A DNA stretch of 64,000 nt, taken from Geosiphon pyriformis uo1. Taxonomy: Eukaryota; Fungi; Glomeromycota. The stretch is from NCBI GenBank assembly GCA_016748015.1, contig JAAOMT010000672.1:443094-507093 (forward strand). The letters are read 5' to 3'. Below the pieces are notes generated by a model. The model did not search any database. It worked only from the letters and a program-made list of their open reading frames with translations, and had not been told where the DNA came from. The stretch's first letter is position 1. The number at the start of each line of letters is the position of its first letter. The position numbers were made by a program, and so were the translations under genes. Below are positions 1 to 64,000 of the stretch, one piece after another.

Positions 1-3000
1 ATTTTAACTTCTTATCTCACGATCTCAGTAGCTTATTGAAATGTTGGAATTTTTAATGTTGGAATTTTTACAAATTTTAGCAGCAAGATCGTCATATTTT
101 GCTAGTGATTCGGTTAAAGACAAAATGATGCTATTGTTTTCCCTAAAACCAACATCTTTGTAGTGGCTTATATGTTTCTTTTGTATGGAATATTTTATTC
201 ACACTATTCAATTTTTCGCTTTTTTTTTATAGATATATTTACATTGATAAAATTTAAATGATCCTTTTTTATGATTGTATCATTAATTTAGTTCCTGAAT
301 TATGAGTCATAATATTTCCTAAAACATTTGCAAAACATATTTTTTAAAGAATCATACTTAAAAACATGGAGGCATAATTTTATTATTAACAGAAGCTTAA
401 AACATTGATCAAAAAATTATTATAAAAAGCAATAGAGTTATCAATAATCAATTATAAAAATCTATAAATATTTTTCTAAAACAAAAATGTTATTTATTTT
501 ACACAAATAATAAGTTAATCTGTTCAAATATTTATAATTGAAATCAATTAAAAACCTCCCGATTAAATTAGAAAATTTCGAAGATCCCCTTTATAAAAAA
601 AAACAGGAAAGCGATGTCAACTAAAACTCTTTTAGTTATTTAGAAGGCATTGTTAATTCTGGATATTCTTTTCTTTTTGCTTATACTTGATTCATTTTGC
701 TTATACTTGATTCGTTTTGCTGGAGTGAGTTGAACTGGAAGAACATTTATATGATCATTGTTTAATGAATTTTTATTCATCCTTTTGGCAGTTAAGAATA
801 CATCGGTCTATATATTAAAGGTAAAATTTTTTTAATAGTGAAACATTATAAATATTAATACTTATTAATTCTTACCTCAAAATTCATCAATTAAATTAAA
901 TCTTTAGCAAAAGTTTCAAAATCTTCAAAACAAATTGGTATCTTCATAGAAAGGAATTCATCAAGTAAGTAAATTGATGGAAGTGGTCGGATTAAGTATT
1001 TGATATTAATGTAGCCATCTATAATCAAAAAATATATAAATGTAAGTAAAAATATTATTATTTGATTATTTGATTNNNNNNNNNNNNNNNNNNNNATAAA
1101 TTAAAAAATAAATTAAAAATGATAAATTAGAAAATAAATTAAGAACGATAAATTAAAATATAAATTAAAAATAAATTAAAAACGAAATTAAAGATAAGTT
1201 AAAAAATAAATATATAATACTTACCAATGAGTAAAAATTTGTATGATCTTAATAAAAGTAAGGATCAAACCTCCACTTATAAATGATTTGCGAACAAGAG
1301 TTAGAATTTGGTTTCTATTACTCGCTGCTTTAGTAAATTGACTGATATATTGTCGAAATTTGTTCGTTTGATTCCATAATTGTCTTTTGAATATATCACT
1401 TAACCAATAATTTTGATCAAGATCAAAATTTGAATTAATTGTTTTTTTTATTTCTCTATTAAAAATATCAATTTCTTTCTTTTCGTTGATACTCTTTCAG
1501 GAATTCAAATAATTTTCACTTTCATTCTCACTATTACTTTTGTTCAAGTATGGAATCAACGAACGAATTTCGACAATATATCAGTCAATTTACTAAAGCA
1601 GCGAGTAATAGAAACCAAATTCTAACTCTTGTTCGCAAATCATTTATAAGTGGAGGTTTGATCCTTACTTTTATTAAGATCATACAAATTTTTACTCATT
1701 GGTAAGTATTATATATTTATTTTTTAACTTATCTTTAATTTCGTTTTTAATTTATTTTTAATTTATATTTTAATTTATCGTTCTTAATTTATTTTCTAAT
1801 TTATCATTTTTAATTTATTTTTTAATTTATCGTTTTTAATTTATTTTTTGCTTTATCATTTTTATATTATTTTTAAATTTATTATTTTTAATTTATTGTT
1901 TTTCTAATTTAATTATAGTTTATTTTTTGATTTATTGTTTTTAATTTATTTAATTTTTAATTTTAATTTTTCTTTTAGCTCGGTTCGATTAGAAGCTCCT
2001 ATAGCCTATGAAGCAGAGTATTATAATTTGGAGAGTACATTTGCAATCGATACGATTATCTATATTATGACACGTTTATTTCATATGCATATGAATCTTT
2101 TGGATATTGGATAATAATTTTAAATTAATGTTTATTTATTTATTTATATTTTATTTAGGATTGAATTAATGACATCAAATACAAGAAAACACAAATTTGA
2201 TGGAATATTAAAAGTAATAAAAACAAAAAAGAATAATCAAGTAATTATTCTGTTTGAATTTTCTAAAGGAAGAAAACGACAGCAAGAAAAGAAAAGGAAG
2301 ATTCTATTAAATTATCCAGAAATGCGATGAGAATTTCAAAAAAAATGTTAAAGACCATTCCTAAAGAACAAGCGATGGTTTATATGATACAATCAGTCAG
2401 TAAGTATTAAAATTATTAATCAAATAATCAAATAATAATATTTTTACTTACATTTATATATTTTTTGATTATAGATGGCTACATTAATATCAAATACTTA
2501 ATCCGACCACTTCCATCAATTTACTTACTTGATGAATTCCTTTCTATGAAGATACCAATTTGTTTTGAAGATTTTGAAACTTTTGCTAAAGATTTAATTT
2601 AATTGATGAATTTTGAGGTAAGAATTAATAAGTATTAATATTTATAATGTTTCACTATTAAAAAAATTTTACCTTTAATATATAGACCGATGTATTCTTA
2701 ACTGCCAAAAGGATGAATAAAAATTCATTAAACAATGATCATATAAATGTTCTTCCAGTTCAACTCACTCCAGCAAAACGAATCAAGTATAAGCAAAATG
2801 AATCAAGTATAAGCAAAAAGAAAAGAATATCCAGAATTAACAATGCCTTCTAAATAACTAAAAGAGTTTTAGTTGACATCGCTTTCCTGTTTTTTTTTAT
2901 AAAGGGGATCTTCGAAATTTTCTAATTTAATCGGGAGGTTTTTAATTGATTTCAATTATAAATATTTGAACAGATTAACTTATTATTTGTGTAAAATAAA

Positions 3001-3492
3001 TAACATTTTTGTTTTAGAAAAATATTTATAGATTTTTATAATTGATTATTGATAACTCTATTGCTTTTTATAATAATTTTTTGATCAATGTTTTAAGCTT
3101 CTGTTAATAATAAAATTATGCCTCCATGTTTTTAAGTATGATTCTTTAAAAAATATGTTTTGCAAATGTTTTAGGAAATATTATGACTCATAATTCAGGA
3201 ACTAAATTAATGATACAATCATAAAAAAGGATCATTTAAATTTTATCAATGTAAATATATCTATAAAAAAAAAGCGAAAAATTGAATAGTGTGAATAAAA
3301 TATTCCATACAAAAGAAACATATAAGCCACTACAAAGATGTTGGTTTTAGGGAAAACAATAGCATCATTTTGTCTTTAACCGAATCACTAGCAAAATATG
3401 ACGATCTTGCTGCTAAAATTTGTAAAAATTCCAACATTAAAAATTCCAACATTTCAATAAGCTACTGAGATCGTGAGATAAGAAGTTAAAAT
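1..3492. repeat. Large fold-back inverted repeat (arms 1-1075/2418-3492 and 1096-1378/1549-1830; 20-N gap at 1076-1095; ~170 bp loop)
   Basis: Position i pairs with 3493-i across 1-1075 (ATTTTAACTTCTTATCTC at 1 vs GAGATAAGAAGTTAAAAT ending 3492). 1096 pairs with 1830. Arms look identical by eye except near the loop. Confidence 0.95.
1549..2853 (+). pseudogene. Multi-exon pseudogene or fragment, possible PD-(D/E)xK (REase-fold) protein; mirror copy on minus strand at ~640-1548
   Basis: GT..AG introns (donors ~1702, ~2400, ~2618) separate coding-like exons: FRQYISQFTKAASNRNQILTLVRKSF; KHKFDGILKV..IILFEFSKG; YLIRPLPSIYLLDEF..IPICFEDFETF. Stops and frameshifts present. Confidence 0.5.
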
Positions 3493-4689
3493 ATTGATAA
3501 TTTAAAATATATTTTGGACAAAACCACTTGAATTTTATACAAATATTTATATTGTAAAATAGTATCTGCTCCTTAACTTGGGTTATTTTATCCAGGAAAG
3601 CTAGAGAATTTGCAAAGATTATTTCTCAAAAGAAATAGTTTTATCATTATTAAATATTATTTGAGACCAATTGAATTGGAAGGCAAAATTTTAAACTTAT
3701 ATTAATCTATGAATTAACCATAAAGAATCCCTTAAAAATGTTATTAAATAATAGACGCATATTATGTTATTAGTTAATTGTAATTTTTTAATAAAATGTT
3801 TATAATTTTGTAAAGTTTGAGGATTTTCAAAAAGTTTTTATTTATTTTCTTGAAAAGCTTTGAAAAAAAATTGGAAAATGTAAAATTGTTTTTAAAAATT
3901 TTTATTACAAGTCGAAATTCTTAAGCATAACAAAATCTTGATTAGCATATGAATATTAATTAAATAGAAATTCAAGTATAAAATTTTTAATCATTGATTA
4001 CAAAAAAATATTATATATTAATGCATTTTTTCATATCAAATTTAGATTTATATAAAATAAAATATTAATTTTAGGCAAAAGACAAATTATTGCATAAGAT
4101 AAAAAAATATAATTTTATTATTACATATTTTATTTTTTATAAAAAAAAGTGATTATTAAATTATTACTATTTATGTTCAATACTAATTATTTTTTTATTC
4201 AACTTTTATTCTTGATATTATTATTTTGTATATTGTTAAATTATCGAAAAAAACTAGACAATGAAAAATTTATAAAAATGATAACTTTAGCACATACAAC
4301 ATTTCAAAGTTAACAACTAGGAGATTATGGCAAAATTATGATAAAATCTATACCTGAAGCATGTAAAAGCAAAATGAGAGGACTAACTTTATCTATAGTT
4401 GATTGATTTAATCAATGTGAACCCTTTATTTAGCAAAGAAATTTAAATTTTTATGATTTGATTAAAACATTCTTTGAAAAGAACAGTTGTCAATATTTTA
4501 CTTTTGGAAAAATTTATTCAAGTCAACCTTGAAATACACCAACTTGACATTTCAAAATTTCGAATAAATTCTTATTACATTATTGGCCTAAATTATTGAA
4601 ATGGTCAAAAATTTTTTAAAAAAATGATCGTTTAAAAAAAGATGACACCGGAAATATCCAAAAAAACGGGACAAAGACATCCATTCCAT

Positions 4690-5080
4690 TCACAAAAAGA
4701 ACTATATTAGATCAGTCAACTATTTCAAAGACATTTGAAAGTATTTAGCCATAAAAAAACCTTATTAGTTACCCCCAACGTTTAAAGAAAACAAAGAAAA
4801 CGAGTTGAAGGGGTATAGAAAACATCGAAATGATGGAAAGATTTTGCCACTAAAAGAACAACATGTTTGTTTTGTTTTTGGAAGGATAATGACAGGTATT
4901 TATTATGTAAAAATTCTATGAAAAAGCCTTCCAAAAGTTAAAAATGATAGGCACTCCAACAAGATAATTACTGTAAACACACCTGTGGTGATGCCAAGAA
5001 ATTCTTTCAAGAGAATGTTCCTGAACTCATAAACTGGTCATAGAATTGTCCTGATTTAAACCTATTTTTAGATTTGTGGA
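4690..5080 (+). mobile_element. Tc1/mariner transposase remnant
   Basis: 4957-5079 reads QQDNYCKHTCGDAKKFFQENVPELINWS*NCPDLNLFLDLW, matching the Tc1 QQDNDPKH...WPxxSPDLNPIENLW motif. Left boundary approximate. Confidence 0.8.
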
Positions 5081-5926
5081 GGTTTCTATACTAGACGTTT
5101 TAAGGCTATAATGGAGAACATATGAATTTTCCGGCTGTTATAATTGAGCTATTGAGGTTGTAGAGTTATAATGAATTCATAATTCCAATTATTTCTTATA
5201 CAATTAAATAATCTGAGCATATTTGAAATTTTTGAATTGTATAAAGCTCCACCTCATGATTATTTTTAACGACGTATTAATTAAACAATTAATAGCCGTC
5301 TTTCAGAAAAGATGAAAAAAATCATGGAATCCATATCTCACTGTCCCTCATTATTTTTAAAACAATAAAAAAAATTTCACAAGACAAAGAATAATTAATT
5401 TAACACTGACACTTATGACTAGATAATGGGATGAAAAGTTTTACGATGGGGAAATTATTTTCATTGAACGGATGATTACAGTTTTCTCAATAACAATCAC
5501 AAAACTCTATGCAGTGATATCATTCATGATTACATACATATATATATAATGAAACAGATTGTGAATATTCGAATATGCATCTTAATAATCTTTAAACATT
5601 TTGATTTTCATCTAGAACCATTTTTAATAATGAATAAAAAAACATCCTTATCATCTTTACCATCTTTTGATCACAATTGAAAAGTGGCTTTTGATTTACA
5701 TGAATTTGTTAATGATTCTATTAAAACAAACATTAGGCAAATGTCACAGCAAACAGATGTTTTAGAATTTTCATTGGCGATTGAAGAATGTGCTAACTTT
5801 TAAATAGTGACAAGGGTCATTGTAAATTTTTAATTTTAAAATTGGCTTGTGAAAACTCTCTTTCATAAAAACTATTGTAAAAACATATTTTCCAACGAAA
5901 TTTCATTATATAATAACAATCAAAAA

Positions 5927-5929
<3 letters not shown>

Positions 5930-5962
<33 letters not shown>
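5930..5962. repeat. (TAA)n microsatellite
   Basis: Direct reading. Confidence 0.9.
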
Positions 5963-5964
<2 letters not shown>

Positions 5965-8531
5965 TTTTCCATTATAGTGAATTTTATTTTCTATCATCTA
6001 TTTTTTGATTATTGAACCGGATCTAATCGTAATCATTGATGGTAAGGCTTATCAATCGGATGATCCAAAAAACCTCAATAAAACGAAGGCAAATTTTTTT
6101 TCTCAATGAATTATGAAAAGAAAACGAACTTATATTGATTACACCATAGGAAGAAGAAAAATAAAAAGGTATTTTTTACCCACGCTTTGGAAATTTTTAC
6201 TTTAATCTTTAAAAGCTAATAGCTTTTTCGGTGCTCCGCTTAGGTTTATTATATTTGATGGTAAAATATTTACAAGAGATTTATCATAAATAACGGAAAA
6301 TATATTTTACCCAAGGTAATTTTCCTTAACTTTTTGAACATTAATGAACGAAATTTTAGAAGGAACGAATGAACGAAAATCTGATGTGACTTTTTTCATA
6401 ATTATTCTTCACAGAATTAGCAATGAATAGGTTTGAAATACATAGGCAGCTTACTGCCTTGTTTACTCTACTCTCTGCTGAGGTTAGAGAGTTGAATATT
6501 AGTCGTATTTTATTCAAGATTTTCCGAAACTGATAATTCAGTTTGAGTTTGATTTTGCGAGAATTATTCCGCTTTTTTAACGTATTTTGATTTCATAACA
6601 TGTGGTTAGTAGTTAAACGAAGGAATTAATTTCCATGTAAATATAAATTTTTAAAATTAATATGATGAATATATTTAGAAAAACAAATATATTTTAGTCA
6701 CGTTTAATTGATACTTATGAGAAATTGAAACTTTTTAAAGTTTTTAAAAGAGTTTTTCATATGCAAATATATATAAAGAAAAAGACGGATTGAATATATA
6801 TTTAATTAAAATTTCAAATGGAAAAATTACAACTATTTTAAGCGTTTGTCTGTTCATTATAAAAAATATAAAGCTTTCTAAGAAATGATATTTTTTTTTT
6901 TTACAAGAGAACTTTAGTATTGATCAAAAATGATAATTAGCTTAGCCATAATTAGTGGAGGTGATCATGAGAGGGAGTCTAATTCCCACAAAATCATAAA
7001 TATAATAACCAATTGAAAACCTTTCCCCTTTCTCTGCTGCTGCTGCTGCTGCTTGACATAAACAAAAATGGGAAATTCTAGAAAGTGTAAATCACATCTC
7101 TATTAATATATTATCGTTATTTAACTCTCAAAAGCAATAAGTAATCAACAATATTAAATAGAATTAAACTTTGATAAATGTTATCAAGTTTTAAGCATGA
7201 TTTGGGATTAAGATTAAGATTACTTGTTTTATGATTCATTCATCTAGTGTTTGATGAGAGATAAATTAGAGGTGTAATGTAAAATTTTTTTTGGTCATTA
7301 GCCAAGTTAAACAAAACGGAATTAAGCTTATCAGTGAGAAAATTTATTTATGAGCTCTTTTGTTTATATCTTTGTTCTCCCAGTCTAAGATACAGTATAC
7401 AAACAAGGATCAGCGAATTTCTTCGTGTGTGAAATACCCCAAACTTTTTTTTCCCAAAGGGTAAATTCTTGGATTTTGGGATCTTTTTAATAAAAAAAAC
7501 CTGAAAAAGTGTTTAGACAAGAATTTAACCAAAATTTTTTTCAAATAAAAGAGATTTTACTCAAATGAAATTTTTTATAAAGTTGTCATATGATTATGGA
7601 AAGGTCATAAACAAGTGTTTTTGCATAAAGTGATGCATCAAATTTTTTAACCAAGGCACCATCAGTTTTTAGTAATATCTCAAGTACGATCAAATGAATG
7701 TGATCAGTATTAAACTTGACTCTTCATGAAATGAGTCCAAGGCAAAAAAGAATTCAACGGAAAAGAATATTTTTATAATTTTGCGAATAAATCAACTCGC
7801 TTTAAAATATCGAGGTGGTTTTTTTAAAACTTGTGATTTAATTAGTAGTAGCAATTAGACTAGAAATTAAATTTAGTAATCGAAACTAGTTTTATCCCCA
7901 TTAATTATTCAAACTATGTCTGCGATTTTTAAAATAGATTAGGGGTATTTGTTATTCTTAAACTCCGTTTTGATTTCGGATAAAAATAGTCAAGATTCCT
8001 TTTTGCAAAGCTTTAACATTTTAGCTTTGATTAAAATAATACACACGCAAACCATTTAACATCATATATTTTATTTCAAAAATAAGGATGAATAAGTCAC
8101 ATAATTTTAATTCCAATTATATTAATTCGTTCAGGGGCCTTTTTTTAACGGGTTTAATTCGTTAATCAAGCTTCTATGTTTAACTGTTGTTCTCAAGTTT
8201 TCATTGGCTAAATTTAGTAGAATTTTTTTGTGTTCAAGAATTACGACAGAATTAGAACAAGGAGTTGGTTTCAAAATTTTTTAAAAATAATAATTTTTGA
8301 CCTATTTATTCGAAATTTTCAGACATATCTTTTTAATTATAAAATTGTTTTGGAATTTATACATTTTTCAATCCTATAAAATCTTTTTTTGGGTAATATA
8401 TATATATATATATTTGTTAATTTTAGTTATTTGAAGAAAAAAAAAAACAAATTCCCTATTTAAATTTTGAAAAAAACTGTCTTCAAATATATTCATTCAT
8501 CTATCCCAAATATAATTTTATGTGCTTGTTT

Positions 8532-9350
8532 TTATTTTTCTAACCTGTATTTCATTTCCAATTCTGTGATCAATTCCCCAACCTCATGTTGAAATCGTTG
8601 TCGAAAATATACGATACGATCACGCGAAGCAATAATAACATTTGCCATCTTTTCTTTTTTAGCCTCTTCACAAGCTCTATTCCCGACATCAATCATAATA
8701 TCTGTTCGATTCAATTCACGCCTTAAAGTCCAAAGAAGTCTCCGGTTCTTGTCTTGAATCGCCATATATTCCGCTGCATCATCATCGATCCCAGGAAGCC
8801 AATATCTTCTCCCACTTGCAGAGTCAAATAGTCGAGGTATTCCCATATATGACATGGTTCGTAAAAGTTTTTCTGAATATGCCCATTTCACTTTTAATTC
8901 AGCCTCGCTATGTTTAAAATATTTCTTGAATTGTATCAGTATTATCAAAATTTCATGAAAGGTACAATTTCAATTGAAATTCGTTTACCTTATTGTTCTC
9001 TCGTTTATACAGGGTTCACAGGATCTAACTTGAAATTCCCAATAAACTTTAACATGTTGACGATTCTTTTCTTTGCAAAACTGACAGCCATTTTCCAGAT
9101 TTGCTAATTGTACATATGATCTTTCATTCATATTTGGAGGTGGTGGTAGTTGTAGGTCTGGCAACATGATCAAACGTGATGCACGCCATATAGCTTCACT
9201 CGATGAAGAGTCAAAAGTGCATAAAAAACCTCGAAACCGACGATTTACTTGTGAGAGACTGACCAGGTCTATTGGAGATAAATTTTTACATGTTTCAACG
9301 AACAATTCTGGCGGCATCGTTACGATGCTTGCTCGATTTTCATCTGCCAT
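8532..9350 (-). CDS. F-box protein with CxxC...CxxC zinc motif, 2 exons (9350-8989, 8907-8532)
   Basis: N-terminal MPPELFVETCKNLSPIDLVSLSQVNRRFR F-box pattern; CQFC...CEPC; 81-bp GT-AG intron 8988-8908 joins the two ORF-track ORFs in frame (TIS|EAELK). Confidence 0.88.
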
Positions 9351-10191
9351 GATTTTGTCTTGATAAAAATTATGAACTTTGATGTGATGATAGTTTTAAA
9401 AATATCTGATTTCAGCGAAAATTTTTAGCTTGGATGAATCCAATCAAAAAAAAATTAAAATCAATCAATCAATCACCAAAGGAATATGAAGGAAAAAAGT
9501 TCAAAAAAAAATTTTAAACAAAAAATTTTCAAAAAGAGAAAGGCTCAATATTTGTATCTCACACAATAATTAAAAACGAAATCTCTCAAACAGTCAGCCA
9601 CTTTCGGAATTCAGTCCAGACTCGAGAGGCTGTACAATTGTATCGTCATCTCCCATGCAACTGATCATACAAAGAAATTCGATATTGTTGCAGGGTCACA
9701 TTTTTGTCTCAGAGACTAAAGAATACAAATCAACACGCATTTTTTTTTTTCAATTGTTCCAATTTGGTGTTAATCGTCCGAAGAGCAAGATCATGAACAG
9801 AAACTTGACTGTAATACTTTTTATTGACCGTTATACTTTTTATTGACCGTTTATAATTGTGTGTGCTATAGCACATCAAACCACTTTTGATTCACTTGCC
9901 AACTCCTGATTTTACAGCATTTCGGCCATTACCTTTTCTTAATAAATTCCATTGAAATAAACTTTTGCTAAAGTTTTATGCATTCGTTTTTAATGTTTTT
10001 TAGCAAAAAAAAAATCAAAAGTCTTTCTCGACTTTTGTTCTTAAGTATGATCTCATTGAAATAATAATAAAGAAAATATTTTGATAAAAAATTATTATTT
10101 CCTATAAATTAAAGATGATGAGGGGGGTGTTGATGCATCCAAGTATATCTATGAAAAGGGTTCATTATGATTAATTTGCGCATTCAAAATG

Positions 10192-10193
10192 AA

Positions 10194-10228
<35 letters not shown>
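10192..10228. repeat. (AATA)n microsatellite
   Basis: Direct reading. Confidence 0.9.
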
Positions 10229-10229
<1 letters not shown>

Positions 10230-10545
10230 CAATGATTTTTAGAGAGAATGAAAATATAAAAATTATAAAAAATATACAAGGACATGCATTTATTCCAAAG
10301 ATTTTTTGATGCATTTCCATACTTTAAGTGGTTTCACAACTTTTATAATGTATCAAGTAAACTTCAAATAACAAGAACTTAACTTTTTCTCAAGCTATAA
10401 AAAAGTTAAATATCTGAGATAAAAAATATTTTAACCCTTTCATTATAAGAGAATTGGAAATTTTTATTCAGAAATTGGTAATGACCCGTCAATTCCTGAA
10501 ATTCACATTATAAATATATTAGGTATCTCCGAAGAATTCGGATTG

Positions 10546-10576
<31 letters not shown>

Positions 10577-11972
10577 ACTTCAAAGTATTTATTACTGTAC
10601 ACATTTGAATAAAAATTTAAAAATGATTTTATCAAAAGTTTCCGCGCGTATCAAATGAAAAAAGTACACTAAAAACTTAATTATTCCATTCGTGCATAAG
10701 ATTGTCCAAAAATTTTATCCCAGCCTCTCATTTTATGCAACTTTCCGTGAAAGTAGTAGAGCCTAATGATTTAGCCAATCTGCAGTGTTCTACCCATACA
10801 GAATCTAGAAACTAGCATAAACTTACATTGCATTGAATTTCGCTCTTACTTTCAAAATGTTGCAATGTGAAAAAAAAAAAAAAAAAAATAGTTAAATTTG
10901 ACTGATGATTTCTTTTTGGCCTATAATGGCAATGGAATTCCTTATACCACAGTACTAAAGGGTACTTGTGTATTCTTAATCTTATGCAGGAGAGGTAAAT
11001 CGGGATAAATGAAATCGCCGTTTATATAATTATGATTTCATTTTCCCCGTTTTTTTTTTTTTTTTTAAGGATTTCTAAAATTTCAAAGTAAAATCGTAAT
11101 CTTTTTATATGCTGATAAAAGTTATTAGTTTGGAGCAATCTCTTTTTCTGAATCTCTAAAATGTTTTTACGTGATGTTTTTCATGAAGGATTTCATCTTG
11201 ACTCCTTTGAATTTATTTCTGACTTGAACTTTTTTTTTTAAAATCTACAAGTTATTAAATCTTTAAACCTAAGCTTTTCTTTATTCATCCTTACCAAATC
11301 CGCTTAAAATGTTATTGGTATCATTTATTCATCGTGTTTTGAGAGATTTAAAATAGATGTGATGAGCTTTTTGATTTAAGTAAGAACTGTGTATATAAAA
11401 AATTTGATTTATTATTTGTATACTTAATGCTTGAGCTCTCTATGTCAAATAAACTGTTTTATATATCGGGAGGTTCACCTTGGGCAGCTTTTAATAATTT
11501 ATTCTTATATTGAATGCTATAGGCAAAACTTTCAAAGTTCCCAGGTGGAAAGTATTAATATCTAAATCATGATAATTTATCTTAAATAAATAAAATGAAT
11601 TCAAAATTTTCAAGCATAGGTAAAAAGTAGAAAGTCTTTTAATTATCTACATATTTCTAATAAAAAAAAAACTGTTTTTTTTTTTTGATTTTGCAGACTT
11701 GCTAAAGTAGTCGCATTTAGATTTTTGTCACTTTCTCATCAAAAAGCCGATGATGCTAAAATGACGATATTGACCTTATTATTATTTTCATGATGGCATC
11801 AGGTGGCATCATACCATATGGTGGTGATCCTGAAATAATTTTAACTATCAATAAAGACGTCATAAATTGTTTATTGTTTATAAAGTCAAATTTTATAATA
11901 TTAATAAGCTTGGTGCAAGTATTAAATTAATTTTTACTCTAAAAAAAATCCAAAGTTCCTCTCATTAAAGAA

Positions 11973-12882
11973 ATGTTATCCAAAAGTAAGATTCGTCTTG
12001 ACACAATTCCGCTCAATTTATTCCAAGAAATTTGCAAATTCTTGTCAGGCGATGATCTTTTGGTTCTATCACAAGTGAACAAAGCATTTCAAAAAATTCT
12101 ATGTAACGAAGATGAATCACCATTGTTTGAGGCTATTTGGAAAGAAAATAGATTAAACTTTTTACCACATCTTAAACTACCGCCACCCCCCAATTTGAAT
12201 GAAAAAGTCTACGTGAATTTGGGACGATTAGATCGAGGTTGCCAATTTTGTCAAAAATCTGAAGGGGTAAAAATTCATTGGGAATTTCAAGTACGATGTT
12301 GCAAAACATGTTTTGCAATGTTGACTACTAAGTAAGCCAAATTTTGAGTAAATATTTACGATTCAGTTTTTTCGATTCACTAATATTCTAATCCTTAAAT
12401 CAATTTTTTATTGTGCTAATAGTTTCTTTGAACAGCAAAAAATATATGGCAAAGATTCACCTGAAGTCAAAGCGATACGAGAAATTTGTAAAATTCTTCC
12501 TCATCAATATAGCCCAAAATCAAATGATAAACGTTGGTGGATTCCTGACATCAATTCAGCTAAGTTTGAACTCGAGAAATTGAAAAGTAAAAATCAATTT
12601 GAACTCTGGAAATTACTTCGATTGCTGAACTCCTCAGATCGAATGATTGATGTCGCCTATCGCTCATTAGAAGCAGATGAGAGAAACTTTGACAATGAAA
12701 TAAATTTCGGAGAATCACTTTCGGGGAATAAATCGATTGATAAAAAGCAAGGTGCAGAAAATCAATCACTAAATGAACAAAAAGCCCAGAAAAATCGATC
12801 AATCGAATTGAAAATAATGCAAATACATCATTATAAAAGAATGAAGATTCATACTTTGAAGCGTATTCAAGATTTGTTTTAA
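11973..12882 (+). CDS. F-box protein with CxxC...CxxC motif, 2 exons (11973-12331, 12423-12882); paralog of 8532-9350
   Basis: IPLNLFQEICKFLSGDDLLVLSQVNKAF F-box; CQFC...CKTC; intron 12332-12422 (GTAAGC...GCTAATAG) splices in frame; KRWWIPDIN and SDRMIDVAYR match RRYWLPGID and TDIMIDVGNR of the paralog. Confidence 0.88.
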
Positions 12883-15443
12883 AAAGTAAGGCTATCGTGA
12901 TGCAACAGATATTATATTTTACTCGCTGTAGGAACAAAAGAAAAAACATTTTCAGTATAAAATTTCATTGTTAAATAGTTTCGAAATAATTGACTGAGAA
13001 AAAATATTATTAGAAAAATGAAGAATGAGAAATTAATGTGTATATATTTAAACAATAGTTCAATGCATTAAATAAATGAATCAATAAATTTTAGAGAGAT
13101 AAATAAAAAATACAAAACTAGATTTTTATATACTCTTTTCAATATATAAAAAATTTGGTTAAAGACAATCTTAAAAGCAAAGAGATAAAATCTATATTAG
13201 AGCCTTTCAATCCATTGAATATAGTGAAGTAAATTTTTTAAAATTTTTTCTCCCCTGAAAATATTTTTGATCCAATAATATGAACTTTTATTATTTTAAT
13301 TTAAATAATATTTCATGATTTTTATTGTAGATTTAAAAATAAGATTTAATAAATGAAACAATCAATATAAAAGATAAAAAATATTCAAAGTATTAAATGA
13401 AAGCACAAATAAAAATTAAACTTGTTGTATTTTCTAAAACCAATTATTTATTTAATAAATTTTAATATGATTAACAATCTAAAATCATTTTCAAATATTA
13501 ACATACAAATATGAAAAGAAAAAAAAATCTTGTTATTAAGATCATGTAATAAAAATTTGGAGAATTTTTTGTATAAATTAAATTTTCTATTTAAAAGTTC
13601 AATTTTATTTACATATTATATATATTTGTCAGGATTCAACACATTCTTGAAACATATATTTTTTTTTACATTTTTTGTCGACAATTGAATACGTATCCTT
13701 TTAAAAGCCAATTTTATGAAAATTTAGCTACCTCAATCTTTTTTTAAAAAGATGATATAACCATATATAGTTAAACGAATAATGATAAATAGGTTTAATT
13801 TTATTTAATTCTGGTTTTTAAATAAATATCAAAAAACGATAATTTCAAATTCTGATTACAAAAAAAGAAAATACAAAGATATTAAATTCATATCACAAAA
13901 AACAACAACAATATGAATGAGTTTTAAAAATCAAAAAAAAAGAAAAAGAAAATCATTTACTAACAATTAATAATTCAAAAATACGTACACCTATCCAAAT
14001 CACCAGTGTTCATAATTTAAAGTTAAAATTAGTAAATTTTTAAACTGCTTACTAGTCACCATAACACAAATAAACAAGTATAATTTTAATTATTAAATTT
14101 TAGTTAAAGTAAAAAAAAAAAACTAAATAAAACTTAAATTTAAAAATTGAATTGAATAAGATTTTTGTTAAGCTTTTTTTTTTATAATTTTAAAGTTTTG
14201 CATCTAATCTATTCAAAAGTCAAATCATCTTAAAAATTTATACTTTTTACTTATAATATCAACATGAATTTCAATTTAAAAAACTCATATTTTGGTAAAA
14301 AATATTTTCAAATAGGAAAAGTAATTAATATAAAAAATAATTCAAATAAAATAATTTATTATTTCTGTTTTTAGTATTTTTTAATCCGAGCTTCTTGAAA
14401 TCTAAACAAGAGCAAAGTTTTGCTGTTCTTGGTAAATGAAACTGTTTTAGTATTCTTTGTTTGTTTTTAAGGAGTTACGATTTTTAAAATTTTTTAATTC
14501 AATATTTAAAATTTTTACTATTTTTTCAAAAATCTATATCACGCGAGGGGGCGTATAACGCACACCTATTAATTCTTTCCAGTTTAGATCTTGCACGACT
14601 TTTAAGAAAATTCCCGTTTCTTTTATAGACTTTCAAACAAGTTGTTTAAAGATTATCATGCATAATTAGATGCTAACCTGATAATAACTTGACTAAAAAA
14701 CCTTTATTCCTCAAAGAATAAAACACTGCTCTCTTAAGACTTTTATAGTTTTATCCGTAGAGATTTTCATTATACTCTTTAAATGCGTTGTACCTATGAC
14801 GCATTCTATCAAAAGCAATTTATGAATAGTAAAAGTCTTTATCTAACTACCATAAAATAGTTTAAAACACTTTTGAGTAATCCATTAACAAAATTTTTAT
14901 CTAGCTATTGATTATTTTTACTTTTATTTTAATTATTATTTTAATTATTATTTCTTGTCATTTCACCTCATTCTGCAGTTTCTGAAACATAAGTATCAAC
15001 AAATAAAGTTAACTTTGGTTGAAAAACAAGATCTGGAAATGGGAATACCGGACTTTGTTTCCATTAAAAGCATGAGATTTCGGAGTTTTGTTAAATGAAC
15101 CCTGATTAATCTATAATAGATTGACAATTTATCAAATTAATAATTAGGTTTCAATATGTGGTCCAAAAATCTAGGAAACTGCAGAAAATAATGCCTTTTG
15201 GGGTAAATGATTATATTTTAAAAACACCGGCGTGCGAACGTTTAAAGCTTCTGACGACATTGAAGGAAAATTATTCATTCATAAACATTTTTGGGGTATT
15301 TCGTAATTGGTCATCAACGTTACATTAATTGTGGAAGAAATGTTTAAAAATAACTCAATCCTGAAAGATTTTTTTTCCATACATGCTTGATACTTTGAAT
15401 TCTTATTCAAATTATAGAATTCTTTTACAACTGCATATCCAAA

Positions 15444-17858
15444 ATGATTCTTATAATTTTTGTTTTTTTGTTTTTTTTGGCGGTTTTTCTTCTCAGCAGT
15501 CACAAAGAGCCAAGGCTCAAGGTAGCTATTAAAGTCTCAAAAATTTGAGTGAATTTCCTGAAATTAAAATTCTATAAAAATATTTCAATAAAACCTCAGA
15601 ATGAGCCACCATTTGTTCCTTACACAATTCCTATAATTGGTCATACTATTGATTTCTCGCTAAATCCTCATTCATTTTTGAGGAAATGCAAAAAAAAGGT
15701 ATGTCATCACAACTTTTAATCTTCACGATAAAATATTTTTGAATCAACTTACATTCTTGAAAATCTTTGTTTTAGTACGGAGAGATATTTACAATATATG
15801 TTTACGGTGAATTAATCACCGTAACTGGTGAGAAACACGCGTCGGATGTTTTTTTATCCCATGGGTTTTTTACAAACAAACTTGTCGATGAAGTGAGTTG
15901 ATAAAAAGTTTTTCCATATCACTGAATGTTTGGTTCAATTTTGAACGAATCTTTAACCTTTTAACTTTTAACTTTTCTTAAACTTTTTCAGTATTTACAA
16001 TTGAGCGATTTTTTAGGCTATGAAAAAAATGAAATTAATAAAGCGGCCTATGAACTAATGACAAATATAACACGACAATATTTTTATAAACCGAATGATT
16101 CCGAAATTTATGGAAACCGATTAGAAGCTATATTTAAAAAAAAAATCGATCTATTGATTGGGGATTGTAAAGGTTAGCTTAATAATAACAAAAAACTGAG
16201 ATTACTTTCTCAAAATCAACTTTTTTATATCAACAAATCGAAAATAACTTTTATTAATCATTTGGTTATTTTCAAGTCCCTAAAACAATTGAGCCAACAA
16301 AGGTATTTGAAGAGATTTTTTTTGAATCCACGTTAAATCTTTTCTATGGGATGGTAAGTAGCTGGTTAAATCTTTATTGCTGTTTATTTAAAGCAAACTT
16401 ATCGATTTTTTTAATTCATCTCGTTTCCATTAGGAAATATCTTCGTTAGACCCAGAATTGCTAAAAGTTTTAACAGACTTCTCTAAACCAAGTGGCATTG
16501 ATAAAGCAATTCCATATTATCTACGGCTCATAAATCCACGTCTCAGTAGATTTTGGTTTAAGTGAGTCATATTTATTTGACATGAATTGATAAAAAAAAA
16601 AATAGTTTCACTTTTCTAATTTCTCATGAAAAATCTTGTCAGCTGTATTCATAATCCAGGCAATAGGGCTAAAGAAGTTTTCATTCAGAAATTTAAACTC
16701 CTAATGTCGAAAAAATCAACTGAAAAAAGAGTATATTTCAAATCGGAAAGTTTTCTTTTAAAATTTCTCATTTTGATTAACTGTGATTCGATTCCTTTTT
16801 TTTTTTTTTTTTTGAAAAGGATGTGAATCTACTCGAGGCAATGATAAATTCCGAAGAAAAGTGCCCTGATTACGAAGTAATATCACATGCGATATTAACC
16901 CTTTTGGTCACAATTTGTTATTCTTCAGTTTTACATACGGTCAACATTTTACTAGGTTCGTATTTTCACGTTTTTGAATTTTATTGACTATTATTTGTGC
17001 GTTTCACATTTTCATCGGTATTAATTCTCTTTGGGCTGTAGATTTAGGAGGCAGAGAGTCATATTTGGAAGAACTATTCAAAGAACAAAAAAAGATTATT
17101 AGCACATATGGCCCAGATTTATCTCAAAATAATTGTTTGAAAATGGAAAAGTTGGATAGTTTTATAAAAGAATCGATGCGGCTGATAGGAGAAATATGTG
17201 AGTTTTGAGTTTGATTTTATGAAAAGAATTTGTTCTCGTTGCAATCATTGATAATTTATTCGTTGAGGAATTATTTTTAGTGGGCATTGATCATATACCT
17301 CAGCTCGAACCATTCACATTCAAAAATAAAATGCAAGTCCCAAAAGGTAGTACATATCATTTATTTTCGCTCGATAAAATTTTGAAATAGTTTCTGCAGT
17401 CAATTGAATGCTCCAAATGATTGAAGTTTCATCTTTGCTTATTCACACAGGACGAAGAATATCAGTAAATATGGTAGATGTTCATCACAATGTTGAAATA
17501 TATGGGGAAAATGCTGACAAATTTGACGGTTTTAGATTTGTCAATAAAAATTCCCTAACAACGTCAATTACAAGGGATTTTTTTATTTTTGGGGTTGGAA
17601 GGCATGCGTGTCCGGGGCGTTTTTTAGCCATACACACAATTAAGGTCAGTATTCTTTTTAAAATATTGAAACTTAAAATTTACTCAAATATTAAATTTTT
17701 TAAGGTTTTTATAGCAAAATATTGCATATATCATACGAAAGTACAAATTTACAACACTCTCAAAGGAAAGACCTCGAAACCACGTTTTCCTTGGAAGGGC
17801 ACAACCTCCCAACGAGCCTTTAGTATTTATAAATCGAGATTCTAATGAATATCAATAA
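15444..17858 (+). CDS. Cytochrome P450, multi-exon (roughly a dozen short exons)
   Basis: Signal anchor MILIIFVFLFFLAVFLLSS (ATG 15444); NEPPFVPYTIPIIGH proline hinge; ExxR (KESMR); meander KFDGFRF; heme motif FGVGRHACPGRFLA; last exon 17715-17858 (IIRKYKF...EYQ*); canonical GT-AG introns. Confidence 0.92.
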
Positions 17859-18213
17859 AACTGCTTGTAATGGGCGCTCTCCATCAAGATTACCTTAGAT
17901 TACATTTATGAGTTCACTTTCTTATTAACTTCAAGATACCACATGATATCAAAAGCTATCACATATATATATATAATCTGAACAAAATTTTATTTTTAAA
18001 AGCTCCTAATGCTAAATTTCTCAAATAATTATATTGTTATTATTATTAATAAATATTCCCATCTTTTGCACCATCTCAAGTTTCTGTTTAAATCACCCAT
18101 TGATTGGGCAAGGAAAGAATATTCAATTTGTAAGGAAATCGAATATATATTGACCAAGATACAATTCACGTTCTAGTACAGTATAAAGATCGACATCGCA
18201 ACTTACCAAATAT

Positions 18214-19089
18214 TCATCTTTTACATCCTTTAATAACTCGATCAATCAAGAAATTTAATCCTTTACCATCCCTCATTATTTCCAAAGACTCAATGGCAAC
18301 ATCTCTGCCGAAAATCTTTTCGCGTCTTTCAATCTCAAATATAAGACGCTGACGTCTTTCCAGTCGATGTCTGTTCGCAAATCTCCATTTTTGGCCATAA
18401 GCATTTAGTAGGCTTTTAATAGAAGGATTTCCACTCAATCCTGTGTACCATTCATGATAAGCTTCATTGACGCTATGAATTTCACCCAAGACTGGAAGAA
18501 TATAGAAGGGAATAAGCTGCTGGCTAGTCTGAGGAGGAGAACAAGTGTTCGTTTGGGATTCACTTGAGACCCAAGTATTTTGTGAGGCACTAATAGATGA
18601 TATTGGTCTTTGGGAGACCAGATAGGGAAATTTAGACTGTAATTGACTTGCTTCGTTCCATGGTAGTTTGAACCAATTTTCGGCGTTTACTTGTACTATT
18701 TCCCCTATTTCAGTTAAAATGTAATTATTTTCAGTTTCATTCCCAAGACTGCTGCCACTTTTACCATTCTCACCATTCAATATTTTTTCACTATCATTAT
18801 TCATTTCAAAGTTTGAATCATGATTGAATGATACTTCAAAGTTATTACGAATTTCATAAATTTTTTTTGAATCATACACAAATGGAGGGACTGTAAGATT
18901 GGGTTGATTGCTTTTATTATTAAAACCAAAGCTGATGGAGTCATCACTTATAGGGGGAACCTCAACCTCGCGGTGAGGCTTTCGAGCAATTTTGGGGCTA
19001 TTGGAGTGTTTTTTACTTTGAATAAAACTTGGTATTCTACGATGCCAACGGTAGAATTCTCGGAGGGAACCATCAGCTTCTCGTTGCAT
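18214..19089 (-). CDS. GCR1_C-domain (Gcr1/Msn1/Hot1-like) DNA-binding protein
   Basis: C-terminus IHSVNEAYHEWYTGLSGNPSIKSLLNAYGQKWR...RRQRLIFEI fits the GCR1_C pattern; low-complexity S/N-rich middle; 291-aa open frame. An upstream exon is possible. Confidence 0.8.
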   Translation of the reverse strand: MQREADGSLREFYRWHRRIPSFIQSKKHSNSPKIARKPHREVEVPPISDDSISFGFNNKSNQPNLTVPPFVYDSKKIYEIRNNFEVSFNHDSNFEMNNDSEKILNGENGKSGSSLGNETENNYILTEIGEIVQVNAENWFKLPWNEASQLQSKFPYLVSQRPISSISASQNTWVSSESQTNTCSPPQTSQQLIPFYILPVLGEIHSVNEAYHEWYTGLSGNPSIKSLLNAYGQKWRFANRHRLERRQRLIFEIERREKIFGRDVAIESLEIMRDGKGLNFLIDRVIKGCKR

Positions 19090-20354
19090 GCTTCTTGGGA
19101 ATATATAAAAATTAGATCAGGTAAAGAAAATAAGATATTTAATTTGAGAAGGCAATTGGTCCTGTCGTGAATAAAGTACAAGCTTTTGTGAGATTTTTAT
19201 TCGTCTTTGTGAAAGATAATTCAAATAAATAAGCAAGACTAATTAAAATTTTCTTTGAGGAAGCTTCCTCCTATTTATGCTAATTCGCTCCTCTAAAAAG
19301 ATTCCTCATCGCGACGTAATCGCATCAGCTTATCTCAGATCAAAAACCCTCGCTCTTTGATGTAATAATCAAAGATTTTTCACCGTGACATCATATATTA
19401 GGGTCTTTTAATCAGTTGGGTAACCTTTATAACATGTATATATGCGTCAAAAGAAAAGTTTAGATGTCAATTGTATTTAAAGCTTGACGATTTTTCAAAA
19501 AATGGGCAAGTTACATAATAAATTAGAATTAAAATAGCGAAATTTATTTTAAAAATTAATATTTCAATTTTTTTATCCTTGATTTTTTGTCATCTCAATT
19601 CATTTTTTATTTTATTCATTCTAATTATCAATTAATTAAATGCACAAGTTTATTGATAATATTATGGTTCATAATTGAATTTTTTACTTTTAAAATTTTT
19701 TCTAACCAAATATTTAGCATGTATCCGATACTCCTGAATAAATAAAAAGTGGCAGCTTTTTGTAAGTCATATCGTGAATTTAAGTCCGAATAATATTTCA
19801 CCCTTGGCTTTAACATTATTTTTATAGTCGTATTTTTCAAAAGTGGTTACATTTGCTTTTCCTCTTTGTGTGACCAACATTTTCTAAAATGTTTACCATG
19901 TTTCATCCTCGTCGACAAGTTTTTGAATTCAAAAGATCTTTAATCTGACTAAATTTCTTGAAAATCCACAATTAAAAAGTTTCAGTTACCACAAATTTTA
20001 CTTTTTAATTGCTTTATCAAAATACACCTTATGAAACGAAGTAAAATTACTTCATTTTGTTCTTGGTTCTTTGACAATACATTTCAATTCGAGTTTCATT
20101 AAATTTACCCATCTTTTTCTCCGTTTACTATTTATAGAAGAAAATGGTTCTGTATGAATATCTCAATACCTCTTTAACTTTTGGTCAACTAGAATTCGAC
20201 ATTTAATGTGATTGATGTTTTCAAAGTTTTTAGAGCAACCATTATTAGAACATATAATCCACTTAAAACACTTTCCGGAACTAAGAATTAAAATATTCAA
20301 TAGCCATCAAATATATAATGATTATCTTTCCATTCATCCACTCACTGAAACACT

Positions 20355-21447
20355 TTAATAATCAACTCGCCGTCTCTGTCCTCTCACCAAGAAAAAATCG
20401 AATGGATGTTCTTTACCTTCACTCTCCACCATATTAATATGGAACGCTTTCCTAATTTTGACATTTTCTAATAACCCAGTTTTCTCAAATGCTTCGACTA
20501 ACTCTCCTTCACTAAACCCTCCTGGGTATTTCACAGTATGGGAAGATTGATGATTATGGAATTTATATGAATAATCAGGATTGAGTGCCAAATCAACTAC
20601 AACAAGATGACCACCGGGTTTAAGATAACTGGCGAGAATCAGGGTGGCAGGTTGAATGTCAGGTAGATGGTGGTATGATGAGGCACACTTATTTAGGATA
20701 AAAGAAGTGGACATTAATTTTAGAATTCAAATACAACCTAATTCAAATGTATGAGAACTCACATACCACAATAACATCGAACTTTCGACCTTTTAAAGGA
20801 TCATTTTCTCTCGACATTACTACACCATTCTTAATTTCCGGGATTCCTATCTCAAACAAATCGACACATACAGCCTGCATCTCATTTGAGGATAGTCCTT
20901 GCTGCCAGCATTTTTGATTGTAAATTTCTGTCATCTTTTCTGACGTGTCAACACCAAGAATTGAGTGTACATATGGACATAGCTGTTGTGAAATTAAACC
21001 TGTAAATGAATGATTAATTATTAATAACCTCACAAAAAAAAATTCCCCATTTTTCGAAACTTGATTTTATACGAGATATCGCATACCTGTTCCAGAAGCA
21101 AAATCCAACAATTCAGTAGTATCTTCATCCAACTTTCCAATCACAACGTCAGGACCACTTAACCTCTCGCTGTCTACATCATGAATATGAGAGCAACCTC
21201 CGATAGTGCCTAAATTTCTTGCACTTTCCCCATCTTCACTATTGGTATTGATCAAATCTCGATTTTCCTCATAGATTCCAAATTCTTCCAGGATAGCTTG
21301 TGCACATCTTTGTGCCACCTTTTTACGTTCGACATTGTCATATGTATGAGCGGTGGTGTTGAAGTGTTGACGATTACGATCTGTTAAACTAGAAGCTATA
21401 TGGTCGGTTTCTGAAACTAGAACGGGTAACTCTTTAGATGAAGTCAT
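20355..21447 (-). CDS. Class I SAM-dependent methyltransferase, 3 exons (21447-21087, 20999-20767, 20687-20355)
   Basis: Motif I LLDFASGTG|LISQQL, ILGVDTSEKM, KFDVIV|CASSYHH, LKPGGHLVVVD; GT-AG introns 21086-21000 and 20766-20688 restore the frame. Confidence 0.92.
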
Positions 21448-22904
21448 GGAATTGATTGGGATTAATTTTGAAAGTAATGAGTAATTGTATTTATCATGAA
21501 ACTGAATTATTAATCACCATCATGTCCTCCCACTTACGTTTCTGTATCTCAAATAAGCCCAATCAGTGTAACAATCCAAAATGGGTGATCAGAATTGTTA
21601 TATATCGTTGTTTCTCTTTATAGTACCGCATATAACCAAAAATAAGAAACCTTATTTTCGAAAAAAAATTCTTATTCTATTATTTGAGATGCAATTTAAC
21701 GAATTAAAAATTAATAATCAAACATAGATATAGTAAAATTAAAAAAATAAAGATATTATTTTTAATAATAAATAATAAATAATAATAATAATAAATAGGT
21801 TTTTAAAAAAAATTAAAGGTTTCATATTTTTCAAACTTAATATTATTTTATAATTTTTTTCTAAACTAAAAGTTTCTTATACCTATTTTCTGTCATAAAC
21901 GATATATGACAAAAGTCAAACTATTTTCTACACTATAAAGAGAAATCCAAAAAAAAGATATCTCATCTTATAGTGAATTTATTATTATATTATATAATAT
22001 ACATTATATGTATATTTAGTAAAATTATCAATCAGTTAATATTATTTGATTCTATTTAGCTTTAAAGTTGATATTTACATTAACTTACCGTAAATATCTC
22101 ATTACGGGTGGCTGGTCATTTGTAGACAAAGCGTGATTCACGTTTACTTTTTTCAATTCTTCCAAAACATCTATTTGTTATTATTGATAGTTCTAATTCT
22201 TTAGAATTTTCGGATTTTTGAATTCTTTACTAGTCACTAATTTAAAATTTTTATTTGTTACAATTAAAGAATTTAAATTTTTTGATAATTATTTAATAAA
22301 GTTATATAAGTTTATTTTAATTTATTATTATTAGCAAGAGTAAAATTTACAGTGTATAATTATTGTTATTAGTTAAGATTTAAAAAAAAAGAAGTATCCT
22401 CGCACAATGCCAACAAATTTGAATTGTAATTCAGATTACAAATTTCTAAGCAATAACGGAGAATACAATTTCACTTGAAAGTCAAAAAATTAAACACAAG
22501 ATCTTTAGATTTTAAAAGCTTTATAAACTTTAATTGATGGCTTATAATGTCCATGCTGAGACCTCTTTCCATTATATTAACTTTTTATTGCAAATATGAT
22601 AATTTCCATTTTTATAACATATACTAACAAACTTACTTATGATAATTTTTTATTTTTTTAATTAAACAATATACATGAAAAATTACCAATATGTTAATAA
22701 CTTTTTAGTCAACCAACTATTTCAAAATTGGAGTATTATAAATTGTTTTTCTTACTTGCAAAATTGTGTACTGTTTTTTTAATAGTAAAAATAATATACT
22801 TGCATAAAAATTTTATAATATTATCAAGTCTGCTGTCATATATGCTAAAGCAAGAATAAAATTGTTAAATTATACAAAAATGCCAAAAACTTATTTCAAA
22901 AAAT

Positions 22905-23347
22905 TGTAAGGCAGTAATTAGTTATAACTATTTATACAGCATATGTTTATTATATAGCTAACCTTAACTTTATTGTTTTATAAAAGAAAAATGATTAAAA
23001 AATATATAAAAGTGTAAAATATTGATTATAAATTTAAACCAAAGTCAACCAATTAATTCAAATAAGTTAGAGTCAATATATTATTAATATATAAAATAAA
23101 TCTCAAGCAAATTTTAATTATTATTAAAGCCAAGAAAAGAATATTAAATGAAAAAGAAATATGGACTTTTATTATTTTGTGATAAAACAAAAAATTCTAA
23201 AAAGTATTTAAAACTAACAGATTAAAATAAGCTGATTAGTAAAAAGGTATTATTTTGGCTTTGAAATTGTTTAACTGTTAATTTCTGGTAAAAAATACTA
23301 TATTTAGTTAATATTGTATTTTTAAAAAGAAAATTTGGTGTCTTACA
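22905..23347. mobile_element. Possible degenerate solo LTR
   Basis: Begins TGTAAGGCA and ends TGTCTTACA (9-bp inverted termini, one transition), 443 bp, very AT-rich. No clean TSD. Confidence 0.35.
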
Positions 23348-23599
23348 ATAAATATAAGAAAAATTTTAAATCAAACAATATAGTTTCAAAAAAGGGAAAA
23401 CCAATATTGAATTGGATTTGAATATAAGAAAATGTTTTTTAAAATTTTAAAATTTTTTGTTTATATAGTAATTTTTCCTTAATTGCTAAAATGGAAGGGA
23501 TAAAAAATGCTTGTTGACCAAGTTGAAAAGAAGTAAGCTTTCTTCTGAAAATTTTAAGCTGCTTAATAACTTTTACTATCTAAAAAAGAAGTCATGCCA

Positions 23600-24055
23600 G
23601 TCATAATTTCTCACAGTATTAAAAAATTTGCCAACTTAAAGAATTGGATCTTTAGTAGCATGCTTTCTGCTGTCAAACAACTATTCTCAAGCTCATTGAG
23701 TGCCTTTTGAGAAATTCTAATGTCAAGCTTGTTAGAGCGAGCATATTCTCTTTTTGAAATTCTGTTTACCAGCTGCTCGAGATATCTTGAGTTGTTATTT
23801 GTACCAAGAATATAAGCCTGTATCACAGGAAGTTATTTCTGTTAATAAACCTTACGATTTCTGCTCTTGTTATTTGTAGTCAAGAACTAAGCAGAACCAG
23901 TAAAAAGAAGTGGTCAAAAACCACAATACTTCCAGTTTTTGGAAGTAAAAAGTTCCTGGAAAATATTGTGTTTGGGCTGTGTAGAAAAGGGTTATTTAAG
24001 TCAATTCTCAATGAGTAAGCAGAGAACTTGGTGAAAGTAGATGGAAAGAAGATAA
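23600..24055 (+). pseudogene. Frameshifted Cys-rich hypothetical protein resembling a repetitive MRE family
   Basis: Pieces across frames: CQAC*SEHILFLKFC; PYDFCSCYL/CSQELSRTSKK; VVKNHNTSSFW; EVKSSWKILCLGCVEKGYLSQFSMSKQRTW. Family resemblance is from recall, not a search. Confidence 0.5.
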
Positions 24056-24253
24056 TGTTTATGCAAGCAACAAATAATTTTTTTATTAAAAATAACTATT
24101 TCCCTATAAAAGACTAATAAAAAAAGCAGTAGCATTTATATTCTGCTTAAGATCCAGAAAAAACTATCCTTGCTCTTTGGAGGAAGGTGTTCAAATAGGG
24201 ATAAATCTATCCTCTTAAACAAAAATAAAATAATAATAATTACTTTTCTCTTA

Positions 24254-24615
24254 AAATCAATATTTCATAACCATTTTTGCAATTTCAACTCTTTCTTGCG
24301 GCGTCTTCATATATCTTTAATATCCTCAAGCTCGCTAATACCTTTACAAATCTTTTTAGTTGCTTTGGCTATCATTGGAGCGCCTGAATTTAGAGTGCCA
24401 GCAGATAAACCATCAACGGCAACACCAACAGTAAATTCTTGAAACCACTTTCCGACTTTTTTAACATCATCATCAGTAGCATGGCCAATAATTTCTGTTG
24501 TCGCACTAGCAGCAACTCCAACAACTGTCAATGAACCAGTTATAGCAACTGCTGGAGTAAAATTACTAGCCGTTAAAACCGCAGAACCAATTTTTTGGAG
24601 AAATTCTCCACGCAT
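24254..24615 (-). pseudogene. Small Gly/Ala/Thr-rich hydrophobic-helix protein, bacterial (MRE-like); probable frameshift near the C-terminus
   Basis: ORF 24615-24307 (MRGEFLQKIGSAVLTASNFTPAVAITGSLTVVGVAASA...); a shifted frame continues YMKTPQERVEIAKMVMKY*; no introns. Confidence 0.55.
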
Positions 24616-24823
24616 ATCGTCTCAAAAACTCATTTTTCTAAAAAAAAGCTTTTTTTTTAATAAAAAGGTATATTTATAAGAGTTATTTTTTGACCAAGCA
24701 GTCAGAGATATAAACACACCACAAATATTTTTTCATATATCAAACTCGTACCCTTTTTAACAATACTCTTTAATCAGTCTCATTAGTTTTCTATCAACAT
24801 TCAGTAGCTGCTAGTAATCTAGC

Positions 24824-25030
24824 AAACAAGAAAGTGATAAATCTAGCTTATATGACTATGAAGAAATCAGCACCAACAAAGGCTCGCAGCATACAATTAG
24901 GTCTTTGTCTAAACCTGAGTTTTATAAAACCCTAAAAAAAATCAGCCTGGCAGGAGGAGTGTTTTTGGACGATATTTTATAAATAAGCTTGACTGAGTAT
25001 CAGAAGAAGCGAAGTAAAAAAGAGAAAATG
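24824..25030 (+). pseudogene. Ribbon-helix-helix-like small DNA-binding protein remnant
   Basis: HTIRSLSKPEFYKTLKKISLAGGVFLDDIL*ISLTEYQKKRSKK: beta-alpha-alpha pattern with one internal TAA; next frame starts MSKQPT at 25028. Confidence 0.4.
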
Positions 25031-25257
25031 AGTAAACAACCAACTGACTCCCAAGTCAACCCAACAATCAGTTAGGGTTAACAAGCGACCACTTCCAGAA
25101 GACACACCCGGCCACCATTTCAGAGCAATAAAAGACGGAGAAACGATGATTAAAAATCTTGAGCATCCTTAGGAAGGAACACGTGAACTAGGCTATATTC
25201 AAAACCTTTTCAATTACTGATATTTAGGAAGACCTTTATGCTGTTTTGCTGGGATAT

Positions 25258-25575
25258 TCAGCAATCATAATTTGTTAAAGTCAAGGTAAGATGTAAAGCC
25301 TGCTCAATTTTCTTCATTATTTTTATATCCAATTCCCTTATCAATTGTGCATATCTGGTCGAAAAGAATAAATCTTATTTAATTGACTAGTTAAAGATAA
25401 GATAGTAATCAAAGGACTGAATTTGTTTTGTTCGTCATTAAAGATTACCAGCCCCGGATGTGTGCCTTGCAATTCACGAATATATTTTCTTTCTGATTTA
25501 TCAACAAAAAGGTAAATTTACTCAATAGACTTCTCGTTGACTATTATTATTTAACTCTTGGTTTCTTTGCAGCAT
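25258..25575 (-). pseudogene. mazF: PemK/MazF-family toxin (mRNA interferase) pseudogene
   Basis: MLQRNQELNNNSQREVY(TGA)VNLPF / VDKSERKYIRELQGTHPGLVIFNDEQNKFSPLITILSLTSQLNKIYSF / DQICTIDK / ELDIKIMKKIEQALHLTL. These are the collinear PemK hallmarks (RGEVYWV, RPxLVxSNDxxN, xxPLTS, DQIRTIDK, MxxIExAL); three frame breaks. Confidence 0.88.
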
Positions 25576-25790
25576 TTTTATTATTTCGTAAGTCAACAGT
25601 CCTCAATTTCGGCTCTTTCTCACAACTTTGCTTCCTCTAATAAATTGGGGTTGTTAGTATATCTCCTAGACAACTTGCTTCTTCTAATTTCTCCTTCAAT
25701 AATTCATTAATAAACCTACTAATTTTCCCTTTACCAACTTTGTTTAATAACTTCTGATATAAATAAATTGGCAAATGTCCTTATTAGTTC
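25547..25790 (-). pseudogene. Cognate antitoxin (RHH/MazE-like) pseudogene, upstream of and overlapping the toxin
   Basis: HLPIYLYQKLLNKVGKGKISRFINELLKEKLEE / RRYTNNPNLLEEAKL(TGA)ERAEIED / KNAAKKPRVK*. The stop (25547-25549) lies downstream of the toxin ATG (25575), as in type II TA operons. Confidence 0.7.
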
Positions 25791-26568
25791 TAAAAGTAAT
25801 TGTTAAGTCACATATGTATATTTTAGAAGGCATATTTGTTTTTACAAAACAGCATTTCTTTAAAAAAGAACTGTTTGTTTTTCCACATTTTTTGATATTT
25901 TAACACTTTTTGAAACCAAGCTTATTATTCTTGAAATTATTAATTGAGCAAATTATCCTTAAATTCATAAATTTGCATCATTTGCTTGGTCAAAATTGTT
26001 CTTTTTCTTTTAAAATTAGCAATATGCTAATTTAATTTTTTTGTGATATACTGTTTAAAGCGGAACTTGATAAGTGCCATTCAATTAAATCTTAACATTG
26101 AATAATATTTTTGTTAAGGGATCGCTATCTTTTGGGAAAACTGAATAATCTTTGAGTCGAGATTTTAAATAGCATAATCAAAATTATAAAAATACAGCGG
26201 TGTTTTTTAAATAAATATTTTATACAAAAACAAAATGTCCTTTAAGAAATAAATTTGATGTACAATTTTTATAGAATTCTTGAAGATTCAAGTGTTTACG
26301 GGGAGACTAAATATATGGAAACTTATTTTAGCCAAAAATAGTAATTTTATTGAAATTTTAAAACTTAAATTCTTTACCTGATGAAGACGTGAATTGCATT
26401 TGAATCCGTTTTGATCGATTCTCTATGCGTTCAAACCATTTGTTAGGAACAGATGTTGTGAGGCAAATTCTCTAGTTCTTTCATTACATAAAGTTACTTA
26501 CGCGATTTTTTTGACTTTGCTGACTTGCTTTTCTTTTTCGACGCTAAATACCAATTAAATCCTTGAGG

Positions 26569-29500
26569 TCAAAATATAGGAGAAAGCAAGGTGAAATCAT
26601 CATTCGCAGGCTTACCTCTAGAATTCTCGCTTGAAATCACCCTAGGGTCTACCTGAACTGATATTAATCGGCTAACAAATACCGCTTCAGCATGTTGGAT
26701 ATTTAATCCACCATTTTCCTTGCGATCTAAATTTCCAATACGTGTTTTTTCGGCCATTTCAAACTGTTTCTGAATTTCCTCATTTCCATTTTCCAACCAC
26801 CCGGTAAACGTATGTATTAAATCTCGGGCTGTTGGCCGAATCTCGGTAGGAACCCCCCAACATGTTCGTATAAGATTAGCAAAAATCGGGGGCACTTCGT
26901 CAGGAATTTCTGGTCTTAAACCTTCACAAATCTTCTTTACGAGATCAGTCTCATGAGGTACATCACCAAAAGGTAATCTGCCCGTGGCTATCTCATACAT
27001 GATGCTGCCAAAACTGTATATATCAGATGCTTTAGAGTACTGATCACCTCCTAACACTTCTGGAGGTATATATGGAAGTACACCATAAATCTGATGTTTC
27101 TTTTTTACTTCCACAAAGCGCGACAATCCAAGATCACAAATTTTTAGTGATCCAGTTTCCCATAAAATGTTACCACAGTGTAAATCTTGATGTACCATCC
27201 CCGACTCGTGTATCGTCCAAAGAATCCATGTAAGATCTAAAAGCATCTCAACTTTGGCAGTCCATGTAAATTCTGAAAATCTTTTTTGAACGTAATCCCG
27301 TAGATTACATTCAATGAGTTCCATCACAAGGATAAAATCAGACGTGACCGGATCTCGAGTAATTCCAAACCACGTTGGCATATCTGATGTTACTACGTCC
27401 CATTGGCTTTTTAGCTATGCAAAAATTTTCACAGAATTAAGATTTTGAAAATAATCTCAGACACACACCGAAAAATTCTGACAATTACCTCATAAAGAAA
27501 AGACGCGTCCATTCTTTGAGAATTATGTAGGCGTTTAAGGCCGACAGAATGATCGCCATATCTAGTCCAGGTCATCATTTGATCATTCCATACACGAATA
27601 CGACCACCTTTCCAAGTTGCTTTATCTACTGTGCTGTAACCTCCTTTACCAATCAGCTTAAATTCTTCAAATTGATTAAAAGGAATCCATTCAACTATTT
27701 TAATAGAACTTTCAGCCTCAAGTTGAACTTCCCTAATAAAATTGTCAATAGATTCAATCCCACTACTCCATTTCGGAAATTCTTCGGTGAAATGACTAGA
27801 ATTGCAACTTTTGCACCAATCGACACCAGTATTGGCACGACCACACTTTTTACAAGTCCCAAGGTGTGTCAGATCAAAGGTCCAAGAATCTTCACTATGA
27901 GATGTTCGTTTGCTAAGAGGTATACTACGAGTTGTACGTGATTCTTTACCCGTGGATATAATGGAAGTAGTTTGACTTTGGTTACGTGAATGAATTCGTT
28001 TTAAACCAACTTGATCTTTGGAAATGTAATTTTCGAAATTAGGAGATAAAGGTCGTTCATTGCCAGCACTATATCGTCTGAATTTTGAATTCTTCACCAG
28101 CGATAACTCACTTCGACGCCTTTTATTAAAGCTGCTTTCAGATAACGGAAGTTCCTTGTTTTGCGAAATTTTCCCTATTTCAGGCTCAGGGGTTTGCTGT
28201 TTCGTAAAATATTCCTCTGAAGAGACATATTGTTCAAGTGCCACCGTTAACTGTTGTTCCATTCGATCATTGAACGAATTATTCTCGATATTTTCTTCTC
28301 TTAAAGTTGCCAGAGTTTCACGTTTTGTGGTTCGTATTCTTTCTAAAGTTGGACCTTCATCGCTGCCACGTCTACTTGTACGATAAACACTGGGAGGTGG
28401 AGTTTTAATCAAGGAAGTTTCATTCGCTAAACTTTTCTCAAATTCAGAAAGACCAAATTGAATAAAATCGTTCTCGTCATCAACGACAGGAATTGGCCAA
28501 GGTCCATCAGAAATCTCCACCATTTCATTTAATTGATCTAAGTCTTTTATGAACCCATTTTTTAAATTTGAATTCAATAAATCATTGGCAAATTTTTCAT
28601 CGGCTTTCTCCAGAAGAGCAATTTCTTCAGGGGAAAATCTAAACTGTTGATTTGCCTGTGGACTTGAATCAACTGTAAGACGATGATGAAAATGGGTATC
28701 GTCATTGATAAATTCGGGTGAATTTGATGTAATGATCGACTGACGTGAAGAAGATTTATTATTATTCAGTATGCTTGATTTGGCTGAATTTCCCAGGTAT
28801 TCACTCTCGTACGAGCCGACTGGGCTATTCTCGATGCTCCGACTTTCTTTTCTTGCTATTCTTTTATGTGCACCAATTTGAGAATCTGGTCGATTTTTCT
28901 CTTTCTTTAGATGAGCCTTTACTCCAATCTTTGTAGATTTTTGAACTTCGACTACGACATTATCATTATCTCTTCCTTTTGGTTTTGTGGAGACCTGTTT
29001 TTCTTGTTTGACGTTGTTAAAATTTTCCCTGAGAAAGTTTTTTTTCACCAGTTCCCCAAGACCTTGCCCTTTTGGTATTAAAAATTCTTTAAATTTTGGA
29101 AATTGGATTTCATTTTGAGGAGATGGCAAATTTTTTTCCAATACGGTTCCCGTATCATCAGCCAAAGTTTGTTCACGAGTTTTTTTGCTGGAAAGCTGCT
29201 GACTATCCAATGAGCTGTATTCAAATTGTTGAGCTTTATTCCCAATATTAACGCTTTGTTCGTCATTATTGAAATTCGTAGTTATTGATATTTGGTCCGA
29301 ATTTTCTAAATCATTATTTTGTCCTAGTTGGTCACCATTTTCCATGAATTTTATTTCCTGATTATCCCCGAAATTTCCAGGATCTTGTTCTTCTTTTAGA
29401 CCGTTAGGAACTATATCAAATTCTAAAAATTTTGATTTTTCATGCTTTCCATCGTGAGCCACAATTTTTTGGACTTTTCCTGTTACAGGAAACTTTTCTT

Positions 29501-30104
29501 GATTTAAGGACGAGGACAGCTTTTTGGGATAATATAGCTTGTCAAGATTTTTGTTTGCCTCTGATTCTAAGTTTGAAGAAAGGTTCCCACCATACGAGGA
29601 TTCCAATTCACAAATTTCTTTGATACCAACTTCGTCAATGGTTTGAGGGATCTGCATCGGTTGGGAAGGACCGGCCAAACTTGAACCTTCATTCAGACTT
29701 GGAAGCAAACTTCTGGTAAGAGATTTATCGACTGCTTTTTTAGACAATAGTTTCGATTGATCTTGACTTGGCCCTTCACTGAAATCCTCAATCTCTTTTT
29801 CATTTTCTTGAATAGAAATCTTGGAAAGATGATTGACTATGAAATCTCTGTTTTGGTTCTTTTCTTTATTCGTTGTTTTGAAAGAAGGGAAATTTGTTTT
29901 GTCCACAAATTTTTTTATTTCTTTCCAAAATTTTTTCGGAGCTGATTTCGGTTTTCCTTTAACGGCTTCCTTATCTTGAGTCTCATCAGATATTTCTGAC
30001 TTAATTGGAAGATCGAACTGGGAGGTATTTTTATCATGTAATTTTTGCTCTATATTTTGTTCCTTTGAACCAAACTCAAGGGTTTTGCTCGAATTACAAC
30101 CCAT
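26569..30104 (-). CDS. TKL-like protein kinase of the glomeromycotan expanded type, with a long disordered N-terminus; exons 30104-27489 and 27414-~26570; extra 3' exons possible
   Basis: Likely start MGCNSSK (ATG 30104); CKKC..WCKSC pre-kinase motif; GKGGYSTV, VGLK, HQDLHCGN, DLG, GVLPYIPPE, DIYSFG; 74-bp intron 27488-27415 in frame. GTAAGC near 26613 and two small downstream exon candidates could extend the C-terminus to about 26380. Confidence 0.92.
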
Positions 30105-32858
30105 ACCTTTAATGGTGGTGGTGGTGGTGGTGGTGGTGTAAGTGTAGTTGAAAAAAAGAAATGTGGAAGAAAAAAAGGATTTTTTGAATGCGAACAAGGT
30201 TTCCTAATTTACAAGTGTTTCAGGGATAATAATATAATGAATAAAGCAATATAATTATTAGCAGTTCATGCTTTGAAGTATCAAGTTAAAATGAATGACA
30301 TATATTAATACAGAGATTTAGAAGTGGACACAAAAAGATATTCAACTCAGAAAAGAGTATTGAATGCTTTGCTCTACAAAATTAAATCTTTTTAGGTTTA
30401 AAAACTTGTTTCGTTGAAAGAAAGCCGAGCAATTGATTCAAGAACAGGTCAAGATACAAGATTTTAACATTAGAGATTGAAAAGTGAATATCTGATTAAA
30501 TAAGTTGAAACAAGTAAAAGATTTCCTTCCTGTTTGGCATATACCTACTTCACCGGCACGACATTACGCATTCGCCAAAGTTGGAAAAACCTGCATTCAT
30601 CTTCAGAATTAGTTTTGTTAATTGGAGGAGGTCTCTCACATGATAGAAATTTTGGGACGCATTTTTTTTTATTGCCCAAGGATCTTGTAGCAAAGTATTC
30701 ATAACTTTAATTTATCTCCAACTATCCCTGAAAAAGTTTTTTTCTGTGAAACGCATGTTTGGGATTTTCTGCTTACTATATATTTTTATTTTTACTTTAA
30801 AAAAAAAATTCATGAATAGAAAAATATTCAAATCTATGAACCACGGTTAACGATGAACAAACAATGACGCTAAAGACATCATGTTGATCAGTAGACACAT
30901 TATGCAAATAATCATGTTTGAATTTGATTATTTCGAAGTTTAAAAAAAGGAGTCATTTGATGAGTATCAGACGGAATCGTATTTCGAGGTGGGAGGTTGT
31001 CCTGCATGATGATTTATCATCATGCCCAAATGTGGGATCATCATAAAGAAGGATTGAACTGTTTAAAAATCTTATTTATGTGCAGGAAAACTCTTGGTAT
31101 CTTGATTCACATAACAAGATTTTTTTTTAAGTAATTAATTGCACGCTCATTTTTTTAATATTGAAAAAAATTAATGAAGCTAATCACATTATTAGCCTTA
31201 TAAACTAATAAAAGTTAAAGGGAGGAGGGCTACGAATAAGTCTGAGAAAAGCTTAACATTTACCTATTTAATGATAATTATTAAATATTTTCTCGGGTGA
31301 ACTTTGTGATATGATTGATTTAATTTGTCGAATTTTAATAATTTTTAAGTTGTAGATTTGTTTTAGTAAGATTTTTACCCTTTTTTTTTTTTTTTTTGAA
31401 GATGGGAGTTTCAAACCAATGATTTATGTTTACAATTTTAGATCAACTTTTAATTTTCTAATTGAAGGAATTATATTAATAAATTTTAGCTTTTTCATCA
31501 ATAGTCTATTCCGCATTCAATATATAATTTGAAGCAAGCAAGCAAGCAAACAAACAGAAAAAAGTTTATTAATCTTTTATTTTGGTGTGAAGCACGAGTT
31601 CATTAATTCAAATAAACCATAGATAGTTTGAATTAATTAATTTACAAATATTTTTTTGGTGGTAACAAATTTCATCAACCCAAACAGCCAATTATAAAAA
31701 ACTTTTTACAAAAATCTCTATTAATAGATCAGGTGATTAATGTTAGAACTTATTTGGGAAGATCAAAGTTCAATTTATATTCCTTCTCACTATATATTAA
31801 TTAAGGACATGATTAAGTTTCGATGATGATAATGAATTATAAAGCTTTCTTAAATTTTAAATTTAGAAAAACTTAATCTGTACAATTTATGTAGGTTTAA
31901 TGTTTTTGCATTTGCATAGTTTCAGTAGTTATATTTGGTTAATATTTAATTTATCTTTTATCATAACTTTATATTTAAATAAAGAAAACAATATTTTCTG
32001 TTTTGAATAGTTTTCAATTAAAACTTTATTTATTTATTTATTTATTTATTTATTGCTTAAACAAGATTTTAATTTATCTTTATATATTTTTAAAACTAAA
32101 ACTTATTTACCAAAAACCTTCTAGATACTATTTTTTAATCTTTTGTAACAAGCTTTTTCTTTGAATTACTTTACTTGCTATAGAACAGATTTTGTTCTAC
32201 CGTTAAAAAATATTCTTGTTTTTATTTTTTTTTTACCATTTGAAACATTTCTTTAAGCTATAATTTTAGCCATTGAAATTGGCAATAAATGCGGAGAATC
32301 AAAAATTTTTGAAATAAAATACGTAATTAAGCTTTAAAAGGTCAAATGAAAAAATGATTGATCATAGTAAAGAAAACTCAATAGAAACTTTATTTAAAAG
32401 TAAAGAGAGTTATGTGTTCTTTTGTTTCAAATATGAAAAATTTAACAAGCTTTTAACAATAAGTTCTAAAAAGTAAAATAAGGTTTTAAGGGTAACAACT
32501 TGAATGGTATCAAAACCTTTTTTTTTTTAAAAACTATACTTGTTATTAGAATACAATCAATAATTAATCTTTTACCGCGATCACGTTTGATATCTGTCTA
32601 TTATAGTTCATAGACAACAGCAGGAATAAATGAGACAAAAATTTTTTTCTGATGATGAATTTGTATCAATTTACTCTTTACTCACAAAACTAATTCAAAT
32701 CCCAATTAAAAGAATAAAAAGTTTAATAAAGAATATGTAGATATTGAAGTTTCTTAAAGCACAAATTCTAAATGGGTTTTTCAAAGTTGGTAGGTTACAG
32801 GTGATGTTTATCTAAATAGTACAAAAATTTTAGTTTTCTACTATTTGTAACAAAAGAA

Positions 32859-32897
32859 TGAGGGAGGGAGGGAGGGAGGGAGGGAGGGGGGGGGGGG
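32859..32897 (+). repeat. (GGGA)n followed by poly-G; G-quadruplex-capable tract
   Basis: Direct reading: GAGGGAGGGAGGGAGGGAGGGAGGGA then a G run. Confidence 0.85.
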
Positions 32898-33809
32898 TAA
32901 GAATAATTAACTCTTCAGTTTTACTGGTCCCTATTGGAATAACCTTTTACCTGTAATTTTTACATCAAATACGTGCATCATCTCCCCCAACTGATTAGAT
33001 ATTAAGCGATCTGTATGATCGTGTTCTTTGGATTTTTTCATTAGAAAATCAACATTATTTTTCGATTGATTTCCATTTTTTTTTTTAAAAAATGAATAAA
33101 TTTATTAAATTTAAAAATTTGATATTAAACCCAATAATAAGTAAATTTGATTTATATTCAGACTAAAGAAAAAAATAATTACTTTTTACCTATCCAATAT
33201 TTTGTTTTATTCGAATTACAAATTAAAAAATACTTTTCCTACTAGTTTCAAATTTGTTAAATATTTTAAAAGTTCAAATTATCAAAAAGCTATTACCCAA
33301 TTCAAAAGTCGTTTAATTATCTTTCAATTCCAATATTTTAAATTTTTAAAATATCTCAAAGTATTTTATTAGGAATAATTATATTCAACACTAATCAAAT
33401 ATTCAAACATTTCAGTAGGCATAGAAGTAGGGGATGAATGAAATATTATGGCACTAGAGGGAGATATTTATATATAAATTAATTTTGAAATCCTTAGCAA
33501 TGCCTGCGCTCAATGTCTACGGTTGATGGTCTATTTGTTGAACAAGATTCCTCTTCAAGAATGAAACACAATTATTGACCAAAATTAAAAGTGAATCAAC
33601 TTTCAAAAGATCCCAGATGATCAAAGATTTTTAATATAGTAAAAACTTAAAAATTTTTTGGGCCAATGTGAATAGATTATTGACGTTTCAAATCCTTTAG
33701 AAATAGATTCAAGCTTATAAAGTTTTTACTTAGTCCTACATGACTGATTAGTTTAATAAATCTTTTATGCAAAGTTTTACGAACAATCCAGTTTTATACC
33801 GCTAAAGAT

Positions 33810-33821
33810 TTATTTATCTAT

Positions 33822-33860
<39 letters not shown>

Positions 33861-33880
33861 TTCATTCATTTATTTATTCA
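33810..33880. repeat. (TTTA)n microsatellite
   Basis: Direct reading. Confidence 0.85.
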
Positions 33881-33899
33881 ACCATTTCAAAACTTTAAA

Positions 33900-34651
33900 A
33901 ATTCTAATATATTATGAGCTAAAACTTTTGATCGGTTGTTGCCGAAAAAAAGTATCGTGAATATAATTTTTTCTTTCATCCATTCTAGTTTGTCTTCAAT
34001 GTCTCCCACGTTTCATCTCATTCCAGACTTCATGATAAAAAAAAATAACATCACGTTAATGACATCATTTCTTGAATAAAGATTGTGTTTATTCGTTTTT
34101 ACTCTTTCAAATTATCCCGGAAAAATGGAAAGTATATAATCTTTTATGGTCTGGACTTTTGAAATAGACCACGAATCTTCAAAGAAATTTTGATTCCGGT
34201 TCTCATTTTTACCATCCACATCATTTTCACTTGTGATAAATGCACTGATTTTCATTGTATAAAGCGGGGGATCCTTGTGCAATGTTAAAGGTACCCGCAG
34301 CACATACATTTCCCCCCACTTTTATGAAAAGGAATACATTGAGTTTAATTATACGTAGATCCAGAAATTATATCATTAGTTTTAGTATCTTCAATATATC
34401 AGAAACAATTAAATCATCATTCATGAATATTATCTAAAACAAAATTAAATACAATCTACTCTTAATCAAAACAAAAAGTTTTTTAAAATAAAGAATATAT
34501 ATATTTTTAAAAGTATTATTTCTTTTAACTCCAGTGAGAATTGTGCACAGGAAATAAGTCTGTAATTTTCCTTGAGTCTCTGTATATATATATATATGGC
34601 AAGTGGCTGGCCATTTACCAAGATGCAGAGTTTAAAATCGTCAAGATGCAT
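33900..34651 (-). pseudogene. Degenerate gene, possibly DUF7918-like
   Basis: Start MHLDDFKLCILVNGQPL resembles the 'V.I.VNG.PL.EY' N-terminus; later DVDGKN fragment; broken by a (TA)n run and stops. Confidence 0.3.
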
Positions 34652-34697
34652 GTTTCAAAGTATTATGTTTTTCCACAATTTCACAAGGAAGCATTTG

Positions 34698-34753
<56 letters not shown>
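34698..34753 (+). repeat. 56-nt poly-A tract
   Basis: Direct reading; explains the spurious poly-Lys ORFs. Confidence 0.95.
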
Positions 34754-34756
<3 letters not shown>

Positions 34757-37700
34757 GGCAAATTCTCAGTCCTAAAATAAAAACCACAAATTTTGGAAAG
34801 AAATGATCAGGAATGGAGGAGTTTGAAAGATTTCTTTAACTCATTTGGCAGACAAGAATTGTATCAAGAAATTTCCTCACAAAAAATTACGTTCCTTAAT
34901 AGAAATGAATTAATAAAACGGTGTCAGATAGTTGAGATTAGGTTATTTATTTAAAATTAAAAATTTCTTAGGAATTAAAAATACATGAACTTTATAAAAC
35001 CTGCCCAAATAATTTTGGTCAATGTTTAGTATTTCATTCATTTATAAAACTCTGTTTTCTTTTTTACACGGGCTATTAGTTATCGATTATGATGACCCTT
35101 TCAACAGATTTTATTATTTAAAAAAGTTAATAATTTAATAAAAAAATAAAATTTGAAAATTATAAGTTTAAGAATAATTACTGATTTACCCTAAATTTTA
35201 AAAATCTGGGAATTTCAGATTGAATTATGATATTCTAAAGTTTTCTTTATTGTAGATGGTTATTCCCAATAGATTGAGAATTTTCAAGGAGCAAGTTTCA
35301 ATCAAGACAGAAATCGTAATATAAATCATAGGGAAAATTGTCAATGAGCAATTCTCCTCTATTTTTGATTATCCTAATTTAGATTGAAAATTGACGCAAT
35401 AAATTAATTTGAACAGATATAAGCGTGTAATGATCCCGAATTTTTCGAAAAATTACTAATATTCAAAATAATTAATCATATTATATTTTTCCCAATTTTT
35501 TAGTTCATCTACAAACCATTTATTTTAAATAAAAACCGAATGCGAATAATGACTCTTTCGCATATCAAAAAATTATATCAAAAAATTTAAATTTTAACCG
35601 AAAATATTCTTATTTCTATAAAAATTTTTACAATATTAAGTAATTCAATAAAATAATAAACTTTTAGAAAAATTATTTAAAACTATTTAAATTAATTTTG
35701 GTGTTTTATTTTTTATTTTCAAATTTGAATAATATAATTAAATATTTATTTTATTTACTTTCTAACCTATAAATTAAATAAAACAAATTTTAATCTTGAT
35801 AATATAAAATAAAAACAACAATATTTATCAAAAATATTTTGTATTTAACAGCATTAAAAAATACGCAATTAGATTAAAAAAAATTATTTTTAATTCAAAT
35901 TTTTTTTTATACCAAATTTTTAATTTTTTAATCAAAAAATCTTTCTTCAATGTTAAAATAAAACTAATTAATAGAAAATTATAAAAAAAATTGGTTTTTA
36001 ATATATATTATTATTAATTTTATCTTATTATTCACTCACTTTTGGCTGATAATTAAAAATCTTATTAAAAATAAAGCAACATTGTTTATATTCCAAAATT
36101 AAATAGTATTTGAATAAGCTACAATCACTATAATGGTTAATCATCATATAATTTTAATTCTAAATTATATATAGTAATAATTAGTTTATTTTTTATTTAT
36201 GCTTATAATATTAATCCAGATGTTATTTCAATCTATCTAAACATATAAATGTCCCATATTAAACGCGACCTCATCAAAACCGAATCCAACACCCCTTCGT
36301 TAGAAAATTTTATTTTTATTTTAAATTTAAATTTAAAACTAAATAATAAATTTAAAATTTCTGTATTTATTATGAATATTCAATATATATATCTCTATAT
36401 TAATAAGCTTAGAAATGTTTTTAAAATGATTTAACAAATGAATAATATTTTATTATTTTTTACAATCAATAAATTTGCAATTGTGAACTATATAAAATAA
36501 CTTTAAAAAATACAAATATACCAAAAATTCTGTTTTTGAAAAAGTAATGTTTAAAAAAGAGATAATGTCACCTTTTGCAATTTTTTAACTACTTTAATAA
36601 ATAAATTGTAATGAATTTTTTTTAATATAATACCACTACTTCTAATTATATTATCGTTATTTATAGTTTTATTATTATTTTTTAGCTCATTATTTATTTT
36701 TTTATTTATTACACTAGCCAATTACTCTTTTAGTAAATTTTTTTTTAGTTAATATTATCATATGCTCTTATTTACATCATAATTTGCAATATTTTAATAT
36801 TATATAAAATTATATTTGATATTATTATTATTATTCAAAGTGATCATTATTTAAATTTTGGTTTTCATTTAAAATAATGTTTTAAATAATGAGTTTAATT
36901 AAAAAATATTTTCTTGAGTTTTTAAGTAATGTAAGAATGATAAGAAAATGCTAAAAGTAATATTTTGCATATAATATTATTTATTATTTATTTAAAATTT
37001 TATTTATTTATATAATTAAACAAACTTTAGATGTATTTCCCAATTATTTACTTAATATATATTAGTATTTCTGCATATGTTTAAACTTAAAAAAACATGT
37101 TTTGTTTCATACTTTTTCTTATTACATTATATTTTTATCACTTTTGAAATTATGGCTTAATACAAAATTCACGTTTTTCAAGTTGTTTTAACAATACTTT
37201 TTTATTATAAACTTTGAACATGTCATAAATATTGTGTTTATTTGTAGTTTTCATATTCAGTATAATAATTTTGTAATAATTTTTATGTTTTTTTGAGATC
37301 CACTGTGTATCATTAAGTCATTTTAGATGCATACGCAATTATTTTTTATAATGCTGCTTTCATAAAAATTTTTATTAAAAGTCACTTAATATATTATTGA
37401 ATTATCTATTCAATAAATAAAAAACTGTTTAAATGAGTTCAATAACAACTTATTATTATTATCAAAAATTAACTTTCTGAAATTTATCAATGTATTCATA
37501 AAGTTTTTTAGCTAATTTGTCAAATTTTTATTATCGTCTTAAAAGTTTTTATAAAATCTTTTCAAGAAAAATAATTACCAATAGAGTAATTATTCTTAAT
37601 ATATTTCAACATTTTATATACTTGTTACAATAATTTGCTTTTGACATTATATTAGAAAAATAACATATAATTTTCATTAAAGTTTTATTGAACCTAAACT

Positions 37701-40387
37701 TTATCATTTAATATTCTTAATTTTATCAAATTAATTATTTCTACATTAACTAAAAAAATTTTAATGAAAAATTAATAACAATAAGAAACATTTCATACAT
37801 TTTAAAGCAGTTTTAAGAGAGAAATCTTTATAATAGGAAAATTTTACTTTTACGTTCGTTTTCCATAATAAATATTTAAATATAATTAGACTTTTATGTT
37901 ATTCTATTTTGTATTTTAAAGAACCAAGTAAAATTATTTAATGTAAAAAATTAAAAACTAAAAAAATATTTATTTATTTATTCAAGTATAGCTATATGTT
38001 TAAATTAGAATACTTTAATTATTTTTATTAATTATTATAAATTATGTTTTTGGTATTTTTTCAAAAAGATTTCAACTTATAAAAAAATTAATTAATTTGA
38101 GAAACAATAAAAAAAATATTATTAATAAATTCTATATTGTTGTATAATAGCTATACAGTTTAAATTTGTCTTAAATTCAACATTTTGTTTTAAAATTAAA
38201 ATTTAAAGGTAAATATTGTTTTATATCTATATACCACACACCACATATTTCTGAATTGAATCGTCAAAAATAATTGATTGTCAATGAAGCACTTTTTATG
38301 AGCTCATTAGATCGAAGTCTGCAACTATTCTAAATAAATTTTGGGATCAATTAAGTGAGGTATTATTCATATAATGAATAATTAAAAATTCTCTTTTTAT
38401 TCAATTATTGTAAAGATTTATATTTGAACTTTTGCTTAAAATATACAATTCATGCATAATTTTTTATGCGTTATGTAAAGAGTCGAATTTTTCTGAGTAT
38501 TAAAACTGATCGCATTTATTTAAAAAAAATGTGAACACACATATCCATTATTATTATTATTACAATGACCACAAATTAAAGAATATTACAAAAAACTTGA
38601 TTTATTATGTGTTGTTATAATACTTATAATCTTGATTAATAAAACACCAAAATAAGTTGAATAAAATTATTTAAAGTTTTAGAAAAACATATTTTTTACA
38701 CCTTTCACAAAAAACTATTCAAGAATTTTGCTTACTATTAGAAAACAAATAACATTAAAAAATAAAATTATAGTATATTCTATTATTAATTCACAAAAAC
38801 TGTTATAAAAAGACAATAAATTAGAAAAATACATGATTAAATATATGACTGCTAAAATACTTTTTTCTCATAATGTAATTAAAAAATTTTGTTTATTAAT
38901 ACAATTTTATTATATGAAAAACAACTTCAAATATATAGATAATAATAGAAATTTTAAGTGAAATTTTAAAAGTTTTGATTATTGCAAAACACTTATATAA
39001 AAAATTTGGTCTTGTGAATTCAAAACTTACATTATTAGAGCTATTATACACTTTGCAAATTATTTCATTTTGTCAAAACTTAATCTTTTAAAAAGAATAA
39101 TATTATGATTAAATCTTTTGGTTTTTAGTTTTATTAATTGTTTAATCACATATATTAATTATTAACCTAATTATTAAATGAACTATAATTGTAATTACTA
39201 ATTTGATTATTGATTTTTTTTTTAATAAATTTTCATAAAACTTTTCAATGTCATAAAAAAATATTTTACACAAATTAAGTTTTAAAAACAATTTAATAAT
39301 AATATCAATTTTTTTTAGATTTTTTCAACTTACAAATTATAATATTGAATAAATATTTAGTAAAAAGTACAAATAATATCTGTTATTAAATTCTAAAAAA
39401 GTTAATTTAAGATATAAAATTATAGTAGCTATATTATTCTTTGCTAATAATAAAAAGTATTTTTTTATTTTCAATTTTTTTTTTGGAAAAAATAATGTCT
39501 GAAATATTTATAAAACTGATTCTTTACATTAAATATTTCTACTTTTTTAGCTAAATTTTTTCTTTATTTGTTTTTTATTATATAATAACTATTTTCTTTG
39601 TTATATGTTAAAAATTTATTTCAACCTGTAACAATATTAATAGATATTTTAATTTATAGATTTTTTTATTAATTAAAGCTAAAAAATTTTAAAGTGGTTT
39701 AAAAATTCAAAAATTCAAGAAAATATTAATGTATATATAATAATAAATGCTTTTATTACAAACTATTTTCTAAGTAATAAGCTCTACAACTGTGTATTAA
39801 ATTTATTCGAAAAAATTTCTTGTTAACTTAATTTATTTTGTAAATTTTTTTGAAACATAGAACTAATTTAATTTTATTGTAATTAAAAAACAAAACTTAG
39901 TAACAATAATATTCTTAAAGCTTTTGTTTTTTTTAAAAAAATTATTTATTATTTGTTTAATACAATCTATAAAATTCTGTTAAACTTTATTCTAAAAGTT
40001 AGATAACTTATAAATTGTTTACATAAAAAAATATTATTATTTATATCTGCATTTTTTGTAAGTAAATTTTTAATAATATATTTTTGAATACTGAATTAAT
40101 TTTGTTTACTTGAAAAAAAGAGATAAAATAAATTTTTTTTCAATAGAATAAAAAAAAGTAATATTATTAATACACATATTTTTTCCAAACTTTTTAATAA
40201 AGTCTATTTTATTTTGTTCAATTATTAAAGTTTAGAATTAAATAAATTAGACTCTAATAACTTAAATAATATTAATTAAAATTATTTTTTATTTTTTTAT
40301 AATAATTTTTATATTTAGACTTTGTATTTTTACAAATACCAGCTTTTTAATTTAAGATTTAAAAAGTTTTATATTAGTATAATAATA

Positions 40388-43300
40388 AGCAATTAAACTT
40401 TAATAAAAAACTTTTTTCTTTCATCAATCCCCTAATCACAATAAAAACTAAGAAGTTGTTAAAAGAAATACAATTTTTTTTTTCCTTTTTTTCCTAGTTT
40501 TTTATAGTTATTTCCTTTAACATGACCCCTTTTGTTACTATGGATCCAGTGGGCTTTTTTGCTAGTGGTTCTGGTTCTGCTTTGGCTGGGTTGAGAATCT
40601 AATTCAGCACTAAAAAAAAGCATGCATAGAGAGTGTCTACTCTTGCAGTCCCTTGTACAAAAAATCTAAAAAATCTGATGTTATTAGTAGTGTGGTGAAC
40701 TTGTCAGCTGGACCTATACCTATCAGCATATTATAAACTATCTGTAGTAAATGCAAAGTGTTTTAAAATAGTGAAGTGGAAAGTAAAAAAGCTAGTGTTA
40801 GTGAAATATCCAATGTTGAAAATATAAACAACATGATAGCCAAGAAAACAAGTTACATAGATTCAAATGCTTCTGAAACTGATGATATAGTGGATGACAC
40901 AACTCCGAAAAAAACATGTACAAGAATATTTGTTTTAGATAAGCTGCAAAAATGCTCTCTTTCAAGAATTTGAATGACAATAATGCTGAATTGGTGCTGC
41001 TTGTGCCTAAGTTTTTTGAGTCTCAATTTTTTCTATTGGCTAAATCATAGAATAAGAAAGTTAAGAATTTTAATTCTGCTAAATTATTCACTTTGAATAT
41101 AGAGCTGTTGACAATATTTGAAAAAACTAATAGTAATAAATTAATTGCAATAAAAAAAATTTTCTATCAAATTAATGGTTTTGAAGGAGCTTCCACTCCC
41201 TCAAAATTTTCAAAAATTATTAAATTATTATTTACATCTGAAATAAATTTGAAAAAAACTAGAGAAATGGCAATTAGTGAAAAGATTTTGGTCAATAATA
41301 ATCTTAGGAAAGTAAATAGCTAATCAGATTAGAAAGTGATCATTAAAGAGATCCCAGTTGATCTTCTCAAATCTACTGTGGAATTTGTTTTTTTCTAAGT
41401 TTAGCAAGATTGTATCAATCAAGTTGTAATTAATTGGTTTATGACAAAAGGCTTTGATGAAATATGAATCATCTAAGATAGCTGATTTAGTCACAGCTAA
41501 ATAGTCTGTTTTTATGGGAAAAGATTCTGTTTATATGGCAAAGGTTATTGGTAATAAATAAACATAGGCATCCAGGAATCAGCATCAGGTTTTGTTGTAT
41601 ATGTTTTCAATTAGTACTACTGTTTATGACTTATCTGAATTATTAGTTTTTTATAATAAAAAAACTTGTATTATTGGCCATAATCCGAATTTATATGTGC
41701 ATAATAGGTGTATTGTGATGTGTTTTAAAGATAAAACATCCAAATTGGCTGCTATTGGCTCTATTCCTGTGTTTAAAAATATGAATTTACACTGAACTGG
41801 TCTTTCATTGGCTTGTTGTGCTTGTTATAAATAATTTGGTTATATATCTGTTAATTGTGCAATAGGTGAGAATTCTGGTGGTTATGGTAAGTGAGTGGTA
41901 ACTTTTTAGGATCATGTCTGCTTGGCCAATATTTATAAAAAGAAGCAGACACTTATTGATTGTTCAGTTTTTTTTGGTGGCAAGACTTGAGTCCAGATTG
42001 CTAGTGGTTTTTCCTTTTGTATAATCTTTTCAAATTTTTTTAGTACTGGTTTGTTTTTGGGAAACCCATTTCAATGGTTTTCAATTCTCTTAGTAATTCC
42101 TATCTGGTTGATTGTTTGGCTTCTTTAGAGCACTCTTTGGAGCTTTTGGTGGATCAAGTTTCTGTTATTATAAAAAAACTGAGCTTTGTGGAATTGGTGC
42201 CTTTGGCATCCAAGTCCCATGTATCTTTTTTGGTTATTTCAGCATCTTTAGCTTCTAATTTAAATTCGGATATGATTTTGGATGACATATTAGTGTCTCC
42301 TGCCTTTTTTTTCAATTGTTGTGAATACAGTTGCTGATTTTAGCTCAAATAGCTCTAAGGTTTTGACTACCAAAATAGGTAAGTTAGAATCTAAAATGGT
42401 GGCTTTGGAGGTGTCAGTTGAATCAGTTTTGGAAAGATTGGATTGTTTGTGCTCTGGTTTGAGTTTGTTAGCTCTTTTTATTCCTCAATAAGTAATATTA
42501 TATGAAAAATTGCTACATGTAATGTTTGTGGTATTAATGTTTCTGCCAAGCAGAAGAACACTATCCATTGACATAAAGATTCTGGAAATTTGGTTTCAAT
42601 AATTATGGAGACAAAGTTGAGATTTGACAGTAGACTATAGGATAAAAATAAATTTAATAATGTTAGAGTTTTTTTATCTGGATTAGACAAAAGATTTCTT
42701 GGTGCTGGGGTGGCAATCATTATAGATGTTTCTCTAACTTATTATATATGTAAGATTTCTAAAGTGTCTGAATGGCTTCTCTCTGTCAGGTTGCTTTTCA
42801 AGAATAAATTTTCTGTTTTGATTCTGGGGCTTTATGCTAGTGCCTTCTTGGCTGCTCATTTTTTTCAGACTAGTAATATTAATTTTTTAATAGCTAAGAC
42901 TGTAAATGAGTCTTTTTTTGTTGTATTAGGTGGGAGTTTTAATGAAAATGGTTTCTACAGATATGTAAGTTTCAAAAAATACTTCAATTTAGAACTGGTC
43001 AATTCTTTGTAAAGAAGTCCAATTGCAAAGAATTCTATGTGAAAAAATTCAAGAGATGTAGAAAAGACAATTGATTACATATTTATTTCTTTAAATTTGG
43101 TTAATGCAGTAGTGAATCATAATGTTGTGGATGTCAGTAAACATTTTGACACCAATTACCAAACAGTTTCTATGTCTGTGAATTTGGATGGGCTTTTGGA
43201 TGCGCAATTAAACTCTATTCACAGACAGACTAATAGGAACTGGTGGAAATTTGATTTTAAGGATGCTGATAATACAAAGTGAAACAATTTTAAAAATGCC

Positions 43301-46300
43301 ACAGCAGTTAATACAACAATGTTCTTTAATGAATTTACAGTCTTTATAAAGTTTTCAGATTTGAGTGCAATGTGAGATGTTGTTTACAAGATTATAACTT
43401 TTTTGGCTAATGAAATATTTAAAAAGAAATAGTTTAAGGGCTATGATGATGTTTTCACTAAGGATTCTTCTAAGTTTCATAAACTGGAGCTTTTGGTTTC
43501 AAAGATTGTCAAGGCTTCTCGTGAAGAGAGTCCTGACAGATTTATATTCTTTATGAAATACTAGAATTTTTTGAACAGCAGCAGAGCTTTGGTTATTTAG
43601 GATCTTATGGACTCTGATGTAAATTTTGATCATGTACATTCAGTTCTTTTTAGTGTGAGGAAATTTTATTGTGTATCTAAGCTTGCTGAATTTTTGAGAG
43701 CTAAAAAATTAAGAATTAGGTCAGTTATTAATAAAAAAATAGAAAATTTTGTGATTGATAAGAATTATATAATCAAGAGTGTGTTGAAACGTTCTTTTTG
43801 AAAAATAGTTTTGGACTATTTAGTCATTGAGAATGAACTAATTTTGGAACCCAAACTGGTTAAAGTTAAGGTGAATTTGATCATGGAAGGCTGAACTAAA
43901 AAGCACAAAATGGAGGCTAATTTTTTTGATAAGTGGTTTTATTAATATCAGTCTTTGGAGTACATTTTTAATGATGCTTTCTAGAATGTAATAGGTCTGG
44001 TTGGCTTTGATGAGTTATTTAGTGTGGTTTCTAATTTGTCTGATGATAAGACTGCTGGTTTTTCTGGAATTTCAAATGAGCTTTAGAAACATTGTGACAG
44101 GACAATTTTGGATATGCTTTTGGTGCTTTTGAATTCTTGTTTGTCTTGTGAATTGGTGTTTTATACTTAAAAGAAAACTTGGGTCTTAATAATCTCTAAG
44201 TTGTATGAGTGAAAAAACATTCTCACTAATATTTAGCCAATTGTTTTAATTGAGACATTCCATAAAATTCTTTCCAAAATTTTCTCAGACAGAATTTTAT
44301 TGGCATGTAACACTTTTAATATTTTGTGTGAGGACAATTTTTCAGTTTTAAAGAGTACAATAATGCAGCCTCCTATTTTTACTGTTGGTTTGGTCATTGA
44401 AGATGCTCTAAAAAAGAATTATGAACTCTGGTTGGTCTTACAAGACATGTGAAAAGCCTATGACTCTATTGGGTAGAAACATTTTAGAAAAAGCTTAGTT
44501 AGGATGAAAATATATGGCAAGTTTATTAGATTTTTTGGTGGCATTTACAATGATCATGTCAATAAGGTTATAACAGATTTTGGGCTAACAAATAGATATT
44601 GGATGCATGATGGTTTAAACCAGGAAGAAGTGTTCTCACTGTTTCTTTGGCACATATTTTATAATTTACTTCTGTGTGAGGTCAAGAGACAAAAAAGTAT
44701 ATGTGGATACAGGCTAAATTTTTATTATATTGCCAGAATAGATTGTCTAAAATCTCAAGCTAGATTAATGTTTTTTTTGCTGCTGGTGCTTTTGTCAATG
44801 ACACAATCTGAATTGATAGCAGCCAAACTGTGAGCTAATACATTCTCAATGTTACTAGTGAATTTTTTTGAATTAATGACATTTCTATCAATAATAACAA
44901 GACAATAGTCATTCTTATTAATTGCAGAGTTAATTGCCCCAATTTGTCTATCAGTGATTTACCTATTTTTATTGCTAAAAAGGGCAAATCCCATTGTTAC
45001 TTGAGTATTTTTTATTAACTGAGAGTTTGTCAAAGCCTAGTTTGGCTAAGATGTATTCTAATGTCTGTTTTTTTTGCCAATCTTGTTCTGAAAAAGACTG
45101 TTTCTGATAAGCAATTTTTGTATTTGGTGTTAGCAGTTTTTTATCTCATTGTTAACTACAGAATGCAATTCAGCTTTGTTTCCATTAGTGTATACAATAA
45201 ATGGGATGCTTTAATCTATAAAAGATTAAAGTTAAAATCTGGTCTGCCTTTCAATTTTCCCAATGCTGCACTCTGTTATCCTTTGTTGTATGGTTTGAAA
45301 ACTTTTAAGCAAATTCAGGCTGAAAACAAAGTAGCTTCTGTAGTGTGTTTTACAAACTCTGTTGGAATTTTAAGTCATTTGTTTTTATACTGGTCTTATA
45401 ACTTGCAAGTTCTGTTTTGGAGCCCACTATACTCTTTGGTCTCTTCTGCTTATATCAAGATTAGTGCTTCTAATAATTTTTTGACAAGTGTGGTTCATAT
45501 TTTTCTTAGGTGTAGGTTGTCTTTGAATGGTCATATGAACAGTTTTTTCTATCTTTGTGATAGAACTTCTATATTATTAGTTCTTGACAGATCTGAATTT
45601 TTTAAGTTTTTTCCATCCTTTCAGTGCTATGATATTGCTTTCATAAAGCAGCTTTATTATAAGAATAGTTCTGTTTTCGACTAGAAAACATTTAAGCATT
45701 AAAAAAAAATAGATTTACATGGCTCTGTTCCTGACTGGTTTGGGTATTTTATTAACTTCTTTAATGATGTAGTTTCTTCTTTTACTCATTTAGCTTCTTT
45801 GGGTGTTTCTGATTCTTCAAATGTTTTAGAGACTGGTAAATTTAAGCTTGTATGGGATCATTTGCTGAATATTATGACTGATAGTCTTTCTGTCTATACT
45901 AATAGATCTCTGAAAAACTTGGGAAGTGTAGATGTTAGGGCTGGTGCAGCAATCTATTTTAAGAATATTAATCTGGGTTTAGAGGTCAGGGTTTTAAGTC
46001 TTATGTCTTTTATATTAGCAGAACTGCAAGCTGTTGCATTGGCTCTCAAGTGTGTTTCTTTTTTTTAGCTTAGTTTGCCTTTTTACTAACAGTTAGATTG
46101 CTTTGGATGTGTGTAAATTGGATTTAAGTTTAATGCATCTGAATTTTTGGAATTAATTTTGAGTTAAGCATTAGCACATAGTAAACATTGTTCAAAAAAA
46201 GAATTTAAACAATAATTGGCACAAAGTAAATAAGCATTTGGGTGTCTTAGGTAATGTGCATACTGATATGCTTACTAATACAGCTTTTCTTTCTTCTTAG

Positions 46301-47308
46301 TGTTTTCCTCTCCAATTGAATAAACATTACATTATGGTTGAAAGTAGTATTATCTTTGGCAATTTTAGGCATTTTGTTTGTGGAATCTTTCAGTCCATTC
46401 ATTGTATACATTGAGAAGTCAGTTCTGATTCTAAAGTTCTGAATTGTAATTTGCTGTCAGATATTAATTGGTCTAACTAATCTTTGGTATGACATCCTGA
46501 TTTGCACATGGCTGCTGGTTTTATTAGTAGGTTGACAGTTAGTGCCTATACATATTTTATAAAGGCTTTATACTATTGGCTGCCAGTTGCTGTTCAGAAA
46601 TGCTTGTATAACAGGTATTACTTCAGTGTATTATGTTTGTATTGTGGTAATATTGAGATCTCAGATCATGCTTTTTCTTGTATAATTAATAATTCTGTTT
46701 ACTGTCAATTGTTGGATACCTATGTGGTTGTTTGGAGTGTGTTTTTAGGTCTTTCTTGCTTCTTTTTTTGTGTGTCTTAATTGTTATTCTTCTGTATTTC
46801 AAATATAGCAGTATATATGGCTTTTTGCAAAGGTTTTGTTTTTAATGATTGGCTACAAAAGGCTATGTGTGTCTTTGGAGATTCTAAAATTGCTGGTCAG
46901 AAGATTGTGGACTTTGTACATGATTTCTGCTTTGCTTTTAGAGATAAGATTTAAGTTGTTTATTCTAAGCATTATGCATTCATAAAAAGAAATAGACTGA
47001 TACCATGTGATGATTTAGTTCCAGTCTCAGTTTCTGGACTGCTTTCGGTGTTTTCTGTTGGTGTGGTTAGATTGCTTGGTATTGCCAAGGCTTTTGGTAC
47101 TAGTTTTGGGTTTTGTAAATTCTGCTTGTTTTTTTTAAATATTAGAGATTCTATTTCTGTTTATATAGGTGCTTAGCATTGTTTTAATCAGCTTAAGTGG
47201 CTGATTATGTGTAGAAAATACATTATTCATGCCTAGTTTAGATTAATTATTTGATATATTGTACTAGATAATATTTGAATCTCACTTGTTAAATGTTAAT
47301 AAAAAAAA
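40388..47308 (+). mobile_element. Full-length degenerate non-LTR retrotransposon (LINE): ORF1 (RRM-like, Zn knuckle) and ORF2 (APE endonuclease, RT, RNase H, CCHC)
   Basis: ORF1 from ~40522 (VIIKEIPVDL; CxxYxxxGYxxxxC knuckle relic ~41815-41860). ORF2 from ~42490: KIATCNVCGIN, IMETKL, KTIDYIF (APE); LQDM*KAYDS, GLNQEEVFS, AFVNDT (RT); VYTNRSL, AELQAVALAL, HKVNKHLGVLGN (RNase H); CLYCGNIEISDHAFSC. A-tail at 47301-47308; candidate 12-bp TSD AGTATAATAATA at 40376-40387 and 47308-47319. Confidence 0.93.
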
Positions 47309-47649
47309 GTATAATAATATTTATATTAATATATATATTATTTAACAAAATAAAAATATATTTAAAATATTAAATTATAAAACTTAATTTTAAAGCATAC
47401 TGTTATTTTGTAATTAACATCCAAGTATTTTTTTTATTAATAAAAAAAATAAAGTAATTAATACATTAGAAAATTATATATAATAGGCAAAAATAATAAA
47501 ACATAGATTAATGTTTTTATTATATAAAAATTATATATAATGTTTTTATATATAAATTAAAAAAAAACATATTAAAAATTTATTTAAATTAATATTAATA
47601 TTAAAAAAATTAATTTACAAATTTTTATTCACAATTTTATATATAAAAT

Positions 47650-49381
47650 TTATTATTTAATATAAAAAACCAAAACTTTTTCTATTTCCTATTTTTAAAA
47701 CTATAATCAGAGCAAAAAGTAAAAAAGTTTCAACAAAAAAGAGTTTTTTTATTATTAAAATAACTAAACAAAATATTTTGACAATGTTTTTTTTTAAATA
47801 TTAATAATAAAAAGCTGTTTTTGGTAGCTTCAAAAGCATTTTTTTTACCTTTGGCTGATGGTTTTTTTTCAATCAAAGTTTTTTTTTAAAAGACATATTC
47901 AAATTAATTCTAGTACTGTTTTTACTCTTTTCAAAAGCTTTAAAGTTTTTAACAACAGTCCAGTTAACAAGTTGGTTTTTTTTGTTTTCTAATGTTGTCT
48001 TTAATAGTGTTTGAGAAATAATTTCTAGTCATTAAAAATTCTTTAAATAGATAATATTTATTTTAATATTTGATATAACTTTTAATATTAAATTAAACTT
48101 AGTTAATTCTTTGTTTTATTTGTTGTCTAGTTTTGTTGGATTTAAGTTGGTTTTCAAAAACAATATTGAGTTATTTTGTATAAATTTTGTTTTTAAAGAT
48201 TTTTATTAATGGTTTTTTTAACCAAATTTAAGATTACAAAATTTTTTTATGATGGCTTTTAGTTTTTTTTTTTACTTTTGTAAAATTGAAATCTGCTAAC
48301 TTGTGAGAATATGCTATTATAAATTTTAAAATTTTTTTTTTGCTGTTGTTGTTCTTGTTAACTAGTTTGTACTAATTAAAAAAGACAATATTTGGATTTT
48401 TTTCTTAATTAAAAAGAAATCATTATTTTAAAAATTTTTTTAAGATCAAATTAATTAATTTTTGTCTTTAAAATTAGTGATATAATTTTTTAAGTTGGTA
48501 ACTATACTTATTATAATTCTTATTCTCTTAATTCTTATTATTGTTAATATTTTACTATTGTTATTTTTGAGTCTTGTAAAATATCAAAACTTGCTGTAAT
48601 TAAAACTAGTATTCTATACAAATGTTGTATTTGGTAGAAAATTTTTAGATTATTGCTATTACAAATATTAAAAGTTGAATTATTTATTTGTTAAATACAA
48701 AATGTTTTTATGTTTTTTTCTGTTAATAAAAAGTTTTATGTTAAGGTTTTTGCTTTTTTGGCTTCTTTTTTTGCTGTCTTTTTAGTTATTTTTGCTTTTA
48801 GTTTTGTTGTTAAGTTTATATTAAATTCCTTAAAAATTCAAGTCTCAAGCTTGATTGCTGTAATAAAATTTGTTATTAAGCCTATTATTTTTTTGGTTAT
48901 TTTAATTACTAATCTTCTAATAATAATACTGCCAAGATTTTTTAGATAAAAAAAATCTGCTCTCTATAAAATATGTTGCTAAAAATATTGTTTGTTTTAA
49001 ATTTAAAATTAATTTTGGTGAAATAAATTATAATAGAATATTAGTTGTTAAAAATTTTTTTTTAATTAAAAATACTATTAAATATTTTATAACTTTGTAA
49101 TATATGTTAAGTTCTAATGTTAAAAGTAGTATTGAGTCAATTAAATTGTTTTTTAGTAAGTTTGTTTTTAATTTTAAAAACTTGAATAGTATTATTAAAA
49201 GAATTAGTGGACTGAGTTTACTTTTAGCTTTTTTTGTTTTAATATAATATAACTTTAACTGATTCAAATAGTTGATTATATATAAAGAGTACATAATTTA
49301 TATATTTAGTTTAGACTACTTAATTTGGTATATTAAATTAAGTTGTATTTGGGCTTTATTTATTAAATATAATAAAAAAAA
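47650..49381 (+). mobile_element. Second, internally deleted and more decayed LINE-derived element
   Basis: Same T/G-rich sense strand; ORF1-like relic (KSLKVFNNSPVNKLVF); last ~150 bp aligns by eye with the 3' UTR of the upstream LINE and ends in AATAAAAAAA. Confidence 0.65.
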
Positions 49382-49407
49382 TTCACATAAACAAAAGAAT
49401 TAATATA

Positions 49408-50738
49408 CAGAGAAGCATAAAAAATATTGGACACTTCTATAATATATTATATAAAAAAACTAATTTATGAATTATTAATTTTTTATTATTATATTAAAAT
49501 TCATGTTAGTAGTTTATTTGCTTAAACTTGATGTGATATAAACTTGATCAAATTATAATAGTAATTTACAGATATTGTATCCTATTTTTCTTTAATCTAC
49601 TGTTCTAATTATACAATATTTTGAGAGTTGTAAATTACTTTGACAAATTTTAACTTCAATATATGACCAAAGATTTTCTATTGGAGTAATATTAGAACTT
49701 TGTGATGGTCAAAGAAATAATTCAATATTTGAAGAAGTAAAAAAAACACGTGACTTTTAATGTATAGATTAATATATTGTCTTCCTGAAAAAAAAAACTA
49801 AAAAAAGTTTTTTTTGCATGAAGTTTTACTGTAGAAATTGCATAATTAGCCAAGATTTCATAATGTATAACTCAAGTAATATGACCAACCAAAGGAAGTA
49901 AAAGACCCAAACCAATTCATGAAAAACATTTCCAAAACATGTAACCAAAGTTTTTTTTAACTGTGGCTGCAATAAAATTCTTATAAAACTTTTGAGAAGG
50001 TTTACACCATACACATCCAAATTTTGTACTTCTAAATTATGTATATATAGATTCATCTAACCAAACAACTCATTTAAAATCTTTTACTGTTCAATTTTTA
50101 TAAGTATGAATCTATTGTAAACATTTTTTTTTATTTAATTTGGAAATTAATGGCTTAAAACAAAAAATGCATAAGCAAAATTTTTTTTGAGCTAATTTAT
50201 TTTGAATAGTTTGTATAAAAATAGATTTGTTGGTATCTTTAATAAAATTCAATTGTATTTGAGAAAGAGTTTAACAGCAGATTTTTTTATTTTCTATTAT
50301 TGAATATTTGAGTTGTTCATATGTGCATTTGTTAAGAATTTGTGGTCAGCCCATTTGTTTTTTAGAAAGTTGTTTTTAGCTCATATGACTTTTATATACA
50401 TATTATAAAAGAATATAAACATCTAATAATCATAGAAATCTCATTGTTTGTATGTCCTAACTTTTTTGCTAAAATAATTTCCTTTTTTGGTATTTAAAAA
50501 GTTCTTTTCCAAGACATATTTGATGTGGTAAATTTTTTCATGACAAGAATATTTGATATTTTATATATATACATATGATCTACTGTTGTGTTTTACAAAG
50601 ACATGATTTATGTTAATTTGTAGATTATAATTATAAGTAATTATAAAAAAAATTATGGCTTAAATTAGTAATAGTATTACAATATATAGCTTTTTTTATA
50701 TAATATATTAAGTGTCCAATACTTTTTATACCCCTCTT
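49408..50738 (-). mobile_element. Complete-length Tc1/mariner DNA transposon, degenerate
   Basis: TA-flanked TIRs CAGAGAAGCATAAAAAATATTGGACACTT (49408) and reverse-complement AAGAGGGGTATAAAAAGTATTGGACACTT (ending 50738). Minus-strand transposase: VVWLDES, ATVKK..YMFWKCFS, FQEDN, *PSQSSNITPIENLWSYIE. Confidence 0.9.
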
Positions 50739-52064
50739 TATGTATACATATATATATATATACATAAAAACTTACATGTTTTTTATATGCTTTTTAATAT
50801 ATATTGTTTAAATATTATTTATATTTATACATTTAAAATAATCTTGAATCTTTTTTTTTTAATGAAATTATTATTTTGCTATAAAATAATACAAAACTTT
50901 TTATAAAATTCATAGAATTATACAGTAACAAATCAGAAAATACAATTATTTCTTTATTTTTATTTGTGCTTTTTTAACTTTTTTTATACTAGCAAATATA
51001 TATAGTAATTTTATATGTTTTACTTTCTTTGTAAAAAGTCAAATGCTAACAATATTTGATAACAACAATACTTTTAAAACAATTTGACAAATATATTAAT
51101 TATTTTTTTTTTGTATACAACACATCTGATTATATCTATTAAATAATCAATTTTTTTTAGAAAAAAATTGCTTGACACAAAAAAACTAAAACCTAAAACA
51201 CATGTTTATTTATGAAAATTTAGAACTCTCTACCAAAGCAAATTACAACACAAACTTAAGTAATATTAACACAACAAACGAAAAACAGATATAACTTACT
51301 TTGTATAAAAAGTGCCACTATTTAATCTAACAGTTTTAATAACATTAACAGACTTGATATATTCATTAAATAATTAAAACTTCTGTAAAGATATAATAAA
51401 AATCAGTCAGCTAGTGTTTCTTTTTAACACTTATGCACCAAATTATTCTTAATTTAACCTGTATACTGGACTTTATAAATGAATTTTAATCAAAATCTAA
51501 ATCTAAGTTTTCAACTATAATTTTGTTATAAGTCATGAAAAAACATATTTCTTTAAACAATAATTAAAATAAATAAATATTCAATTAATTCGAATTAAAA
51601 AAAAGTCCATAGAGTTATTATGTGAAAAATACTAGACCTCAACTTTCATTTGGCTCAAATAATAATATAATAAAGATTATTACACAATCACAAAGTAATC
51701 CATTTTATGCTTGCCTATCTTTTGAACGTCTATGATATTAAGAATTCTCTTTTTGCCGTTTTAGAATTCTCCGTAAAAGATTCCTTTTCGGGAGAAAAAT
51801 TAAAAGGATACCAAGAAGCGAAAGAAGCCATTAAGGAAATCATGGTGAATAATTCGTGAAATTTTATTTAAATACGCTGGGTTTTGCGAAGGAATCAGAA
51901 TTTCTCACTACTCTGATAGTTGGTCTTGATAATTCCTAACGCAGAAAAAACAAGCCTTTAAATATTTATTTTAAGTTTTTTGCTACCTTTTCCACAGAAA
52001 AACTTTGAAATAAAACGCAATAGATCTAATTATAAACCTTGTTGAATAATAAATTTAGACAGCT

Positions 52065-52628
52065 ATGAATCAGCAAGTTTTTAACAATTTCGTTGGGAAT
52101 TACCAAACCCCTCCATTCCTTCATTCCAATGAGCAAAACGCTTCTCGCGTAAACCATAATGAAACTTCAAACTATAACAACCTGAATGATGTTAACTCAA
52201 CTTCCGGATTTAACCACCCATCAGTGCTTTCAGAATACCATAATGATTCAAATTGGCTACATGACCCCTCATTTAGCCACTCTCGATACCACCCGTCAGC
52301 GCATTCCGATTCAAACCAAATTGAACCTCAAAGTTCACAACAATATAATTCTCAAATCCATAAAGCTACGGGAAATCATGTTCAACAATTTAATCGAACC
52401 CCAGAGTTCCAACAAAATCCTAATCGTATTTCATTTCAACAATTTTTAAAGGTAAAGGAAGATATTTTAAATAAGGAGCAAGAAAATATTGATAAAAAGC
52501 GAGATATTTTAAATAAAGAGCAAGAAAGTATTGATAAAAAGCGAGATATTTTAAATAATGACCGGTATATTTTTTCCCAAAGGCAAGAATTAGACCAGCT
52601 AGAAATTAATTTTTTTGGTAGAAATTAA
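52065..52628 (+). CDS. Hypothetical N/Q/S/H-rich protein with C-terminal coiled-coil repeat
   Basis: 187-aa ATG-initiated open frame with coding-like composition; 14-aa repeat DILNKEQExIDKKR; a degenerate paralog lies downstream. Confidence 0.65.
   Translation: MNQQVFNNFVGNYQTPPFLHSNEQNASRVNHNETSNYNNLNDVNSTSGFNHPSVLSEYHNDSNWLHDPSFSHSRYHPSAHSDSNQIEPQSSQQYNSQIHKATGNHVQQFNRTPEFQQNPNRISFQQFLKVKEDILNKEQENIDKKRDILNKEQESIDKKRDILNNDRYIFSQRQELDQLEINFFGRN
52461..52558 (+). repeat. 42-bp coding tandem repeat, ~2.3 copies
   Basis: GATATTTTAAATAA... units start at 52461, 52503 and 52545. Confidence 0.9.
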
Positions 52629-53831
52629 ATATGATACTTCTCCCTTCACTCAACCCTCTAATAAACCTTTAGTTTACTCTTCTGAGAACGCATGTATACA
52701 TATGGTACATTATTCAGAGATCTGTTAACTAACTCGGGTGGCTGGTAACGTGTCGACAAAGCATGAGCTGCATCTATTATAAAATGTTTCTGTAGATAGG
52801 GGTTGGACCACGCTTCGTTAAGCATTAAAAAAAAAATGAATAGAAAAAACGGGGAAAAATCCCCTTAATGCTTAAGAAAACATCTATTTTTGAGCATAAA
52901 TTTTTTAAATTAAGGGTAAATACTATTTTAAAACATGCAAAATTAAATATTTTAAATTCAAAGTGTAAAATATTTAAGAATAGCAAAATTTATAGTTATA
53001 AAATTAATGTAACAATTTTTCTTAGATGTATTACTTTATTGAAAAGCTCATTAAGATTACTAGATAGGGAATTTTTTCTCGAGCGTCCTAAGCTTTAAAT
53101 ATTAGGTACAAAAGCCTAAATGAAATCCATCAATTTGTAACACTAGGTGATAAAATATTTTAGATAATACACTTTTTTTTTGAAATAAATTCGTCCTTTT
53201 ATATGGGAAATAATTTAAATTTCTTTGCTCGCAAAGCCTTTAAATTCATCAATGACCTTAGCAATACAGCAGTCAAATGTTGTTGCAAGTTTTGTGTTTC
53301 TCAGCTCCTGTTTCAGCCCATACATAAATAAATAAACAAATATGTAGTTATTCATTAAAATACTACCATTGAAGATGATTCTTGTTAATAGCCAAGTAGT
53401 TTAATTAATAGTCGTTTAAGAAAGATATGGACTTAAAAATTTAGCAACAACAATATAAAAGTGCCAAATTTTAGCCACACAGAATAATGGCTACTATCAT
53501 AGATCATATCCATGTACAAAGTTTAGTTAACATCAAAAGCAAACTCGTATTTTAAAAATTTCTATGGGGCTTTGGCAAAAACGAAGACTAAACTCTGATT
53601 ATCGACGCTGATTTTACCATCCTCAAACTTGATCAAAAGATCTAAGGTGGTTTGAATCTTTAAAGGCAGAGGAAATTGTAAAATAAATTGGTTGGAAAAA
53701 GTAATTGATCCCAACTTAAAATATCTAATATTAAACCTTGTTGAATAAACAACTTACTCCAATTTTAGGCAAAATCATGGAGAATTTCGTAATCTAAAGT
53801 ATTTATTTCTCTGAGTTTTCAACCAACAGCT

Positions 53832-54400
53832 ATGAATCATCAAGTTTCTAATAATCTTGTTGACAATTATCAAATCCTCGCTTTGAGAAATAATAACATT
53901 GTTCTTTAAATTCTCTGTTCTAATGAGCAAGACATTACTCGTGTGAATGCTAATAGGACTTTATTTATATAGCTTCAATATCATCCGTTGACGCATTTGG
54001 AATTCGAAGTTAATTTAAATCAAATACAAGAACCTTCCAATTCAAATCAAACTTAACCAGGTTTAAATTTAAGAATGATGAATTATTCCCATGATTAAAG
54101 ACCATCATTCAGCACAATAACTTCAATGCTAAATTTAACTCTTTAGCACCAGACAACCAAGCTACCCTATGCAAAAACATATTTCCTGAAATCCAAATTT
54201 ACAACAAAATTCTGGCCCATTTTCCTTGAAAATTGATTAACTTTACAGAAAAATATTTTAAAATATGGAACAAGATATTTTGAATAAAAGTAGAGAGCTT
54301 TTTGATAAAGAATGATATATTTTAAGAAAATTCAAGTATTATTCCAGCTAAACTAATTTCGCAAAGACAAAATATGATCATTTTAAAATATCTACGAAGC
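53832..54400 (+). pseudogene. Degenerate tandem paralog of 52065-52628
   Basis: CAGCTATGAATCATCAAGTTTCTAATAATC vs CAGCTATGAATCAGCAAGTTTTTAACAATT; shared upstream AAACCTTGTTGAATAA; QDILNKSRE relic; stops and frameshifts. Confidence 0.75.
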
Positions 54401-56399
54401 TATGAGTGTGCTAACCATTCGTTTAAAGGGCTAATGTTTTATATATTTTTATGGATTAAAATATTTATTCTAGAGGAAATGTAATTTAAAATTTCAGTTA
54501 AATAATTAATATGTAAAAAAACTCGAATGTTTAAAATATTTGTCAACTTTAACCTTTGCCAAATGATCGTTTCAAATAAATGCTTTATAATCATTCATCT
54601 CGTTATAAGTGAATTTCCCAGCTACCACAAATCAAATTAAATCAAAAATCATGGGATTTTTATTGTACAAATAATAAACACTATATGCATGTATTTACCC
54701 ACGTTTCAGTAGTATTAGTATTTAAACAATATCATTAATTTTAGTTACTTCTGAATTCTTTGCAAAAAAGAATTTTTCTTGTAAACTTGCCACCTTTTTT
54801 CCTGATCAGCTAGAGATCTTTCAATCAATTCTAGAATTATGAAGCATCATATACCATTCAATCCCAGGTTGTTAAGCATACCGAATTACTCTTGTTTCCA
54901 GACTCGAAGAATTTGTTCTTTTCCTTATGCCATGCAAAAGGTCTAAATTTTGAGTTTAATATAAAAGGAAACTTTATATTTAATTTGAGAATATATAGAA
55001 GTCTTGGGCACTTAAAATGTTCTACATCTCATTATTAAGTATTTACTCTTAAATTAAAAATTTTGATATGAAATAAGTAGAATTATAGCAGCGAAAAGTT
55101 CATAAAAATTATTTTACATGATTATTATACAATATAAGCTTGGATTTAAATCTCTATTGAAGCAATTAAGCTACCATAATTTTTTATTTTCTACTAATAT
55201 TATTCTAGATTTTCTAAAGTTTCTTATCCAAAGCATTAAGTTGAACACTCATCAATATACATTAAAATTTTTATAAGTTTAATTATGAGCTAATAAGCTA
55301 ATGAATAAAAAAATCCAAAAAAAAATTCTAAACTTGTGCATTAGATACAAATTATAAAAGAAATAATAAAATTCAAAATGATAATTTCTCATTTTAAAAA
55401 CTTTTCTAATAATAGAATTTATTATATTTTTCTCAGAACAAAACATTTGAATCCACTTGCTTCTAAAAATATATAACCACTTTCAATATCTACTTTCTTT
55501 TCAAAAGTTGGACAATTAATCAAACAGTTTTAGTTAAAGATTTCAGTTTGTGTGTTTTCATTCATTTAAAATTATATATTTCTTGAACTTTGAAATTCAG
55601 AAAAGCATTAATAAACTACAAATTTCTAGACAAAAATAAAAAATAATCGTTTTTAAAAATTTTTTGTTAAATTCTGATTTGACTTATTGTCATTCACATC
55701 TTCATCAATCTTAATCTGTAAAAGTTATATATTTGAATACCCTTTATATGTGCATATTATAAATATATTAAATTAAACATTATTTAACCTAAAACAGAAA
55801 TTTTAAGATGAAAAGGTTTTTAATTCACTTATCTAACAATTAAATGAAATTTGTAAAAGCTTTACTATTTAAAATAAAAATTAATATAATGATACTAACT
55901 TAGCAAAATTTTTATCTAAATTAAAATATGTTTTAAAGAATTTGATAAAAATAAGTTGTTTATTTCTTTTAACAGTCTATCATTCTCAAATCAAATTAAC
56001 CTTTAAAGATTTATAGGTAGTAATAAGATTTAAATAATATTAACCATGAAGAATAGCAATTACTGAATGCATTGAATCAATAAAAGAACCATTTCAGAAT
56101 ACTAACCTGAGTACTTGCTAAATAATTCAAAATTTTGGAGTTTATTTTCAGTAGTTATATTAATTAATAGATATTTACCTACTAATTAAGACAAAAAATA
56201 CTTGAAATAGTCTGAAGATTCACAAATTCAATATAATCTATAATCTATAATTATTTTGGACTGAAAATCAAGGAAATATTAATGTTTATATAATAATAGG
56301 ATTTTTTTATTATATCAGCTCGTTGAAATCCAAGTTAAACTTTATGCAAAGAAATTATATTAAGCTTGGTATTAAGACATTTTGATAAAGAAAATTTAT

Positions 56400-58640
56400 T
56401 CTTTATTTCTGTAAGAGTGATAAACTTCCTTGATATTACCTACCTTATGCACGATTGTTACTCAATTGCAAAATTGCAGATCGCTCAAAACCTAGCCTTT
56501 TTTTGGTAATATTTTTGCCTATATAAGTTTCATTTTTCTAAATCTTTGTCCCTGAACAAACCTTTTTCTAAAATATACCAAAAAACACTCATCGTTTCAA
56601 CTTCAACAATTGAAAATATAACTTCCCCCCTCGACTGGCTTGAAGGAACATTGATTGTCATCAAAGAAAATTTGGCCATTTTTCTAGCTGGTGAATATTC
56701 AAAGGCTGTTCACTTGGTGAAAAATATATTGAAGCCAGTCAGAAACACTATAGAACATTTATTCGATTGCTTGAATAATAGAAGTCAGAGCATTCGACAG
56801 ACTATATTTTGCTCGGTTTTTCTTTAGAACATGAAATTGGAGCTATTCCTAATTTAAAAAAGCATTTTGAGAATCTTAGAAAACAGTGAATGCAGGGGAT
56901 TATTTTGGACACTTCTCCTTAGGTTATTGCTATGATATTAAAGTCGGTCCTTTACAAGATCGAGAAAAAGCAATTGAACTCTATTCAAAGCCAGCAGAGG
57001 TGGGAGATACAAGTGCACAATTTAATCTAGAATTTTCTTAACGAAATTTATTGGGAGCGACGAAAAGTATTTTGAACTCTATTCAAAAGCAGGCGGGAGA
57101 TACAAGTATACAATAAAATCTTGGATTTTGTTATAGAAATCGAGTGGGAACGACGAAAAATCAGGAAAAAGCCTTTTGAAATCTATTCAAAAAGCAGAAG
57201 AGGCATGCAATACAAATGCACCATAAAAACTTCAATTTCGTTATAGAACTCGATTGGGAATAACGAAAGATGAGCAAAAAGCATGTTGAACTTTATTTTA
57301 AAAGCAGAAGAGAGGTGCTGTACAAACGCACCATATAATCTTCGATTTCGTTATAGAACTCGATTGGGAATAACGAAAATTGAGCAAAAGCATTTTGAAC
57401 TCTGCTAAAAGCAGGAGAGACGAGTAATACAAATACAAAATACAATTTTGGGTTTCGCTATAGAAATCGATTGGAAACAAGGAAAAATTAGGAAAAACCA
57501 ATTTGAACTCTATTCTAAAAGCAGCAGAGGCGGGTAAAACAAATGCACAATACAATCTCAAAAGCAGCAGGGGGTATACAGATGCACAATACAATCTTGG
57601 ATTTTGTTATAGAAATCGATTGGGAACAACGAAAAATGAACAAAAAGCATTTTGAACTTTATTTTAAAAGCAGAAGAGGTGTGCGATACAAATGCACCAT
57701 AAAATCTTAAATTTCGTTATAGAAATCGATTGGGAACGACGAAAAAGTTAGTAAGAGGTGGTTACTACAAATGCACCATACAATCTTCGATTTGGTTATA
57801 GAATCGCTTGGGAACAACGAAAGACGAGCAAAAAGCAGCAGAGGCGAGTAATACAAATGCCTAATACTATCTTGGGTATTGTTGTCCAAATCGAATGAAA
57901 TGAGGTATTTTTTTTGAAGTAATATGTGTGATTTTTATTCTCCTTATTTTTTTTAGAAACCAAAAAATGCATTGAAATAGTTTATCGCATCTTGGAAGTG
58001 CATCTTGCAAATATATCTTTGAACGGTCTGGGATAAACAAAGATATTACAACCAATGAACTCATTGGGATTTTACCATTTGTGGGACGCGGCGACTTCAG
58101 TTTTTCTCAAAGTGAACAAAGATACTTTTATTTTGGGAAATGTTTTGTCGTATTTTTTTCAAACCACAAATGGCCTAAGGTTTGTGCATGAATTAGAACC
58201 AGTGCATGGGGGCTTGCATCTAGAAATCAAATCTATAGTCTGACGATATCTTTGGTGTTGTTAAACGCTCAGCGCCCGAACTTTGTAACCCGTCGTCACA
58301 TACCAAATACAGCGATATTCATGGTTGTGCTATCATTTCCTGGAAAAATTTTCAGGAGAAAGACCGTAGAACGATATTAAAACCTTATGTACATTCAATT
58401 AGATTAAATTTAGGGAAAGCGCCCCATAATCGAAAAGCATATATTCAGGAAATGATTTTAAAAAATGGAATGGTAATCCGGATTGCCGTCATACTGCATA
58501 AGAACTTAAACAAAGAGTTATTGCTCCCCGCAACAATTGCAACTTAAACAACTTATCCGTGAAAAAAAGACAATTCTGAAGAGACACAAGATGCCACCCA
58601 AGATACAACAATATAATAGAAGCCAATTTATCTAAAATCC
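56400..58640 (+). pseudogene. Sel1-like-repeat protein with C-terminal kinase, pseudogene
   Basis: ~56830-57890: repeated KAFELYSKAAEAG..NAQYNLGFCYRN.IGTTK units with many indels. ~57950-58640: kinase relics (GLRFVHELEPVHGGLH, DDIFGVV..SAPEL, HTKYSDIHG). Confidence 0.85.
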
Positions 58641-60385
58641 TGGATTTTCTATGGATAAACCTTCAAATCCTGGGTTGTGTTATTAGTTATTTCAATTTAT
58701 TTATTGATATTTAATATGAAATGATTTGAAACTGTTAAATAATTTGACCAAAGAATTGGTTGTTTATAATAACATTTTGGCTATAAAAAATTATAATTTA
58801 TAGTTTATATATTTTTTAGTTAAGGAAATTTAAAATGTAGTTATTTAGAATCACTTACTCCATTTTTGAGTGTGAAGGCTATTAACTGTAAAACATTTTC
58901 TTCTCAATGATATTTAAAGTTCTTTTATTTTTTGAATATAATATATTTATTTTTAATATTTTATCCTAAATAATTATTTCAAATTGATTATAATTATGCA
59001 AATTTATTAAAGCATAAAATAGTTTATATATTTCTCAGATGAATATTAGTTAAGAATGTTATTTTAGATTTTTCTAAAAGGGGTTTAATTAAATAAACTC
59101 GTTGTTTTAATGTCATTTATTTGATAATTATTTAGAAATTTTTAATTTTTAAAGAAAGGAGAATTTATTTGAATGCTTCAAATGATATTTTATATATTTA
59201 GCGTCAGAAAATTTTATAAAAACAAATAAAAAATACCATATTTTTGAAAAAATTGATAGTGTTAAAATATTAAATGTCAAAGGAAAATCTGTAATAAAAA
59301 AAATTTAGTTTCATTTACAATATTAAAAATGGAAAGTGTTAACAAACAATTTCTATTAATCTATTGTAATTTCTAATTTCTTCATTTATCATTATTTGGA
59401 CTATTAAAATTGAAAAACACGTAAAAGATTTTTTTATTTCCAACTACAATGTATGCTTCTTAATTAAAATACACTTTGTTGTTTATTTATAAAATGTTTC
59501 ATTTTAAAAAATGATTGAATTTTTATATTAATTAAAAAATATTGTATATAATCCACTTAATAGTGCATTATTTTAAAAATATTTATTGTATAATTATAGT
59601 TATTTAATAAACATTATTATTTAAAAAACACATTAAATTTTGTTGTTTTTTTATCCAATTATTTTTGAAACAAAAAATTGATCTTTAATATTGTCAATTA
59701 ATTAAAATTAAATATGTTACATAAATTTTCTTACTTCAAATAAATTTATTTGTTATTTTTTAATGATAAAAATCAGTGTTTATTCCCAGCTGAAATCCAC
59801 AATGATTAACAATTGCTCACAGAAGAAGCTGAACATGAAAAAAAAGGGATAATTCGAATATCTCGCTGTTAAAGAATTATAAACAGCCAAGAGTAAATAA
59901 AGTAATAAATATTATTTAACGCAATAATTTTCGCTATTATTTAAATAAAAAGTAATAACTCCTAAATGTTTGCCGCGTTCAGTGTATTGTGTCCGATTTG
60001 GAAAAATATTCGAAAAAGAGTTTCTGCTTAATTAGATGCTAGAAGCTACTAAAAAACACATTAAATATTTGAATAACTTAAAATTAGTAAAATATTTATC
60101 TTTCGCAAGGATAATCATGTTTCAAAATAATAATTGGATTTATATGACGGGTTTCAAAATTCATCATATTTTCATTAAAAAGATATAAATGTTTGGTCTC
60201 ATCTTGTTATCTTTTGAATAAATATGTATTCAGACACATGAAGGATGTGATTATCCAAATAATGCAAAAGATCATAATACATATACAAGAAGGATTTCAT
60301 TTTGTTCCAAATTAAAAGAGGATACTAGTTTCAAACCGAAATTTACAACTTTTTAAAATTCATTGTCAAGATTTTTGTTGTTACC

Positions 60386-61891
60386 ATGTATAAGCGATGT
60401 ATTAACTCTCGTCTAAATTTTAAACATCAATTTGTTACCTTTGGCTTATTAATCTTCTTTTTGATATTTCTCCACATATCATCGTTCAATTTATTTATTT
60501 TGAACATTTCACTCTCAAATCAAAAACCAATATTTCAAAATTCTGTCGTCACAATCAAAAATAAAATTTATTCCAATAAAACCAATTCCTCGTTTTTTCA
60601 CCAGAAATTCTGGAAAAATATTGGACTTGAGCAAAGATCGATTCTTCATCCGCCTAAAAAACCATTCTATTCACAATATATTGGCCAAGTTATAGAGAAA
60701 ATGAATCTAATAGCCAATTATTCTAATCTAGGTTTCTGTTCACGAAAAGACTACTTGAGAGCAGAAGGGCTCGATGAAAGCGAAATCCAAGGTTTGAAAT
60801 TGTAAAATTAAATCCCTTATTTTTCTACAAAATTTTGAAATATTTATTATAATTTTTTAATAGTGTGGTATGATATAATATCTGAAAAATCTATCAATAG
60901 TCTAATTGTAAGTTTTTCAGGTATTTTCTCCAAAAATTTTTGTTTCGAATTATTGAAATTAATTTCCTTCATCATACATTTGTTTAATTTCCTCTTTCTT
61001 TTTTTATAAAATTATAGGACCACAATTGACAAAAGATCAATGGGCAGCCCGAAAAATAGAATTAGTTCCCTTCAAAATCCATGGACTAAAACCAAACAAA
61101 TTAATCCTGGTAGACAAATTTCTTCAGGACAAGTTTTTGCGCGTGAAAAATCAGTTTCATACACAGCTTGCCATAGCTATTGGTACCACAACTCTCAATA
61201 AAATTATTTTTACTGGCTATGGAATTGGTGGTGGTAAGAGATCTTTAATAAAATCGTTTCTTTTACAAAGTTTCTAAAAATTAAAACAGAAATTTTTTAG
61301 CATATGCGGCTTTAAGTGGCCTAACATGGAGAATCGAATCTTATCTTGAAGATCAAGAGACTCCTGATAGCCTGGTTAAATTCTCGAATTTCGAAGTCCA
61401 AGTAATGACTTTCGGAGCTCCCCGGTTGGGAAATGTTGTTTTTGCTCAACTAACAAACAAATTCCTCAAAATTTATCGTGTGACTCATACAAATGATCAT
61501 GTCCCACAATTTCCAAGTCGTAAAATTGGAAATCACATTTTGGAACATCACGAATTAGAATTATGGATTGATTCAGTATCATGTGCATGCTCCCCCGACG
61601 CAGAATATTTTCTTTGGGAATGTCAAGGTTTTAAGCAAATATCAAAATCATGGAACCAAATTAAAATTTCAAATGAAACATTTTTTCCAGATGGTGGAAA
61701 TTCTGGGGAGAATTTGGTTTGTAAAAATTTCTCTTTTTAAGAAATTTTTCGAGGCAGATAGTTTATTTCTGAATTTAATTCTAATTTTTTTTTTAAAGGA
61801 ATGCAATTCAGGACAATCAATTGCTAAAGTTTTAAGCAATTTTATACATACTGGACCTTACTTTGGAGTGAAGATGGGGTACTGTGAGTAA
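60386..61891 (+). CDS. Class 3 lipase-like (Lipase_3 fold) protein, 5 exons, lacking the catalytic Ser
   Basis: N-terminal hydrophobic segment; LIVSFSG, IIFTGYGIGG|AYA (GxSxG position), TFGAPRLGN, RVTHTNDHVPQFP, HHELELWI, HTGPYFG; canonical introns restore the frame. Confidence 0.88.
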
Positions 61892-64000
61892 TAATGATAG
61901 CAAAAACTTTCTCAAATACAGCTTTAGTTTGAATTCCTGAAATATCTCGAAAATTCTAAAAGGTCATTTGTAGATAATTGACTTTTAAAGTAGATTTTCC
62001 GATATTAATCTCATATTTTAACATTTTTGGTCCTGTTTTCACACATCAAAATGAAAAATTTAACAATACTCAAGAACTCAAGTTTTGAGTTCAATTGATC
62101 AATTCTATACATACTTTTATAAAAAAAACTCTCCTTAGAAGACAAAATAAAAAATGTACTAACAACTTTTTTTTGAAATTAGTAAATTGTAACATGTTAA
62201 ATTTTTTCAAAGGTTTACTTCATTAAATTTATAGGTTCAGATTAATTTATAATTTGGCTAAAAACTTTATAAGCTTATTAATTTTTTACTATTCACAACC
62301 AGAAATTCAAAACAAACCTCTAACCCAAACTCAATGTCATAACTAATTAGAATTTCATGAAAAAATAGTGTAATCAGTCGCAACTAATTTTTTATCAGAA
62401 TCATAATCTTTTGCTTTGAAATGGAACCAGTTGAAAATTTTGAAACTTTAAAAATGCCATCTTTATTATAAACATCATTGTAAAAAATTTAAATTTCTTT
62501 ATATATAAATAAAAGATTTGTTTTATTAATAATTCATATGAAAAATAATTTGTTTAGATAAAATATTAAAATTGATTTAGTTTTTTATTTAATTGTCAAA
62601 TTATATCAATTTATAATTTCTTTAAGATTGATTTTAGATATACAAGCTCTTGAAAAAAGTTTAGTAACACTTTTTTTGTAATCAGATAAATCGGCATCCG
62701 CATTAGTATTACATCTATTTTGTTTATCTGAAATAAAAGTTTTAGATTTATGAGTTTTTATTTGGTAAATTTGTTTTGAATAAAAAAATGAAAATAAAAT
62801 GTTGTATAACACAAATCAAATATTTTACATAAAAATTCTTTTCAAATTATTTTCAAAACAATTAGCTATAAATTACAAAAACACTTAAAGGTATAAATTA
62901 ATATTCCTACATAAATAATCATTAAATATTATTTTAAATGTTGTCCTTTGCAATTAAATTAAAAAATTTCGGAGAGATATGAAAAATCAAAAGCATGAAC
63001 AAACTGGGGTTATAAAAGTTGGCTTTAAATGTTTTATCAAAGGCCGAAACATAAATTATATCAATTCAATTGAGGTATTTTTTTTAAGAAATCCGTGTGA
63101 TATTTGTCTTTTCTAACATTAAAACTCTTATCCATATAATTTGTTTCACATCTTCATTGTGCCTATTGCAAATCTATCATTGAATGCTATGAAATTGCAA
63201 AAGACATTATAAATTTCTTAAGCTACAAAGCCATCGACTGCCGTTGGTATACCTGGGCGATTTAATATAATTAGTAATTTACTAGAAATTTATGGCTTTG
63301 CCTTTGTTTAATTATTAATAGGTAGCTCAAAGTGAAGAACTAACATGTTCTATAAATTTATTTTCCATATAATATTAATTGTTTTATGACCAATTAATAA
63401 AATTAATAAGATTTCAAATAAATTTTTATTTTGATATTGTTAAAACGATTATATTAATTAGAAAATATTTTACAAAATCTATGATTTAAAATTAGTATAT
63501 GTAAATCTTTTCAATATTTTTGCAGAAATTTTATTAAACAAAAACTTACTATTTGTATTTTTCAGGCAAACGATTTTTATTAATTTATTATATAAGAAAA
63601 TCATCACTTGATCAATTTTTAGTATTAAGTCAGAATTTTAATTTTATTGCAATCCAAAAATCACAATGCAACATTTTAATAAAAGTAATATTGTATTCAT
63701 ATAACACATAATGCATAAATCTTGGTTTAAAATTTAACAAACTGAATTATTATTCAAATACAAATTTTGATAATTATAATTTTAAATTATTTATCTGATT
63801 GTGTTTTTAAAACAAATATAAACATATTTACTGAATGTCAATGTGTGGTTTTAGTTTCTTTTTTTGAGTACTTGTGTGATAAGTTTTTTTTAAAACCCTT
63901 AATTTTAAAAGTGCAAATCGGATATTAAAGCAAGAAATTTATTATCACATGATCAATAAAATTTAAAAGAAGCCAAATCCATTAGCTAATTTTTATTTAT

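Follow-up and report, generated by a model that had tools for sequence, protein, structure and literature searches.

A probable dead plasmid-like insert of bacterial origin in a nuclear chromosome of the fungus Geosiphon pyriformis

How does a block of DNA with the gene content of a bacterial mobile element come to lie beside an intron-containing gene in a fungal chromosome? We considered this question for an island within a 64-kb window (the whole stretch of DNA analysed here) of the Geosiphon pyriformis assembly GCA_016748015.1, contig JAAOMT010000672.1. In our assessment the island is likely to be a dead, bacterial, plasmid-like insert of 2.3 kb in the nuclear chromosome, its donor having most likely been one of the Mollicutes-related endobacteria (MRE) or a plasmid of one.

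Limits and gene content of the island

Base composition and homology delimit the island at the same places. GC content is about 32% at 23.5–25.8 kb of the window, compared with 14–21% in the left flank and 23–27% in the right; it steps up at about 23500 (from 0.14–0.21 over 23000–23499 to 0.28–0.42) and down to 0.23 at about 25700–25800. Within the whole 64 kb, homology to foreign cassettes, at both the DNA and the protein level, is confined to 23599–25777. Inside these limits lie four pseudogenes of bacterial type (Table 1), one Cys-rich gene on the plus strand and, on the minus strand, genes for a Gly/Ala-rich hydrophobic protein, a MazF/PemK toxin and an antitoxin. All four are homologous to metagenome cassettes that use genetic code 4 (E = 1e-9 to 1e-37), and together they carry at least 7 frameshifts along with 7 stops and truncations.

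Table 1 Features of the island and its right-hand neighbour, in window coordinates.
Feature	Position	Strand	Basis or state
Cys-rich ~157-aa cassette protein, pseudogene	23594–24049	+	Reference residues 10–154 recognisable, in three frames
Gly/Ala-rich hydrophobic cassette protein, fragment	24260–24651	-	64% identity to L029 residues 82–178
GC-rich middle segment (0.25–0.42), including the 'RHH-like ORF' 24818–24979 (+)	24660–25269		Composition
MazF/PemK toxin, pseudogene	25270–25533	-	Nearly full length, reference residues 10–114, in four frame segments
Cognate antitoxin, pseudogene	25602–25810	-	HMM iE 2.9e-11; at least 2 frameshifts
Fungal protein-kinase gene, 3' part (right neighbour)	26274–27376	-	Spliced RNA-like contig; Pfam kinase match
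Kinase introns (n = 3)	26307–26377, 26423–26501, 26544–26615	-	GT..AG ends

A preliminary description of this DNA had placed a foreign, decaying block of about 2.4 kb at 23480–25900 and had given it the character of a bacterial mobile element. The GC steps and the range of homology agree with those limits, the accumulated damage bears out the decay, and a MazEF-type pair with two cassette partners, all recurring together in code-4 environmental contigs, supports the foreign, bacterial and mobile-element-like character. The best matches are neither fungal nor transposon proteins. Four of the five bacterial-style frames named in that description are homologues of code-4 metagenome genes; the fifth, the 'RHH-like ORF', found no support (no Pfam match, E = 0.26). 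The further claim that every frame is broken is right for the Cys-rich, MazF and antitoxin genes and wrong for the hydrophobic frame, which is internally intact (24307–24615).

Searches of all island pieces against Pfam, NCBIfam and PHROGs returned a usable match for the MazF piece alone, and Rfam gave zero matches in the island and in the donor-type contigs. The pieces of the toxin gene were searched separately, or read with X at stops. Aligned with the MazF of donor contig L013, they cover residues 10–17 (25510–25533), 22–63 (25359–25478), 74–84 (25337–25369) and 91–114 (25270–25341) and are separated by at least three frameshifts. The piece at 25344–25517, a fragment only, matches PF02452 with E = 2.6e-4 and 21.6 bits (gathering score 23.1); the intact donor MazF reaches 99 bits on PF02452, and its closest solved relative is EndoA of B. 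subtilis (E = 2.5e-14). A family HMM of 120 relatives matches 25359–25481 at iE 3.1e-10, with the weaker MazF pieces in register.

Directly upstream on the same strand, in the order seen in donors L013, L017 and L031, lies the remnant of the cognate antitoxin, with residues 15–45 at 25685–25777, residues 62–78 in another frame at 25602–25652 and, by eye, residues ~6–14 in a third frame at about 25780–25810. The MazF and antitoxin frames are both broken and each contains an in-frame TGA, a stop in the nuclear code; judged by its sequence, this MazEF pair is a pair of pseudogenes and the module is not intact. The antitoxin is probably of the RHH type, a fold that is only suggested: RHH_6 of Pfam matches the window piece weakly (E = 0.11), the donor antitoxins have no Pfam match, and the AF2 monomer model (pLDDT 71), with an extended N terminus followed by helices 18–28 and 33–61, has the RHH protein NikR as its best Foldseek match (E = 6.8).

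The Cys-rich gene was recovered by tblastn (query L007 3130–3600) in three pieces, 23623–23694 in frame 2, 23697–23942 in frame 1 and 23936–24049 in frame 3, with a combined E of 8e-22, and 23620–24049 also matches L007 at the DNA level (nhmmer E = 6.8e-26). Two frameshifts and seven in-frame TAA/TAG stops interrupt it. Its protein falls outside every family described in Pfam, NCBIfam and PHROGs, and an AF2 model (pLDDT 50) was too poor for a structure search.

For the hydrophobic fragment, the alignment to L029 spans 24310–24597 (E = 2.7e-37). The uninterrupted ORF at 24307–24615 has 102 codons, an ATG start and zero TGA; it lacks some 80 codons at the N-terminal end, and a remnant of the C terminus lies out of frame at 24260–24304. 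The database relatives of this protein are metagenome proteins only, 200–260 aa at full length, and often require TGA to be read as Trp. It has no family match in Pfam, NCBIfam or PHROG, and its Atlas model is poor (pLDDT 0.43).

The middle segment belongs to the insert, as marked by its composition. Its ~600 bp gave nothing significant against the donors by nhmmer, by tblastn with all donor ORFs of at least 30 aa or with the family HMMs, and a Pfam search of the 'RHH-like ORF' was blank. At 24914–25009 (+) there is a faint, non-significant resemblance to the antitoxin family (E = 0.26; HMM iE 2.1), and a second toxin–antitoxin module based on this plus-strand trace was dropped. An alignment of the segment with the conserved RNA element of the donors was unconvincing.

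Genetic code and donor-type cassettes

Four in-frame TGA codons of the island align with Trp in the homologues: 23697–23699 in the Cys-rich gene, where the Trp of the donors is itself encoded by TGA; 24622–24624 in the hydrophobic gene, where the donors have the Trp of an FWDD motif; 25522–25524 in MazF, at a conserved Trp; and 25620–25622 in the antitoxin. The source of the island therefore used genetic code 4, the Mollicutes-type code, in keeping with the MRE origin that the preliminary description had proposed. Together with the bacterial layout and a GC content of 32% against 14–27% in the flanks, these codons make up a donor signature foreign to the host.

All homologues of the island are short, unassigned environmental metagenome contigs of 29–36% GC, whose long intact ORFs depend on TGA as Trp and which bear the same genes co-located, as repeated cassettes. 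The parts of a cassette are MazF with its upstream antitoxin; a Gly/Ala-rich hydrophobic protein and, after it, a small membrane protein; and a Cys-rich protein, in a compact, intron-free, bacterial layout. Across the contigs the gene content includes MazEF, HigBA and HTH regulators, with start and stop codons that overlap. A conserved structured RNA of ~300 nt precedes each toxin–antitoxin module, and the donors share a conserved hairpin with a T-run, a terminator of the Rho-independent type that is a bacterial and not a mitochondrial feature. Some of the contigs assemble as circles of ~5.8–7.1 kb: the terminal overlap is 139 nt in L031 and 141 nt in L017, and L030, from another sample, is a circular permutation of L031 at 99.9% identity. 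A tRNA scan of the donor contigs found none, and they contain no transposase; Shine–Dalgarno sites before their genes are mostly missing, which is uninformative for Mollicutes. A reading of the donors' 284-aa protein as a replication protein of the primase-polymerase type was dropped, family and profile searches having given no support.

We infer, strongly although on circumstantial grounds, that the donor was most likely an MRE in the fungal cytoplasm or an MRE plasmid, because of the code, because of the base composition (published MRE assemblies have 29–33% GC; PMC11423566), because Geosiphon, according to a review, hosts an MRE population (~721 kb; PMC13315312), and because there are no other plausible code-4 donors. 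Mobile elements are abundant in MRE (PMC4916391). The hydrophobic-protein family is absent from 185,579 GTDB genomes (one per species; two scans, bacteria and archaea), a blank that is weak evidence either way because MRE genomes are poorly represented, and a scan of IMG/VR and tblastn against PLSDB were likewise blank. Relatives of MazF in PLSDB are at most 40% identical, and none comes from Mollicutes.

A wider reading of the donors can be offered tentatively. They may constitute a new family of circular or tandem MRE replicons of ~5.8–7.1 kb, reading TGA as Trp and composed of toxin–antitoxin cassettes and structured RNA, that repeatedly enter the nucleus. On that view several such dead inserts, this island among them, would have entered this genome independently, and DNA would pass between fungus and MRE in both directions.

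Integration and decay in the fungal chromosome

An 8,374-nt Logan contig, assembled separately from the reads of the sample, covers 22000–27500 with 0 differences and uniform depth and contains both junctions; it derives from the same sample as the genome assembly and is a contig rather than a raw long read, and is thus independent in method only. The island is accordingly integrated and not chimeric, as had been proposed, and the proposed right-hand flank with a spliced, intron-containing gene was found as well. This neighbour matches Pkinase / PK_Tyr_Ser-Thr (E = 1e-29 to 1e-31), the Atlas clusters nearest to it are Mucoromycota kinases, and its introns are skipped in an 892-nt contig from a run of a second study (X2, probably RNA). 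No target-site or junction signature of the insertion was found. Apparent skips at 22667–24217 and 24667–26028, which rest on 21-nt AT-rich anchors, were rejected as empty-site alleles.

In the history that we favour, the donor DNA would have been one cassette from a family of small AT-rich code-4 elements, in which the MazF endoribonuclease and its antitoxin may have acted as an addiction module stabilising the element. If NUMTs and Wolbachia insertions are a guide, DNA released from the endobacterium probably became ligated into a double-strand break of the nuclear genome, within what is a 5-kb intergenic region. Since TGA is a stop in the nucleus and the genes were of no use there, the cassette would then have collected frameshifts, stops and truncations by neutral decay, with its GC content still donor-like.

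We regard it as unlikely that, in place of direct insertion, a nuclear cut-and-paste transposon using code 4 carried the cassette to this site. Compared with such a transposon, the island lacks convincing TIRs, a transposase and extra copies. The best pair of TIRs around it (23426–23450 and 26350–26374; 25 nt, 76% complementary, AT-only) is at chance level, the 64 kb contain elsewhere no code-4 or transposase-like ORF of at least 110 codons, and a second copy at ≥90% identity is absent from the contigs of the sample. That the donor contigs carry no transposase also argues against transposon cargo.

It is quite unlikely that the donor was another system with TGA as Trp, either a fungal mitochondrial plasmid or mtDNA, making the island NUMT-like. 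Code 4 is also used by fungal mitochondria, the donors are small, AT-rich and possibly circular, and the GTDB scans yielded no match in bacterial genomes, all of which would suit a mitochondrial donor. Their genes, however, are typical of bacteria and plasmids (MazEF, HigBA and HTH regulators, with overlapping starts and stops), their MazF is nearest to EndoA of the Bacillota, the terminator of the Rho-independent type and the structured RNA are conserved, and mitochondrial genes and tRNAs are absent from the contigs. We know of no toxin–antitoxin modules in mitochondria, which also argues against this source.

Very unlikely, in our view, is that the fungus has kept and uses part of the island, for which the candidate would be the 102-codon ORF at 24307–24615. 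It is the sole uninterrupted frame, and its neighbours have ~7 indels per 985 bp, a rate at which about 2 frameshifts would be expected in the 309 bp of the ORF and zero would have a probability of ~0.1. Yet Gly/Ala/Val-rich codons such as those of this ORF seldom mutate to stops, what it encodes is a truncated middle of the donor protein without the conserved N-terminal domain, and database searches returned no fungal homologues. One RNA-like run contained no RNA contig over it, although contigs cannot prove silence. The insert as a whole is probably without function.

An assembly artefact, in which a contig of a live endobacterium was misjoined to fungal sequence, is extremely improbable: MRE contigs do contaminate Glomeromycotina assemblies (PMC11423566; PMC10507103), but the genes of the island are badly damaged, which live donor copies are not, the island lies 466 kb into a 631-kb contig, and both junctions fall within the independently built Logan contig.

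Relation to known systems

A decayed, integrated code-4 insert means that DNA moves into the fungal nucleus as well. MRE-like sequence in fungal assemblies has been handled as contamination (PMC10507103; PMC5982333); some of the sequence discarded as 'contaminant' may be nuclear, and contamination screens need a junction test. Fossils like this island could help to follow former endobacterial lineages and to date them. The comparison also exposes a family of code-4 toxin–antitoxin cassettes that is widespread in environmental metagenomes and has no cultured or sequenced host.

As strings of short cassettes with a toxin–antitoxin pair in each, the donor contigs resemble the TA-rich cassette arrays of plasmids and of chromosomal integrons. 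They differ from these in lacking a recognised integrase, attC-like sites or a replication gene, and in the ~300-nt structured RNA that precedes each module. In the MazEF pairs of the Bacillota (EndoA/EndoAI, or YdcE/YdcD, of B. subtilis), too, a small antitoxin comes first and a toxin of the MazF/PemK fold follows immediately, both on one strand. By contrast, the copy in the window is a pseudogene, the donor lineage uses code 4 and does not exceed 40% identity with the plasmid MazFs of PLSDB, and for the antitoxin Pfam gives no match and an RHH fold is only suggested.

Gene exchange between fungi and MRE has been described by Naito 2015 and Torres-Cortes 2015 (both cited by PMC5982333) and by Longley 2023 (PMC10507103), and the published cases in these sources run from fungus to MRE. 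The partners are the same here, but the transfer runs the other way, from the bacterium into the nucleus, where the DNA is physically part of a chromosome. The island is a fresh instance of an already known process, the transfer of endosymbiont DNA to the nucleus. As in the transfers from Wolbachia to arthropods and nematodes, and as in NUMTs and NUPTs, a fragment of a cytoplasmic genome lies between host genes, non-functional and decaying, with the signature of its donor retained. In contrast to those cases, the host is a fungus of the glomeromycotan type, the putative donor is an MRE or its plasmid-like element, matched to no genome, and the different code of that donor made the insert unreadable to its host from the outset.

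A decayed bacterial-type island joined to fungal DNA

The window overall is AT-rich eukaryotic DNA (26% GC). GC content is 0.28–0.42 at ~23500–25800, compared with 0.14–0.21 just to the left and 0.23 on the right, and frames on either strand become longer when this island is translated with TGA as Trp. We searched the whole window with every ORF from the donors, code-4 environmental metagenome contigs carrying homologous cassettes, and matches were confined to 23640–25777. At the DNA level, nhmmer matched 23599–24097, 24244–24631 and 25355–25777. Piece-by-piece alignment to donor proteins gave the map of the island.

Features of the island, other window features and copies of the donor non-coding element (window positions unless a donor contig is named)
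Feature	Position	Strand	Remarks
Cys-rich gene	23623–23694, 23697–23942, 23936–24049	+	reference residues 10–154, three frames
Hydrophobic protein	24310–24597	-	residues 82–178 uninterrupted, 64% identity
Uninterrupted frame	24307–24615	-	102 codons
Middle segment	24660–25269		no gene assignable
Trace, antitoxin	24914–25009	+	faint, non-significant likeness (E 0.26)
Trace, MazF 'THPA' motif	25087–25149	+	faint, non-significant likeness
MazF	25270–25533	-	residues 10–17, 22–63, 74–84, 91–114, four frame segments
Antitoxin	25685–25777; 25602–25652	-	residues 15–45; 62–78, different frames
Paralogous pair, first	8988–9395 with 8535–8984	-	intronless-looking
Paralogous pair, second	11943–12332 with 12352–12879	+	intronless-looking
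ORF run, ~42.6–46.1 kb	42641–43009, 43013–43429, 44477–44905, 45019–45681, 45703–46065	+	TGA-free
Non-coding element	L013:8341–8719	+
Non-coding element	L013:4844–5210	+
Non-coding element	L031:3675–4032	-
Non-coding element	L004:865–1175	+
Non-coding element	L032:95–437	-

Damage is heavy in most of the remnants. The Cys-rich gene carries two frameshifts and seven TAA/TAG stops, and MazF, from its four frame segments, at least three frameshifts; one MazF piece matched Pfam PemK/MazF as a 58-residue fragment (E 2.6e-4, 21.6 bits). Antitoxin residues ~6–14 can be followed by eye in a third frame, up to ~25810. The hydrophobic remnant lacks the conserved N-terminal domain (~80 residues), and its final ~15 residues are shifted to another frame (24260–24304). 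This damage is consistent with neutral decay, given that TGA codons and missing eukaryotic signals make the island genes unreadable in the nucleus. The sole uninterrupted frame in the island has probably stayed intact by luck, as the probability of no frameshift at the indel rate of its neighbours is ~0.1 and Gly, Ala and Val codons seldom mutate to stops. The preliminary description had also listed an RHH-like ORF (24818–24979); this had no Pfam match and a non-significant likeness to the antitoxin family (E 0.26, iE 2.1), and we do not count it. The two plus-strand traces in the island middle could be vestiges of another toxin–antitoxin module in convergent orientation.

The exact protein sequence is recorded on one contig only (GCA_016748015.1, JAAOMT010000672.1), and the island lies ~466 kb into this 631-kb contig. 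One public DNA run, probably of the source sample, contains all of 22000–27500, and its independent Logan assembly covers this interval in a single 8,374-nt contig with 0 differences. Both junctions fall inside that contig, bearing out the earlier claim that the island is joined to host DNA, and the heavily damaged genes speak against the erroneous joining of a contig from a live bacterium. In an 892-nt contig from another study's run (X2, probably RNA), which covers 26274–27376, three stretches are absent (71, 79 and 72 nt), each bounded by GT..AG when read on the minus strand. The absent stretches are the introns of the adjacent protein-kinase gene, whose nearest Atlas clusters are Mucoromycota kinases; the right flank is an intron-containing fungal gene, as first described. 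A putative gene is the next feature on the left (20.4–21.6 kb), and beyond it are fragments with P450 and GCR1_C domains.

Elsewhere in the window, two paralogous intronless-looking genes point apart, with similar N-termini and an F-box-like motif (by eye), and the ORF run at ~42.6–46.1 kb looks like a putative degraded non-LTR retrotransposon.

Genetic code and relatives of the island genes

In-frame TGA codons occur at 23697, 24622, 25522 and 25620, all four opposite Trp in homologues, and one of these Trp positions is conserved in the N-terminal strand of MazF. These alignments are direct evidence for genetic code 4 in the source and exclude lineages in which TGA encodes Gly.

When 5.8 billion proteins were searched with the 102-codon frame, only three relatives emerged, each encoded by a short metagenome contig from JGI. 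The full-length hydrophobic protein in those contigs has 200–260 residues, with many copies reading through TGA; JGI and ENA gene calls often end at these codons. A search with the TGA-free, full-length relative on contig L004 returned 54 clusters, all metagenomic and on contigs of ≤10.4 kb, with no sequenced organism among them. The family is found in metagenomes only: GTDB (one genome per species, two scans) held no relative, and IMG/VR and PLSDB held none. Clustered at 90% identity, the MazF lineage falls into >240 groups, every one of them from short environmental contigs; its few 'NCBI' records are metagenome assemblies.

Gene content was compared across 30 retrieved donor loci. The recurrent set is an antitoxin–MazF pair, the hydrophobic protein and a Cys-rich protein of ~157 residues, with occasional HigBA, an HTH protein or a 284-residue protein without known function. 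Donor contigs have 29–36% GC, and scans of them found no tRNA and no Rfam family. L031 (5,948 nt, NCBI metagenome GCA_009772095.1) has the same 139 nt at both ends and is 99.9% identical to, and circularly permuted relative to, L030 from a different sample (JGI 3300012201); in L017 (ENA ERZ27252182) the two ends overlap by 141 nt. At least some of the donors are therefore either circular, at ~5.8 and 7.1 kb, or tandem arrays whose assembly closes into a circle. A longer, non-identical array occurs in L013 (10.4 kb). The three circle-assembling contigs carry HigBA, MazEF and small Cys-rich peptides, with no recognisable replication gene.

In the hydrophobic family (alignment of 20 metagenome proteins; for example, L004:1494–2153), a conserved N-terminal domain of ~85 residues ends in YGPG and is followed by a variable Gly/Ala-rich region and either of two C-termini, one with a His/Cys zinc-ribbon-like motif. 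In donors, this gene precedes one for a small two-helix membrane protein, a layout reminiscent of polymorphic toxins with their immunity proteins; a pre-toxin PT-TG domain is present in an Atlas neighbour at 0.88, and we treat this as a lead only.

A conserved non-coding element of ~300–340 nt lies directly 5' of every antitoxin–MazF module in the code-4 contigs, and is not present in the window. RNAalifold on 9 copies predicted 29 base pairs, 15 with compensatory double changes, in a structure where a long-range helix encloses a variable insert. The structure ends in a conserved GC hairpin and T-run terminator directed away from the toxin–antitoxin operon. With no Rfam match, the element is a candidate new structured RNA, acting perhaps in replication control or antisense regulation.

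Donor identity and route of arrival

The evidence points to a bacterium rather than a mitochondrion as donor: MazEF, HigBA and HTH regulators are bacterial gene content, gene starts and stops overlap, the donors share a conserved hairpin and T-run terminator, and donor MazF is closest among solved structures to B. subtilis EndoA (E 2.5e-14). The published record on Mollicutes-related endobacteria (MRE) also fits: their assemblies have 29–33% GC and abound in repeats, pseudogenes and phage sequence (PMC11423566), they possess numerous mobile elements (PMC4916391), and, per a review, Geosiphon hosts a ~721-kb MRE population (PMC13315312). An MRE donor is our best inference and a fairly probable one, direct insertion and transposon arrival counted together. 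In the publications consulted, fungus–MRE transfer runs from fungus to bacterium, and MRE-like sequence in fungal assemblies is handled as contamination (PMC11423566 among these publications).

A code-4 transposon that brought the cassette to the site was looked for and not found: neither convincing terminal inverted repeats nor a target duplication nor a transposase turned up, and the source sample's contigs had no second copy. For these reasons we favour direct capture, in which released endobacterial or plasmid DNA would have been taken up at a chromosome break, on the model of NUMTs and Wolbachia insertions. Host nuclei of other systems are well known to contain endosymbiont DNA, and the island is a probable further case of this phenomenon.

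Follow-up and report, generated by a model that had tools for sequence, protein, structure and literature searches.

A decayed mazE-mazF operon of bacterial origin in DNA of the fungus Geosiphon pyriformis

A decayed toxin-antitoxin pair on the minus strand

In the window (the entire 64,000-nt stretch of contig JAAOMT010000672.1 of Geosiphon pyriformis that was analyzed), the minus strand of positions 25258-25790 contains a decayed mazE-mazF operon that is spelled jointly by three reading frames. The best-preserved piece of the toxin shows 72-79% protein identity to nine PF02452 proteins of 102 amino acids (P0001-P0009; E-values from 2.4e-15 to 4e-12) that were found in a word search of 5.8 billion proteins, and the operon is 82% identical at the DNA level, over 523 aligned bases, to its nearest relatives, the metagenome loci L026 and L020. 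The assignment of the toxin to the PemK family, put forward in the preliminary description of this DNA, agrees with a match of a 58-aa piece (25344-25517, minus strand) to the Pfam profile PemK_toxin (PF02452; E-value 2.6e-4, 21.6 bits, slightly below the 23.1-bit cut-off) and with the presence of PF02452 in the intact relatives. None of the five pieces of the window operon has a match in NCBIfam. All the MazF motifs that had been read from the sequence were recovered on the minus strand, each in its place and collinear with the intact 125-aa MazF encoded on metagenome contigs. The upstream frame is indeed the cognate antitoxin, as had been proposed: 43 operon copies on metagenome contigs show this pair, overlapping in the same way. 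This arrangement is kept in the window, where the stop codon of the antitoxin tail (25547-25549) falls 26-28 nt past the toxin ATG (25573-25575).

The toxin relic (mazF, an EndoA/PemK-type endoribonuclease toxin; 25258-25575, minus strand) passes through all three reading frames. From the ATG, the first frame reads MLQRNQELNNNSQREVY, TGA and VNLPF, the second frame continues with DKSERKYIRELQGTHPGLVIFNDEQNKFSPLITILSLTSQLNKIYSF, the third contributes DQICTIDK, and the first frame is then resumed with LIRELDIKIMKKIEQALHLTLTLTN. Compared with L026, the window toxin has lost 3, 44 and 23 nt after positions 25536, 25361 and 25341, respectively, and has gained one nucleotide at 25505; the single-nucleotide insertion and the 44- and 23-nt deletions shift the frame. 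A deletion between the KIYSF and DQI segments had been suspected, and it is real, corresponding to the 44-nt loss, with the 23-nt loss as a further one. The residue read earlier as tryptophan in the motif QREVYWVNLP is a TGA codon (25522-25524, minus strand), located at a conserved tryptophan of the toxin (..EVY-W-VNLP..), and the relatives have TGA in the same column; this codon specifies tryptophan in genetic code 4 and is a stop in the fungal code. The toxin stop codon is lost as well, TAG having been replaced by TAT. With the +1, -44 and -23 frameshifts, TGA at codon 18 and the stop gone, the window contains no intact translatable frame for the toxin.

The antitoxin relic (mazE; 25547-25786, minus strand), delineated by alignment to L026, L020, L025 and L029, shows 62% protein identity to L026 (alignment A4). 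Its N-terminal DNA-binding part (..LPIYLYQKLLNKVGKGKISRFINELLKEKLEE..; 25640-25780) lies in the first frame, the toxin-binding middle part (..NNPNLLEEAKL-TGA-ERAEIED..) in the second, and the basic tail (..NNKNAAKKPRVK, followed by the stop codon) in the first frame again. The start region is scrambled by 8 additional nucleotides that include stops (25779-25786), and deletions of 3, 16, 1 and 1 nt follow positions 25685, 25662, 25597 and 25587, respectively, with the 16-nt and both 1-nt deletions shifting the frame. The in-frame TGA at 25620-25622 (minus strand) occupies the column of a conserved tryptophan (..AKL-W-ERAEIED..) where the relatives also have TGA, and a second TGA, 24 nt downstream, was struck by a 1-nt deletion; TGA is retained at two of the three conserved tryptophan codons of the operon. 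Overall, alignment to the four intact loci reveals 11 indels in mazE and mazF of the window, six of these frameshifting.

The original claim of a decayed type II toxin-antitoxin operon of bacterial origin within eukaryotic DNA is thus borne out by the homology, the code-4 TGA codons and the lesions, and the window pair is most likely a remnant, devoid of function, of DNA passed from a symbiont to its host. The preliminary description correctly recognized the decay of the operon and overlooked both the frameshifts of the antitoxin itself and the larger four-gene island in which the pair resides.

With a profile built from the intact toxins, the first matches are EndoA/MazF of Bacillus subtilis (4me7_A, 4mdx_A and 1ne8_A), at an E-value of 2e-18 over EndoA residues 21-113, and the next are MazF of Staphylococcus aureus and Mycobacterium tuberculosis; in the comparison with PHROGs, the intact relatives are MazF-like (1e-20). 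Two residues, Arg25 and Thr48, are essential in MazF of B. subtilis and B. cereus (PMC7354611). In the alignment to B. subtilis MazF, the catalytic threonine is kept in the window clade, and the position of the catalytic arginine is occupied by histidine, both in the window copy and in all intact relatives (about 40, with HPGLVIS or HPAVVIS). The HP that had been taken for a damaged RP thus characterizes the clade and is not a lesion of the window copy, because all intact relatives have histidine in this position. This presumably endobacterial MazEF clade with histidine at the catalytic arginine position is previously undescribed; it is common in soil metagenomes and absent among the GTDB species representatives searched, and its antitoxin is invisible to sequence profiles.

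Even in its intact form, the antitoxin has no sequence match in Pfam, NCBIfam, PHROG or PDB (RHH_6, E-value 0.11). An AF2 monomer model of the N-terminal 69 residues of an intact relative, built from a 21-row alignment, begins with an extended segment that leads into two helices (pLDDT 86). A Foldseek comparison of this model with PDB yielded no significant match; in an exhaustive VIA-align search, ribbon-helix-helix (RHH) antitoxins rank first, with Z-scores of 4.8-5.8, which is low for a small helical domain. These neighbors are KacA (Z 5.8), ParD-type antitoxins (5.3 and 5.0), B. subtilis MazE (4me7_F, 5.0 over 64 residues), and TacA1 and M. tuberculosis MazE-mt9 (4.8 each). An RHH fold of the antitoxin is likely, judging from the predicted structure. 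The RHH identity assumed at the outset thus stands at the level of predicted-fold neighbors, which are mostly RHH proteins including B. subtilis MazE, and finds no counterpart in Pfam or PDB sequence matches.

The clade resembles the B. subtilis EndoA/EndoAI pair (MazF-MazE, ydcDE; PDB 4ME7 and 4MDX) in having an upstream antitoxin, likely of the RHH fold, that overlaps the toxin start, as well as in the toxin profile match, the conservation of Thr48 and the alignment of the antitoxin model with 4me7_F. Unlike EndoA/EndoAI, it has histidine in place of Arg25, TGA in place of a standard tryptophan codon, and an antitoxin without a sequence-profile match, and the window copy is a pseudogene.

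The island and its fungal surroundings

When the 15-35 kb region and, subsequently, the entire window were compared in six frames (code 4) with the metagenome loci, two further broken bacterial genes came to light; together with mazE and mazF, these make up an island of about 2.2 kb, located at approximately 23.6-25.8 kb. Homology to the bacterial contigs is confined to the interval from near 23.6 kb to near 25780-25830. The third relic (24313-24597, minus strand; tblastn and blastn) is the middle of a protein of a family of about 210-220 amino acids with an N-terminal SYEEFMKTYE motif. It is 50% identical to amino acids 91-186 (of 219) of the product of L074:1441-2097 (tblastn E-value 2e-24), with 72% nucleotide identity over 261 nt and word search matches to P0011-P0013; the N- and C-terminal parts are gone. 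Members of this family are encoded directly downstream of mazF on L027, L023 and L055. The relic now lies within a 102-codon ORF of the standard code that extends from ATG to TGA (24307-24615).

The fourth relic (23611-24049, plus strand), which is spread over three frames, derives from a cysteine-rich protein of about 160 amino acids and is similar to ORFs on more than 20 toxin-antitoxin-bearing contigs, with 42-54% identity at the protein level (tblastn) and 67-75% at the DNA level (blastn). A search against the fungus's own genome revealed stops inside the match. The gene is convergent with mazF, in the same layout as on L005 and L029; the cysteine-rich protein has no match in Pfam or PHROG. 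Finally, a 45-nt segment (25193-25237) appears to be a remnant of the 3' end of an HExxH-motif gene from a code-4 contig, given its 80% blastn identity over 45 nt to L074:997-1040, a match that is weak when taken alone.

The island is located about 468 kb into a 631-kb contig and has fungal sequence on both sides in the assembly. On the right, about 0.8 kb from the antitoxin end and outside the island, there is a fungal protein-kinase exon (26569-27381, minus strand; Pfam PK_Tyr_Ser-Thr, E-value 7e-31), and on the left, Pfam identifies fragments of GCR1_C and P450. The GC content of the island is 0.33, compared with 0.26 for the window. In the 128.3-Mb, 792-contig assembly, the island is present in a single copy, save for the AT-rich stretch 24623-24691, and the genome-wide search for other copies of the operon that had been suggested produced no further PemK match. 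Around the island, only AT-rich chance matches were detected in the search for terminal repeats and target-site duplications, with no junction signature, and no association of the island and its flanks with repeated elements was found beyond that AT-rich stretch. The Rfam search of the 22-27 kb segment of the window gave no match.

Several features of this region deserve separate mention. The stretch 24623-24691 is AT-rich and partly palindromic, and about 50-70 nt of it recur at 83-88% identity on both strands of other contigs (C664, C613, C606 and C469); this could reflect a small hairpin repeat or simply low sequence complexity. In the AT-rich flank to the left of the island, positions 22239-22503 correspond to a dispersed repeat that matches several further contigs with about 73% identity. 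The minus strand of 26569-30197 contains two ORFs separated by 47 nt, the first of 922 codons with no Pfam match and the second, of 270 codons, encoding a kinase domain; the two are probably exons of one large fungal kinase gene, the 3' end of which faces the island.

Bacterial relatives, genetic code and donor

The contigs that encode the proteins found in the word search, together with 47 contigs from a metagenome scan, provided 52 operon-bearing loci. These contigs have a GC content of 0.22-0.36 and carry TGA at the same tryptophan columns, where it is read as tryptophan. When translated with code 4, the loci encode an intact antitoxin of about 95 amino acids and an intact toxin of about 125 amino acids, and gene callers that use code 11 had truncated the toxin to 102 amino acids at the in-frame TGA. 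About 40 of the environmental operon copies are intact, in contrast to the broken copy in the window. On L054, the neighbors of the operon are ribosomal-protein-like ORFs, metS, a uracil-DNA-glycosylase-like ORF, a ychF-like gene and mnmA, and the long ORFs contain two to seven in-frame TGA codons each, outnumbering TGG; L058 and L059 are alike in this respect. A Pfam search with the TGA-free stretches of the relatives' long contigs identified MetRS, MnmA, a Dam-type methylase and, on L059, the alpha subunit of DNA polymerase III. The gene for tRNA-Trp(UCA) was not found in the examined stretches of the long contigs.

In a GTR tree of DNA sequences from 36 distinct operons and the window copy, the latter falls inside a bacterial clade of 22 rows with support of 99/95, and this nesting indicates that the transfer went from a bacterium to a eukaryote. 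The terminal branch of the window copy is long, 0.26 compared with a median of 0.07. In a codon-position test for neutral drift, the changes on this branch are distributed among the three codon positions as 16/7/17 (p 0.30).

Outside the metagenomes, relatives are scarce. Among GTDB species representatives, only actinobacterial MazF with about 30% identity was found, a tblastn search of PLSDB plasmids with the toxin piece gave no match, and no relative of the operon was identified among IMG/VR viral contigs. A phage or plasmid vehicle for the operon is unsupported because the PLSDB and IMG/VR searches were empty.

The most likely donor is a Mollicutes-related endobacterium (MRE) of this fungus or its ancestors. 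This assignment draws on the use of code 4 and the GC content, on the fact that the relatives come from soil and rhizosphere, and on a published record of endobacteria in such a host. PMC13315312, citing Sorwar 2024, describes an MRE population in this kind of fungus, and MRE of mycorrhizal fungi have low-GC, accessory-gene-rich genomes (PMC10507103).

A stretch of about 250 nt just upstream of each bacterial mazEF is conserved (L029:74-340 and 5138-5374; L027:658-900), is repeated within L029 and is not kept in the window. This stretch could represent either a non-coding element or the edge of a module.

Origin and fate of the island

The reading of these observations that we favor, with a probability of roughly 0.85, is that about 2.2 kb of the chromosome of a Mycoplasma-like bacterium that reads TGA as tryptophan, most likely an MRE, entered a fungal nuclear chromosome in a single insertion and has since decayed. 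The transferred fragment would have comprised mazE-mazF, followed by the SYEEFMKTYE-family gene and then by the convergent cysteine-rich gene. In the donor, the MazE dimer would repress the operon through its RHH domain and neutralize MazF with its C-terminal tail, and MazF would cut RNA once MazE is degraded; repression via the RHH domain, blocking of MazF by the tail and RNA cleavage are established for the EndoA/EndoAI family and are applied here by homology. In the fungus, nothing would be expected to work: the fragment would bring no eukaryotic promoter, TGA ends both frames of the operon early, and later indels have broken all four genes in the course of ordinary pseudogene decay after arrival. 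Insertion presumably occurred by end joining, and the island is presumably transcriptionally silent. Nuclear integration is likely, given the contiguity of the assembly and the decay of all four genes.

The idea that inactivation of the toxin was a prerequisite for the persistence of the insertion is unsupported. Under the standard code, the toxin is halted by TGA after 17 codons, so that inactivation was unnecessary; as far as can be judged from the sequence, full-length toxin could not have been made in the fungal cytoplasm from the moment of arrival. A toxin gene can persist without prior inactivation because the genetic code of the donor makes such genes dead on arrival.

One technical concern is that an endobacterial contig or read was misjoined into a fungal contig without any nuclear integration, as documented for Mucoromycota genomes by published cases of MRE contamination and chimeric MRE-fungus assemblies (PMC11423566; PMC10507103). 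The island, however, is only about 2.2 kb long, lies far inside its contig and is flanked by fungal sequence, and given that there is no further PemK match in the assembly, there is no endobacterial contig with the operon to be confused with it. In addition, all four genes are broken, whereas the operon is intact in about 40 copies from environmental samples. Because MRE genomes contain many pseudogenes, decay alone is no proof against an artefact; with the genomic context considered as well, a misassembly appears highly improbable. An integrated island could also have come from a different code-4 bacterium, such as an associate resembling Spiroplasma or Mycoplasma, or have arrived through an intermediate, and it is indeed the case that the relatives are soil and rhizosphere metagenome contigs, that the nearest of these is just 82% identical at the DNA level, and that searches of PLSDB, IMG/VR and GTDB returned nothing closer than actinobacterial MazF with about 30% identity. 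The GC content of the relatives (about 0.30-0.35) and their richness in accessory genes nevertheless fit the MRE of mycorrhizal fungi (PMC10507103), and the host itself is reported to carry an MRE population in PMC13315312 (citing Sorwar 2024), so a different source or route is considered improbable.

Co-option of a part of the island by the host, either through expression of ORF 24307-24615 or through inclusion of the island in the 3' region of the kinase mRNA, would be compatible with this ORF being open from ATG to TGA and with the position of the kinase stop codon, about 0.8 kb upstream of where the island starts. Yet the ORF covers just the middle third (amino acids 91-186 of 219) of a bacterial protein, in the donor, the TGA at its end either encoded an amino acid or lay outside the coding sequence, and the ORF has neither a Pfam domain nor a paralogue in the genome, all of which leaves co-option barely plausible. 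In practical terms, the 102-codon ORF at 24307-24615 should not be annotated as a fungal gene.

The insertion of MRE DNA into the fungal nucleus, as favored here, has well-known counterparts. Similar to Wolbachia fragments in arthropods and nematodes, and to numts and nupts, the island is a short, non-functional, decaying, single-copy piece of DNA from a resident bacterium that is located between host genes and lacks transposon hallmarks; insertions of bacterial DNA into animal genomes have been reviewed (PMC3798261). Unlike these cases, the host is a fungus, the probable donor is of the Mollicutes type, and the genetic code of the donor blocks translation on arrival. The fossilization of endosymbiont DNA in a host nucleus is, therefore, a known phenomenon, and the novelty is modest, consisting in the four-gene structure of the island and the MazEF clade. 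The island adds a multi-gene case for the entry of Mycoplasma-like endobacterial DNA into the nuclei of early-diverging, mycorrhiza-type fungi.

The bacterial context of the operon is itself variable. L029 bears two copies of the whole module that differ in the cargo separating the operon from the cysteine-rich gene, which gives the module the appearance of a variable accessory element in these bacteria. Cargo proteins encoded next to mazEF have SYEEFMKTYE-type N-termini and variable C-termini (L029:6424-6939; L055:3-302 and 3104-3460; L027:1939-2451); one of them ends in an ..AHGGPH.. motif, and the layout is reminiscent of polymorphic toxins. A broader and rather speculative proposal, which we regard as unlikely on balance, is that the island samples a recurrent mobile MRE module (His-variant mazEF, polymorphic cargo and the cysteine-rich gene) that is duplicated within contigs and abundant in soil, and that cassettes bearing toxin-antitoxin genes are preferred in leakage to the nucleus.

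Another relic of the cysteine-rich gene was detected on a different contig, at G000:C722:1129216-1129482 (locus L072, about 1400-1930). It contains internal TGA and TAG stops and adjoins a fragment of an ORF that is present on toxin-antitoxin-bearing contigs (L005:197-1168 and L003:5223-5978). This relic probably stems from a separate insertion event involving the same module and, should the mobile-module proposal be true, would represent the second entry of that module.
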